A stretch of DNA of 62,664 bases from Vitrella brassicaformis CCMP3155 (Eukaryota > Protista > Chromerida), in the NCBI GenBank assembly GCA_001179505.1, contig CDMY01000506.1, positions 1 to 62,664 of the forward strand. The letters run 5' to 3'. The notes beneath the pieces were generated by a model. The model did no database searches. It was not told the DNA's origin and saw only the letters and a program-made list of their open reading frames with translations. Both the position numbers and the translations under genes were made by a program. Below, one piece after another: positions 1 to 62,664 of the stretch; positions within the stretch are counted from its first letter, which is position 1, and every line of letters starts with the position of its first letter.

Positions 1-3000
1 GGTCCTGGTCTCATCCTCGCCCACACTTGCAATGCCCTTGAGCACCTCCTCCTCGCTCAGACGACAGGCGGCCATGACGCCGTCCCTTGGCGGTGCGTCG
101 TCCATGATTCGTGCTCGTTCCGCGATGAGCTTGAGTCCGTCCTCGAGGCTCATGACGCCGGCGACGGTGGCGGCCACGTACTCGCCCAGGCTGTGGCCCA
201 TGACCACATCGGGCGTCACACCACGGCTCCGCAGCAGCTCCGCCAACGAATACTCGACCGCGAAGATCAGCGGCTGGGAGAACCGAGTCTGGTCGACGAG
301 CTTCTGCATCTTTTGGCGCTCCTCCTGGTCGTCGCCCGGGAAGAGAACGTCGAAAGCCTTGATGGGCGCCATATAGCGGTCAAGGATGCCGATACATTGG
401 TCGAAGCTCTGCTGGAACACCTTGTCGTTCTCGTACAGCTCCTTGCCCATGTCCAGGTGCTGGGACCCCTGGCCTGTGAACAGAAAAGCCACTTTCTTCT
501 TCTCGGCCTTGACGGGCACATTGGCCGCCTCGGTGGACTTGGTCGCCGGAGGCCTGTCCACCGCGGGCGCCTCCTCGAGAATGACGTGGGCATTGGCGCC
601 ACCAAATCCGAAGGAGCTCACACCGGCGAGGAGCCGCCGGCCGGGGGGCGGTATGAGTGGGAGGGTCTCAGTGGGGAAGGCGACGGGGAGGCCCTCGATG
701 TCGATGTGCGGATTCAGGGAGCTGAAGCGGAGATTGGGGGGCGTCTGCTTCATCTGCAGCACGAGAACAGCCTTGAGCACACCCGCAATACCCGCCGCTC
801 CCTCCAAGTGGCCCATGTTGGTCTTGAGGGCGCCCAGCACAAGAGGGTGCTCCGACTCCCGCCCTCCCGCAAACACGGCCTTGAGCGCGCCCACCTCGAT
901 CGGGCCACCGAGGGACGTACCCGTGCCGTGCGTCTCGATAAAGTCGACTGATGATGGTTGGAGGCCGGCCTGGCGCAGCGCCGACCTGATGACCTGCTGC
1001 TGGGCCGGCCCGCTGGGGGCTGTCAGGCTGGCTGCCCTCCCCCCGTGGTTGACGGCCGTGCCTCTCAGGCAGGCCAGCACGCCCACCGAGTCGGCGGATG
1101 TGTCGGAAAGTCGCTTGAGGATTATGGCGGCCCCACCCTCACCACGAACATAGCCGTTGGCCGACGTATCGAATGTCTTGCATCGGGCGTCGGGAGCCAT
1201 CATGCGCGCCTTGCAGAACGCCACCGTAACTTGCGGGTTGAGCATCAGGTTGATGCCGGCCCCCACACACGTGCTGCACACGCCTCGTCGGAGGTTGGAG
1301 ACGGCGGTGTCGAGGGCCACGAGTGAGGATGAGCATGCCGTGTCGACCGTCATGGATGGCCCCTGGAGGCCGAGAATGTAGGAGATGCGGTTGCTGAGGA
1401 TAGATGCGGCGGCCCCGCTGGTGCTGTAGCTGCTCACGCTGAGGGCCGTTTGGTTCTGCACGTGGTGCCAATCGAAGGAGCAGCAGCCGACGAAAACGCC
1501 GATCTGGCTGCGCATGAGCGTCTGCCGCGAGTAGCCGGCATTGTGGAGCGCCTCGTAAGAGACTTCCAGCATGATGCGCTGCTGGGGGTCCATGGTCTTG
1601 GCCTCTGCGGGGCTGATTCGAAAGAAGGCGGCGTCGAACATCTCTGCGCCGTCGATGAAGCCCCCCTCCCGGATGTACATTTTGCCCTCCATGTCGGGGT
1701 CCCCATCGTAGTGCTCGTCGACGTTCCAGCGGGTCAGCGGCACCTCCACTATCGCATCGCCGCCGGTGCTCAACAGCTCCCACAGCGACTCCAGCGACGA
1801 GCTGCCGCCCGGCAGACGGCACGCCGCACCCACGATGGCGATGGGCTCGTCTGCCCTGATGCCGCCCACCAGTTTGCCGCCCTCTTGTGCGGCCTCCTCA
1901 ATGGCGCAGCCCTCCAGCTCGCCGACGAGGAAGTCGATGATGTCATTCGTCGTTGGGTAATTGAAAATAAGCGTCGGCTCGATGTGCAGCGACAGCGTCT
2001 GGGACACGTTCTCGGCAAACTCCACCGCACCAATGGAGTCGACACCCAGCTCGTGCAGAGGCGCGTCGAAGTCGAATGTGTCGGTGTTGCCCAGGATCTT
2101 GGCCGCCGACGCCAATACTGCTGACTGGACCATCTCCCTCCTCTGTCCGATGAAGAGGCCCTGGCCCGTTGCCTCCTCCTGTGTCGCAACGGAGCCGCCA
2201 GACGGCCTCGTCCGAGCAGCTGGGGAATCATCATTGTCTCCTCCTGCGGCACACTCGGCTACTGACGCCTCGTTGGTGGGTAGGTGAGCTGCTGCGGCCT
2301 GCTCCTCGTTGTCCGTGTCGGGCTCAGCCACAACCTCATCCCAGATGAGGCCCGCCAGCACCATGTTGAGGAGGAGCTCACGCGTCTTGAACCGACGAAC
2401 TTTGCCTGACGAGAGGCAGCGACAGAAGCCAAGGACAACAACGCTTGAATCTGACATTGTCTATCGGCATATGTGTACGTCAAATAGACGTACCTGCTGT
2501 TGTCTTTGGGATGGTTCTTGGTTCGAGCAGCCATATGTGGAAGACGGGAATCCCCACCTTGGCCGAGACGGCCTTGCATATCTCGCGGCCGACTTGCCTG
2601 TATTGAGCCCCTTTACTGGTGAACGCCTGCCACAGCCCCGAGAGCCATCCCAACGTCCCCGTCCCGTTGTCCATCTTGATCTCGACCGCCAGACCCAGCC
2701 GCTCGCGACCATCCACCTCCAGTGAGAACGCCGCCACGCACCCCTNNNNNNNNNNNNNNNNNNNNNNNNNNNNNNNNNNNNNNNNNNNNNNNNNNNNNNN
2801 NNNNNNNNNNNNNNNNNNNNNNNNNNNNNNNNNNNNNNNNNNNNNNNNNNNNNNNNNNNNNNNNNNNNNNNNNNNNNNNNNNNNNNNNNNNNNNNNNNNN
2901 NNNNNNNNNNNNNNNNNNNNNNNNNNNNNNNNNNNNNNNNNNNNNNNNNNNNNNNNNNNNNNNNNNNNNNNNNNNNNNNNNNNNNNNNNNNNNNNNNNNN

Positions 3001-4882
3001 NNNNNNNNNNNNNNNNNNNNNNNNNNNNNNNNNNNNNNNNNNNNNTGTCGGGAAGGTTGAAGTAGCCACGGGCCGTGCTGCCAGACATGACCCACACCTC
3101 GCCGCGACGGCCCTCTGGCAGCTCCTTCAGAGTCTCGGGATCAACAATTCGAACTGAAGGAAGCAGTCGGTGATCGACCGGCGTTGGTCATGGTGCGGTG
3201 TGTGTGTGTACCGTCTATCCCAGGGAAGGGCACGCCACATCCGACGAGCCTCTGGTAGCCGCCTGCGTCCATGTCAGCTTCATCCACCAACTCCACCACA
3301 CCCTGGCCACACACACAGTCGGATGGTTGTCTCGTGTGTAGCCAGCCCATTCGTTCATCATGTACTTGGCTCCTCAATTTTTTGGCGTCGACGTTGATGA
3401 TGAGCGGCTCGCTATCGATGCCTTTGCGGCCTGTCACGAACAGGGTGTTCTCAGCCAACCCATACGCGGGAACGAACATGCTTCGACGCACTCCTTTGCT
3501 CTCAAATTTCTGTTCAATAAGTCACATAGAGTGCGCACAGACAGCCAGGGTGCTCATGAATCCTACGTTCTGTCGACAGCTAGTTTGCTTGCCGCACGCA
3601 CGTACCTTGATGAAGTTGTCCACGGTGGCTACTCTGATTGGTTCTGCCCCGCACAGGAACCCCATGACGTGGCTGAGGTCCAGCTCGTGAAACACGCTGT
3701 CGGGCATCTTGCGCGTCACGAGCTCAAAGGCGAAGTTGGGCGCACCACTCACACACGCCTTGTAGCGACTCATGCCTGCGTGAATGCGAACGGCACACAG
3801 ACCAAAAGCCATGCATTCAGGTTAATCACCACGAGACTCGTGCAGACAGGCACCCCACCTTGCAGCCAGAGGTAGGGCTTCCTGACGAAGTCGAGCGGTG
3901 AGATCTGGAAGAGCTCACATCCAAAAAAGATGGGCGAGCAGAGGAAGCCGATGAGCCCCATGTCGTGGTAGACGGGAACCCAGGAGAAGAGCCGCAGCCG
4001 GTGGCCCCGCACCCGCTCGCTGATCTCGTGACGCTGCATCAGGATCTCGCGCGTTCTGGTGTACGTGATGTTGGGAATGGTCGGGTCGTCGATGTTGCTG
4101 TCACAGCCGGGGGCTGAGGCGCAGCAATGGACGTTGTGCAGCAGCGACCCGTGCGTGACCATCACCCCCTTGGGCGCCGCCGTCGACCCCGATGTGAACT
4201 GCAAAAAGGCAATGTCACTCAAGCCGATGGACGGGGGGGTGAAGGACGCCTCGGGCTTGTCGTCTGCGGCCGTCCGCTTGAATGCGTCGCTGGTGAGGAT
4301 CCACTCGATGGATCTCCACCTGTTGTCCTTGGNNNNNNNNNNNNNNNNNNNNNNNNNNNNNNNNNNNNNNNNNNNNNNNNNNNNNNNNNNNNNNNNNNNN
4401 NNNNNNNNNNNNNNNNNNNNNNNNNNNNNNNNNNNNNNNNNNNNNNNNNNNNNNNNNNNNNNNNNNNNNNNNNNNNNNNNNNNNNNNNNNNNNNNNNNNN
4501 NNNNNNNNNNNNNNNNNNNNNNNNNNNNNNNNNNNNNNNNNNNNNNNNNNNNNNNNNNNNNNNNNNNNNNNNNNNNNNNNNNNNNNNNNNNNNNNNNNNN
4601 NNNNNNNNNNNNNNNNNNNNNNNNNNNNNNNNCCTCGGTGAGATAGGCGCCGAGCCGCTGCACCTTCCTGAAGAGCTCCCTGTATGTGAACACCTCGGCC
4701 GGCTCCCCATTGCCGTCGAGCCATGTGATGGCGGGATGCTGTGGTATCTCATCCGCCCACTTGGCGAGGGCTGTGCCGAATGCCGACGCCCCATAAAGCT
4801 GGTGCAGCTGTGAGAGATCATGAGAGATTGGTCGGGGAGGGACCTCCATAGCGCTGATCGATGTGCTGTGAGTGTCGGCCAT
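1..4882 (-). CDS. Type I PKS/FAS with FAAL loading module: FAAL-ACP-KS-AT..., continues beyond the window start
   Basis: FAAL (4882 to ~2410): FLQFTSGSTAAPKGV, SWVPVYHDMGLIG, PAYGLAEN, GEVWVMSGSTARGYF, IPKTTAGK. ACP: LGVDSIGAVE (~2030). KS (~1860-560): EPIAIVG, MDPQQR, DTACSSS, HGTGT, GHLEGAAG, SSFGFGGANAH. AT: FLFTGQGSQ, GHSLGEY (~190). Several introns and two N gaps fall in the FAAL part. Confidence 0.96.
2746..3045. other. Assembly gap (300 N) within the PKS FAAL region
   Basis: Run of exactly 300 N. Confidence 0.99.
4333..4632. other. Assembly gap (300 N) within the PKS FAAL region
   Basis: Run of exactly 300 N. Confidence 0.99.
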
Positions 4883-5463
4883 GCCACGAAGTCCAGAGCG
4901 AGCGCAGCTGGGCTGCTTCCAGACACGACGCAGCAGCGAGCCGATGCGGTCTTGCCTGCCGTTTCAAGGGAACGAGGACAGACAGCGAGTTCGCGGACCA
5001 TAGAGAGGAGGGAGACCGCCGTCTTGAAGTTCGATCTGTGATGGATAAGTCGGGATGGCTGGTGCAGGGGGGCCTTGAAGGCGGCGGCTGCGGAGAGGGT
5101 GAGCAGCAGAGATGGGAGCAGCCGGAGAGGAGGAGGGCAGGCGTCAGCAAAGGGATCGGTCCGCCAGCGCCTCCTCGGCGGCTGCATGGCAGAAGCTGGT
5201 GACGCAGCCCTCTCCGTGGAGTGCCAGCGCTGCCTAATGGACGGTATCATTTATATACAGATCTCCAATATGTTGGAGCTTGTGATGAGTTGGTCGCCTA
5301 GGGTGCTCCCTGAAACCGCTGCTGCGGAAGGAAAGCACGAACGCTCCGTACGGAATTGGACATCGTATGCACTTGACATGCACTAACGTCCATCTGTATG
5401 CACCAACAACGTCCGCAGTCCGATGGACATTAAGTGATTGATAGACAACATAACATAAAGCCA

Positions 5464-5560
5464 TCTGTCTGTGTGTCTGTGTGTCTGTGTCTGTGTGTCT
5501 GTGTGCCTAGGTGCCTGCCTGCCTGCCTGCCTGCCTGCAGTCAGTCAGTCAGTCAGACAG
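5464..5560. repeat. Compound microsatellite (TGTGTC)n-(GCCT)n-(CAGT)n-(CAGA)n
   Basis: Tandem short repeats visible between the PKS 5' end and the 3' end of the next gene. Confidence 0.9.
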
Positions 5561-5765
5561 ACAGCACATTAACTAACGTGCCCAGCCACTGACTGCCCCA
5601 TTGATTGATTCATCTCATCTACTGTACTGGTGGTCTTGCCCAGCACGTGCCAGCCAGCCAGCCAGCCAACCTAAACACATGCAGACGGAAGACAGAAAGC
5701 CCTCTGCCAGCGTGGCGTATCATCCCTATCAGGGTCCCCCCATCGTGTGATATCATCACTCACAT

Positions 5766-7587
5766 CTATGGCGTCTGTCCGTCGAGAAGGATGAGTGCGA
5801 AGGGGCCAAATGACCGCCGGGCCAGCCATGCCGAGCGCCGGTACCTGACCGGGAAGGGGTCGCCTGGGTTGCCCACCGGCTGCTCCGTAGTCCCCAGACT
5901 GACATTCACTGCCGCAGCACACGGACAGAAGGGCCTGCTTGCACGAGACGCCGTTGGCTTTGCCCTTGCCCTCCCTCCGCTCACCGGTCTGACGGTCGTC
6001 AGGACCGATGATGAGGCAGATCGATGCGATGAACGGGTCGTCGAAGGCCGTCAGCAGGTGGACCTGACACGCAATCCCACCGGGCCCCTCCTCCGTCATG
6101 ACGGCTGTACATCCCTCCAGAGATGTGCGGGGCGACCGCGTCAGCAGGCCGTCCAAATAACCGCCCCTCGCCCCACTGCATACACACACGCACACATACA
6201 TGGAAACAAGGACGGAGAACACTCTGCTTCTCCCATGTATGACGCTACGTCCCGTTCCCCCACACGACGTACCGATCGATGTTGATCTCCGTGGCGTGGA
6301 TATCGACGCCACCGCTCGTGTAGTGGCGGGTAATCATGGCCACGATGAAGGCGCTCAGCGATGCGGAGGTGAATTCACCCCCGCCTGCCACCCACTCTCC
6401 GTCCTCCTCGGCGTCATACGCGATGGTCGATCGGACGGGCGGGTCGTCGTGCTTCATGTGCTGTTGGAACGGGTGCTGCTGGAAGGGATGCACGTGATCG
6501 GTGGGGAGGGGTGGGTTGAGGGTGAGGGCGAACTCGTGCTCGTCGCGGATGGCGCGGATCTCATTGCTGGCGGGATCGTGGAACAGCTCGAAGGTGCCGT
6601 CCTGCTGGCCATCAGCGCGGCAAAAGACCACGTGCCGACCGACAATCAACCACTGGGCTGCCACACGGGGCATCGACAAGTAGGCCTGACACACACACAG
6701 ATGCAGACGCATGGCAGATGATGCACCCTATTCTCCCCCTCTTGTGTGAGATGCTCACCATCTTTGTGTCGTGCTTCTGCAGGTCTCCGGCGTCGATGGG
6801 GATGGGCAGCTGACAGTACCCATACTGTGCCGCCAGTCACAGCCCTTTTCCCACCTCGCCCCAGCGGCCGCCCTCCTCCATCAGCCACAGGGCCTCCACC
6901 ACACCGCCGTCACCCAGCTGGGGAGCGAGCCGCACCACACCCGTCAGACCCGCCTTGTCAATGGCGTCGGTCAGTCGGCTGCGGAGGGCATCTCGGATGT
7001 GGCTCTTGATCAGTCGCGCGGTCGTCCTGAGGCGGCCCACGCCCGGCAGGTCTGTGGATGTCTGCAAACGAGCCACGGCGTCGGCCGGGAGGTCCTCCAA
7101 CTTGGCCTGACCAAGGCAAACGAACACACAACAGACACGCGGTTGGTGACACACGATTGGCGAATCACTCCCGTGTATCGTGTGACGGTTGGCTGACCGA
7201 TGCGTCAGTGCGCGGCTGAGGGAAGGTGGCCGACTTGACAAGCGCCTTCAGCGTGGCCTTCAGCTTGGCATACTGCTGCAATGCGGCTATCATGTGAAGC
7301 GAACAATCCTGCATGCGTGACAAACACGCAGCAGGGGCATGTGCGTCTGCCCTTGTTCTGCCGATGTCGCTTCGTGAGTGCTGCCTGCCTCTGGAGGTGC
7401 GTACCTGCGATGAGAGTGCTGATGGGTCCAGTGCGGACAGGCGGTACATCAGACAGCTGATCTGCATGAGAAGAGAAAACAAGCGTGGCCTGCCTTCCGG
7501 TGAGGCTGCCGATGGATCAATTCCATGATTGCTGACCTCCGAATGCTCCTGTTCGAGCCCAGTCATGGTGGGAGCCCGCATCACCAT
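5766..7587 (-). pseudogene. Multi-exon hypothetical gene (lineage-expanded-type family) with one in-frame TGA at 6837-6839
   Basis: Six exons join in frame through canonical GT-AG sites: MVMRAPT...ALSSQ/DCSLH...TDAS/AKLEDL...EVGKGL*LAAQYGYCQLP...HDTKM/AYLSMPRVAAQWLIVGRHV...IDR/GARGG...DRQT/VNVSLGTTEQPV...LLDGQTP. Only one internal stop is present. Confidence 0.7.
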
Positions 7588-7732
7588 TTTTCTCCTCCCT
7601 TCTCCCCTCAAGCGTTACTCGACCAGCCCTACACCCTGGCGGTAATTTCGCTTCTGTTTGAGCCTTTGAAGGGCAGTGGAGGCCTGCTGGCGCGTAGTTA
7701 GAGTCAGGTGTCGCAGCATCTCTGTCGGCGTC

Positions 7733-9860
7733 ATGTCTGCGAGTCAGCCCATCTCGGTCAAGTTCGAGGGCTCTGAGGACACTCTGACCATATCAGAGGC
7801 CGTGGCGCAGCAGTACACCTTCTTCCAAGCCGTAAGGAACCGATCATGGCACTGCATGTGCTGCTGGGTGCAAGATCTGACTGCCTTCGTGTGTGTGTTG
7901 TGCTCCAGTTGGTGGACGGCGGTTTCCAGGAGTCGGCTGAGCGGACAGTGACGCTCAAGGAAATCTCTAGGCCAATCGCTGCCGTCGTGCTGCAGACGAG
8001 GAATGACATGCTGAGAAGTGTCACGCGAGAGGTACGCGCTTCAAGCAATAGATAGAAGGATGCCATTCATTCATTCATCTGTGTGGTGTGCGTAGACTAT
8101 GTTGGAGTGTTTGGCAGCCCTCGATTTCCTGGACCCGAAAGACAAGCCCAAGCTGCTGGACGGAATCAGCAAGAAGGTGAGTGGACACACACGGAAGGAG
8201 AGAGGGAGGGAGGGAGGGCAGGCAGACGTAGCAGTCGGTGTCGTGTGTTGTGTCTTCTGCAATGTGTCAGATCCTGCGGAACCGGTGGCAGGAAGAAGGG
8301 CGCCTCTGTCGCAGGATACTGGACATGGCCTTCAAGAGACCCCTCATTCGGTAAGGAACGAACCTTTTTGACTGATCCCTGCAATGCATGTGCATGTCAC
8401 TTGCCGCGTGTGTCGTCCCTCGATTGATTGATTCAACAGGGATCTGCTTAGCAGCAGCCCTGAGCTGACGCAAGCGTGTGCGCCCTACTTGGTGGAGAGT
8501 GGCAGCCGGGTGGCCGCGCAGTGGACGGCAACGGCATCTGGCGAGGAGGGCAATGATGGCAGTATGAGGGGCTTCGTTGTCGACGTGCTGCAGCGCCTGA
8601 ATAGTCTGATCGAGGACGGCACGTGTGTGGTCAAGCTCGATACCCTCAAGCGCTTCCTCACTGAGGCCACGGCCAGCACCAACTTCAACGAAGCGGTACA
8701 CACACTTGGTTGGGGTGGGATGTGTGGCCAGACGAACACATGAGGGTGTCTGCAACAGGCAGCTGCGACATTCGAGACGGAGAAGATGGCCTTCGACTGT
8801 GAGATTCGAGTGGCCAACCCCGGCCGCTCGACAACCACCGCGAAAGGCTTCACCGTGGGACTGCAGTCGTCTCCGGACTCATGCAAGGGGTTGGGCAGGC
8901 ACCGGATAACCGAAGACCCAGAGGACGCCGACGACGACGAACCCAGCGATGGCAAGCTCCTGAGGAAGGTCCGCCGCATAGAGGTGTCTACTCTTCCGTC
9001 GAAGCGCCACAATGAGGCCCTATTCTGCTACTCGTTCCGCACGAGCTACTCCATCGACTGTGGTGACGACAAGACGATCAATGAGGAGGACAATAACATT
9101 GCAATGGACCACGTCGACCCTGAGACAGACGCATCTATGCACATGTTCAGCCTCGGGGTGCTGGGCAGCGGAGAGCGTATGGGCGTCACTCATGTATTTC
9201 CATTCAAACACCACGATGCATTCAGTGACAGGGAGACGAAAACCAAGGACATCCAGGCCACAGTGACGATCCGCCAGCTTCCCATGAGGTGCGTGGCTGT
9301 AGGACACTCCATGGATGAATGGATGGATGGATGGTGTGGTGTGATGTGGTGGTGTTCAGGTGCCTCGTGCTGTACTGCCTGCGGCTGATGATCATGGAGG
9401 GACACTGGGATGACATTCAGGCCATGGGCAGCGCCATTACGGACCAGGTAGCTGTAGTATCGACAAGTGGCCTCACAAGACAGAAATGCCACTTCCCTGG
9501 TCATTCGCGCAGGTGTCTGCTTGTATGGCTGCCTATCTGGCCCGCGTCAAGGCGCCGGGTGTGTCTCCTCTGCGTGTGCTGACGTCATGGCTAGCCGGGA
9601 GAGAGCCTAGCATGCCCCTGCACGACTTCTCATTTGCCCAAATCTGCAGGGCGGCGGTCACTGAGGACGTCTTCAACGCCCACCGCAGTGATGTTGTCCC
9701 CTTCATTCGGACTGTGGGTCGCCTCGGCCCTCTGGGCATGCTTGTCGATCATGCAGACGGCTTGATGGCCACCATCCTGGCGTCGATCCTGGAGGACAGC
9801 GGGTGTGATGCGGTGGGGGAGGGAGGGAGGCCACACAAAAGACGCAGGGTGGAGCTGTAG
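7733..9860 (+). CDS. BTB/POZ (Skp1-like) domain protein
   Basis: The N-terminus PISVKFEGSEDTLTISEAVAQQYTFFQA/LVDGGFQESAERTVTLKEISRPIAAVVL/TMLECLAALDFL resembles a BTB fold (the GGFxES...L.EI pattern). Eight exons join in frame. The protein ends in basic HKRRRVEL. Confidence 0.7.
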
Positions 9861-10407
9861 AGACGGATAGACGGCGAGATAGAGAGAGAGACCGATAGAA
9901 GGTGACAACTGGCGTTTGTGATTAGTGTGTAGATAGACTCGTTGCTGATCAGTAGAGACAGACAGATTTATGTGTCAGCTGATTGGTATCGCAAGTGTGC
10001 GTGGACAACTCACCGACACATCAATGGCTCACGAAACCGACGTGAGCGCGTGACGTATTACAGAGCCTTGAGCCCAAAGGGGCCGTCCTAGTTCAATTTG
10101 CCAGTCTTTCAATGAACGATAGCTGTGGTACTGCACTGCAGACGACGGGGAACGAAACAGAGACGACGCTATGATACATGGACTGATCGGTCAGTCCTGA
10201 CCGACCTACCCACGATGGCTGACATGTACATAAAACACATACGTACCTACACACACACAAACAACTGTCGTGCTGCAAATAAACACAACAAAGCTGCACG
10301 AAAAAGGGCGCCACAAAAAGGATAAGTACACCTCATCACATACATGTCTCCAACGCACCAGCGCGTCAGTAAGGAAAGACCCACGCATCAAGACCATCTG
10401 TCGTCCA

Positions 10408-11325
10408 TCAGCAGTCATCACAGCCGCCCCCGCAGCCACAGGCGCGTATAGACGACAGCGAATAGTAATCAAGCAACTCTATGTCGGCAAATATCTGTGT
10501 GTGTGTGATGGTCGCACTCGGCGGCACAACGTATTGACGTCTCTCCCCTCTGCGCATGTCCGCGAAGGCATCCTTGATCCAGTCTTTGAAGTCGCGTAGG
10601 TCGTGGCGAATGTAACTCCAGCGGTAGGATTGATGGCCCTCATCGAAGCCGGTTTCCCACTCGTAATGGTTGTATAGGACCTGGTCATCGTCCGTTGGCT
10701 TGCCACCGTGTCCCTCGTGGATTGTTTTGTAGCGCACCCCAGACGGCAGCCGATTGAAGCCTTGTGCGTCCCACACACTGACAAAAGAAAGAAACCAAGG
10801 GCGTATGAGCCACATGTAAGTACGTAATGAGTGGCTGTTGGTCTGGTCTGTCTATCTTACTCGAACGCTGCACCGGGGAAGAACTTGATGTGATGCCAAT
10901 CTGCCGCTTGGATGCGGTGGCGGTCGCCGTGTACAGACACGTCGAACCCACCGATGTGGCCGTCAGCATCAGCAGCGGCCGGATAGACGTGATGGCCATC
11001 GAATACACCGATGGGCTTGTGGGTCCTCATCGAATACACCGTCGGGCGCTCAGCCACACCTGCAGCCCACACAGGCACGCAGACACGCGCACGCACACAG
11101 ATGCACCATGACGGGTCGCTGCAGCACTAACTGTGCGCTGTTTGTTTCCTTCCCTGTCATGCATTGCATGCTTGCTCACTCACTCTGTGCATGTTGTGTC
11201 GTCTTCCCTTCCGGCAGCGTATGGATGCGGCTCATGCGGCTGGCCCAGGCCGCCTCGGGCAGCTGGAAGCCGCTGATGCCATGGCCTAGCAGGGCCAAAC
11301 CAACGACAGCAGGAAAGACTCTCAT
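10408..11325 (-). CDS. Divergent FKBP-type PPIase-like protein with signal/bipartite leader
   Basis: Three exons (11325-11184, 11060-10860 approx, 10778-10408). Leader MRVFPAVVGLALLGHGISG|FQL. FKBP-like segment LPSGVRYKTIHEGHGGKPTDDDQVLYNH...WIKDAFADMRRGERRQYVVPP...IFADIELLD. Cys-rich tail CGCGGGCDDC. Confidence 0.72.
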
Positions 11326-11895
11326 CGCAGCAACAGTGCACGATGTCCTGTCCTGCGCCGCCTTTGCACCGGCCCTGACGCACGCAGACGTCAGATCTTT
11401 GTCTGCACTGGTGTAGTGGCCACTCTGGTGCCTCTCAAATGCGCAGATCTTGAAAAAGATGATTTGGGAAGATTGACCTTTCCTAAGCTCGCAGAGTCGG
11501 CCGGTTCTCTCTTGGCGCTGATGGTTTAGTTTTCGTTTCCTTGTCCATTGATCTATTCGCCTTCGTGCATGCAGCTGCTGAAAGCCGGCGTGTCTGCACT
11601 CATCTGAAAAAAAAGCCTATGCGTCATCCCTGGGCCAGTACCAGCTGTCTCGTCTCAGGTCAGGCATCAGGTCCGGTGTACGTGGAAAAAAGCATGCAGG
11701 TGGCCCACCTACCTACTGATAAACGTGGACAAGCAGAACAGTGTCACGTCGCGTCAACACCAATACAATGCATGTCGATGAATGAAAAAAGTGGCAGGCA
11801 CCTACAAAAGATCCACGTGCACGTGTGCACATCCATGTACGTCCAACACGGCAATGTGTTGGGGAGAAGGCTGAGCAGGGGACATATCATCTCTC

Positions 11896-14800
11896 TCATG
11901 TCCGTCTGATGGGCCTGACCTCCAAGCCGCGTGGCTTGTACCTGAATGCAATGGACGGAGGCAGGGAGGAGACACCACACCCATCGTGGGCATTGGCGTG
12001 GCTCGTTTGTGTGCCTCTCTCCCTCCCTCCCTCCCTCCCTTAAGGTTACGTGATCGAGAAATACGGCTCGGGCGGCTTCGTCACCTCAAAGACAAAGCGG
12101 CTGAACAGGGCCGCCATCGTCAAGCGAACCTGACCAGACAGACGAACAGACAATCCACACACACACACACACACAGTTGAGTGAGTGACAACCGTATACA
12201 TGTGCTGTCTGATGTGTCAGAATGACTGGCTGACCTCGATCATGGCCAGATTGGAGCCGATGCTGGTGGGTGGACGCCACAGAAAGAAACACACCCACAC
12301 AGGGCAGTGTTTGTTCCATTCAGATGTGGATGGTCTGTCTTGGGCTGGTGACTGACTGACTGACTGACCATGATCTTGGCGGGATGCTGAACGGCAGGAA
12401 CGTCTTGTTGTAGAGCTTCAGCTCCTCCTCGGTCGCCTCCAGCCAACGCTCTGGGCGAAACACCTTGCCGTCGCCCCATCTGACCACACACACACACACG
12501 CCCCGACACGGACAGGGACACATGAGACCCAGGAGTGTAGTGTGTTCGCGTGTATGCCTCTGTCTGTGTCGCGCCTCACATTCTGTCGTCTCTCATTCCG
12601 GCCAGAATGGGCGTGCCAATTTCGCATCCGCCAGGAATCCAATAGTCCACGCCGCGGGAGGTGACCTTGATGCCGCCCTCAGTCTTGCGGAAGCTCCCAT
12701 TCGACGCAACGGGTGTGCTGACAGACAGACAGACAGACAGACGTCACAATGCACACACGGACGGGTGTGTGTGTGCGTGTGGGTGTGGTCGGTTTCGGCA
12801 TCTGGCTTACAGTCTGAGGATCTCTTTGATGCACGCGTTGAAGTAGGGCAGCTGACTCAGCTCCTCGTAGGTGGGCAGCTGACCCGCGAAGCTGGCACCA
12901 TCCAGCTCCTGAACACCAGACAAACATAACACGATTTCACACTTGAAGATCGCTCTATCATCCATCCATCCATCAGGCTGAGTGACCTGTTGCATTTTCT
13001 TGAGGACTTGTGGGTTGGTGGAGAGGTGGTAAATGCCCCAAGAGATGGTGTAGCCCGTCGTGTCGTGCCTGCATCCATCAATGGACACATGGAATGAATG
13101 AATACATCATGAACAGCAGCGCTCGCCTCGCCAGCTGGAGCACACGCGTGTGCCTATTGTACGTGTATGTCTATCTATCTATCTACCCACCCGGCCCACA
13201 GCAGGTTGTAGATGTCGCAGATCTTCTCGAACTCACTACACAGACACACACACACACACACACACACATTCAGACACCAGACGACGAACGCATCGCATGA
13301 GGTTGTTTGTATGTATTGCTATCTGTGTGTGTGGCTGAGTCACTGACGACGGGTAGGGAGCCTTGTGGATGTATGCGATGACCGACGTGGTCTGCAGACC
13401 AACCACCCCACCCAAACACACAGACAGACACACACATGCGCACGCCCACACACCCACTGCACAGCGGCCATGCTTCTCACGTACGTCTCGTTTGTCGGGC
13501 GGTGTGTCGAGATAGTTCCTGTAGATCTTGTTGCACACGTGGCGGAACAGCCGCAGGGCCTTGTAGTACTTGCGCACATGACTCAGCCAGAACATGTAAG
13601 GCCTGCACATACACGGCGTACGCCAGCACATAGGAAGGAAGGCGATTCTCTGACCATGCGATGTGGGGTGGATGCGTGTGTACCTGAGTGGGACCAGGAC
13701 GGTGCATCTGGTTTCGTAAAAGATGACTTCGATTGCGTCCAGCACGGCCAACGCCTCGCCATTGCGCTTCTCGTCGAATGCGTGCAACGGATAGCTGACA
13801 CACAGACACACAGGCCACACACCGGACACGAATGAATGAATGAATGAACGAGCGGATGAGCTCTCGTGGGCACATACTTGAATGCGACTTCCCCGATCAT
13901 GTCGAGAGTGAAGCGGGTGGCCCACTCGGGCATGTTGATGGACTCGCCCTGCTCGGCCGCGCCATCGATGGCCTTGCAGAAATCGCCGATCACACGGTGG
14001 TAGATGGGCGTCTTGCTCACGAGGGTCTTGGTGCTGAGCCAAACAGGACACACACGAAACGACGACCATGGAGTCATCTCTCCGTCTGCCTCTCTGTCTG
14101 TCTGTCTGTCTGTCTGTCCCACTGCCCTTGCTACATACGAGAATGCCGGGCTGAGGGCCTTCCTAATCGCATGCCAATTCTCGCCAGCCGTCTGCACAAG
14201 ATCAGGAAGGAAGAATTGGCATGTCTTGTCTGCCTGTCTGTGTCGGTGGACTAGCTCAGGTTACCTTGCGCGTGATGATGCTCAACGTGGAGGTGAGGGC
14301 ATTCTCCTTGAAGAGATCGAACGCGTGATACTTGTCGCTCTTGTCGAGGCCGTCGCTGCAAGAAGCGAGATAGGCATCCACTCCAGGAAGGGACGAATGC
14401 ACAGATGACATGCAATCAGTGCATCTCACGGTCCGATGAGGGTGTCCCAGCAGGAGATGTCGGTACAGATGTATATCCTCTGGCCGAGGGGCAGCTGCAG
14501 GTAGAAAATGTCGCACCCGAGCTTGTCGCGCCATTCCTCATGCCTGCACACACAATCACACCCCACACAGGGAGTGAGAGAGAGCCACGTGCATGTGCTT
14601 GTGGGCAATAAGCTTTCTGTGCAAGGCTGTGTGTGGAGGGGGGGGGGGGGCNNNNNNNNNNNNNNNNNNNNNNNNNNNNNNNNNNNNNNNNNNNNNNNNN
14701 NNNNNNNNNNNNNNNNNNNNNNNNNNNNNNNNNNNNNNNNNNNNNNNNNNNNNNNNNNNNNNNNNNNNNNNNNNNNNNNNNNNNNNNNNNNNNNNNNNNN

Positions 14801-15316
14801 NNNNNNNNNNNNNNNNNNNNNNNNNNNNNNNNNNNNNNNNNNNNNNNNNNNNNNNNNNNNNNNNNNNNNNNNNNNNNNNNNNNNNNNNNNNNNNNNNNNN
14901 NNNNNNNNNNNNNNNNNNNNNNNNNNNNNNNNNNNNNNNNNNNNNNNNNNNGGGGGGGGGGGGGCGCTTCTTACATGTGCGGCTCTTTGCCTGCCATCAA
15001 GTTCTTCCACATAGTCTCCATCGACGTCGGCACGCCTACGAAAAGCACAGCACCATGCAATGACAGACAGTGATCAGTCTGCATGACTTGTGCGGCCATG
15101 CTCACGAGGGGGGTCACGCAGCTTTCGCCTCTCCTCTGCCGATATCTGGCGTGCGCCCTGCCGGCCGCCCTGCTTGCCATCCTTGGCTGCATGCTTGCGC
15201 CGCACCCGAATGAACTCCTCGAGGCCGACGAGGCAGACCACGCCGGCAGAGAGGGCGGCGACGAGGGGCAGCACGGAGGAGGCGGACTGGTCGAGGTTGG
15301 TGGTTGATGCCGGCAT
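11896..15316 (-). CDS. Cytochrome P450
   Basis: N-terminal hydrophobic anchor, C-helix WHAIRKALSPAF, I-helix AGHDTTG, ExxR (KEILRL), PERW, heme motif FSIPPRSCIG (spliced TG|C), C-terminus SITYKPRGLEVRPIRRT*. About 15 exons and one N gap. Confidence 0.95.
14652..14951. other. Assembly gap (300 N) flanked by poly-G
   Basis: 300 N between G runs, inside a P450 intron region. Confidence 0.99.
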
Positions 15317-15757
15317 GATGTGATGACCGCCGCTCAATGTCAAGAACGCTCCTTGCTGATTGACGAGCCGCGAAAGATCTGCCAATTGGAAGTCACGGCG
15401 GAAAAATGAGCGGGTGGTGGCTTCCGCAGCAGCGGTTTCATGGAGCACCCTAGGCGGCCTGTCCCAACATGACACCACCGACATGCAACACAGACACGCA
15501 ACACGCAGCACGCGGAGGGCAGAGGCAGCAAACAGGTGGATATGCAATGCGCTGCGAACGACGGCAACATACATACGAGCAGGCACACCGTTGATCTGAA
15601 AATCCGGGACGCTGACGGGCTGAGCGGATGAGTCGAACCATTGGATGGTTGGTATTGTGTAACGAGACTCGTGTCGAGACTCCACGCACTTGAACTGTGC
15701 TGCAATCGTCACTCACTGTCCACAGCCTAGTCCACCGAATGCCCCTCTGTACACATA

Positions 15758-16950
15758 TTAACTGCCCTTCGTCGGCACGTCATCATCGTCAGGCACCATC
15801 TCTTCCTTCGTCACAAGCAGCCCATACTGCCTCAGAGCGTCACGCAAGTCCCTCTTGAGGGGCGCCCCACTCGCCTCCAGCCACGCACCATATGTCTGCA
15901 TGGCTGCCTCCTCACACCGCCGCACGTCCTCAGTGCACCGCTCAAGCAATCTCGCCTCGTCGGAGCCATCAACGCCACTCGACTGTGTGTCGTGTCTTTG
16001 CTGGCTGCACTCGACCAGGATCTGGAAGCTCTCTGGGGCGACAGCTGAAAAGCTCTCGTGCCAGTAGTGCCGGTTGGCCGTGTCAAGCGGGTTGCCGTGG
16101 GCCTGATTGATGATCGATACACAAATGGATGCGGCACGGGTAGGGTGTCATCTGCATTGCTGTACTGTCCTGTTTCGTCACCTTGCGCCTCTCCAGCTCT
16201 TCAATCACTGTGGCCAGCCTCGACGCCCCTCGGGCATCCTCAGACACGAACCTCTGTGCGCGTGGATGAGACACACCATATCCAATCAATGACAGCAGTA
16301 CAGCAAGTGGTTGTTGGTTGGTGGGTTTTGGCTACCTGCACGTCAGCTATCCAGGGCTCCACATCTTCCTCGGCCACTCTACGCGACACACGCAGCAGCT
16401 GCTCGTTGTCATCGCCGGCAGCCTCGATTTCTACATCCTCAGCACAAGCAAAGCATATGACGCCTAGGCATCATCGCATTCTTGCCCTGCACACCCACCT
16501 TTCGGCCTCAGTGTGAGTGCGCAGCAAAGGAAGAACCTAAACCCAGGAGCATGAAGCAAAGCAAGGTTGATGGTGAAAATCAAAGACAAACAGGTGTGGC
16601 ACAGACATACTCGCCCAGGGCGGCCTCCGCCTTCTCGTTGACCACAAAGCCATGAGTCTTGAAGTCCTGCTCACAGCCAGACAAGCTAGGTGCGTTGCGT
16701 CCTCCTGGCCCCTGTATGCGTGCATTCATCTGACCTTCTCGTCGACGGCATTCAAGACTACATTGTACAGCGGAAGGCACGGCTTGAGCCTCTGGAGCAT
16801 CGGAAAATGGACATCTTGGCATCTCTGCATCCACTGGGGCCTCCGCAACAGCTGTGAGCAGTGACGAGCACCTGAACAGCACACAGCATCAGATCTGCTT
16901 CATCCACGTGCCTGTTTTGCAGAGATCTGTCCAGGTTCATACATACATGC
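15758..16950 (-). CDS. Hypothetical multi-exon protein
   Basis: Exons join in frame: ...WMQRCQDVHFPMLQRLKPCLPLYNVVLNAVDEK/DFKTHGFVVNEKAEAALGE/FFLCCALTLRPK/GVICFACAEDV...IADVQ/RFVSEDARG...ERRK/AHGNPLD...PTKGS*. The start codon is uncertain. Confidence 0.55.
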
Positions 16951-17089
16951 AAGTGCCAGCCATTCCGCCATTCCCCCTCACAGCAAAGCTCGCCAATTAT
17001 AAGCTCGCATTCGGAGCTGCGGCAGAAAATTGACGAGGCTTCAAAATCTGCAGCTTCACCGTCATCTGTTTGCTGACCGATCTCCCCTC

Positions 17090-19048
17090 ATGCATCCGTC
17101 AAGCGAAAGCCCTGATGTTGTCGCCGCGAATGGCGGCCACTCAAGCGTCCCTGCGGCCGAGCCCGATGCCCTGTCGCCGTGTCCGAACGTGGAGGCGAGG
17201 TTCGACGACCGCCCCTGCTGGTACCCGGGTGAGGTGATGGACATCCCGGTGTTCGCCAAGGACGATGACCCGGTGCCCGTGAGGTTTGAGGACGGCGGGG
17301 AGAGGAGCGTGCCTCTCAAGTGGATCAGGAGGGCACCCGTCAGCATGCCAGACCCCGCGTGGTACGATCATACACTGACTGCATCACTCACGCAGGCAGC
17401 GGATTGTGTTTGTGTTTGTGTTTCTCTGACTGTCTGTGTGTCAGGGCGCCCCAGAGTGGCGAGAGGGTGGAGGTGTATTTCGCGGCCACATCGGACGCTC
17501 CCCGTCACTGGATGACGGGTATCATCTCGCATGTCGAGGAGGGCTTCCACTTCATCAACTTCCCGCCCCACAGTGGGGAGCACTGCCAGCAGATGATCTT
17601 CGAGAAGGAGCACCTGCGGCCCGTCTACGAGGAGTCGCCCATCGACCTCACCAAGCTCAGCAGGCACCTCCAGCCCCTGCCAACAGAGCTACACAACTGG
17701 GCCGTGTCAGCCGATGGCCGCGCCTGCTTCCTGCAGGTGAGGGAGCAGGCGGCCCTGCTGCAGATCCAAGTGAGGGACGGCGACAAGCTCCTGCTGCTGG
17801 GCACCACCGAGGCAATCAAGCGGGCGGAGCTCATGCTCAAGGTGCACATCAAGCACCAGAAGGAGATACAGGTGTTCCAGGAGCGACGCGAGCGGCGGCT
17901 GAAACTCCTCGAGGAGCGTCGCGTCAAGTACGAGTCGAGCCTGACCTGTGAGTTCGAGGCCGACCAGAGCGTCGTGGGCGTCATGATCGGCAAGTCGGGA
18001 GAGAACCTCGCTCGCATCTCAAAGCAATTCGGGGTAAGGAAGGAAAGCAGCGGACAACAACACACTCATGACTGTGTAACTGTACTGCATGGCTGTCAGG
18101 TCGAGATTCGTGTGTTGCCGGCTGGTGCTGAGGGCAGCACGCACCGCATCGTGCGCATCTTCGGTGAGTCCAACGACAGTGTGCAGGCGGCCCGACAGGA
18201 GCTCGAGTACCTCTCGCACTCGTACCCCGTCGAGCGCAACATCTGGCACTGGATGCTCAACCAACAGGGGGTCTCTACCAACGACCTCAAGCGGAAAACG
18301 GGCGTCAAACAGGCCACGTACGTCACGAAATGCGACAGAGGGGAAGGCACAGAGAGATCATTCGCTGAGCGGTCGCTTGTATGAGTGTGTGCAGGTATGA
18401 CGATGCCCAGCAGTGCGTGGTGCTTCAGGGCAAGAAGGCCGCCATCGACGACGCCATAATGCTACTCGACAGCCACAAGGAATACTTCATGGTCAGATAC
18501 AGACATACATACATCAACACGCGGGACATGTGTCGACCCTGCAGGTGTATGAGAACATGAACAAAGAGAGCGAGGAAATCCAGCACAGATTCGAAGACGT
18601 AGGCACCAACAGCCACAGCTAGCAATCCAATCCCACTGCTTCCGTCCTTGTTGATCAGCTTGAGGTGCGTGCGGGCCCCCGGGGCGGTCCCCGTGGCCCT
18701 CGCGGCGGTCGGGGCGGCAGGGGGCGAGGTCTCCCCGAGCCAGGCGGCAGCGACGCAAGTGCTGACGCGGACAGAGGGGGGGCCAACCCAGAACACGGAC
18801 ATGGGAGGGGTAAGGAGATAGACACCACACAGAGAGGAGCCATACAACCATTGATCGACACCCTGTCTGAGTGGATGGGCATGACACGTGCAGGTGGCCC
18901 TCCCCGTGGCGGTCGTGGCGGCCCTCACTACGGCCCCAACCAGCTGCCGCTGAGAGGGGGAGGTGGACGGGGGAGGGGCGGGCCGCCGAGGGGCGGACAC
19001 AGAGGCAGGGGGAGCAACGGCATGATGACGGCAGAAGGGGCAGCATGA
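17090..19048 (+). CDS. FXR1-like: FMR1/FXR-like RNA-binding protein (2 Agenet/Tudor, KH0, KH1, KH2, RGG box)
   Basis: GERVEVYFAATSDAPRHWMTGIISHVEEGFHFINF matches Agenet 2. KRAELMLKVHIK matches KH0. VVGVMIGKSGENL matches KH1. IFGESNDSVQAARQELEY and AIMLLDSHKEYF match FMRP blocks. The C-terminus has RGG/RG repeats. Confidence 0.88.
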
Positions 19049-19718
19049 CTCAGCAAGACTAGACGAGGTGCCGGGTCATGGATCGATCGACTGTTCGGTA
19101 TTTGTGTGTGCGAGGGCATGGGACGACATTCGTGCGACGGTTTTGTGCCCGCGAGAATGTGCTTCGTTCACCTGTATAGCGAGAGCTAGATGATAAGGGG
19201 AATAGTGCTTGCGATACATACGTCACTCTAAGTGTCTCTGGGTGGGGAGTCGGCTTTGTCATGTGCGATGTCTGTCTTGTGTGGACATGCATCTATCTCT
19301 GCGTGCCGTCTCACTTCTGCTACAAACATTGATGCCCGCTGTTCTCACTCATCGACACCCTCTCTTCCCGCCTGTCTGCTTGGCCGCGGACAGGCGGGCC
19401 GAGATGGTGGTGGTGGTCGTGTGCAGCAGGCATCAAGGCAGAAGGGAGCCTGGCCGCTGGTGACTTCGCAGGAAACTGTGCAATGAGTTCAATGCGTCCG
19501 GTCGACACTCTAGCTGGCAAATTGACCGTGCTGCCGTCTTGAGACTGGGGGCGTCTCAAGAGATTCGCTTCCTCCTTGAGTCGCAATCGGTGAGTCGTAG
19601 AGCACGTGTGCTGACGTTAGTGCCGACATGCCACTGTCCATTGTCTTTGCTGTGTGTCCGCGCAGGTCACTCCGTGCTTACAATCAGCCGGCTCTGAGTC
19701 CCCAATCAGTTGTCCGCA

Positions 19719-20292
19719 ATGAAAGGCTCAACGGCGTCGGTATCGCCAATGGTTGGCCCTGGCCGCTCCCCTTCCCTGGAAGCGTGCCTGTGCTACTTAC
19801 TGCACGCCATCAGCATACTCACCGCCCTGCTCATCATCGGCAACGGCCTCCTCGTCATTGTCTGGTACGTGTGGGGCCCCGTGCTCTTCTTCGTCAACTG
19901 GGTGGTGGCCGTGGCCCTCCTCTTCTTCGGCGGCCTCCTACTTGCGGCGGACCTCAAGTGTGTAGAAAGGATGGGCTATTTCCCCTTCCTCTACTCATGT
20001 AAGCAGCTGGTGCATCGATGGGATGGTCTCTGTCTTGCCTGCATACAGTGCGTGTGTGTCGATGTGGTGTCTTGCAGCTGTCGGCCGGGGCCTCTTCATC
20101 ATTTTGTGCGGCCTGCTGTCGGTCGATCTTTCGACACTCTTCGGCATCGCTGCTGGTGGCCTGATCACCGTGCTGGGCGTCGTCTACTGCCTTTTGGGCG
20201 GGTGCTGGCTGCAGGGCTGCCCCAAGCCGCTGCTACAGAGGAACGAGCGGGTCATATGTCTCACCACGCACATCAACTTCATCGACTTCTGA
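19719..20292 (+). CDS. TVP15: COPI-associated / TVP15-like Golgi membrane protein
   Basis: Four hydrophobic segments and the family motif YFPFLYS/SVGRGLFIILCG across a phase-1 intron. Confidence 0.8.
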
Positions 20293-23200
20293 CCCGAATG
20301 CCGGCTCGCTCTCGACAATGTGTGTGTGTCCGTATGATGCATGGATGCGACTGCATGGCCACCGAGACCGTGTGTATGGACTGTGATCCCTTCTCATTCC
20401 ATCGATTGCGGGTCTTTCCAGAATGTATCTCCCCCTCCATGCCTCCACGCAGCACTGGGGGCCCCTCCGGTGCATATGAATCGATTCTCTATGCCAAAAC
20501 GAGCCCATCGTCGCTGAGACATTGCCTCACCTTGTCCATCAACTCACGTAGGCGCACAACATCTACACCCTCCCCCGCACCGCCCCTGTCTACCCGCCAG
20601 CAGAACCTCGTCGCAAACAGTACGACAAACTCCAGGTCTGAACTGGGACCACCATCCAAAAGAAGGCCGCTCTCATCATCTCCCCTGCCGCCCTTTGCTG
20701 CCTTGCCCCCAGGGAAGAGCGGTGTCCATGTCTGTCTCACTTTGGTGTCCGTATGGTCTGCGTGGGGCAGGTCTCTCTTTTTGAGCGACTGCATAATGGT
20801 GCGGAAAGCGGGCAGGGGGACTGCCGTGATGGGCGGTGGGGCGGGCAGTTTGTTAAGACGTGTCTCAATCGCTGCTTGGAGGCCCATCTGGAAGTAGCGT
20901 GCCAGGCGATGGCTGAGGATGATCCAGCGATAGAGGGGATACTGCAAATAGACACATTCAGAGGGGTGTCTAGTCCGGCATCCAGCGATCGATATCTCTT
21001 CCTATTGAGCCTTACCAGTTTCATATTGATCTTCTCGGTGTCCACCTTGGTTTGCAGTTCCTTCAGCTGGGCCTCACTCGGCCATCCAGTCCTGACCCGC
21101 GCTATCACCTCCGCCTCAAAGGCAGCCAGCTCATCACTGGAGGGGGCCCGAAACACACTCTCGGACAGCCCCGCTGCTGCTGCCGTCGGGATGCTCCTGA
21201 TTGGCCTTGCACGCTGCTGCTGGTGTGACTGGTAGCGCCGCTCGATGGTCCTGACGGCGGCCTTCTGCTTTTGTTGTTGTCTCCTGGCCAGCATGCCTCT
21301 GGCGTGTCGCTGCAGCTTGATGGCTTCCTTCTCTTGATGCTTGTGAGTGCGGCGGTCGGCCTGCTGTGTCTTGATGCTGCGCATGTCCCTGCGGCGCAGA
21401 TAGGCTCCCTGGATGAGCCGACAGCTGCATGCAAATACGGATGGAAGAGGGAGATAGGTCCGTGGCACTCAGGCTATGTCATGTCTCACCTCTTCTCTCG
21501 TCGCCTGCGCCTAAACAAAAACTGCAGCGGTCGGTTGAACAAACGAAGCGAGAAAGTGCATGGGTGTGGGGTGTGTGGTGTCTTGATGTTTGCGTGCCTG
21601 GAGTCTGAGTATGAGTACCAGCTGCTTTGCGGCATTGCGCTTCTGTCTGTGATGGGCCGTCCTCCGCCAGTGCCGCTGCAAGCGACTCGCGGCCTGCATG
21701 ATCGATCCATTATCCATAGCTATGCAGGAAAGCAACCCTCTATCGGATACTGTCTCACTGACTTGGTTGCTCCTCTTCATCAGCTCGGCGCTTCTTTTGC
21801 GGCCCTCATCGAGTTCACGCTGCAGACTGCACACACAAGAAGGTCTGAGTCAATTACCGACCAACCAGGACTGAACTGTTTGCAAAGATGCTCACGTTTC
21901 AACTCTTGCAGCCGCCTCAGCTCTCGTCTGGCTGTAGCCTACACGCGCATCGGCCTGCACAGAAAGCAGAGCGTCTTCTTTCTCCTATATGTGATAGCGC
22001 TTCTTACGCTTCTGCTCATCTCTTCCTGCAGCTGCCTTAGTTCTTGGAGTCTCTTCCTCTCGGCCTCAAGCAGCTCCACACTGGTAACATAAGAAGTGCC
22101 TGATAGCAGAAACACACGCGTTGGCACGTATGTGCCGTTTTGTCTCACGAGGTGTAACTACTGGCTAACGCACCGACATTTCGTTCCTCCTTGCCGACCT
22201 CCCGGACTGCCTCGCGCAGCTCAGACACCTCAGCGTCCTTAGCCGCAAGCTGCCGACCCGTCGTGGGAAGAAGTTCATCGAATCTCGATTGATTCTCCCA
22301 TAGCATACCTCTTTTCTCTCGACGTGGATGAAATCACGGTGAAGTGCAGCACGCTGCTCACGCACATTACGAAGGTCCGACGGCTGAAGGACAGAGGAGT
22401 CCATACGAATGATCCGTGTCCCTCTAGGTCCCAACACGGATACCTGTATATGGTCTGGCGGCTTGTTGATTCCCCATGAGCGGACCATGCTCGGATCGAG
22501 AAGGTGGACAACAGGCGTCCACCCACACTGGCCATCAAGGAGCTGACGCACCAACGATCGATCAGGATGAGCAAATGATTGCCCTATAAATTGTTTCCTA
22601 CGGCGCATCTGGCATCGTATAGGGTGAGAGCTAGCTGTGAGGCGTCAGCCAGAGAGTGCAGCTCGGGCACAGTGTACCGCTGAGTGACAATGACACGGCA
22701 ACACACACGCACAGTGAGAATACCGCATGTGTGGATTATCACCTTCATCTCCAAGTGCCCTCTGCGGATGGAGGCCTCAACTTGCTTCACAGACACACGA
22801 AACAAGAGACACATCAATCTCCATTGAATAGAGGAGTACGGTGTTCCCTCACCTGTCTCCTTTTCTCATCCGTCGGCATGGCCTTCAATGCTCTCAGCCA
22901 GCAATCAAGCCCATCGGCCCGCCGCCTCTGCAAGCATGTCTGCAGGTGCCGCATTAGCAGCGTGCGATCGAGAGCTGTGAGGATGCCGGAGGGCTGGATG
23001 GCATGGACAATGTGGATCAAGGCACTGGCCGGGATGACAGGCGACTTCAGTGCGAGAAGGTCGTCGAATTGGTGGGAGACTTCTGCGTATTCCTGTGAGC
23101 CCATGCACTGTTGGCAGATGCATGAGACATCCAGTCATTCAGGACACCAACACGTCTGCTCGACTTGATACCTGCACACACACACCTGCACGTGTCTGTC

Positions 23201-24571
23201 CAGGATTCCACCCAGCGCCATCAGGTGTGCCTTGACATCTGAATCGATGTATGAAGGACCTCTGCCCTCCGACATGGCCCCTGCAAGAAAGAGGAGAAAG
23301 TGTCTGTGTCTTGCAGGTCACAGGCTGCCTACTCGCCGTTGCGGCGTGGCTGAGATCGTGGCGCGGCTTCCTGGGCGAGGACGGCAGTGAGACGGACGGT
23401 CGGTGGAGGAGAGTCAGGAACTGCTGCATCAGGGCATCCTCACGACTCCTGGCCGCACACACACATCCACATGAGACGCGAGCCGCACCATGAAGCACAG
23501 AATGTTTTTTCAGTACTTGAGCTGTCGTCTTCGTTTCTCCATGAGTCTACACTCATCTTCTATTACCTCTGCCTCATGTTCGCAGCGCTCCATAGCACCC
23601 TGACCAACGCCAAACACCACACCAATCAATAGATACTCTCAATCTTGTCTGCCATACCTACCTCCATGTCTTCTTTGCTGGGCCCGAGCCGCTCCACCAG
23701 TCTGGGCTTTGGGAGGCCTGGCGGCAAAGGCCCCTCTTTGCCCGTCAGCCGCCGCACGTGCTCCACGCCGGGCGGCACACGGCCACTGTACATGTACACA
23801 TCAGCCTTGGACAGCTCGGGGGCCACGCGAGTCAGCTTGTCGGCTCGAAATATTGGAGTGCCTGCTCGCTGGGGCGAGGCTGTTGTCGGCCGACCTCTTG
23901 TAGTGGACAGGGGACGGCTGCGTGGTGCGGGCAGAGATGGATGGATCGCATTGTAATGTTTGACTTTCTCGTCGGTCTCACCTGCTGGTTACGGCAGCAG
24001 GTGGAGTGGTGGGCCTCGTGGCGGCCAAAGGCGACGGCGTCGTCTGGGCAGTCCGGCACAATGCCTGCAGATGCAGATCAGAACAAAGAATCAGCATGAT
24101 GCTCATCTGATACATGCATGGGAGATTGCTTACCTTTTTGTGGAGAGTATCCCTTACTGAATACTCTTCGTCGAGAGCACGCTTCGACCACTCAAGACGT
24201 CCTCTTTTGGTCCTCTCGAGCCCCCCCTCGCCCTCGATAGGCCTTATTGGTCCCTTATAGAACTGCACAAGGCTCATGGGCCGCAGGCCGTCCTTCTTCC
24301 GTCGTGCCGGCACTTTACTCTTAGTCTTGACAGGATTCTTAATGGCCAGGCGCCCCCCTCTTGCCTTTGGTGGAGCATTGATCGTCTCCGGCAGGGTGGG
24401 AATCTCAAGTGTGCGCACTGTTGGTGGCTCAGATTGCTCCCCCTGCGTGAATGGGCTGCGATCTGCCGTGCCAAGAGTGACCACTGACGGGCTCGGTGAG
24501 GCGCTTGGGGCGCCCGGGGGTGGAGCTGCCACTCGAACATGGTCATCATACATGTCCTCAAAGTCAGCCAT
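20233..24571 (-). CDS. Large IQ-motif / coiled-coil protein
   Basis: Starts MADFEDMYDD (24571). Exons join through to the IQ motifs AASRLQRHWRR, RLIQGAYLRRR and AIKLQRHARGMLARR and the coiled coil ELLEAERKRLQELRQLQEEM. The last exon and stop are uncertain (between 20233 and ~20530). Confidence 0.72.
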
Positions 24572-24644
24572 TGCGCCGAAGGGAGGGGAAAAACTCGAAG
24601 CTTGCGAGACGCGTCTCAGGCCCCCACGCCCCCTGAACTCAGAG

Positions 24645-27600
24645 ATGGCTTCCTCTGCATCTGTTGAGGACATCTGGCAACAGATGAAAGCAGCCAATGA
24701 CACCACACTCAAACAGATCTCCGCACACCAGCACAGAGCCCCGACAAAGAAGGATACCGCGTTCAACTTCGGCAAGGCGCCGGCGAAGGGCAGCAAGAAG
24801 CGGCTGGACAGCTCCCTCGGCTTCCTCAAAGAGCTGTCGACCACACTGAAGCCCATCCAGCGGCCAGCGAATGAGCCGGGGGAGCTGGCCCTGCCTCCTC
24901 AGGCTGCCAGTGACGGCATCTGTTGTCACCCCGACCCGTCTGATGTGGTGGAGAGGCCGCTCGGGGGAGATGTGTATCCGCTGCACGACAACGAGGTATG
25001 CATGCACGCAGCTCCCATTGGAAAATGAGCGTGCGTATGTGTCTGTGTGTTGGTGTGTCAGCGTTTCCTCTTCCACCTGCGTCGTGATCTGAATGTCCTT
25101 CTGGAGGAGCCCGGGATGCCCGCACGGCTGGAAGCGATAGGGCGCATACACAGGGCCCTCTTGCTGGAAAGACAGCAGATACAGACAAGTGACCTCGGGC
25201 AAATGCCTGTGTGTCTGTCTGTCTGCCTGTCTGCACATCGATTCCACCCCAATTGATTTGATGGGCGCATGGCATGCAGGTGTGTATGAGGGTTTGGCTG
25301 ACGTAGTGCGCCGTGCTCTGCTGCGTGGCTTCTCTGACAAGTCCGAGAAGATCCGCGAGCTCGCCATTCAAACATTCACCGCGTGAGTCAGATGATGGTG
25401 CCGCACTATCCCCCGATGGACACTCGTTGCCTGTTCTGTTTGTGTGAGTGGATGCAGCGTCCTTGAGGGGTGTGAGGATATCGAACCATCCCTGGCACAC
25501 ATATACCCTGGTGAGACGGGCTGAGCCGATTTCATGCTACTTGTCCACGGAATATTTTTGATATGGGCTGTGATGCAGTGTTGATTGCTCGTCTCGGGTC
25601 GGAGGATATTGACGGGTGAGTACCAGGTGTGCATCCACCGATACACGTCCCTGTCATGTGTGTGTGTGTGTGTGTGTGTGTGCAGGATGGCCCACTTGCC
25701 TGAGGTGCTCCGCCCCGTCAAAGAGCAAAAGCCACAACAGGTCAGATGTCATTCGTGTGTATGCGTGAATCCATGTGTGTCTGTCTGTCTGTCTCTGTGT
25801 GTGTGTGTGTGTGCAGGTCCGCCCCATTGAAGAGAGCGAGGAGGTGAGATTGGAGCTGTTCAACTTCATGCAAGTCGTCATCGCACGATCCACACAAGAC
25901 GAGGTGTGCGCATGGGAACATGCCGGCATTCCTCCCAGTATGACTGACACATGTCTGTCTGTTAGGTGTTGCAATATTTGGATGAGATCACCGGCCTCCT
26001 TCGGTCGGGCGCAATGGACCCTTTCGACGGCGTCAAACTCAAAGTCCGCAACCAGCCATTACAGCCAGCACACACACACAGAGAGACAGAGAGAACTCCA
26101 CTTCCCATGTTTTCTTTGTTTGTCACCAGGCATGTGAGTTGATGCGTGTGTTTTGCTACCAGTACCACCCCATTCTGCTGCACTTCGCCGAGCCCATGGG
26201 GCGGTCGCTGACATCGTGCCTCGTCCACCAGCACGGCAGAGTGCGCATGGCCGCTCTCGACACCTTGACGGCCGTGCTCTTCTGCGGTAAGGAGACTGCG
26301 ACTGAGACATGCATGCTCTTGCGTTATGACGATCGATGATGCGTTCTTGGCGGTCCCCTTAAGGTGCGTGGAAGTACAACAATGAGATATTTGAGGTGCT
26401 CATCGGCCACCAGGACGAGAACGTGGTGCCCGTCAAGGCATTCTACGAGGCATACACAACGGTCAGATGGCAGCTCAGCGGCGCCCGACAGACCAGACCA
26501 CCATCTGTGTGTGTGATTGGATTGTGTGTGCAGATGAATTACTTTGCCAAGTTGGTTGACGACCGCTCATCGGTGGTGCGGCGTCACTTCTACGAGACGC
26601 TCATCTACTGGCTGCACAAGCTGCCCGACAGGGTGGACCACGAGCCGCGCATCTTCCCCTACGCCATGTCGGGCCTATTCGACGAAAATGACACCATACA
26701 GGTACAAAGGAAGGCACTCACGGATGGATGGATGGATGGATGGCATACCAGGGTCACCTCACAAGGCATTGATTGCTGTCTGTCTTTGACGACCATCCCT
26801 ATCAGTTGTGTATGTACCATATGTTGGAGAAGTGCGGAGAGCTCTATGAGGTGGAGAAAAAGGCAGACCTCAGGTAGGTAGGTATCCATGGCGCTCTCGT
26901 CAGTCACAAAGACAGCGTGTCGTGCACAGCACGTAATCAATCGAGGGAAGGAATGTCATTCATGTATGTATGTATGGATGGGTGCCCCCAGGGAGATGCG
27001 TCAGCTGGGCTTCCACCCCCCATGGACATATGACGTACGTAACGTACACCTGACGCACAAACCCATCACACCACCCATGCACCATTTCCGTGCTCCTTCC
27101 TCCTCAGGACCGTGTGTCCCTCCCCTTCCCTCTCGGTGCACGTCTCCGCCTTCCTGGCAGCACTGACAGCCCTCCCACCCCCACCACCACACCTTCCCCG
27201 CTGCCCTCTCACTCCCCCATCCAAGAGCTTTTGGGGGAGGGCTGGGAACCCCCGGCCACCACGCCCCGCCGTCCCAGGCTGGGGTCGCGCTGCTGGGTCA
27301 AGACGCACTTTCGCCGGATCGCCAAGGCGCTGTTCAAGGAGGTGCTGGACTTCAGGGAAGGTCAGTGAGCGGGGGAGTTCGGGGGGTGGAAAAGGGGCGT
27401 CAATAGTGTACGGTCGTTCCATGTAGCGACGGCTATGCGGTCTGCGCAGCTGCTGTGTGTGTGCCTGCCCTACATCGAGGAATCGGTCACGGAATACATG
27501 GTACTCTACACCATTCAGATGCCTTGTCGTGCGTCAGTCGCATGTTCGTCCATATTTCCCGTCTTCTTGTTCACGTGTGTCGTTCTGTGTGGCGTCCCAC

Positions 27601-30470
27601 TCTGCCCGCAGGACGGTTTGTTCTCCTTGTGCGTGAAGCTGTTCTCCCCCTCCCGAAAGACATCTGCGGAGGTGCTGCAGGTCTACCACACCATCCTGCT
27701 GCTGGTGGGTGGCTGAGTGAGGGGTGGGTGAGGCGATGCCTGCACCGAGTGACCTTCCTGTATGTTCTGTTTGTCAGGCCGGTGCGTATGTGGACCCTTT
27801 GTCATATTGGCAAATCGCCAAGGGGGCATTGGGGGTACGAGCACACGGACATGGATGCAAGCGACATGATAGCGTGTGTGTGTGTCTCTGGTGTGACAGC
27901 TGGACTGTGTGTATGACTTTGAGCGTCGTGTGGCGTCTCTCCAAGTGCTGGCCAGACTCATGCAAGGCAGCGCCACGGCACTCGCGTCTGTTGGAGACCC
28001 TGTAGGGGCTGCACCAAACGACATGTATACGAGCCGAGCCAGCATGTACGCATGAGTGTGTGTCCTGGTCAGGGCCTGAAATGCGGTCGTCTGTCCCCTA
28101 TCCTCGGCGAGCTGTGTCAGTTGCTGCGGCACAGTGACCTGCTGGATGACACACTCATCGAGGGGCCAGCAGCGTTTGGCGGCACCGATAACGACCCACC
28201 TGTTGTGGCTGCCGTGTGGGAGGTCGGGAGAAAGAAAGCAGAGAGAGGACACAGACAGCATGGGCGTGGCGTGACGTGTTCGTGTCCTCTGCAGTTGTTG
28301 GAGGCCGCTGGTCATCCGGCGTTGGTGGCTCACCTGCATACTGAGTGGCGGGATGAACTCCTGATGTGCGCCTTTGCTGCCACACCGGACGCGTTGCCCA
28401 TGATGGGGGAGTCCGATGCACAGACAGACAATAAAGCGACAGACAGCCGATCGAGGAGGACACAAAGGCTGCAGCGGTATGCTATGCGAGACACCTGTCC
28501 ACACACACGCAGTGCAGTGCATGGCTGACCAATCGATATGTGTGTCTTCTTCTCCTCCATCCATCCATCCACACAGGTACGTGGCGTCCCTGTCCCCAGC
28601 TGCCGCCCCTCTTTCCCTGCCATTGCCCTCCCTGCTGTCCTTTGCCCACACCCACTTCCCCGCCCTCCGATCCCTCCTCTCAGTCGCACCAATCACTTCC
28701 ATCACACAGTGCGAGCAAGCCATCCTTGACAATCTGCAGTCCTTCACATCGCCCGCACACCTCAGCAACAGAAGGGCGCAGGCACGCGACGCTGCGATTG
28801 CCTTGGTGAGGCGGCTGGTGTGTGAGGGGGAGGCTGGGAGGGGGCGGGATGTGCTGGATGGGGTGGTGCTGCCTCTGCTGCGCCCATTGGACGATGAGAG
28901 TGCCGGCCCGACTTCGTGGGAGGGGTGGGCGCAGCTGGCTGTCTCGTCGCTTGGCAAGATTCGGGAGCTTATCGCTTGGTGGCCAGACACGTCCACCCAA
29001 GACGCACTGAGAGACAGCAGGTGGACAATGGGGGCGAGCAACCACCTTCGCTTTTATGTGTACACGTCCTTTCTGTTTCTCTCCCTGCAGGCTGCTTGAG
29101 GATCTCACTGGCCTGGTAGCTTACCACTGGCTGCATCTGCGGCTCTTCCAGGCACGTGTGGCTGAGTACCTCACGCAGCAGGGGAGTGCTGGCCAGGCCC
29201 CTGGTGGCCTCACCGCCATCGACGCCCTCCCCATCAGCAGACGGCGGCAGATGAGGATCGACGCCGCCAAACACGCAGAGAAAATACGATTGGAGGTATG
29301 AGACATGACGCACACACATACAGATGGATGGATGGGAGCCTGCGTATCTTGAGGTGTGTCTGGTCAGGCCGCCGTGACACTCTTTCTGGCTGTGCGAAGG
29401 CTGTCGTCCTCCGGCGGCTCCATCAACTGGGGCGCTTCCCTCGTCACCATGATGCTCGATGTGTTCCTCACCCCCCAGCAAATCGACAAACGCGCACACA
29501 ACAAGAATCCCCGAACAAAGGAGCAGACCGCCGCCACAGCAGCAGCATCGGATGCCCCCACCAGCACCAGTGCCGTCAGCGGCACTCAGGAGGTGTCGTC
29601 CCTCACTCTTCCCGCCATAGCCACACCCCCCTCTGTGGCCATGTTTGTGGCCGTGGCCATGCGGCGCCTTCTCGTTCCCTCTTGGCCGTCAGACGCCGAT
29701 CTGGCGGTGTTCGATGAGTGGTATCCCCTCAGTGGGCTGAAGGACAACGCCATGCATGCCGTCGCCACGTTGCGGGGCGGCAGGGTGAGGACACCGGTAG
29801 TGACGATGCAGCTGGATGTGCAGTCGCGGGTGGTGGACCAGCTGATGCAGTACCTGCTCGACCTCAATGTCAACCTGTCCACATACACATCCACCTCCTC
29901 CCCTCATGTCTCCTCGTCGGTACTGCCCACGTCGTCTCCCATGTTTGCGTTCTCTGCTCTTGCGCGGGATACCAAAGGGGCGACTGGAGTGTTCCAGCTG
30001 GCACTCACAGCGGCCGACAAGACCATACAGACACTGCTGAGTAAGATCAGACAGAACAGAACCTTGTGCGGCTGTCTTTCATGTCTCCTTGTTCCTTCCT
30101 TGTTCAGGGGATGAGACACCGGCGAGTGGTGAGAAGGAAGACAGGAGACGGCGAGCGTCCTCTCCCGCCCCATCGTCAGCGGCCGCCCCGTCGCCGCTAA
30201 ACCTGAAGGAGACCATTAACAACAACGCCGCACTCAGCGTGTATGCGCTGCTCCTCGACTGCGCTTCCTGCTTCAGGGGTACATACCTACCTAGACACGC
30301 AAGAGTCAGTCAAAGTGGGGAGAGTCACAGACCAAGATTGGTGTGTGTCGTGTGTGTCATGGAATGATTGTTCAGATGCGTTTGTGTCGTGTGTGGATGG
30401 GTGGCGTGCCGGCGGCCATCTGGTGAGGGTGGACATGGGCAGGGATATGCTGAGCAGATGCGAGCGATGA
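24645..30470 (+). CDS. DNAAF5: Dynein axonemal assembly factor 5 (HEATR2)-like HEAT-repeat protein
   Basis: HEAT blocks LLRGFSDKSEKIRELA, EESEEVRLEL, CLVHQHGRVRMAAL, LVDDRSSVVRR and WLHKLPDRVDHEPRIFPYAMSGLFDE fit DNAAF5 order and content. More than 20 exons; the 3' end is approximate. Confidence 0.8.
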
Positions 30471-30835
30471 CCAGAGCAATTAGTTCATGGGATGTGTTCA
30501 ATGGCACGGTTCAATGAGTAGGGCACATGCATTCATTCCACCGAACAAGTCTCATTTTTCTGTCCTCCTCAGCACGAACATGAAGTATATTGGCTCTCAC
30601 AGCCGCTGTCTGCGACGCAGCCGGAGCACTGACACGCACACACAGGAAGACATGCATGGGCCAGAAGCACACAAACACACACGAGAGCTCATGCACACGC
30701 GTTCGCGCACGTGCACTGCCGCTCCATCCTTCTCCTGAGAAGACAACACAGCACAGGAAGCGAAGCATGCATAAATGTCTGTGCGTCGTGATCGTGTACC
30801 CACCGTGCTGCGCTGCTTCTGTCTTCCCACCGTGC

Positions 30836-31505
30836 TTAGCGTCTAGCTAGCTGTGTCGCGGCCGCGATGGGCTGCACGTTGGGTCTCTCCGCCAAGTTGA
30901 GGACGCCGGCCACGCGGACGTGCTCAGCGGCAATAGCCGCCAAAATCGACTGGGGATACTGCGTCATCAGCACTTCTTGGGGATACTCGTAGTGGTCGTA
31001 CACGCTGACATGGCCGAATGCGCGCGTCTTGTACTCCACGATGTGCTTGAACCCTTCGCAGGGGCGCAGCGTGTATGGGACGTACGTCAGGTCGAGGCAG
31101 ACATGCCACTGGCCCCCGCCCATGTTGAGCGCCCGGATGACCCCTGTCTTCAGACAGCCTACAACACAGACAACGCACCAATGGATGCCCCGACGCTTCC
31201 CCCGTTCCCCACGAACCTGTCTGCTGTTGCTGCTGATGCTGCACAACAACGGCACCGACATTCATGATGTCCAGCCTCACGAGGGGAACGATGAGCCGAC
31301 AAAGGTCGACGGCGATGTCGCGCATCTCGGGCGTGGCCGCCTGGCCGACCGCTGTGATGCCAGCTTCGAGCTGCGCATCAGTGATCGTGCTGGGCAGATA
31401 AGGGTGACCCTCGTGGCGAGTCGGGTTGACCGCGAAGGTTGCGAAGCCACCTCCTCTGCCGGTCTGGGAAGGTGGGATGTACTGGTTGATCTCCTTCCGG
31501 GGCAT
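30836..31505 (-). CDS. Unknown protein 'A-left' (203 aa), outward gene of the palindromic cassette
   Basis: Exon 1 is 31505-31217, followed by a phase-1 intron and exon 2 at 31158-30836. MPRKEINQY...DLCRLIVPLVRLDIMNV.../GCLKTG...YTLRPCEGFKHIVEYKTRAFGHVS... Confidence 0.8.
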
Positions 31506-31530
31506 ACTTCAGAATCTGTAGTGGTCGCTG

Positions 31531-32240
31531 GCAGGATGTTGTTGTTTGCAGCCGGCAGGATGGCCGATCTTGGGCGTTTGCGCCGGACACCATCATAATT
31601 CAATGAAAAATTTCGCCGGCAATTCCGAGAAAAGGGTTGGCGGGAGCGGTTTCGCGCAAAAGGTGCTTAGCTAGCTCGCAGGCGTCATATGGGCGCCAAG
31701 CGAGGATGAGGTCCAAGCCGTCGCGAGTGCGCTGGTGAATCACACGAGGCAGCATTGGAACAGCCGGAGTCTCTTCAACATCGATAAAAAGGCCATCAGA
31801 GCTGATCCGGAAGCTCCCCTGCTTGCCGTTCCAAGGCCTGATGTGGGAGATCCTGAGCATCCAGCCTCAGGTCCAGCGCACGAGCCGGTGCCAGCTGCGC
31901 TGGAGGTGCCGCTCAACCCCCCCGCCGAGTTGTTCGGCCTCGAGTGCGCGGTGCGATTCGTGGAGCAGGGCTGCAAGAAGAAAGCAGACGACGGGAGAGG
32001 AAGAGCAACACAAGAGGAAATCGGTCAGCACATGCGCATGCAGACACATACACGCAAGCACGCGACATGCACTGACCTGCCCCACTGCACCAACTCCTTT
32101 CCTTGAAATGTGTGCAGGCAGAGAAGGCTATGTCATTTATCACGCCGCGCCGCCCGCTGACGCGTCCCAGCCCGCGACTATACGGCATGAGCAGCCACCG
32201 GCAACCACAGCGAAGAAAACGGGGAGACCAACAAACGACT
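31531..32240 (+). repeat. Left arm of a ~700-bp inverted repeat (bidirectional promoter plus 5' part of the inward gene)
   Basis: Reverse complement of 33820-34515, with about 12 mismatches in the first ~295 bp by manual comparison and indels further in. Confidence 0.95.
31637..31657. promoter_or_regulatory. Tandem E2F-like elements TTGGCGGGA and TTTCGCGC
   Basis: Match to the E2F consensus (TTTSSCGC; TTGGCGGGA) between two divergent start sites; mirrored at 34385-34409. Confidence 0.4.
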
Positions 32241-32368
32241 TCAACTCGATGCTTCAAGGCGTTGGCCATCGCCAACCCCACGCTGCCGCCAACGAGCGAG
32301 GGAGCAAAAGACGGCAAGGCACTGCGCAACACAACCCAGGAAGCACAGCAAATAGGGCACGTGGCTAA
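31687..32368 (+). pseudogene. Inward gene 'B-left': start-less chimeric copy of B-right
   Basis: ATA replaces the ATG of the right copy, with an in-frame TAG upstream. It shares SEDEVQAVASALVNHTRQHW...ELFGLEC.../GREGYVIYHAAPP, then diverges and stops at 32368. Confidence 0.7.
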
Positions 32369-32914
32369 AGGCAAGCAACTTTTCCGTCGTCCCAGTGTCG
32401 GCGAGGAGCTATGGATGGTGGGAGGACGAGGCGGTGATGTAGAGTTTATCCGCGACGGCAGCGGACACACAGTGGGCTCGACCTGGCGTGCTGCTGCAGA
32501 ATTGCAACGGACACATGATGTGGAGCAGGGCGTGGCGAGCGAAAAGCGGGATGGGCAGGAAAGGGCACGTTTTGTTGAGGGCCCTCCCACCTTCGATGAT
32601 TGCAGTGCGCGTGTGGGAGGGTGGGTGAGCGATGTGGGTAGGTAGCGAATGTCTTGTAGTTCCTGTCAATAGTTTAGATGTGAATGTGTAATCGACTTGG
32701 TCCCAACGCATGGACACCAGACAATCGACTGCCCTCAGCTGGGACTCCATACACTATCATAGACGTTACACATTTCCCCATCGCTCATCAGGTAAACAAA
32801 GAATCAACACAGCGGGCGATACCAGTGTCGCATTCATCCAGACTCATTCATCGCCGCATCACATGACCCTGACAGCCATCGCACAAGGCACCGAGATGAA
32901 AGTGAAAGCTTCTT

Positions 32915-34359
32915 CTAAGAATAACACGTACTGATAGCTTTTGCAATCATCCGCTTGCCGGCGTGGCGGCAGTTGTCGGTGTCGAAATCGTAAACCAGGC
33001 CGCCCACTTTTTTCAGGTCTCCCACTGTGACGCCTCTTATGGCCTGATGCTTCTGAGGGGAAAAATTCCATCGCTCCTGAGCCAGCCCCACCTTACTCGT
33101 GACGATTGTGTCGCCTTTCATATAGCCGTAGCCTTTCCCCTTGTGAATGAGCCATCCCTCGTTGCCGTAGCGTATCTTGATGCCCCTGTCGACGAGCGTG
33201 ACGATAACACCGTAATGCTCACACGACTCACCAGACGCGCAGGGATTGCACGGTGGGTCTGCAGGTCGGCTGACGAGCTGAATGGTCTCAATCTCGCTTT
33301 CTTCAAGAACCATGACCTCAAGATGGCTCAGCTCATAGGGAGGCCGTCGACGAATGGGAAAGGACTGAAGCAGCCGACGCCATGGCTCCCCACATACGGA
33401 GACGGGCCCATGCTGCTGTGCCAGTGGGGCGTTTGCCTTGAATCGTTTCCTGACCAAGAACAAGCGCCGCAAATATGCTGCACTCTTTGTTGATATTCTC
33501 GGCACACCTGCATGGCTGAGGTAGAGAAGCAGCAGCTGCTGCAGATGCTGCTGCCTGAGCGACAGGTGCTTCTCGGCTCTGAAAGGTGCAGAGAGATAAT
33601 GATGCAGATGCACAAAGAGGGAGCGACACTCTGACTGCTCTTCACCTCTTCTTCAGCCTTTCGACAGGGGTGCCTTTTTCTGTCGTCGCTCCAGTAGTAA
33701 GTATCGCAATGCAGGCACATTTCCAGCCTCATGAGGCTCCCGCTGCCAGGCGTGTATTCGTAAGGCAGCGGCAACCGTACCCCTCCCCGTCGCACGACAT
33801 GTGCTGCGCAGCTCAGATCGTTTAGTGCTCTCCCCGTTTTCTTCGCTGCGGTTGCCGGTGGCTGCTCATGCTGTGTGGTCGCGGGCTGGGACGCGTCAGC
33901 GGGCGGCGCGGCGTGATAAATGACATAGCCTTCTCTGCCTGCACGCATATCAAGGAGATGCAGTCGGGGAGTCAAGGTTGCGTGCTTGCGTGCGTGTGTG
34001 TGTGTGTCTTTGCTGTGTGTGCGTGTGTGCACGTGCTGACCGATTTCCATTTGTGCTGCTCTTCCTCTCCCGCCGTCTTCTTTCTGCAGTTTACTGAATC
34101 CGGCATACTCGAATATCGCCGCGCACTCGAGGCCGAACAACTCGGCGAGGGGGTTGAGCGGCACATCCAGCGCAGCTGGCACCGGTTTAGGCGCTCGAAC
34201 TGAGCCTCGAGGCCTTGCGGCAAGCAGGGGAGCATCAGGGTCAGCTCTGATGGCCTTTTTATCGATGTTGAAGAGGCTCCGGCTGTTCCAATGCTGCCTC
34301 GTGTGATTCACCAGCGCACTCGCGACGGCTTGGACCTCATCCTCGCTTGGAACCCACAT
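32915..34359 (-). CDS. Inward gene 'B-right': unknown N-terminal domain + C2HC Zn finger + permuted NlpC/P60 (LRAT/PPPDE-like) peptidase
   Basis: MWVPSEDEVQ... start; CLHC-x11-HPC (33717-33664); C-terminal HYGVIVTL...WLIHKG...GGLVYDFDTDNCRHA with His-His-NC order. Internal splice sites are approximate. Confidence 0.75.
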
Positions 34360-34515
34360 GCCGCCTGCGAGCTAGCTAAGCACCTTTTCCGCGAAACCGC
34401 TCCCGCCAACCCTTTTCTCGGCATTGCCGGCGAAATTTTCCATTGGATTATGATGGTGTCCGGCGCAAACGCCCAAGATCGGCCATCCTGCCGGCTGCAA
34501 ACAACAACATCCTGC
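33820..34515 (-). repeat. Right arm of the ~700-bp inverted repeat
   Basis: Reverse complement of 31531-32240; homology ends sharply at 34515. Confidence 0.95.
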
Positions 34516-34538
34516 TTGCATTTTGCGTTGTTGGAGAA

Positions 34539-35317
34539 ATGGCTGGCTGGCTGAAAGAGGCGATACAGACAGCGACGACGAACGCGATGTCCCACAACAT
34601 CGAGCGTGGCGGCCACAGCGCTCTGATCAAGAGCGAAACGACCACCAGCATCTCGAACGTCATCCTTCCTGCGGACGACGCATACGCGTCCATCAGCATG
34701 ATGGCGAGCATCGTCAAGGTTCACGGCGTGAGTCCGGAGGCCCTTTCCGGAGTGGTGCAGGACGGCACGGCTGCTGTGCAGGCCTACGTGGCTAAGTCCA
34801 AGGTGCCCATCGGAGAGGCAGAGTTTGCCATCGCCTGTCAAACCGCCCTTTCCATCATCCAAAAGGACGTGCTGGGCGTCTTCGTGAGCTTCTACAGCAT
34901 GCTGTTCCATCAGGCGAGGCCAGAAGGTACTCCACAGATGCATGCAGGATATCTTGTGCAGGCACAAGTATATCGGAAGGGTTCTTGTGTGCAGATGGGT
35001 TGTACATGTTCAGCGTTTTGGCGGCAGCTGACCCCCACTTCCCCGGCCGACTCATTGTCGACGTCAAATTCGGACACGCCAACTTCACGCTGCCGCTCAG
35101 CGTGCGCATCCTCACCATCACCGACAAGAAGAGCGCCGTATTCGGTCTGTTCAGCAAGACAAGCACGACTTCGCAGCTGGTGTATGAGCCCACCCCCGTC
35201 ACAATGCAGCGGTTGGAGGCGGTCAACCTCAGCCTGCTCAACGTCCTCCACGGTGACACCCTCCGCGCGATCAAGGATGCAAAGGACCAGACGAGGGCCG
35301 TGCAAGACACAGCCTGA
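34539..35317 (+). CDS. Unknown protein 'A-right' (236 aa), outward gene and distant paralogue of A-left
   Basis: Exon 1 is 34539-34926, followed by a phase-1 intron and exon 2 at 34995-35317. MAGWLKEAI...IACQTALSIIQKDVLGV.../DGLYMFSV...FTLPLSVRILTITDKKSAVFGLFS... Confidence 0.82.
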
Positions 35318-35389
35318 TGGATGCGCGCGCAGTGGATGGTGGGGTGGTGGGGTGGATGGTGGATGGTGGATGGTGGGGTGGGTGGGGTG

Positions 35390-35689
35390 NNNNNNNNNNN
35401 NNNNNNNNNNNNNNNNNNNNNNNNNNNNNNNNNNNNNNNNNNNNNNNNNNNNNNNNNNNNNNNNNNNNNNNNNNNNNNNNNNNNNNNNNNNNNNNNNNNN
35501 NNNNNNNNNNNNNNNNNNNNNNNNNNNNNNNNNNNNNNNNNNNNNNNNNNNNNNNNNNNNNNNNNNNNNNNNNNNNNNNNNNNNNNNNNNNNNNNNNNNN
35601 NNNNNNNNNNNNNNNNNNNNNNNNNNNNNNNNNNNNNNNNNNNNNNNNNNNNNNNNNNNNNNNNNNNNNNNNNNNNNNNNNNNNNNNNN
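35390..35689. other. Assembly gap (300 N) after a G-rich (GGTG/GGAT) tract
   Basis: Run of 300 N. Confidence 0.99.
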
Positions 35690-36497
35690 TGGGCTATTTT
35701 CTTATCTTGCAGTGCAGTGCAGTCAGGTGACTTCCATTATGATGCATGGCCGCTATGTGTCATCGTGGAACAGGCTGGGGAAGACCATGGGAGAGCCAAC
35801 GGGTGCACCGATGAGCTTCCCGCCTCTTCCCCTGTTCTAAGGTGATACCTGTACGGGTGCATATATTCATACATTCATGCAATGAACCCGAGTTTTGTGA
35901 AGGACGTTGTCCATGCTACCATGCTGCCGGCGCTCTATGAAAACCGAGAGCAAATGCGCAGGGTTCAAAACCCACAGGGTTTCAGTTTTTATAGCTCGCG
36001 ATTTGCGCGAAAAATGTTGGACGGATGGCGGCCCGACAGAGTCCCAGGGCCGCTTCACAGTGCTCTGGAACAGAAGGGGTCCAAATCGCTCGCCTGAGCT
36101 TTCGCCCTTTCAATTGCCGATGCGCCTCGCCTGAGTGAGTGGACACCAGGTGGGCAAAGGCATCGTCACGCTGCTCTTCAGTCTTCAATACGCACTTTTC
36201 ATCTCTTCCTGTCTGCTTTTTTGCCTTTCAGCCGAGCCTGAGTCGCGCTCGAGTGATTCGCCAGCTCAGCTGCCGGCTGATTTGATTTGCATGCGTATCT
36301 ATCGAGGACTCTCTCGCTGCTATAAGGCCCTGATTGGTGCATGCAACGCAACACCAATCGAAGCTCTATCTTAAGAAGACCTGCCTGAACGACATCGCAG
36401 CTTAAGGAACGAACAGCGGCACTGTGCTGACTGATTTTGTGCTCTGTTCTGATACCGAACTCACCCACCTTATCGCCCTCTCCCCCTCCCTCCCGCA

Positions 36498-39400
36498 ATG
36501 GACGCAGCCAAGGTGACCCCCACCACTCTGCCCCTGACGTCGACTGCCGCAGCCCAGCACCCCATCATGCATGTGGTGCCTGGCCCAAAGGACGATCAGC
36601 AGGATCCCAGCCCTTCTGCTACAGGCGGCTCGGCCACCTCACCCAACGCTGCCCACCACGCCAACCCCGAGCCATTCGCCGCTCTGAGGGCATTCACGCA
36701 GCAAGTCGATGCCGACAGACAGCAGCAGCAGCAGCAACAACAGCAGCAGCAGAGGGGTGCGTACGCGACCACCCTCTCCCCTGTGACCACGTATCCGCTC
36801 CACCCGATGTCAGCTCAGCCCTCGATTATATCTCGGGGCCCGTCGCCGAGCCGGCTGGTGGCTAGGGGAGCGGGGGGAGCGAGGTCGCCGGGGAAGGTGT
36901 CCTTAGTGGCCAGCGGGAAGCCGCCAGCCGGGGGGCTCCATGAGGGGTGAGATCCACGGATGGACGATGCACCCACTCAGTGTGCCAGGCATGGCATCGG
37001 GTGGGGTGTCTTGTGTGTGATGCCGGTGTGCTGTGCAGGAACGTGAAGCTTGTGCAGCCGGCCGTGCCCCCGGCTGGTCAGAAGTCAGTTGTTGATTTGC
37101 AGGGAGGAAAGTCCAACAAGATGACAGCGCTGAGGTAGCCGCTCACACACATGGTCGTACAGCCGAAGTGGGCACGGCCGCTTCACCCTTCCTCTCTGCC
37201 TGTTTTGCTCTTGCCCATCAGTGTTGAGTTGCCTAAGGGTCAGTCGAAGGGCTCTGATGGGTCAGGGTCGGCCGCCGCCAACGCAGGACAGACACAAGGG
37301 TGAGGAGAGCAGACACGCCACTGCACACACAGCAACAGGAAGGGGGCTGTCTTCCTGGGTCCTGTATTGCTTGCTTCTGGTGTATCTATCTATGGTGCTT
37401 TGTGTGCGTCAGCACTTCGCAGCCCGTGTATCATGGCATGTACCGCGCCCCCAGTGGGCCATGCTTTCCATTCGCACAGTCATACCCAGGGTGGGTGGGT
37501 AACCACACACAGAAACACCCAGAACCCATCCAATCCACGTGTAAGGCCTCTCCCTCCCTCTATATATCATGATTTCTCGATGCAGCAACGGCCCTGGTGT
37601 AGGTCCTGATGGTTCTACTACCGCGTCTCCCTTCTACCGCTACCCCTCCATGCCCCCCACCTTCACAGCCAAGTACCCCATCGGCGGCAGCCACCCGCCG
37701 GTATCCATGCAGCGGGCCAGCACTGACCCAGCAGCCCCAGACGGGAAGCCCAAGACCCCCAGCTGCTTCCCCATGGCCACCGCCACCTACTCCCCTTTTG
37801 CCCCCATCTCCCACGACCCGTTCGCCGTCTTCTACGCGCAGCACCCGCACACAGCCAACATGTACACGCACCTTAACGGCGGGCCCACGCCAGCAGCACA
37901 AACAGCACCGCCAGCACCACCCCCTGCCCAGGGCAAGAAAGGTGGCAAGGGCAAAGGCGATGGGGTGGCAGTTGTGGGCCAGAGGAGGAGTCCGAGGGTG
38001 GCTGGCCGAGGGGGTGCGGAAGTCGCGACCACCGGCAGCAAGGGCAAACGGGACAAGAAACACGAGAAGGGCAGGGAGGGCAGGCGCGCCAAGAAGGAGG
38101 AAGCGGGCAGTGGGGGCCAGGAACAGCAGCACCAGCAGCAGCAGCAGCAGCAGCCACAGCAGCGTCAGCTCAACACCATCCCTCTGACGCTCCCCACTCT
38201 GCCCACCGCCCTCCCCGGGTCAGGGCTGTCCCTCACCACCGCCGCGCAGCGCATCCTCATGGGCACCGGCAGCCACTCTGACACATCGGGCTCCTCCCCC
38301 GAGCCCCGCCACCGGCTTCTGTTTGCCATGCCGCACAGTCAGGAGCTGCCCGCGTCGCCATCCATGCACCCCATCCCCCTGCCCCAGCTGCGCGCCTCTC
38401 TCCGCAGCCCCTCTCCACCGAAGAGAAAGACCACCACCACCGCCCCCAAGCACCACCCCAAGCGGAAGGCCAAGGCGAAGGCCGAGGCGAGCGCCAAGCG
38501 AGGCCGTCGGCGGCAGGGCAGTATGTCCCGGGTGCTGTGGCGGGGTTCGGGCGGCCGGTTCACACACAAGCCCGACGGTGATGACGACTGGCAGGCAGAG
38601 GACGACGAGCAGGAGAGCGGTGCTCGGGGGTGGATCCAGGTGGTCGTGGCGGACGCACCCGCACAGCAGACGACCGCAGAGGCGGGTGGGGGCGACCAGC
38701 CAGCCGCGGCAGCAGAGGAGCAGAAAAACGAGGGGGAGGCCGCGGCAGCAGCAGCAGCAGTAGTGAAGAAGGAACCTGGTGTTGCTGCGATGGGTGTTGC
38801 GGGTGGTGTGAGGGGTGTGGGTGGCTCCACCATGATCGACACCATTCGCTCGCGGCGTCGGCAGAATCCCGCCCGCTATCGCGACGACGGCCAGGACGAG
38901 GATGGCAATAACGACGACGACCCTTTCGCCTCCTCCCGAGGGGCCGGGCGCCGCAAGCGTGCGGCCAAGATCAGGGCCACCAAGCAGCAGCAGCAGCATG
39001 AGCATTTGGCCAGGGGTCTGTACGAGGAGGCCTACGCCAGCCTGGAGGGCTACGTCGTCGGCTACAGTGCTGAGGAGGGCATGGAGGGCCTGCCGGAGGA
39101 CCACCCTGCACTCGCCGTCCAGCCGCCCCAGAAGCGGCCCAAGGGCAGGGGGGGCCGCAGGAAGAAGGACCCCGGACAAGAGGCCTTCTCACCTGACGAC
39201 CCCTTCTTCGCAGCAGGAGCGGCCGCAGCTGCTGCAGCGGGCTATGCCGACGAGCCGTATGACGAGACGGCCGGCATGGAGCAGATGGACTACGGTGAGG
39301 AGGGGCTCGAGTGTCCCGGCTACACCGACCCATTCGCAGGCTACGAGCAGCACCACCAGCAGCAGCAGCAGCAGCCCCCTCTCCTCCCATCTGTGGGTCG

Positions 39401-40368
39401 GGGCGGCGGCCGCAGAGGCAAGCGCCGTTTGAAGCGGTCAGCGGCCGAGAGGGACATGGACGATTTCCTGTTTGGCGATGACATGAATGAGGGCATGGAG
39501 GGCGGTGACGACGATGAGGAGGGGGGAGACTTCTTCCATCACGGGGGCGACATCCAGTGGGATGCCAGCGGGGGCCAGCTGCCACCGCGCCGGCGGTTCA
39601 AGCCCCGCGCCCTGAGTGAGTTCCTGACAGGTGACCTTCTCCCCTTCCTCTCCAAGCATGACAAGGCCGACCGCAAACCGCACCGGTCATCCCGCAGAAA
39701 ACGACGCCGCCGGCACGGTGGTGGCAGCTCGCCAGACAACAGCCACCTCTTCCACGGCACTGCTCTCCCCGTCCTCCCATCCGATTTCGGCACACTCGCT
39801 ATGCCCAAGAAGGAGGACGCCGAACAAGAGGCTTTCTCCCCTGACGACGTGGCCGGCGGTGAGGACCAGGAGGCCATGTTTGGCGCGGCTGCGGACGATG
39901 GTGCCGGTGCTGGTGATGGTGACGGTGATGTGGGCATGGAGGGAGAGGGAGAGGGAGAGGGAGAGGGGGAGGATGACAATGAGGGAGTGGACGAGAGTTG
40001 GGATGAGGGCGAGGGTGACCATGAGGGCGGCGAGCTGCTAGAGGAGGAGAGCCCTGATGGTGCTGATGGTGAGATGGAGGGCATGGGCATGGAGGAGCAA
40101 GAAGAGGACCAGCCGATGGAGGAGGAAGACGAGGAGGATGAGGATGAGGAGGGAGAGGAACAGCTATATGACCATGAGCAGGACCATGAGCAGCAAGAGG
40201 AGCAGGAGGGTCAGCGTTTGTGTATGACCCCACATGGCCATATCGGATGCACTGCACACTGACCAACCACACACACCCAGACAGACAGACAGACGGACAT
40301 GTTGGTTGAAGTCAACCAGACGAGTCGAGGATTGTCGCTTTCTGTATTCTTGTCCGCTTGCAGCGTGA
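36498..40368 (+). CDS. Large intrinsically disordered protein (poly-Q, basic clusters, acidic tail)
   Basis: Small 5' exons splice in frame (MDAAKV.../NVKLV.../SVELPK.../GTSQPV...) into a ~2.6-kb exon (37585-40210). No folded domain was recognised. Confidence 0.7.
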
Positions 40369-41040
40369 ACCTGGCTAGTCCGCGTGGAGCCTCCGGTCGC
40401 CTGCGTGGCGGGTGCGGGTGCCTGCCTGCCTCCCTGCCTGCCTGCATAGCTGTTGACGGGCTGCTGCCGTGCCCATGTGCTTGCCTGCCTGCCTGCCTGC
40501 CTGCCTGGCTGCCTCGTGTGAGCACCATTGGACCCTCTTGTGTGTGAGCACACTATGTACGTCCGTTCGTTGACGGCATGAATCGATCGTTTGATTGGAC
40601 ACACATACATCATGATGCACACGTCACCTGCCTCGACACGCCACTGATGCAGATGCAGAGAGGCAAGGCGTGAGTGCGCACAGACGACCATTAGACAATT
40701 AAGCCATGCAGAGCAGTCGGTCGGTGCGTGCGTGTGGGCAGCTAGCTACCTACCTGGTCGTCTGCTGGGAGAGCGACCTGTAGGCAGATAGACAGACAGA
40801 CACACACACAGGCAGGCAGGCAGGCGGGGAAGAGAAGCAATGGCAAGGTGCTGATCGAGGGGAGGCGAGGGTGTCGAGACGTACGTGTGTAGGTAAGTAC
40901 ACAAAAGGCCAGATCACGTCACTTCCAATGGAAACAATCCGCACATCACATTGCCTGCCAATCTGATCAATGGGTTTCGCGAACGAAGAGTTGAGAAGCA
41001 ACGGCGGTTCTTGCCTGCCATTTCGGTGCGTGAGTGAGTG

Positions 41041-43087
41041 ATGTATGGCATCCACTGGCAGTACTTGGAGGACGCTGACCGGCTCAACGACGAAAGCGCA
41101 TGGTTCTCCGTCGAGCAGGTCAACAGCATCATCATCGAATCCGCCTATGAAGCCCACTTCACCGGCGTGTCTGGAGGTACACACACACAGACGACACGAT
41201 GCCAGTCAGCACACCACACACATCCAAGTTAGTTGTGTGTTGTTGTTTGTCTGTCTGCTGCCGTGTGCATCACTCTCACTTAGATCCGTATGTTGATTTC
41301 GACCACAAGGGCATCCCGATGCGGCTCCACTGGCCGGAGGGCGTGGCCATCGGCTGCAGGGGGCCAAGACCGGAGGACGTGTTCGTCATAGCACTGCGGC
41401 GCGTCACGCCTGAGGACCAGAACCTCAATGGGGCGGGCAGTGGTGGCCTGCAGCCGCAGCAGGTCGACGGGGTGAGTCAGGATGCTTTCGCTGCCACTGG
41501 TAGTGGTGGTGGCCCTGCTGCTGCTGGTGGCATGAGCACCGCCGGCCTCCTCAAGTATGGGTGGTGAATGCGCAACAACGGCACATGTCCTCTGTATGTG
41601 TCGTTTCCCCTGTGTGTTGGATATTTCAGTGGCACATCCTCCTCTCACAGTGGCGGCACTGCAGTGACCTCTCGTCCAGCCGTCGTGCACCAGGGTCCCT
41701 CCACTCATCATCGGACGTCGGACGGCACTCCCACCACCCCGCCCACTCCCTCGCCAGCCCCCCGGCGTGAGCTGGAGCCGCGTGAAATCCGGGAGGCCCC
41801 GTGGCGGGCACTCACCATACCCAAATTGATGGAGCTGGTCGGTCAGCCCAGATCTATAAAAATGCATACAATCAAATTAATTCCGTGGATGCGATGCGTG
41901 TGTCGATTCTGTGTTGTGTTGTTGCGTTGTGCAGGGCCGTCCGGGGGTTGTGCCCGTCTTTATAGACTTGGAGGACGTGTCGAGGCGTTACGCCAACATG
42001 CGCTGCGACGGCAGCAGGGACCAGTACTGCCACTACGGCGTGGCCAAGGCCGTCGAGACCATCGTCAGAGAAATCGGCTCACAAAACCCCGTGGCCGTAA
42101 GCAAGGACGCTCGGCAGAGAGGGGGAGGGAGGGAGGGAGGGAGGGAGGGAGGGCCGGTCTCTGTGTGTGTGTGTCATTTGTTGGATTGTGTTGTGTTGTA
42201 TTGTGTCAGGTTTGGTGTCCCCATTGGCTATTCTACCAGCCGCCTGACGAATGGGTGCAGACCAAGAAGATCGTACAGGAAAACAGGAGCATACTCAACG
42301 TAAGCTAGCTAGCAAGCCAGTCACCACACCCACACACACGATACAATGGGCTCATGCGTGTGTGTGTGTGCGTGTGAGTGCCATACATCCATCCCATCGG
42401 TGGATTGGATCGGTTGTCTTGTCGTCCGTGTGTCAGAATTTGCGCGACGACCATCTGCTATTTGTGGGCGAGATGGAGGGGGACCGACTGTGGCACAAGA
42501 AAGACCTGGGCGACCGCGGGCAGTACAACCCAAACCTGAGGAAGAACAAACAGAGTGAGTCAGTGTGTGAGCTAGTGAGCAGCCACACGCACACTCTCAC
42601 TCACACAATGAATGGGTCTGGTGGGTGCCTGCCTGCGTGTGTGCCTGTGTGCAGTTGTGAAGCTGATGGTGGACAAGGTGTTGCAGAAACGAGGCATTCT
42701 GGTGACCAACAACTCCGACCAATTCAAGTTTTACGCACCGGTGGGTGCCTAAGTATCCTCACACCGACCACACACACACACAGATGTTAATGTGCGTGTG
42801 TGTGTGGGCTGCAGGCGCATGTGCTCGACTACCGGCGTTTGTTTCAGCGTCACGTGACGTACGTGTGGTGCGCCCTGGACGACGACCCCACCAACGACAT
42901 CTTCAGCCTCAACATAGACCCCAACGGTCGGTCAGCGCCAGGCCAGCACAATACACACACGACACCAACACAGCGACCGATGAGTATCCATCCCTCCAGC
43001 CATCCATTGCCCATCCATCCATTTCGATGTGTGGTGGTGTGGTGTGCAGGCGGGAATGAGCGGCTGGAGCACTTGCTGGGACAGTAA
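41041..43087 (+). CDS. WWE domain + Regnase/Zc3h12a-type NYN (PIN-like) domain protein, probably a pseudo-nuclease
   Basis: WWE: HWQYLED...WFSVEQVNSIIIESAY.../YVDFDH. NYN: PVFIDLEDV...GVAKAV...VWCPHW...QIVKLM...GILVTNN...TYVW...DIFSLNIDPNG...LEHLL. Confidence 0.75.
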
Positions 43088-43589
43088 GTAGTTAGATGCG
43101 CCAGACCAGACACGGAGATGCCTGCCAGGGATGGGTGCCCACCATCCACAAGTGCGTGGCGGAGCTAGATGTAGCGTTGGTTGCATCCTTGGCGAGATGC
43201 GATGGCTGCGGGTGCAAGTGCTGCTCTGTCAGTCACGGCCTCTCATGAATGGATGGCAGGCAGGTGTGCGAGATGCAACCAACGACAGTCAGTGCCGGCC
43301 GGTGGGCGGTGTCTAGTGGCGTCTTGACTGACAGACTGTGGGCTGCTGGGCTGCTTGCTTACTTGTACAGCTCATTCTATGCGACGTACACAGCCCCGCC
43401 CATCATGCATGCCATAGGCCCCTCGCCTACACACAGCTGAATCGTGTCTCAAGTCACACCCACCCGCCTCTGCACTGCACTGCACACAACAGCTGCTATC
43501 ACACACACACACACACACAGCGACACACTGCCGCCCTTCGAAGGGAATGGAAAGGGCGCTCAGAAGTCAGGAAAGAGAAACCTCATGAA

Positions 43590-44213
43590 TCCATCGAAAG
43601 CTCGCCTTCGAGCATCTGGGTTTCCCGTCCGCAGGAAACGAACGAATAGCCCCTCCCGCAAGCAAGTCAGCCACAGAAGTGATCGCCGCTTCGCATGTCT
43701 CACTGACTCAATCTCTATCCGACAGACGTACGTGCTGTGGCGGCCTTTCTGAGAACCCACCCAGACCGCTATCTCCTCCCTGCAAGCAACGACGGCTGGC
43801 GCCAGCCCAGGGCTGCCCAGAATCCAAGCGCAAGACCGGCCCTCGATCCAAGGTGTGGGTCCCGCCGACTTTTGGGGCCAAGCTAGCACTCCCTTCGGTT
43901 CCGTAGGGGGCTTCTCTCCGAGCTCCCCTCGCCGATGGCTCGGCGAACAAGCCGCCCCACAGCGGGGCCTGCCTTTCCAGACGATTACGCCGACCTCGTC
44001 GGTGAGCCTCGAAGGGAAACACACAAATCCCGTTGCAAAGCTGCCTCCTGGAAGACCGCACGCCTTCTCTGGTATGTACGTGTGTGTGTGTGCAGCTGAT
44101 GAGGCCCTGCACGCCCCCCCATTCGACCCGGTGCGACACACCCGACGACGTCGGTCGTCGTCAGCCTTGGCTGCGGGGGGTCACGGACCCGATGGGGGCG
44201 ACCACCATCGCCG

Positions 44214-44244
<31 letters not shown>

Positions 44245-46285
44245 CAACGGCGGCCCAGCTTCCTCTGGCTTGGCATGAGGAAGGCGCCGGTAGAGTCCCC
44301 TCCCCCTCCTCAGCCTGCAGATCGGGGGGCGGCGAAGAGGGATGTCACTGAGAGAGAGGAGGAGCCACTTTTTCGCAAGAAGCATCCGAAGGTGCCGAGG
44401 GAGGCGGCGCTCAACGAGCAGATGGGCAGCCTCAACACACTCACCAAAATGCTCCACCAGGTACACTTGCAGAGACGCATGGGAAGGTAGGTTTAGGTGC
44501 TGTGTCTTGTGCATGTTGGGTGTTTTCCTTAGGAGGCTCGCAACAGTCTGAGTCCGAACACGCCGATGCTGACGATGAATCTGATGGTCAAACACTTCCC
44601 CTCACACGTCGGGGAAGACTTTGCAAAACTCTTCTCACAGAGTACACCCGAAAGAGGTGCCTCTCTCTCTCTCTCTCTCTCTTGACTCATTGTGTGCATG
44701 GCCGTGGCTGGCTGTGCTGTGTGTGCGATTGGTTGGTCAGGCGGTGAGCATGTGGAGGAGCGTCAGAAGGTGATGCACTTCCTGCTGCAGCAGGGACTGC
44801 CCATACACATCGGCATGCAGCTGATTGAGTCGGGATATGACACGGTTAGTGGCCTGCCCGACAAGCAAGGAAGACAGGAAGACACCTCATCCCTTGGATC
44901 TTTGTTTGCTCACCTCACCGGTGGCTCGGCTCATCAGCTGGAGACGTTGAAGACTCTGAAGATCGAGAGATTGCCCTTCATCGCATGGTACACCGGCAAG
45001 AAATGGCTGCCGGGACACTACGAAAAGCTCAAGGTGAATGCACATCACACTGACACACACACAAAGGGGGCGATAAATGGCTCTTCCGTTATGGATTGAA
45101 TCGCAGCGAATATTCAAGGACCTGCCAACCAAGATACTCGCTTACCAGATAGTACGCAGCAGTCGACCAATACACACAAGCACGTGACACGTGTCTCTCT
45201 TGCCTTGCCGCATATCCACCCCTTCTCAGGATTCCAACACGACCAGGAACGACAAGCGCAAGCATCGTCTCGAGGAAGAAAAGGACTTCAAACTCCGCAC
45301 CCTCTCGCGCATCGCCAACATCAATGAGGCGCAGCAGCGCATCTACGGCCCGACACCTCCGCCACTCTCCGAGAATGGGGGTCCACAGACAGGCCCCGAC
45401 ACATCCTCGAGACAGGACCAACAGCAACAGCAGCAGACGGCTCCGGCGGCCACATCTGCCAACGGTGGTCGTGCGGCTGGGGGCGGGCGTGGGCAGCAAC
45501 CCACAACCCTCCCAACCATCTACGAGGCACCGTCCCCTGGACAGCCCCCAGTGGAGGCCGCACCATCATCGCAGGAGCAGCAGCAGCCCGCCCCGACGGC
45601 CAACTTAGCGGCGGCGCAGTCGCCTCGCGAAGAGGACAGGCAGACTCCTCAGCGTACCCCCCGTGAGGCTGCCGAGCGACCCCCCGCCCCACGTGGTGAC
45701 ACAGCGCCCACAGACGACCAGCCTCCTGCCCCTGTGTACGCTCCGCCGATGCCTGAGCCGCCTGCGCTGTTTGAGCCCATCGACTACGACAATATGCCGC
45801 CGTTCAGAGTTCCTGAGGATGGCGGCCCCAGCCAGCGAGTCTATGAGACGACGGGGGGGTTCTTGGTTGAGCAGGTCCCAGTGCAGCGGGTGTATCACTA
45901 TCATCCACTTCTGCCACCTCCGCCCCCGCCCCCGGTGTATCGGCAGCCATATCAGTACGTGTATCGGCAGCAGCAAGTACAGCAGCAGCACCGTTACGCG
46001 ACGCCCTCTGGCTATTGGATCAACCAGTACCCACGGACCGAGGCTGATGGGGCGGGCGGGCAGCGGCCCCCACAGACACAGACACAGACGGGAGGGCATG
46101 TCTCTGCTGGCGACTGGGAGGCGCTATTTCCAATGCATTCGGTGCATCGACACACCACGCGATCGTCTGGTCCGGCACGAGAGCGAGGCCGCAGCCATAG
46201 CGGCCGACAGACAGACCAGACACAGACCCAGCAGAGCATCTTTGACAGATTCAGGTCGGCAGTCGGATGGGGGCGGCAGCAGTGA
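43590..46285 (+). CDS. SAM-domain protein with Q/P-rich flanks
   Basis: Spliced segment VMHFLLQQGL...LIESGYDT/LETLKTL...GKKWLPGHYEKLK/RIFKDL fits the SAM pattern. It is joined upstream by MLHQ|EARNS (44460/44533). The first exons are uncertain. Confidence 0.65.
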
Positions 46286-46736
46286 ACCACAAGGCAAGGA
46301 GAGGTGAATGGATGGTGAGTGGCTGGCTGGCTGTCTTGATGGACGATGTGTGGTTCATCGGTTGTGGGGAGAAGACTCCCTACTGGCCGGTGAATGACGG
46401 GCTGCATGGTCGATGAATTAATGAAGTGATCGATTGGACAAGACCTGACAAGCATGAATATGCAATTGAGTGTGTTTGACCGAGTGCATCTCACGGACAC
46501 GCACCACTGCATGCGGCCTCAAAGCTCTGTCGGTCTCACACACGGATTGCAATTAATGCTTCATCGGAAGTTCATCGGAAGTTCATCCTGTCGGCCTCAA
46601 GTTGCAACAGCATTGCAAAAGAGGGAACCGCAGAAGAAGACGCATCCTCTGCTCGGCCATGGGAAGCCCCGCCTCCGGGAAGAGATCGCCGGGAAACAAA
46701 AACAGTCGCCCTAGCCAAAAAGCAAGGAAAGAGGTG

Positions 46737-48667
46737 ATGGTGAGGACGTGTGTGTACTGCCACAGCGCTAGGGCGTCCATTCGGCGTCCGTCGACCCACG
46801 AGGCCATCTGCAAGGAGTGCTTCTTCCGCGCATTCGAGGACGAAACTCACCACACCATCGTCACCAACGCCCTCTTCAAACGCGGCGAGCGCATTGCTGT
46901 CGCCGTGTCGGGCGGAAAAGGTGACACACGTTGGGAAAACTCGATAGATGGCATAGAGAGGGAGGGAGGGAGAGGTGTGTGTTTGTTGTGTGCATGGTGT
47001 CAGATTCGACGGTGTTGGCTCATGTGCTGACGACGTTGAACCGGCGTCATGACTATGGCCTGGACCTCTTCCTGCTCGCCGTCGATGAGGGCATCACGGT
47101 CAGTGACCGTCTGACAGACAGACAGACAGACAGACACGACGAGCATACTCTGTGTGTGCAATGCATCCATGGCATGGCGTCGTATCGTGTGTGCAGGGGT
47201 ACCGGGATGACTCACTAGAGACGGTCAAGCGGTGAGCTGAGCGGGCTGATAGGCACTCACGTACCGATGGATGGCTGGATGGTGCCGGACATCGCACCTT
47301 ACCTTGCTCATTCCACGGTGGTCTCTCCCACGTGTGTGTGTGTCAGGAATGAGCAGCAGTACGAGATCCCTCTCAAGATCGTCTCTTACGAGGTGAGAGA
47401 GTGAGTGCACTGCACTGCACGAGGGGAGGGAGGGAGGGAATGCGCGACAACACACACCACACCACACCACGTGCATGCTCGCATGTATCCGTCACGCAGG
47501 ATCTGTACGGCTGGACGATGGACGAGATTGTGGCCGCCATCGGCAAAAAGAACAACTGTAGGCCACCCCAGCACGCACACGCAGAAACACACGATGCGAT
47601 GAATGACCTGCCATGGCCACACTGAGGCAGGCGCCTTCACTGCAGATATGATGTGTATGTCTGATGTCAAAAAGGTACGTTCTGCGGCGTATTCCGTCGT
47701 CAGGCGCTGGACAGAGGCGCCGTGATGCTCAAGGCCGACAAGATCTGCACCGGGCACAACGCAGACGACTGTGCTGAAACTGTACTCATGAACAGTAAGC
47801 ACACACACACACAACGCACTGACTGACTGACAGATGGTCACCCACACCCTACATGGCAATCCATCCATCCATCCATCCATCCATCGATCCATCCATTGTG
47901 TGCAGTGCTGCGAGGTGACATAGCGCGTCTTGGCCGCTGCGCGTCGATCATGACGGGGCGGGAGGGCGGGGGGCTGCCGCGGTGCAAGCCGCTGATGTAT
48001 GCGTACGAGAAGGAGATCGTCATGTACGCCCACTTCAAACACCTCGACTACTTCTGCACCGAGTGCATCTACTCCCCCAACGCATACAGGGGCAACGCAA
48101 GAGACCTCATCAAACAGCTCGAGGCCATCAACCCACAGTTCCTCATCGGTCGGTACAAAAGCCACGCACACACACACACGGCCATCCCGATGAACGCGTG
48201 TGTGTCATGTTTGCCTGACAGACATTCTGCATTCTGCGCTTCACATGCGCGTCAACAGTGACGCCGTCCCCGCGACCGTGCCGCGTCAGTGTGAGCGGTG
48301 CGGTTACATGAGCTCCAACCCCATCTGCAAGGCTTGCGTCATGCTCGAAGCCCTTCGCACCGGCCGACCACGGATGGCATTGTCCAAAGACAAGCCACCC
48401 CGAAGGCGGGCCGTCGAGTACGAGAAGGAACAGAAGAATGGCAATGGTGATCCGACGGAGCTGGGTGTGCGGGCGGGGCCGTCCGAGAGCCCCGCGCCAG
48501 TCAGTGTGTTGACGCCGCCGAGGACGGCAGATGGGCCGCGGGAGGGAGCGGTGTCCATGGTGTGTGGCGGGGCGGGAGTGGGGCAGTCGGGGTGTGGGTG
48601 TGGTGATCGGTGTGAAGTCAGACGGACAGAGGGGGGGAATGAGGCCAGTAAGACTGTCACACAATAG
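46737..48667 (+). CDS. CTU1: Cytoplasmic tRNA 2-thiolation protein 1
   Basis: CxxC, AVSGGK/DS PP-loop, [56 protein letters not shown]...CKAC. Confidence 0.97.
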
Positions 48668-49238
48668 GGGGGCGGGGAAACGACGGTCATGGAAATGTGT
48701 GTCCGACGCATAGCATACATGCACACCACAGACGTCACACGGCCGTCCGTCCATCTCTCTGCACCCTGCTCTGCTCTCCTCTCATGTGGCACATGTACCT
48801 TACCTCTCTCAGCTACCCTACCCCCTCTGATGTGTTGTGTTGTGTTGTGTTCCACTCCTCTCGTGTGTCACGCACGTCAGTCAGTGGCGTGTGCCGCTTG
48901 TGCGACGCCTGCAGCCAACGGCCAAAACAGGAAGGGAAGTATCCCTCCCGCCTTGGGCATTGACGAGTGGCGTGCATAAGGGACACCCACACACACACGT
49001 GACAGAGACGTGACAGAAGACAGACGAGGCCGGCCGGCAGGCAGCCCACCGTCTGGCGATCAATGAATGACTCTCTCGGGCGATGCAAAAATCGGCTGTG
49101 AAGGTCCGATCCGAGCTAAACACCTACCCGCCCATGCATCATACATCCGTTCAAGCATACGGTAAGTCAGACAGTCAGTGTTCCCGCCCAGCCCAGCCCA
49201 GCCCATCCGTTCATCTACACCCGACCCGACAGACTACC

Positions 49239-51196
49239 CTACCCCGTTCTTGCGCGGTCGCCAGGCAAGTTGATCTGAGGGGTAACAGAGACAGAGAGAG
49301 CCAGGGAGAGAGCAAACGAGTGTGCATGCGTTGAGTGCCTATGGATGTGTGGATGGATGTGTATCTCGACGCGACGGCCGTACCGAGCTCGGAACCCAGC
49401 GTGCGCGCTGCTGGTAGAAGTCCAACAACGCCTGTCATCCACACACACACACACACACACATGGTTATAATTGCAACGTTTCTTTCTGATGTGGGTTGCT
49501 GTGCTTACACGTCCTTTGGGGCCGGTGTCCTGGCGCATGAAGGTGTTGGTGACGTGGAACTCACGCAACTCGCCGTCAGGCAGACGCCTACACACGTGTC
49601 CAGTCCACACACACCCCAACAATAATACAGTTTGAGAGCGTGCGTGCGTGCGTGTGTGTGTGTGTGGTTACATTTTGATTCTGTGTCGCGTCCCCCACGG
49701 CCACAACTCCCAGTCGGTCTCGGGGGATGTCCCCTCCACCCTGACACACACACAGCACAGCACAGCACAGCAAGGTCAGACAGACAGACAGACCCACAAT
49801 CTCCGTCCCTCAATCCCTGTGCTTACGAAACGATTTCGCTCCCAGGTGGAATGATGTCGTCATCAGGGGTGCGGTCCTGCACGCCAGCACTAACACTACC
49901 ACGACCCCCCTCAGCACGCGACGGTTCCTCTCCCCCTCTCTCCCCCTCGCCCCCCGCCCCCTCCTCCACCTCCTGCTGCTGCTGCTGCTGTGCCGTTTCG
50001 TTGCCACCTTCAACCGCCCCCCGAATGATCTCGGCATCGTCGCTGCTGTCGCCCACATTCTCGTCGTGGCCCCCACCCTGCTGCTGCTGCTGGTCCACCT
50101 GCTGCTGTTGTTGGTCGTCCGGTGCCTGCTGCTGCTGCTGGTCCTCTTCGATCTGCTGCTCTTCCATGGCGGCATTCTCGTCCTCCTTCTTTTCTTCGCC
50201 GTCGCCCTCCTCCTCTTCCTTGTCCGCCGCGCCACTGGCATCCGCCGAACCGGCAGCGTTGGCAGGCTGGGCGTCGCTGGCAGGGGCTGCGGCTGACGCT
50301 GCGGCTTGGTGGGGTGGTGCGGCCGCCTCGCCGAGGTACTCACGCATCTCCAGAAGCGTCCCGTCGGTGAGGCGGGGCTGAAGGGACACACAAGGGCAGG
50401 GGGGTGACTTGGGTGTTGTGTCAGTTGGTATCTGCTAGTGTTGGTGTTGGGTGGCTGGTTGGCTTACCGCGGTAAACTCCCTGCCGGTATCGATGACTTT
50501 CTGCTTCAGATATTGGCGGACGAGGCCCAGGTCGTCCGTCAAATGCGACACGTTAGGCTGGATGCACACACACATACACCCACACGCACACCAAGCCACG
50601 AAGACGTTGACGAATTGATGGCTGGTTTCCTCTTCCACTCCTCACTCACTCATTTTCTCACTCATTTCCTCACTCACCTCAGGCTCCCACGTTGGCGGAT
50701 ACTGAGGTACACGCAGGCACACACAAACAGGCGTATCAATAGGTACGCGGCACGTTGGCGGTACAGAGAGTGCAGGACACCCACCGGCTTGCCCTTGGAG
50801 TCCTTGCCATCCCACTGCACACGAAACTCATACACACCCTGCACACACACAAACCAACCAACCAACCAACGCCAGCCAGCACCACAGAAGGATATTGACC
50901 AACCCAGGTAGCCAGTGTTCACGTGCATTGATTGCATTCACTCATCCATCCATCCATCCATCCCCTGCCCCGCCCTGCCCCGCCCGCCACGGCTGACCCG
51001 TCGCACCCACCTCGTCGCTATCATATCTGCACTTCAGCAGCCGCTCGACGGCGTACTCGCCGCTCTCCGCATCCGACTCCTCATCGTCGTCGTCAACGTC
51101 TTCCTCCTCGTCCTTGACATACTTGACATACTTCTTCGGACGGCTCACACGCCCGCCCTCGGCAGGCTCTCCATTGCTGGCACCGCGCTTCCTCAT
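49239..51196 (-). CDS. HP1-like: HP1-like chromodomain + chromoshadow protein
   Basis: Chromodomain YAVERLLK...EFRVQW...YPPTWEPE with the aromatic cage Y/W/Y, an acidic Q-rich hinge, and a chromoshadow-like end EIVSV...ALLDFYQQRARW. Confidence 0.8.
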
Positions 51197-51221
51197 CCCA
51201 CGGGTAACTGGTCAATGGTGA

Positions 51222-53905
51222 ATGGCACCCTTGCCGCCTACCTGCCTACGCAACCTTGCTGAGGATGGGATCGCTCCGAAGCTCGCCACAGATCTCCTGC
51301 TGGAGGAAGGGATGCTTTTGCTTCGTGGCGTGCAGCAGGAGGTCGGCAGTAGCGTGCCGCTAACAGATCTCATCGCTCGCCACCTGGGAATAAAAGCGTC
51401 AGAGTGAGCGCAAGAGAGGTCTGCCTGTGCCTGGCCATCTATCTATGGTCTGCTTGACGCATAGGATCCTCGAGCGTCTTGTTTTGCGCAAGTCCGTCAA
51501 CGTCATCGAGAAAAGGAGCGTCCGATTCGCTTACAACGTGGCACTCAGGCTCTCATCTGAAGCACACGAACGGTGCGCGTCTTTCCCTGCAATTAACCAC
51601 AACGACAATTTGTGCAGGTGATTGTTTTGTTGGAATGCAGAGCCATCGTGAAGCGGTGGCGGCACTTTCACGCATTGCAGAAGCTGCATCAAGGCGGTGC
51701 CAGACGGCCAGAGAGGACGATCGGCCCTGCTGCTGCTGCTGCTGAAGCCACCAATGGCCTCAACTGGAGCAGCGTGGCAGCAGATCTTGCCACCCCCTCC
51801 CCTCCCCCCTTCTCGCCAAGACGACGGAACAAGGTGGAAAGCAGCTCACCCGATGCCATCACGGTGCATGAGGTCGACCTCTACGAGGCATCCGAGCCCT
51901 TCAGCCCTTTCATCTCACCGCCCCTTCCGGCCGCCATCGCGGCACGCTCACTCCGTCCCCTGATCATCGGTAGTGGCCCAGCTGGCCTCTTTTGCGCATA
52001 TGTGTTGGCTAAGAATGGTTTGCGGCCAGTGGTGATCGATCAGGGGTCTGAGTGCAGCAAGCGGAGGAAGGATGTCTTCGCCTTCTGGCATGGAAACCGG
52101 CTCAACTGTTGGTCCAATGCGGCGTTTGGCGAGGGCGGGGCTGGGACGTTCAGCGATGGCAAGCTGACCTCAAGAAATCGAAGCGACGTCACGGACTTCG
52201 TACTGAGGACGTGAGCACATTGTCAGCTGTGGCCGGCCATGTTTGTGGGCGTTGCATTGTCTGCTGTGCTGTGCTGGTTTGATCGCGTGGCGTGCAGGTA
52301 CGTCGAGTTGGGTTGTGCCGAGAGCTGTCTATACGAGAGCAAGGCTCACGTGGGCACCGACGTGCTGTACAATGTTGTGCCGGAGTTCAGGAAACGCCTC
52401 CAACAGCTTGGTGTGACATTTCTCTTCGACACCCAGGTCACACAGCTGCACATTCAGCCATCAGCCCCCACCTTCCGCCCTTCCCACAGCGGTGGTCACT
52501 CTCAGCCAGCCCCCTCCTACTTGCCGGCCGCATTTTCGCCGCTTCGGGATGCCGGTGTGATTGCCGCTGCCCCAGATCACGAGGTCTCACAATGCTCTGA
52601 CTCATCACGATCGCCGCGGCACTTTACTGGTGTGCGAGTGCGGTGGAGGCGGGATGGCAGCGACGGGGGAAGGAGAGATGGTGACGGTCTGACGAGTGAG
52701 GCTGTGTACGGGGAGTGCGACATTGTGAGTGACCTGTGCGTGGTGGCCTGTGGCCATTCCTCCCACTCGACCTATCGGACGCTGCACGAGGGAGGGGTGA
52801 AGATGACGCCCAAGGTGACCGACTGACCAATGGACAGAACGGAGAGACACCCATCCATCGTCATAATGTGTTGACGTGTGCTGTGCGTTAGGATTGGACG
52901 ATGGGACTCCGCTTGCAAATGCCTCAGTCGACGCTCAACAGAGTGGTGTATGGCAAGCACGCTGACGTGCCTGAAATCGGGGCGGCAGTGTGGCGATACG
53001 CCAGGGCACACCCGGCTGATGGGCGAGGCGTCTACTCGTTCTGCATGTGCCCGGGTGGTACCATCGTCAACTCGAGTCACGGTGACGGCTGTGTGGCCGT
53101 CAACGGCATGTCCTATTCGACCCGCTCGTCAAGCTACGCCAACTCAGCTGTGGTCGTCCAGACCAAGACACACGATGTCGCAAGGTACACAGCCACCTGT
53201 GAGACTCAATGGCTGCACATCAACGCGTGTGCGCGCCGTGTATGCCTGAAGGTACTGGGGCAAGAGTGAAGACGAGTGCAGTGGGATGGACGCCCTCGCG
53301 TACCAGCAGCACTGGGAAAGGGCCGCTTTTCATGCGGGCGGCAGCGACTACTCCATCCCGGCTCAGAGGCTCGGCGACTACCTCAGCGGAAATCCATCCA
53401 AAGGCCTCCCCAAGTGAGCCAGACACACCCAGACACCCCGCACACACAACCCCCCCACACACACCGTATGTGTCTGTTTGGTTTGTGATCTTCACCCAGA
53501 GGTCTTGTGTTCGGGCAGTGCACGCCAACCGACCTGAACGGGTGTCTGCCCGACTTCATCACGACAGCGCTGCACCATGCCCTCAGGGGGCTGCTGCGGT
53601 CACACAGCAGGGACGGCCTCTTTGCCGACGACACTTTGCTCACCGGTATCGAAAGCCGCACATCGGCGCCTCTCCGTGTCCTTCGGCACGGCACATCGTT
53701 TGAGAGCTGCAACACACAGGGACTCTTTCCATGCGGTAAGCGAGGTTGAGGTTGAGAGAACAAGGGCGTGTGTCATGTGTGTGTACGATGGTCAGGTGAG
53801 GGAGCTGGGTACTCTGGGGGCATTGTGTCGAGTGCAGTGGATGGCGTCAACACGGCAATGGCCCTGCTCAAGACATTGGTGCAGAGAAGGGCCCTCGATG
53901 GCTGA
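51222..53905 (+). CDS. FAD-dependent oxidoreductase, COG2509-type
   Basis: IIGSGPAG, FGEGGAGTFSDGKL, AHVGTD, ACGHSS, YSFCMCPGG, NGMS...ANSA, ESRTSAP, GEGAGYSGGIVSSAVDG. The start may be 51222 or 51312. Confidence 0.92.
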
Positions 53906-54150
53906 ACCAACGAAGGAACGAAGGAGTGTGTGGGTGTGTGTGGGTGCGAGGTGAGGCGACGTGAGATGAGATGAGATGAGATGAGATGGGCGAGACAAAG
54001 CCTGTGGATATGGATCTGTCTGTCCCACTGCTGATCGACCAGTAGTGAATGCGATGTTGACAGAGCGAATGAAGCCCACACTCGACCCACCTACGAGAAT
54101 ACGACATATGTCAGCTAGCAGCACAGCAACTCTCAAATAGCCAAGGCTGG

Positions 54151-55718
54151 CTAGAAACGAAGTCCTAGCGTCCTCATAATGCGATCAACGAGCCCGTCAA
54201 AGAAGCCCTTTCTCTTCCTCTTCTTCGGCACCTCGTCGCTCTCAAGGTAGACAACGATAGCGTCCAGCAGCACCTTGTCTCGGTCGTCAGATGCCTCCCA
54301 CAAAGTCAGCCCTTCCACACCATGCTCCACAGCCAATGCCAACTTATCTTTCAACGAGTGATCGTCGTCGTAAGCGACGAATGTGCCCCCGAGAGTGTCG
54401 TTTGGCGATGAGGGCGGTTTGTAGAGGTAGGGCACACGTGTCTTGTTGTTGTAGTGGCGCGTGAAGCCGCTCGTGCTGGGCATGTAGTTGGCCGCTATGT
54501 CCCAATACGCTGACATGACATCCATCCATGTGTGTATGTGTGTGGTGAGAGAGAAGGAGACACACCCGTACAGTGTGTGTGTGTCTCACAGACCGACCGA
54601 GAATTCCGGGCTCTTGCTGCCGTGTGCCGTTGCCGGCAGCAAGGAATGGCTGATAGAGGCCGTCTTTGTCAGGCCCTTGCTGCACCCCCGAATATACCCT
54701 CCCATACAAGGGCAGCCCCACATTTATCATCTCGCCGTCGCAGCCAAACGCGATATAATGCTGCACAGGAGAGACAGACAGACAGACAGAGAGGGAGACA
54801 CCACGGTTTCCATGCTCCCCTGAAAGCCACCTACCTGTACAACGTCTTCCACAGTGAGCAGCTCCTTTCCGACTGTTGGGTCATCGGGGTCTGCGTGAAG
54901 GGGGCTGTCGTAGTCGGTTATGTTATCCCACGGGCCGTGCAAGTCATACGTCAGGAGACTGATGAAGTCCAGAAAAGACCCAGCACAAAGCTCGGATATC
55001 GGCGTGTTGTTGCGCACCTGCACACACATGACAAAGGTGGATGGATGGATGGATGGAGGCAGAGAGAGAGAGAGAGAGAGAGGGACCAGTTCAGGTCAGA
55101 ACTTGCCTCTAGCGGGGCGACCCCAGCTGTGATCGATATGTCGAGATGTTTGTTGTCCTGATTGGCATTGAAGGTCTGCCGCAGCTCCTTCAGGAATGTG
55201 ATGTAGTTGACCCAGTCGTCTGGTGAGGACGGAATGTGCGTGTCGCCCCCTCCCCCAGGAAACAGCCACTCAAAGTTCATGCCGTCCAGGTCAGCACGCC
55301 TGATCAATTCAACTGTCGAATTGATGACCTAAATGAGAAGAAAGGCCGCAGGAGAACCAAGAAAGCGAAACGATGTACCATCTCTCTCTCTCTCTGTGTG
55401 TGTGTGTGTGGGGGGGNNNNNNNNNNNNNNNNNNNNNNNNNNNNNNNNNNNNNNNNNNNNNNNNNNNNNNNNNNNNNNNNNNNNNNNNNNNNNNNNNNNN
55501 NNNNNNNNNNNNNNNNNNNNNNNNNNNNNNNNNNNNNNNNNNNNNNNNNNNNNNNNNNNNNNNNNNNNNNNNNNNNNNNNNNNNNNNNNNNNNNNNNNNN
55601 NNNNNNNNNNNNNNNNNNNNNNNNNNNNNNNNNNNNNNNNNNNNNNNNNNNNNNNNNNNNNNNNNNNNNNNNNNNNNNNNNNNNNNNNNNNNNNNNNNNN
55701 NNNNNNNNNNNNNNNNGT

Positions 55719-55752
<34 letters not shown>

Positions 55753-57484
55753 ACCGCCGCTCGATTTTCCGGCGTAGACATGCAGGTGCTGAAGTGACGC
55801 GAGAGGGTGTACCCCCCGACGGTCATGAGGATCTTCAGCTGCGGGTGTCGCGCCTTCATGGCCTGGAAGGCCCCCAGGTTGCCCCTGATGCCCTGGAGGT
55901 CGGCCGGCTGCGTGTCATTTGTGCACTTTATGTCTCGGTTAAAGTCGGCATCTGCGTTTGTCGACGCGACGTGACACTTGTCGTTGAGGTCAGTGTAGAG
56001 GTCAGCGTATGCATAGAGGATGTGCGACACCTTCTCCAGGTGCAAATCACATGGGCTCACGTCGGACCGCCAGTTAGCATAGTATCTGCACACACACACA
56101 CACACACGCATGGATAAACATTGCCATGCACTTCACATTGAGGGATGCATCCACAGGTGTGGTACATGGCGAGTCGCTTAATTGGTCCAAGACCGAGAGG
56201 ACTCTGGTCTCCGCCCTCTTTTGCCGCGAGTGCCACCTCAGTGGGCACTGCTGTGGTCGTGACCACGTCAATCGTCTCGTTAATGCCCGGCACTGTTTGG
56301 GGAGGATTCTGCTGCTGCTCATTGCCCAATGGTCCTTCTGGTGGTGGTGCTGCTGCTGGTGGTGCCTGTGACGCCAGAGGTCTTGTTTCAGCAGATGGGG
56401 CGGCTTCGGCTGCGGGCTGGATGATGGGCACGACGGTCGATGCTCTCTCGCTGGCGGCCACGTACTTGCAGACGTCAGGGTAGGAGACGCAGCCGTTCAT
56501 TGTCTGACAGAAGTGGTCTGAGACATCCTTGCTGCTTGACACACAGTCCCATGGCTGCTGCTGCTGCTGCTGCTGCCCCTGCTCCCCCTCCGGCCTCGCC
56601 CCCCGAGATGCAGAAGCATTTCCCACCTCAGCAGAAACGTTCTGCGCTGTTCCCACGGCCTCCTCCTCTGTCGACGGTGGAGCATTCGATGTCTCAAATG
56701 AAGCGCCCCCAGGTTCAGCCACAGCCTTGGCACGCGCAGCCGCCCCCTTGGCCGCCAGCTGGCGGATCTCGGCAGCGTTGGTGTCGCTCACTTTGCGGCA
56801 GTATTTGCGCCCTGCCGGTGGATCTTCGCAGCCGTTCCGCATGCACCACGAGTCGTCTACGGAGGGATGAATTGACGCGCACCATGCGGGTGAGGCCGGT
56901 TGGGGTTGGGCTGGTGCTTTTGTAGTCGTCATTTCGCTTTCGTTTCCTATCGATGCCACCAATGGAACTGGCGGCTCCGTTGCATTCGCTGCTACTACTG
57001 CTGCTGGCGGGGGTGTTGCGATGGCCTCTGAGGCGTTGAGTGGGGCGGGTGGGGCGGTGGTGTTAGCGGCGGCCGCTTCCGTGGGCTCTGTGGCGTTTGG
57101 CTCTGCATAAGGCTCTCCGATGCCGGTGTCCGTTGCATTAGCCAGGGTAGCGTCGGGCTCGTCATGCGTGTCATTTCCATGTTCATCTGCCGTAGCATTT
57201 GCAGGTTCCGCCATAGCTCGCCTCCCCACTGCACCCTGCAATGACCACAGTGTCAGTGACGGGAATCCTTCATGTGTCTGTATGTGTGTGTGTACGTGTG
57301 TTTTCCTCAGCAGCAGCTGCCTGTTGAGCAGGGGGCTCACATCGACGAACCCGCCTTCAGCAGTGACTTCGAGCTCTCCGCGGCGGGGGATGGGTTCAGT
57401 AGGGGTCATGGCTGCGGACAAGGCGGGCCCCTCCGGCAGCAGCAGCAGTGCAACCAGCGACGAGCAAAGAACCACCAGCCACAT
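54151..57484 (-). CDS. Secreted GH18 chitinase-like protein (catalytically inactive) with mucin-like N-terminus and two Cys modules
   Basis: Signal peptide MWLVVLCSSLVALLLLP. GH18 motifs YYANW, KILMTVGGY, LDGMNFEWLFP (canonical DGxDxDWExP), LLTYDLHGPW, VGLPLYGR, YDDDHSL, GLTLWE. Confidence 0.92.
55417..55716. other. Assembly gap (300 N) flanked by poly-G
   Basis: 300 N in the GH18 gene, followed by a ~30-nt G run. Confidence 0.99.
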
Positions 57485-58648
57485 GATTGCGGTGTTTTTG
57501 AAGGGGTCGGGAGAGAGGGCCAATGACAGTGGCCCCAAATTCGCCCCCACTAGCCCCCCGTCCCGGAGTCTCGGATTTGAGCCGCGATTCCCAGAGCCAT
57601 TCCTTGTCTGCCCCATTCTGATATACCTGAATCTTCTCTTCGTTCGAGAGACGCCTAGACGAACGATGCTGTCCAAGACGTTGAACTTCATGATGGCTGT
57701 CGGTATTGTGCTGGTAATGTGCCTGTCGGTCAGCCAACCTGCGCAAGCCCACCAGCAACGCATCAATGCCACCAGTCTGGGTGCGTGTCGAAAAGGAGAA
57801 GCGCGGCAGAACCGCCCGTCTCCGTCACGATGCGTGTGTGTCTCATGCAGCTTCAAAGTCTCTGTCGGCCGGTGTCCTGGGCCAGGTTAAGGCCCGTCCC
57901 TTCCTGCACCGCATGGCCACCTTGACAGCCTCCCGCAACGACACGGCACCTGCTACGGCAACCTTCGCTCCCCCCGAAAAACAGCCATTCAAGGAATGCA
58001 GCAACTTGAAAGAGGACGAGTGCGCGGTGAGTCTAGGTACTTGACAAACACACACATCTCTCCCACTCACACCAGCCTCTTGGTTGTGTGTGTGTGTGTG
58101 TGTGTGGCAGAAGATGCCCCAATACCGGTGTGAGAGCGGAGGGAAGAAGGGCACGTGCGTGTGGTCGACCGCCGACAAGAAATGCTCATGCAGAGTCTGA
58201 CCAGTCAGTCAGCTGCCCGCCCGCGGCCGCCTGCCTCAAACGCAGGTGTGCCTCCATGTGCATGAGGGGGGCGGGCGAATCCATCCATGGAGGATACATG
58301 TGTGTTGTGTGGGGGACTGGCGGGGAAAGCAGCACAAGTGGACAGAGAACGACGGATTCCGTGCATGTCACGTCACAATCAGTCAAGGTCCCTGCCTCAA
58401 GCCGTCCATCCGTCCAGCAGGCCTCATCCCCCCACGTCACCCTCATTCAAAGCTACACTCGTTCAAGGCAAGTCGGTACGTGAACACGTCACGATGGCTC
58501 AGACGCGGTCTGACACACTGACTGACTGACAGAAAGGCTCAAACCTACAAATCAACGCTTGCAACTCAACGAGTGCACTATTGCATACATCGCCACTCCG
58601 GTGTGCACTCGACCCCTCCCTCCCTCCCTCCCTGGCCGCCTGCCTCAT

Positions 58649-61600
58649 TCATCCCAGGCCCAGCTCCTTCATGGTCTCCATCTGCTGCTGCTGGGCCAGC
58701 TCCCTCTCCTCCTTGGCACTCCAGAAGTCATGATATTGGCCGGGGTACTCCTCCCACAGACCCGCCGTCAGCTTTGGGATGAGGTGCGTTGGCGTTCGAG
58801 GCACCTTCTGCCACCTCTGCTGCTTGTCCACCGCCCAGCGATGCACGGACGGATCGTTGCGGCTCAGGAAGGGGTTCTCTGACGGATCCGCCTCACCTAC
58901 ATGACAGACAGACAGATGGAGAGACATGCACTGCACCTGTGTGTATATGTCTGGGGTCGGGGTGAGCGGGGCCCGGCAGGGCAGACTGACCTCTGTCGAC
59001 TCTTTTCCAGAAGTCAGTGTGAACGTCGTGCAGCCCGTCTGGCCCCAGGTCCTTGGCCCACTCCTGGTAGGCCTCCGACTTGTACCCCATGTGCAGATCA
59101 CTCATGAACTCCATACCTACACCCACACCACGCACACCCAGACAGACAGACACAGACAGGCGAGAAACATGACATCCATCCATCCATCCATTCCGTGTGC
59201 TTTGCTTGCTGATCCGGCCCGTCTCCCGTACCCGGTGGCACAAAGTCTCCATTCTTGAGGTGCCTGCCGGTGTTGTCCCAGTCCAGCGATGGCAGACCCC
59301 ACATCATGTCCTTCTCCTACACAGACAACACACACAGGCAGACAGACAGGCAGACAGGTGAGTGGATCGACTGACTGACTGAGGGACACATTGTATGGCG
59401 GCTGTCTGGACTTGCGTACCTCCATAGTGGTCATCATCGATTGCCATCTGCCGGCGTAGTGCTTCATGGGCGGGAAATCACGATGCAAATAGTCCGTGTA
59501 TCGACCTCTGCACACGCACACACACACGTGTGTGAGTGGCCCAGTGCTCCTCTCTCTCTCTGCCTGTGTGTGGGTATGTATATGTGCGTGCGCATCACTT
59601 TCTGAGTTCCTCCATGAGTATCTCATAGTTAATGAGTATCTGCGTGCGGTCCATCTCGTCGACGGGCTTGTCCCACGAGTAGCGGTCGCCACAGCACACG
59701 ATCATCTCCCCCGTGCTGTTGTCGTGCCACAGTATGTGGGTCTTGTTCTTCAACACCCAAATGTCGTCACGGTAGATCCAGTTGTTCCCCAACAGACCCT
59801 CCTTCCTACATAGACAGACAGACAGACAGACAGAGGGAGAGGGGGAGAGGTCAGCATACCCACCCTCTCTCTGTCTGTGTTGCCGTGTGTGTGTGGGTGG
59901 GAGGGTACATGTTGAGCGCTCTGTCGTATTTGTAAGGCCAGGCGAACATCTGTCTGCCGGCGAATGTGTCGCCCCTGTAGGGTTTAGGGCTGGCCATGTA
60001 GTTGCCGAAGGGGAGCTTGATCTGGTGCCAGTCCTTCAGGTACTCCTGGTACTGGTCTTCGTCGACGTCGTAGATGTTGTTCTCCGTCACGCCCATCGCA
60101 CGGATGATCTGGTCGGCGTAGTCGAAGTCCAGACGACGCGCCCACATGTCGCGGGGGGTGTCTGACCGATCCACACATGCACCCAGACACACAGAAACAT
60201 CCAGCTACATGTGTGTGTGTTGGGGGGGATGGGTGGTGCGTCGTACGTTCTAGCGTGCGGTGTCTGCCAGTGATGTCGAGGTGCACCACCTGGGCCACGA
60301 ACAGGTTCTTGTACAGACCCGCACGCGTAAAGGGGTCGCGCCGCGCATAGTCCTTCGCCTGCATTTGCCATCCATCGATTCATCAACGAACCAATGGCAT
60401 TCGGAGAGAGGACGCACCAACCACACCCACACACACACCCCACCACTGACCTACCTGTTCAAGTGAGTCGCATGTGATGATGGACATTTCGCCCACAGGC
60501 GTCTCGTTGTTGGGCATAGCGCCCACGGGGTTTGGGCCCTTGAGCTGCCATATGAGGGGCACGATCTGCTTGACGGGCCGGTCGAGCTCCTCCTGGCTGT
60601 CCTGCCGGGGTGGCTTCAGGCTCCCTGAGTGCACCACATTTGCACACCTGACACACAGCCAGGCAGACAGGCAGACAGAGGGATCGGTGAGTGGTATGGG
60701 TGGTGAGTGAGGCTTGGAGGACTGGGTACCTGCAGAGGTATCTGTGGTGTTTTTCCTCCAGCTGCTCGCGGATCTTGGCGGCCGTCAGGTCGCTGTCTTT
60801 GCCAAATACGAGGAACGTGCTGCAGGCAGTCACAGAGACGCAACAACATACACACAGAAAATACACACACACATGCACAAACAGCATCTTGGCTGGGTTG
60901 TGCCGTGTTGTGCTGTGCTGAGGTGGCACGCTCGCTCCTTCCCTGCCTCCCTCCCTCCCTCACTCACTCACTCTTCGCCCTTCCATGCGCCCATCATGAG
61001 ATGCTCGTCGGCTATGTCGTGCCACTCAAAGATCTCGTGATGCCGATACAAACCTGACGACTGACACACACACGGGTAGGATGGAGAGATGGGGAAGGAG
61101 GGAGTGCATCCATACAATCACACCCATCCCCTTAACAAGCTCACGAAATAGGGGTTCTTCTCGGCGAATTCCTTCGCGTGTTTGAGTGTGGGCGCGGCGA
61201 TGTTGATGAGGTTGCCGCATCCGTGTCGCGACGTTTCGTTGTATATGGTCATGTCCCACAGCACCTTGGCCGTCGCATTCCGCAGCCGGAGAGACAGACG
61301 TGCCCACACTATGTGGTCGACCATCTGAGGATGACGACCATAGTTGTACCTGACCGAACACAACACACAAACAGACAGACAAACCGCCACATGTTCGCCT
61401 CGCCGCGCCTCGATTTGGCCGGCGCGCACCATTCAAACCCCGGTTTGTCGAGTGCGACAACGAGGAACTTGCGCCAACCCCAAGGGATGGTTGGGAAGAG
61501 GTAGTCAGACTCCCTGGGCGGCCGCTGGGGGCTGGACTCGAGCAGCGGCTGGCGGGACCCCGACGGCTCCACGCCGTCCTCACCCCACCCGAACTCACGC

Positions 61601-62201
61601 TCGGGGATGGGATACTCGCCGTCAGAGATGTCCCACCCCTGTGCAGACCACAGCAGTGAAGGGGGAGAGCCAAAGTAGGTGCGAGTGCGTCTTGTCATCT
61701 CAGTGGCCGACTGACCTTCCACCATGGGTTGAATGCATGGTATCTCTGGAAGTTGTGAACAGAGAACGGGTGCTGATACTCAGGCGGGTCCTGGGGCCGG
61801 CCCTGCATGTACTTTTGCCGGCCGTGGAAGTCCACGAAGTCGCCCTCGCCCACGAGCGACGGCCGCGACTCGTCCAGCCACGTCTGGTTGTACTGCCTCG
61901 GTCCCATCGGCAACCGGATGTTGACCCGCTCATCGTACTTTTTGGGGTCGAAGTAGGGCACCGGGTGCTCGAAGATCCGCGACTCATACTTGGGGTCGCG
62001 TTGCCGGGCGAAGAGGCGGCTGTGGGATGAACCGAGCCGACGCAGGGGAGTGGTGGGTTGTGGGGTTGGAAGAAGGAACGCCGGTGGTGAGTGTCTGGAG
62101 CGAAAGGCGTCTCGAAAGGAGAGGGCGAGTGCCTCGTAGAGAAGGGAGATGATGAGTGTCAGCAGGACGGGGATGGAGGGCGAGTAGGGCGGCCTTGACA
62201 T
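58649..62201 (-). CDS. Tandem YciI-domain protein with a bipartite (plastid-type) leader and long aromatic-rich extensions
   Basis: Leader MSRPPYSPSIPVLLTLIISLLYEALA followed by an S/R/P-rich transit-like stretch. YciI-1: FLVVALDKPG...GNLINIAAPTLKHAKEFAEKNPYF...LYRHHEIFEW. YciI-2: FLVFGKDS...GEMSIITCDSLEQ/AKDYARRDPFTRAGLY. Confidence 0.78.
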
Positions 62202-62664
62202 AGACGGCCTTCGCCTGTTGGTCCGCCCTGCGTTTGATGGTTCAGCCTCGGAAGAGGGCCTGAGTGAAGCAAAACACACAGATCAACACAATTGCAAGAA
62301 TCAATGCGTCCAGCTGCACCCGTGCTGTGTGCCACCAGGCTACGTTGCTTTCATTGCATCATGTTACCGAGGAGGCAAGGCATCAACAGACGAGTCATTC
62401 GAATGCGTTGGATCTTGATGCGCCGAAACGCCACGTGATTCAGAGCCTTCCATCACAACCCAGGAAACATCGCGGGGAGCATAGAACAGGCGGATCAGCT
62501 GTCGCTCAGGTGCGACAGAGCGGTTTCACGGAGAGGGAAATTGCGAGCTCAAAATTTTAGCCTCCTCGCAAAGCGATTAATGGCCGACAGATCGGCTCTT
62601 CCCCTGCCTCCTCTACTGCATGTCCGACGTGTACGCAGGGAGCTCGGCATAGTGTCATTGATTA

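Follow-up and report, generated by a model that had tools for sequence, protein, structure and literature searches.

Is the fragile-X (FMRP/FXR) family confined to animals? A 2013 review placed its origin in the cnidarian-bilaterian ancestor and reported it absent where there is no nervous system (PMC4216185). A gene of the protist Vitrella brassicaformis CCMP3155 raises this question anew, since a preliminary description of its DNA had claimed both the full Agenet-Agenet-KH0-KH1-KH2-RGG domain order and sequence blocks resembling those of FMRP. The gene occupies positions 17090-19048 of the forward strand of contig CDMY01000506.1 (assembly GCA_001179505.1), the whole 62,664-bp length of which is the window analysed here. 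Our findings support a model, to which we give a probability of roughly 0.85, where this gene is a divergent yet genuine member of the FMRP/FXR family, inherited within alveolates and not from an animal, with a putative role in mRNPs.

The coding sequence runs exactly from start codon to stop codon in seven exons, and the six-frame open reading frames over 17,000-19,100 are broken as in a spliced eukaryotic gene. Its product, a protein of 511 aa, is identical to database record P0001, the exact match of the spliced translation being confirmed by a local check. That record, found by a word-index protein search with the stop-free stretch at window positions 17320-18381 and then used whole, is filed as 'unnamed protein product / K Homology domain-containing protein', with no family name beyond KH. 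The parts of the gene are as follows:

17023..17089, forward strand: 5' untranslated region, minimum extent (transcript-derived contigs start at 17023, 17046 and 17068)
17090..19048, forward strand: coding sequence, start to stop, 511 aa
17090-17361, 17445-18033, 18100-18317, 18395-18491, 18545-18598, 18659-18809 and 18894-19048, forward strand: exons 1-7
17362..17444, forward strand: intron 1, 83 nt, GT..AG, absent from the X1, X6 and X7 contigs
18034-18099 and 18318-18394, forward strand: introns 2 and 3, GT..AG, splitting KH1 and KH2, respectively
18492-18544 and 18599-18658, forward strand: introns 4 and 5, GT..AG, in the region of the C-terminal helix
18810-18893, forward strand: intron 6, 84 nt, in frame, GT..AG, interrupting the Arg-Gly-rich tail

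In three public runs (X1, X6 and X7, from at least two studies), the cDNA-derived contigs over the locus lack every one of the six GT..AG introns; the genomic run X3 contains the locus unspliced. Transcript contigs reach position 17023 on the 5' side and end beyond 19300 on the 3' side. A form retaining intron 6 is a putative isoform. The spliced forms in RNA-derived contigs show that transcription occurs and that splicing follows the annotation; as assembled contigs, they have no bearing on expression level. The neighbouring genes of the window, which encode a P450, a COPI-associated protein, a DNAAF5-like HEAT protein and unnamed products, reveal no functional connection with the FMRP/FXR-like gene.

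Along the protein, the following elements can be recognized:

17189..17332, forward strand, residues ~34-81: Agenet/Tudor domain 1, with strands in the AlphaFold2 model, aligning to Tudor 1 of FXR1, FXR2 and FMRP
17458..17622, forward strand, residues ~96-150: Agenet/Tudor domain 2, with W113 (near-invariant) and R149 (invariant in the family)
17656..17847, forward strand: KH0, GXXG absent between helices 1 and 2, AlphaFold2 pLDDT 94
17848..17937, forward strand, residues 226-255: charged long helix of the AlphaFold2 models, linking KH0 to KH1
17941..18204, forward strand, residues 257-322: KH1, with a canonical GXXG loop (GKSG), Pfam KH_1 E 3e-15
18208..18479, forward strand, residues 324-388: KH2, with a degenerate GXXG loop (NQQG) and without the long variable loop of animal FMRP
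18480..18661, forward strand, to residue 411: extension of the last KH2 helix as a long C-terminal helix, aligning with the post-KH2 helix of animal FMR
18665..19045, forward strand, 99 residues: Arg-Gly-rich tail, with 10 RGG, 16 RG and 36% Gly

The claimed domain order is thus borne out by structure prediction as well as by sequence. In Pfam scans of the whole protein and of single exons KH_1 alone passes (E 3e-15). Neither Tudor_FRX1 (PF18336) nor FXMRP1_C_core (PF12235) has a match in the Vitrella protein, KH_9 (PF17904) reaches E 0.13 only and is misplaced over KH2, and the Tudor-type matches are weak and scattered over several families. A PDB search with exon 2 alone retrieves no FMRP chain, and exon-wise scans return KH_1 halves plus assorted weak Tudor families. 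The FMRP-specific Pfam models, which were trained on animals, serve for diagnosis and are no structural features in themselves, and some other non-animal members of the family do pass them (several Tudor_FRX1, one KH_9). The apparent refutation from exon-by-exon scans was overturned by full-length, profile and structure tests.

With residues 30-410 of P0001 as query against 1.84 billion cluster representatives, phmmer yielded 714 matches at E<=1e-3, 220 of them at E<=1e-10, and many span residue ~40 to ~410. Barnacle FMR1 (1.2e-20), cuttlefish FMR (1.9e-18) and an aphid FXR1-like protein are among the named animal matches, and animal FMR1 is recovered full-length; E-values of 1e-18 to 1e-20 among 1.8 billion proteins are far beyond chance similarity. 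In BLASTP, cuttlefish FMR gives a single collinear alignment (43-411 versus 9-400, 21% identity, E 3e-24). The relation is reciprocal: four animal FMR/FXR queries match P0001 at 1e-8 to 1e-30, and in the same search, made on a local protein set and not on a whole proteome, they have no match to hnRNP K or FUBP. With the Vitrella protein as phmmer query against the PDB, the FXR1 and FXR2 Tudor pairs are the sole Tudor-type matches, and one stretch covers both domains of the FMR1 KH1-KH2 structure 2qnd. The four sequence blocks singled out in the preliminary description are present and hold up in alignment: GERVEVY..PRHW pairs with FXR1 GDEVEVY..PCGWW, IFGESNDSVQAARQELEY and AIMLLDSHKEY pair with their counterparts in FMR1 KH1-KH2 (2qnd), and the KH0 block is matched in animal FMR. 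Language-model features also put the protein beside FXR clusters.

To prevent circularity, a profile was built from 56 sequences, all of the alveolate clade (A4). In the PDB this profile matches human FMRP 4qvz (residues 5-214, Agenet1-Agenet2-KH0) at 1.4e-30, the Tudors of FXR1 at 5.6e-26 and of FXR2 at 3.7e-24, and FMR1 KH1-KH2 (2qnd) at 8.9e-25, with the top non-FXR KH protein at 2.5e-14; FXR chains score 10 to 16 orders of magnitude above other KH proteins. Compared by hhalign with an animal-only profile (A5), it aligns at probability 100 and E 2.3e-46, again beyond chance, over 370 columns from Agenet 1 through the post-KH2 helix.

Structure prediction points the same way. AlphaFold2, run with family alignments, modelled residues 30-262 at pLDDT 94.3 and pTM 0.81. 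In Foldseek against the PDB, the best six matches to this model are human FMRP Agenet1-Agenet2-KH0 crystal structures (4ova/4qvz included), aligned over 203-214 columns to targets of ~200 residues (E 6e-13 to 3e-10, TM by target 0.65-0.69). After FMRP come FXR1 (TMt 0.83 against 3kuf), FXR2 and then plant tandem-Agenet readers; predicted structures of FXR clusters in ESM-Atlas give TM 0.70-0.73 over ~217 residues. In KH0, both the element sequences and the model have a loop of two residues between helix 1 and helix 2, with no GXXG, and FMRP KH0 is likewise without GXXG (PMC9603430). Residues 250-412 were modelled at pLDDT 95.6 as two type-I KH folds followed by a long terminal helix. Foldseek E-values for this part are similar for several tandem-KH proteins, and FMRP 2qnd is the sole tandem-KH structure that superposes on both domains (TM 0.58/0.65, rmsd 4.7 A, 26% identity). 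The nearest other tandem-KH protein, archaeal Dim2p, gives an rmsd of 6.1-7.4 A and TM 0.40-0.46, and the eukaryotic IMP, FBP, Nova, PCBP, N4BP1 and KHNYN give an rmsd of at least 9 A and TM ~0.32-0.41. The predicted KH1-KH2 inter-domain geometry is of the FMRP type. Overall, as modelled, the protein is one with the whole structured core of FMRP, matching it in order and three-dimensional arrangement.

Compared with animal FMRP, FXR1 and FXR2 (4qvz, 4ova, 2qnd, 3kuf, FXR2 3h8z, and invertebrate FMR1), the Vitrella protein displays the same domain order and fold: tandem Agenet domains, a GXXG-less KH0, a helical linker, the KH1-KH2 orientation, a post-KH2 helix and an Arg-Gly-rich tail are common to both. 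It differs in having an extra ~30 residues at the N-terminus, a shorter C-terminus (99 versus ~260-280 residues) with no FXR C-terminal core by Pfam, and a host that is unicellular and photosynthetic. KH2 also departs from the animal condition. Its strands 2 and 3 are 16 residues apart, the animal range being 28-48, which means that the variable loop of animals is missing, and its GXXG loop reads NQQG in place of the animal GKNG. Asn occupies the first loop position in only 2 of the 91 family representatives. Most other protist relatives, which belong to the same alveolate clade and match over the full length, retain the first glycine that the Vitrella protein lacks; in the Vitrella paralogue CEM00681.1 the loop is wholly lost (ERDS). 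Nonetheless, NQQG does not decide family membership, since both glycines are kept in just 35 of the 91 representatives, the last one being often lost, and a named animal member, the aphid FXR1-like protein, also deviates here (GKNH). The KH1 GXXG loop, for its part, is intact in 84/91.

At least three RGG occur in the tail of 6 of the 59 alveolate-clade representatives, the other 53 being without an RGG-rich tail, and the alveolate RGG-rich tails are concentrated in a chromerid/apicomplexan-like group (Vitrella twice, Chromera and a GHVS record). Given this scarcity, the tail may have been gained independently, in parallel to the FMRP RGG box, with which homology cannot be demonstrated at the sequence level. 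The full 'FMRP-like' appearance of the Vitrella protein may thus be owed in part to a low-complexity tail gained in parallel.

Where does the protein stand within the family? Named relatives include the Vitrella paralogue CEM00681.1, Chromera velia Cvel_18060, Amoebophrya CAD7927320.1 and CAD7955380.1, the dinoflagellates Yihiella and Symbiodinium, and the apicomplexan Digyalum oweni (gregarine-like group). The occurrence in alveolates proposed in the preliminary description is confirmed, and the family extends further, to a haptophyte cluster (Scyphosphaera) and the cercozoan Mataza (Rhizaria). Identity of the Vitrella protein is 30-37% to other alveolate members versus 21-23% to animal FMR. 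A maximum likelihood tree of 103 proteins (quick search, LG+C20, unrooted, with deep branches poorly resolved) splits in two groups at 100% support. One, of 59 rows, holds every identified alveolate sequence, including the Vitrella protein, its paralogue, Chromera, Digyalum, Amoebophrya, Symbiodinium and Yihiella. The other comprises monophyletic animals (99%), one clade of haptophytes (98%) and one that includes the rhizarian (98%), along with long branches that stay unplaced. The Vitrella protein therefore falls in the alveolate clade, not adjacent to animals, inside a family where every member has the FXR architecture. Such a topology agrees with vertical descent and is incompatible with a recent origin from animals. 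Of the two outcomes that the preliminary description named as refuting its reading, a reciprocal best match outside FXR and a tree position outside the FXR clade, neither was obtained. That the protein is a genuine FXR relative stands; the term 'orthologue', which had been applied to it, should be taken loosely, given the two Vitrella paralogues and a family tree without a root. Taxon sampling was set by which cluster representatives bore names, in a family of hundreds of representatives. The word-index search returned one relative with the window piece, mostly animal FXRs with a mixed profile and no further ones with the alveolate-only profile, a yield that says nothing on absence from model apicomplexans or ciliates.

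Could the resemblance have arisen in some other way? The piecemeal scans, with only KH_1 and weak matches to various Tudor families, would suit convergence, that is, a generic KH protein that independently gained Tudor-like domains and an RGG tail, and so would KH1, for which FUBP and FMR1 score equally well when it is taken by itself. In fact FUBP/KSRP, IGF2BP/IMP, hnRNP K, PCBP and Nova carry canonical type-I KH domains about as similar to the Vitrella KH1 as that of FMR1; yet these proteins are without an Agenet pair or KH0, and their tandem KH domains are not superposable as a pair, the rmsd being at least 11 A. One collinear alignment through five structured domains and both linking helices, the FMRP-specific GXXG-less KH0 in the same position and packing, the FMRP-type KH1-KH2 geometry and the large lead of FXR chains in the profile search together make convergence very improbable. 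That animal DNA contaminated the assembly, or that the gene was recently acquired from an animal, has nothing in its favor apart from the known animal distribution of the family, and is barely conceivable for a gene that lies mid-contig (62.7 kb) among ordinary Vitrella genes, with a G+C content the same as the rest of the window. The closer identity to alveolates than to animals, the grouping with Chromera, apicomplexan and dinoflagellate sequences at 100% support and the presence of a second Vitrella paralogue likewise argue against a foreign source.

A further alternative accepts the homology and concerns function: a true FXR homologue could be a nuclear or chromatin methyl-reader acting via its Agenet pair, or a factor in RNP/ribosome assembly, rather than a regulator of mRNA translation. 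A chromatin role has been reported for FMRP, and plant Agenet proteins offer a precedent. AGDP1, AGDP3 and ADCP1, which are histone readers acting on chromatin, share the tandem Agenet fold and, ranking next after FXR for the N-terminal model, are the next-best structural match for residues ~30-160; the degenerate RNA-binding loop of KH2 would also agree with such a role. We know of no RNA binding by these plant readers. However, they match the alveolate profile weakly (E 1e-5) and have Agenet domains without KH0, KH1, KH2 or an RGG tail, whereas the Vitrella protein carries all three KH domains and so is not a reader of the plant type. Its canonical KH1 GXXG loop and strong RGG tail are RNA-binding features, and preservation of the entire FMRP core as one unit suggests that its central activity is conserved too. 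We thus consider a chromatin or assembly function unlikely.

On the preferred reading, that of an FMRP/FXR member inherited within alveolates, the Vitrella protein would, by analogy with its family, be a cytoplasmic mRNP protein. It may bind RNA via KH1, with its intact GKSG loop, and via the RGG tail, the latter possibly contacting structured or G-rich RNA and perhaps ribosomes. KH2, whose GXXG loop no longer has its first glycine, is likely to bind RNA weakly or differently, or to be chiefly a structural partner of KH1. The Agenet pair together with KH0 could form a protein- or methyl-mark-binding and self-association module. Through such contacts the protein might govern how a set of mRNAs is translated, stored or localised.

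As had been anticipated, relatives were found filed in databases as generic KH proteins. The family assignment has precedents there: Symbiodinium sp. CCMP2456 CAE7808101.1 is already named 'fmr1, partial', and a Perkinsozoa cluster 'Fmr1-b protein'. These automatic names show that annotation pipelines have already met protist similarity to fmr1. Our literature search, the coverage of which left out most subscription journals, found no paper on non-animal FMRP/FXR homologues. The evolutionary interest is real; the mechanism is not new.

Thus a photosynthetic relative of the parasitic apicomplexans encodes and expresses a complete FMRP structured core. The family long predates the animal nervous system with which it is usually associated; the Vitrella results contradict an origin bound to animals and their nervous system and move it far back. 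One scenario, which we hold at even odds, is that the complete Agenet-Agenet-KH0-KH1-KH2 core was already present in an early eukaryote ancestral to animals, alveolates, haptophytes and Rhizaria and was lost later, e.g. in yeasts, with the Vitrella protein keeping an ancestral mRNP/translation role. The enigmatic KH0 and its packing with the Agenet domains are ancient and conserved, and the core biochemistry of FMRP is separable from neuronal function. Our findings indicate unicellular systems where the basic FMRP mechanism could be studied; if the ancestral scenario is true, alveolates would be such systems for the core mechanism, including the role of a KH2 without a GXXG loop.

Intron 6 of the FMRP/FXR-like gene, which interrupts the RGG tail of its product (P0001), was found left in within 141-nt contigs (window positions 18782-18922) from X6 and X7, two public runs with cDNA-derived contigs, where the spliced form co-occurs with these contigs:

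18810-18893, intron 6, 84 nt, in frame and stop-free

The intron-containing contigs could represent a retained-intron isoform, with 28 additional residues within the RGG tail; alternatively, they could reflect carry-over of DNA or pre-mRNA. Two RGG-coding stretches, 18703-18723 and 18904-18921, also match another genomic contig and other transcripts, and because of these matches near-identical Arg-Gly-coding repeats are taken to be present in further genes of the Vitrella genome. At the locus itself (L001, window 7090-29048), the annotated neighbours are as follows:

about 12046-15316, minus strand, cytochrome P450
about 19719-20292, COPI-associated protein
minus strand, unnamed gene, 954 aa
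from about 24684, DNAAF5-like HEAT/TPR protein

None of these annotated neighbours within 7090-29048 is connected to the FMRP/FXR-like finding.

Vitrella has a second family member, P0015 (CEM00681.1, 583 aa), encoded on a separate 131-kb contig and recorded as an "Agenet-like domain-containing protein"; its tail is RGG-rich, and its KH2 loop reads ERDS, with zero glycines. Both paralogues, P0001 and P0015, fall within a chromerid and apicomplexan-like subgroup. A protein of the brown alga Laminaria digitata (P0179, 1494 aa) has numerous Tudor-type domains and a match to the mixed family profile confined to the Agenet part; its architecture is not of the FXR type. Four metagenomic or Logan proteins (P0098, P0110, P0119, and P0132) and their neighbours form a well-supported non-animal clade, which includes the cercozoan Mataza and whose members passed for Pfam Tudor_FRX1 and Agenet, and weakly for KH_9. 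Compared with those of alveolates, the N-termini of this clade look nearer to animal FMRP.

What the first reader, a model, noticed from the sequence alone, without database searches (positions are those of the whole stretch)
30836..35317. Palindromic four-gene cassette built on two inverted copies of one bidirectional promoter
The layout is A-left <- [arm 31531-32240 -> B-left] spacer [B-right <- arm 33820-34515] -> A-right. The arms are near-identical over the promoter (about 12 differences in ~295 bp). Identity stops abruptly ~25 bp before each outward ATG (31505 and 34539). The outward genes are highly diverged paralogues. Old coding divergence with young promoter identity points to an ancient inverted duplication of an A-B divergent pair whose control region is homogenised by arm-to-arm gene conversion, or was recently overwritten. 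The result is a co-regulated unit pairing an unknown protein family with a cysteine-peptidase-fold protein. A speculative reading is an effector plus activating protease, analogous in logic to pore-former/protease immune pairs.
Basis: partly seen in the sequence, partly recalled or inferred. Interest (0 to 1): 0.85.

Follow-up and report, generated by a model that had tools for sequence, protein, structure and literature searches.

The report
Inverted promoter-plus-gene-start duplicate in Vitrella
In the alga Vitrella brassicaformis a 0.7-kb piece holding a two-way promoter region and the start of one gene is present twice as mirror images, so two unrelated-looking orphan genes sit behind the same control DNA; one copy is only a start-less leftover of the gene, so this looks like a modest, fairly ordinary rearrangement scar and not a four-gene module.

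Summary
The inverted repeat is real. Its arms are 31531-32238 and 33818-34515, with 84% identity overall and 96% over the outer 298 nt. Similarity stops 25 and 23 nt before the two outward ATGs.

The window is Vitrella brassicaformis CCMP3155, and RNA contigs give spliced models for all four units.
- **B-right** is an intact 411-aa gene. Its C-terminal domain has a permuted papain-like (NlpC/P60, LRAT or PPPDE type) fold with His-His-Cys in place.
- **B-left** is not a gene copy. It has ATA where B-right has ATG, leaves the repeat in exon 2 and stops 43 codons later. It has no enzyme domain, but it is still transcribed and spliced.
- **A-left and A-right** are orphans with no significant similarity. 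However, their last coding exons are both exactly 320 nt.

Synonymous divergence is about 0.13-0.19 along the whole arm, so the arms are not young. The 156-bp intergenic part is only 3% diverged, which fits selection on both promoter copies better than recent conversion.

My best reading is a single partial inverted duplication, possibly a staggered-break micro-inversion. Ancient duplication with arm-to-arm conversion remains a live rival.

Earlier notes from this scan list similar inverted gene-start copies elsewhere in this genome.

The parts
31531..32238 (+). Left arm of the inverted repeat. It holds the 156-bp upstream region (31531-31686), B-left exon 1 (31687-32023), the intron (32024-32117) and part of exon 2 (32118-32238).
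   Evidence: Divergence by segment is 3.2%, 4.9%, 18.7% (plus 30 gap columns), 37% and 5.8%.
33818..34515 (-). Right arm. It is the 5' end of the intact B-right gene plus its upstream region.
30495..31505 (-). A-left, an orphan gene of 203 aa (P0002). Exons are 31505-31217 and 31158-30804, with the stop at 30836-30838. A 69-nt intron (30735-30803) lies in the 3'UTR.
   Evidence: RNA contig joints in two libraries. The model is identical to the annotated 'unnamed protein product' of Vitrella brassicaformis CCMP3155. No Pfam, PHROG or PDB match.
34539..35317 (+). A-right, an orphan gene of 236 aa from the first ATG. It is annotated as 220 aa (P0001) from the second ATG at 34587. Exons are 34539-34926 and 34995-35317.
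   Evidence: A 68-nt GT..AG intron is joined in both RNA libraries, and it has the highest depth of the locus. No family match.
32834..34359 (-). B-right, an intact gene of 411 aa (P0003). Exons are 34359-34041, 33938-33646, 33578-33508, 33449-32932 and 32868-32834 (stop codon included).
   Evidence: Three introns are joined in RNA contigs. The first intron is inferred from the frame and from the homologous spliced intron of B-left. The model equals the annotated protein.
32932..33449 (-). Exon encoding the permuted papain-like (NlpC/P60, LRAT or PPPDE type) domain. His306 is at 33215-33217, His330 at 33143-33145 and Cys388 at 32969-32971.
   Evidence: 25 distant homologues share the H-x-G-V, L-I-H-K-G and D-N-C-x-H-A motifs. 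AF2 gives pLDDT 78 and pTM 0.69.
33664..33717 (-). Cys-x2-Cys ... His-x-Cys stretch in B-right exon 2 (aa 181-198), a possible small zinc-binding element.
   Evidence: Read from the sequence only. Not tested.
31687..32371 (+). B-left, a transcribed and spliced but start-less and truncated copy of the B 5' end. It has ATA at 31687-31689 in place of ATG, the intron 32024-32117, and leaves homology at about 32238. The reading frame ends with TAG at 32366-32368 (the end coordinate here runs one codon past it).
   Evidence: A left-specific spliced contig is in X8: depth 7.6 over 31770-32022, joined to 32118. No remnant of the B C-terminal domain is found in the spacer.
32239..33817 (.). Unique 1,579-bp spacer. 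It contains the B-left tail, the B-right 3'UTR and B-right exons 2 (part) to 5.
   Evidence: contigs X1 record 4, X3 record 11 and X9 record 22.
31506..31530 (-). Unique 25-nt leader between the left arm and the A-left ATG.
34516..34538 (+). Unique 23-nt leader between the right arm and the A-right ATG.

Best explanation
**What is there (shown).** A segment of about 0.7 kb is present twice, as mirror images 1.58 kb apart. It consists of a compact head-to-head control region (156 bp) plus the first exon, first intron and 40% of the second exon of gene B.
- The right copy is the working 5' end of B. B encodes a 411-aa protein whose C-terminal domain is a permuted papain-like Cys-His enzyme fold of the NlpC/P60, LRAT or PPPDE type.
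- The left copy is a leftover partial duplicate. Its start codon reads ATA, it leaves homology in exon 2 and it stops 43 codons later. Most of it evolves nearly neutrally. It is still transcribed and spliced, probably as a by-product of the two-way promoter.

**Age (shown).** Synonymous divergence is about the same along the whole arm (0.13-0.19), which points to one event of moderate age.

**Mechanism (inferred).** The simplest mechanism is a partial inverted duplication. One candidate is a micro-inversion with a staggered break across this segment, which flipped the intact B gene and left a filled-in copy of the promoter-plus-gene-start behind. A fold-back template switch would give the same picture.

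**Consequence (inferred).** Two orphan genes, A-left and A-right, each start 25 or 23 nt beyond a copy of the same control region. That 156-bp region is far better conserved than synonymous sites, which implies that both copies are used as promoter or 5' leader.
For: - **Repeat anatomy and uniqueness:**
- **Independent DNA support:** one DNA contig spans both inner arm ends.
- **Gene models:** spliced models from RNA joints, identical to the annotated Vitrella proteins.
- **B-left is a remnant:** ATG is replaced by ATA, the ORF is truncated, and no trace of the C-terminal domain remains in the spacer.
- **Divergence within the arms:** dS is 0.143 in the first 47 codons and 0.191 in the rest; omega is 0.19 and 0.89.
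- **Upstream region is conserved:** it has 5 differences in 156 nt, against 16 of 103 synonymous sites (Fisher P = 7e-4). The probability of seeing 4 or more synonymous differences in exon 1a at the upstream rate is 0.018.
- **No shoulder of homology:** nothing residual lies outside either arm end.
- **Precedent for the mechanism:** inverted duplications of 46 bp to 1.9 kb at one or both inversion breakpoints, attributed to staggered breaks, are described in Drosophila (PMC1885836).
- **Genome context:** Vitrella has a median gene spacing of 92 bp and an excess of head-to-head pairs (PMC4501334).
- **B fold:**
Against: - **Equal exon lengths.** The terminal coding exons of A-left and A-right are both exactly 320 nt and phase 1.
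- **Matching ATG spacing.** The ATGs lie 25 and 23 nt from the arm ends.
- **Weak global similarity.** A global alignment of the two proteins beats shuffles (z = 2.8, about 1% of shuffles), while cross-half controls do not.
- These three points would be coincidences if the A genes are unrelated. They fit an old duplication of the whole A-B unit better.
- **No outgroup.** No related locus was found that could show the ancestral order.
- **Limits of the read data.** The contigs are short-k assemblies, so outer junctions and a possible flip-flop of the middle segment could not be phased.
- **Small counts.** The synonymous-site counts are small (4 and 12 differences).
Confidence: 0.55

Rival explanations
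1. An ancient inverted duplication copied a whole A-B divergent pair. The A copies diverged beyond recognition, B-left lost its 3' part by deletion, and the control region plus B 5' end were kept alike by arm-to-arm gene conversion or one later overwriting.
For: - The last coding exons of A-left and A-right are of identical length (320 nt, phase 1).
- The ATGs are almost equally far from the arm ends, 25 and 23 nt.
- The global alignment has z = 2.8 with negative cross-half controls, and the best insignificant BLAST segment is nearly co-linear, offset by 2 residues within exon 2.
- Arm boundaries are sharp, as in palindromes maintained by conversion.
Against: - The A proteins show no significant similarity (E 1.5-2.3), and language-model neighbours differ between them.
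- The arms are 13-19% diverged at synonymous sites, so conversion is not ongoing.
- It requires conversion to have lasted long enough for the A genes to lose all similarity and then to have stopped.
- It also requires an extra deletion of the B-left 3' part, of which no trace remains.
- Synonymous sites in the 96% block are not younger than the rest.
Confidence: 0.27
2. B-left is a functional unit in its own right. It could be a short protein started at a non-AUG codon. Alternatively it could be a regulatory RNA whose overlap with, or complementarity to, the B-right mRNA tunes B expression.
For: - B-left is transcribed and correctly spliced.
- Its first 47 codons have omega 0.19.
- An RNA contig joins B-right's last intron to sequence reaching 32149 inside the left arm. 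The two transcripts, or B-right's own 3'UTR, could therefore form 90-139 bp of duplex with B exon 2.
Against: - There is no in-frame AUG before residue 163, and an in-frame stop lies 12 nt upstream of the ATA.
- Omega is 0.89 and there are indels over the rest of the copy.
- The omega of the pair also reflects constraint on the B-right lineage. The test for omega below 1 is marginal (P = 0.045).
- The contigs are unstranded, so the antisense overlap is not proven.
Confidence: 0.1
3. The palindrome is an assembly artefact, for example a fold-back chimera or a mis-joined repeat.
For: - The scaffold has five 300-N gaps, one of them 72 nt after A-right.
- No contig spans a whole arm.
Against: - The two arms differ by 16% and both versions are recovered without mismatches in runs from different samples and years.
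- One DNA contig covers left-arm end, spacer and right-arm end.
- Left-specific and right-specific spliced RNA contigs both exist.
Confidence: 0.03

Closest known systems
Inversion-associated inverted duplications from staggered breaks (Drosophila melanogaster group; Ranz et al. 2007, PMC1885836)
   Same: A non-repetitive segment, here 0.7 kb, is duplicated in inverted orientation at the two ends of a segment. One copy is a partial gene fragment. No transposon lies at the ends. The size falls within the reported range of 46 bp to 1.9 kb, and duplication at only one breakpoint is common in that study.
   Different: The putative inverted segment is tiny (about 2.3 kb, one gene), against kilobases to megabases in flies. 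No outgroup shows the ancestral order, so the inversion itself is inferred. The organism is a chromerid alga.
Palindromes kept alike by arm-to-arm gene conversion (for example primate Y-chromosome palindromes; from general knowledge)
   Same: Inverted arms flank a unique spacer, arm boundaries are sharp, and genes lie in or next to the arms.
   Different: The arms here are 16% diverged overall and 13-19% at synonymous sites, whereas actively converting palindromes differ by far less than 1%. One arm carries only a dead gene fragment, and the arms are 0.7 kb, not tens to hundreds of kb.
Bidirectional promoters of head-to-head gene pairs (frequent in Vitrella; Woo et al. 2015, PMC4501334)
   Same: The start codons of A and B lie 181 nt (left) and 179 nt (right) apart on opposite strands. 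All units are transcribed. The shared non-coding region is under constraint.
   Different: The whole region is present twice and serves two different outward genes. One of its two inward 'genes' is a non-coding remnant. Transcription start sites are not mapped, and expression levels differ 4-5 fold between A-right and A-left.
Permuted NlpC/P60-type papain-like enzymes: LRAT and H-REV107 (PLAAT) acyltransferases, picornavirus 2A H-box/NC proteins, PPPDE/DeSI (Peptidase_C97) and the T6SS effector TseH
   Same: The order is His ... His ... Cys with an 'NC' motif at the Cys. The predicted alpha+beta fold matches these proteins and nothing else above background.
   Different: No Pfam model reaches threshold for B-right. 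It belongs to a small unnamed family of mostly short, secreted-looking proteins. B-right adds about 270 N-terminal residues with a Cys/His cluster. Whether it is a peptidase, an acyltransferase or a lipase is unknown.

Membership tests
Permuted NlpC/P60-like (LRAT, H-box/NC or PPPDE type) papain-fold enzymes (B-right) | Catalytic residues in permuted order: an N-terminal His (H-box), a second His or polar residue, and a C-terminal Cys in an 'NC' motif | tested here: met
   His306 (EHYGV), His330 (LIHKG) and Cys388 (DNCRHA) are present. Asn and Cys are nearly invariant in the alignment of 25 sequences (B-right plus 24 distant homologues).
Permuted NlpC/P60-like (LRAT, H-box/NC or PPPDE type) papain-fold enzymes (B-right) | Fold similarity to solved members | tested here: inconclusive
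   Foldseek finds no hit with E below 0.06. VIA-align gives Z 6.2 for Aichivirus 2A, 6.0 for TseH and 5.0 for H-REV107, with unrelated rows at 3 or below. One chain of a Euglena respiratory supercomplex that I could not identify scores 5.6 among them, and Z below 8 is a middling score. Atlas models reach TM 0.52-0.68 to PPPDE, TseH and LRAT clusters. The results are consistent but moderate.
Permuted NlpC/P60-like (LRAT, H-box/NC or PPPDE type) papain-fold enzymes (B-right) | Match to a curated family model (PF04970 LRAT, PF05903 Peptidase_C97 or PF25218 TseH) at the gathering score | tested here: not met
   B-right has no Pfam hit even at E of 10 or below. Four of its homologues hit Peptidase_C97 weakly, best E 0.027.
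Permuted NlpC/P60-like (LRAT, H-box/NC or PPPDE type) papain-fold enzymes (B-right) | Enzymatic activity dependent on the Cys | not testable with these tools
   This needs biochemistry.
Inversion-associated inverted duplication (staggered-break model) | Non-repetitive inverted duplicates directly flanking the rearranged segment, with one copy a partial gene | tested here: met
   The arms flank the 1,579-bp spacer. B-left ends where the arm ends. The sequence has no other copy in the window.
Inversion-associated inverted duplication (staggered-break model) | An outgroup shows the un-inverted order with a single copy | not testable with these tools
   No related locus was found in the metagenome collection by protein or by DNA pattern. 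The runs found carry near-identical sequence.
Palindrome homogenised by arm-to-arm gene conversion | Arm-to-arm divergence far below neutral divergence since the duplication | tested here: not met
   dS between the arms is 0.18, the intron is 37% diverged, and synonymous sites in the most similar block are at 0.14. Only the non-coding upstream part is at 3%.
Palindrome homogenised by arm-to-arm gene conversion | Arms more alike within a genome than orthologous arms are between genomes | not testable with these tools
   No second species or diverged strain is available.
Bidirectional promoter pair | Head-to-head genes less than 1 kb apart, both transcribed | tested here: met
   181 nt (left) and 179 nt (right) lie between the A and B start positions. 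Spliced RNA contigs exist for A-left, A-right, B-right and B-left.
Bidirectional promoter pair | Mapped divergent start sites and correlated expression | tested here: inconclusive
   The contigs are unstranded and break at repeat k-mers. Depths in two libraries are 62, 13, 15 and 5-8. No condition series is available.
A-left and A-right as one protein family | Significant sequence similarity | tested here: not met
   BLASTP best E is 1.5-2.3. Local alignment scores lie within the shuffle range.
A-left and A-right as one protein family | Shared gene structure | tested here: met
   Both have two coding exons with a phase-1 intron, and the second coding exon is 320 nt in both.
A-left and A-right as one protein family | Shared fold | tested here: inconclusive
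   The AF2 model of A-right has pLDDT 38. The Atlas model of A-left has pTM 0.22. Feature neighbours differ: Evf, Cyt-toxin and DUF2303 clusters for A-right, YomN and HK97-gp10-like for A-left. All are below the reliable range.

The most novel reading that the evidence does not exclude
A-left and A-right are deep paralogues of a lineage-specific family. The duplicated two-way control region has been kept alike by selection, or by occasional conversion, as a shared switch. The B-left remnant RNA, complementary to the B-right message, tunes the papain-like enzyme, which in turn processes or acylates the A proteins. Together this would be a compact, self-contained regulatory palindrome. If inverted copies of gene starts are as frequent across this genome as earlier notes suggest, Vitrella may use break-and-fill inversions at promoters as a regular way to rewire gene starts.
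Probability: 0.08. Interest if true: 0.65.

Novelty: new member of a known kind. Interest (0 to 1): 0.3.

Why it matters
This locus is a clean, datable example of how a small inverted duplication can place one control region in front of two different genes and leave an expressed gene stump behind. It comes from a compact genome related to apicomplexan parasites, where promoters are poorly understood.

The 156-bp region is conserved in two copies, at 3% divergence against about 17% at silent sites. That makes it a ready-made candidate for a minimal chromerid bidirectional promoter.

B-right also marks a small, unnamed branch of the permuted papain-like enzymes. By itself, though, the locus is an ordinary product of genome rearrangement. 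Nothing shows a functional A-B module.

Tried and rejected
- **Family scans.** Pfam on exon pieces and on full proteins gave nothing. PHROGs gave only one hit for A-left at E = 0.049. PDB sequence searches gave nothing useful.
- **Homologue searches.** Word-indexed searches for A-right, A-left and the B N-terminus returned only the proteins themselves. Each search scored only the first coding exon, so relatives of the second exon of either A protein, and of the middle part of B, were not sought this way. That leaves 'orphan' and 'no further A-B pairs' unproven.
- **A-right fold.** The single-sequence AF2 model was unusable at pLDDT 38, so no fold comparison of the A proteins was possible.
- **Atlas leads for the A proteins.** These were Evf, Cyt-toxin and DUF2303 for A-right and YomN and HK97-gp10 for A-left. 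All fall below the tool's reliability marks and were not used.
- **Remnants of a full B-left.** tblastn of the B C-terminal part against the window found none.
- **Related loci.** A protein-pattern scan and an exact 29-mer from the arm in metagenome contigs both came back empty.
- **Neighbours of B-domain relatives.** One sits alone on an animal chromosome, and another was not on record. This gave no A-B linkage information.
- **'Recent conversion of the outer 298 nt'.** Rejected as the main reading, because synonymous sites there are as diverged as elsewhere.
- **Chimeric contigs.** A DNA contig (X3) carries left-arm letters in the right arm. An RNA contig reaches into the arm with two 'other letters'. 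I treated both as k-mer path switches, not as evidence for conversion.
- **Two calls failed on frame errors and were repeated.**

Full report
**1. Observation**

A repeat search and a self-BLAST of the window find one long repeat only. It is an inverted pair with arms at 31531-32238 and 33818-34515, 84.2% identical over 730 aligned columns.
- The outer 298 nt are 96% identical, with 12 differences.
- Identity is lower in the middle (87%, 84%, then a poorly alignable CA-rich stretch).
- It rises again to 94% over the inner 139 nt.
- The outermost 69 nt are identical. Similarity then vanishes at once, 25 nt before the ATG at 31505 on the minus strand and 23 nt before the ATG at 34539 on the plus strand.

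**2. Organism and gene models**

The window has N gaps, about 58-60% GC, and open frames broken by short GT..AG introns. Protein searches identify it as Vitrella brassicaformis CCMP3155, a chromerid alga. This gave exact splice joints.
- **A-left (minus strand):** exons 31505-31217 and 31158-30804, 203 aa, with a further 69-nt intron in the 3'UTR.
- **A-right (plus strand):** exons 34539-34926 and 34995-35317, 236 aa from the first ATG. It is annotated as 220 aa from the second ATG.
- **B-right (minus strand):** five exons from 34359 to the stop at 32834-32836, 411 aa.

My models for A-left and B-right equal the annotated proteins P0002 and P0003.

**3. B-left is not a gene copy**

- At the position of B-right's ATG, the left arm reads ATA (31687-31689).
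- An in-frame TAG lies 12 nt upstream, and no in-frame ATG follows for more than 160 codons.
- The copy leaves homology in exon 2 at about 32238 and stops at 32368, with none of the enzyme domain.
- tblastn finds no remnant of that domain in the spacer.

B-left is nevertheless transcribed and spliced. One X8 contig (depth 7.6) covers the left-specific, 19%-diverged part of exon 1 and joins 32023 to 32118 with GT..AG ends.

The locus therefore holds three genes and one expressed stump.

**4. Is the layout real?**

- X1 record 4 (32149-33907, no mismatch) runs from the copy-specific inner 90 nt of the left arm, through the spacer, into the copy-specific inner 90 nt of the right arm.
- Left-specific and right-specific arm contigs are recovered in runs of different samples and years.
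- Outer junctions cannot be phased, because the outermost 69 nt are identical and the contigs come from 31-mers.
- One X3 contig on the right arm carries the five left-arm letters at 34351-34389. With shared stretches longer than 31 nt on both sides, this is what a graph path switch looks like, so I draw nothing from it.

**5. Age and constraint within the arms**

Divergence by segment:

| Segment | Divergence |
|---|---|
| Upstream 156 nt | 3.2% |
| First 142 nt of exon 1 | 4.9% |
| Rest of exon 1 | 18.7%, plus 30 gap columns |
| Intron | 37% |
| Exon 2 part | 5.8% |

- Nei-Gojobori estimates give dS 0.143 and omega 0.19 for the first 47 codons, and dS 0.191 and omega 0.89 for the rest.
- Silent sites are thus about equally diverged everywhere (Fisher P = 0.77). 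What varies is amino-acid constraint.
- The non-coding upstream region is significantly less diverged than synonymous sites (P = 7e-4).
- Four synonymous differences in exon 1a are more than the upstream rate predicts (P = 0.018).
- The 'young promoter' is therefore better read as a conserved promoter. Both copies of the 156-bp region appear to be under selection, while the arm as a whole dates to one event at dS of about 0.17.
- Four of the twelve differences in the outer block cluster within 11 nt around the lost B-left start codon.

**6. Are the A genes paralogues?**

Directly, no similarity is detectable.
- BLASTP best E is 1.5-2.3 and the DNA flanks show nothing.
- Neither protein has any family, PHROG or PDB match, or any homologue in the word-indexed search.
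- Language-model neighbours differ between the two, and all lie below the tool's reliability marks.
- AF2 on A-right alone failed (pLDDT 38). The Atlas model of A-left is poor (pTM 0.22).

Indirectly, three things give pause.
- Both genes have one phase-1 intron, and the second coding exon is exactly 320 nt in both.
- The ATGs lie 25 and 23 nt from the arm ends.
- Global alignments beat shuffles (full length z = 2.8; C-halves 2.2; N-halves 2.3). The cross-half controls do not (z = -0.8 and -0.3).

I noticed these points after the fact, and they are not proof. I put deep paralogy at roughly 40-50%.

**7. What B-right is**

- An exhaustive HMMER search with the C-terminal exon finds 25 weak relatives, E from 5e-8 to 1e-3.
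- They are mostly short proteins with hydrophobic N-termini. They share the motifs H-x-G-V, L-(I/V)-H-K-G and (D/N)-N-C-x-H-A.
- Four of them hit Pfam PPPDE/Peptidase_C97 weakly.
- The AF2 model built with this alignment has pLDDT 78 and pTM 0.69.
- Foldseek gives nothing significant against PDB or Swiss-Prot.
- VIA-align's top rows are Aichivirus 2A (Z 6.2), TseH (6.0) and H-REV107 (5.0, twice). An unidentified Euglena respiratory-supercomplex chain (5.6) also sits among them. Unrelated rows are at 3 or below.
- The Atlas gives TM 0.52-0.68 to PPPDE, TseH and LRAT clusters. It also gives feature matches to PPPDE, TseH, CLN5, IcsB and Lnb clusters.
- With His306, His330 and Cys388 in the permuted order, a papain-like NlpC/P60-type Cys-His enzyme is well supported.
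- Its chemistry (peptidase, acyltransferase or lipase) and its substrate are unknown.
- One relative lies on an animal chromosome with no informative neighbour.

**8. How the locus arose**

*Model A (preferred, about 0.55 as a single partial inverted duplication).* A 0.7-kb segment was copied in inverted orientation once.
- A specific version is the staggered-break inversion described for Drosophila. There, fill-in of long overhangs leaves inverted duplicates of 46 bp to 1.9 kb at one or both ends of the inverted segment (PMC1885836).
- Un-inverting arm plus spacer gives a coherent ancestor: A-left head-to-head with an intact B, and A-right downstream of B. The mirror-image alternative would break B.
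- This explains, with no extra event, why B-left ends exactly where the arm ends. It also explains why no homology shoulder exists outside the arms.
- It implies that A-right acquired this control region at the event.
- It does not explain the equal exon lengths and ATG spacing of the A genes. A-left and A-right could still be old inverted paralogues flanking B.

- It explains the A-gene coincidences.
- It needs conversion to persist long enough for the A genes to lose all similarity and then to stop for dS of 0.17.
- It also needs a clean deletion of the B-left 3' part.

No outgroup locus could be found to decide between the models.

**9. Function of the arrangement**

- Vitrella has a median gene spacing of 92 bp and an excess of head-to-head pairs (PMC4501334). 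A two-way control region with 181 nt (left) or 179 nt (right) between the A and B start positions is therefore normal for this genome.
- Conservation of both copies implies that both drive or lead transcripts.
- The k-mer depths are A-right about 62, B-right about 15, A-left about 13 and B-left 5-8, in both libraries. Sharing the sequence does not give equal output, and co-regulation is untested.
- Nothing supports the effector-plus-protease idea beyond adjacency.

**10. Relation to earlier notes of this scan**

These notes are unchecked leads.
- The same genome has several other reported inverted copies of gene starts or whole bidirectional promoters. One of them was read as a staggered-break inversion, and that note led me to test the model here.
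- Two notes on this same stretch concern the A 'family' and the 'Zn-finger-linked permuted NlpC/P60' reading. I tested both: the first is not supported by sequence, and the second agrees with my fold evidence.

**11. Verdict**

This is a real, well-defined inverted duplication of a promoter plus a gene start. It is of moderate age, has one dead but expressed copy, and both copies of its control region are conserved. It is a new example of a known kind of rearrangement product, not a four-gene functional cassette.

Noticed in passing
31591-31596 (-) and 34450-34455 (+); uORFs 31378..31596 (-) and 34450..34554 (+): In the A direction both arms carry two adjacent upstream ATGs (ATGATGG). They open an out-of-frame uORF that overlaps each A start codon. 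Whether they lie inside the A leaders depends on unmapped start sites. One RNA contig reaches 34435.
   Followed up: partly
31603-31674 (+) and 34372-34443 (-): In the B direction there is a 23-codon uORF in frame with B. It ends at a TAG 12 nt before B's start codon. Its three differences between the arms are all amino-acid changing.
   Followed up: no
32149-32867 joined to 32931-33448: An RNA contig links B-right's last intron junction to sequence that runs through the spacer into the left arm. Either B-right has a 3'UTR of about 700 nt, or the B-right and B-left transcripts converge and overlap. In both cases 90-139 bp of near-perfect duplex with B exon 2 could form.
   Followed up: partly
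34351-34389: A DNA contig of run X3 laid on the right arm carries exactly the five left-arm letters here and right-arm letters on both sides. This is most likely a 31-mer path switch, but a conversion polymorphism between isolates is not excluded.
   Followed up: partly
31685-31695 (left) / 34351-34361 (right): Four substitutions cluster within 11 nt around the B start codon in an otherwise 96%-identical block, including the ATG-to-ATA change.
   Followed up: partly
34539 versus 34587: The public annotation starts A-right at the second Met (220 aa). An in-frame ATG 48 nt upstream has A at -3 and G at +4, and it lies within the RNA contig.
   Followed up: partly
30735-30803 (-): A-left has a spliced 69-nt intron in its 3'UTR, seen in both RNA libraries.
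   Followed up: no
P0004-P0028; L001:6001-6820: The B C-terminal domain defines a small family with no Pfam model. Its members are short proteins, many with signal-peptide-like starts, seen in animals (one on a 36.7-Mb chromosome next to an Auts2-like gene). According to Atlas clusters, members also occur in nematodes, arthropods and giant viruses.
   Followed up: partly
whole genome (earlier notes s1-197160, s1-226962, s1-248667, s1-218431, s1-201933): Several other inverted copies of gene starts or bidirectional promoters are noted in this genome. A census could show whether this is a characteristic rearrangement mode of Vitrella.
   Followed up: no
2746-3045, 4333-4632, 14652-14951, 35390-35689, 55417-55716: There are five scaffold gaps of exactly 300 N. 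The fourth begins 72 nt after the A-right stop codon, so the A-right 3' end is incomplete in the assembly. RNA and DNA contigs continue with other letters from 35361-35363.
   Followed up: no
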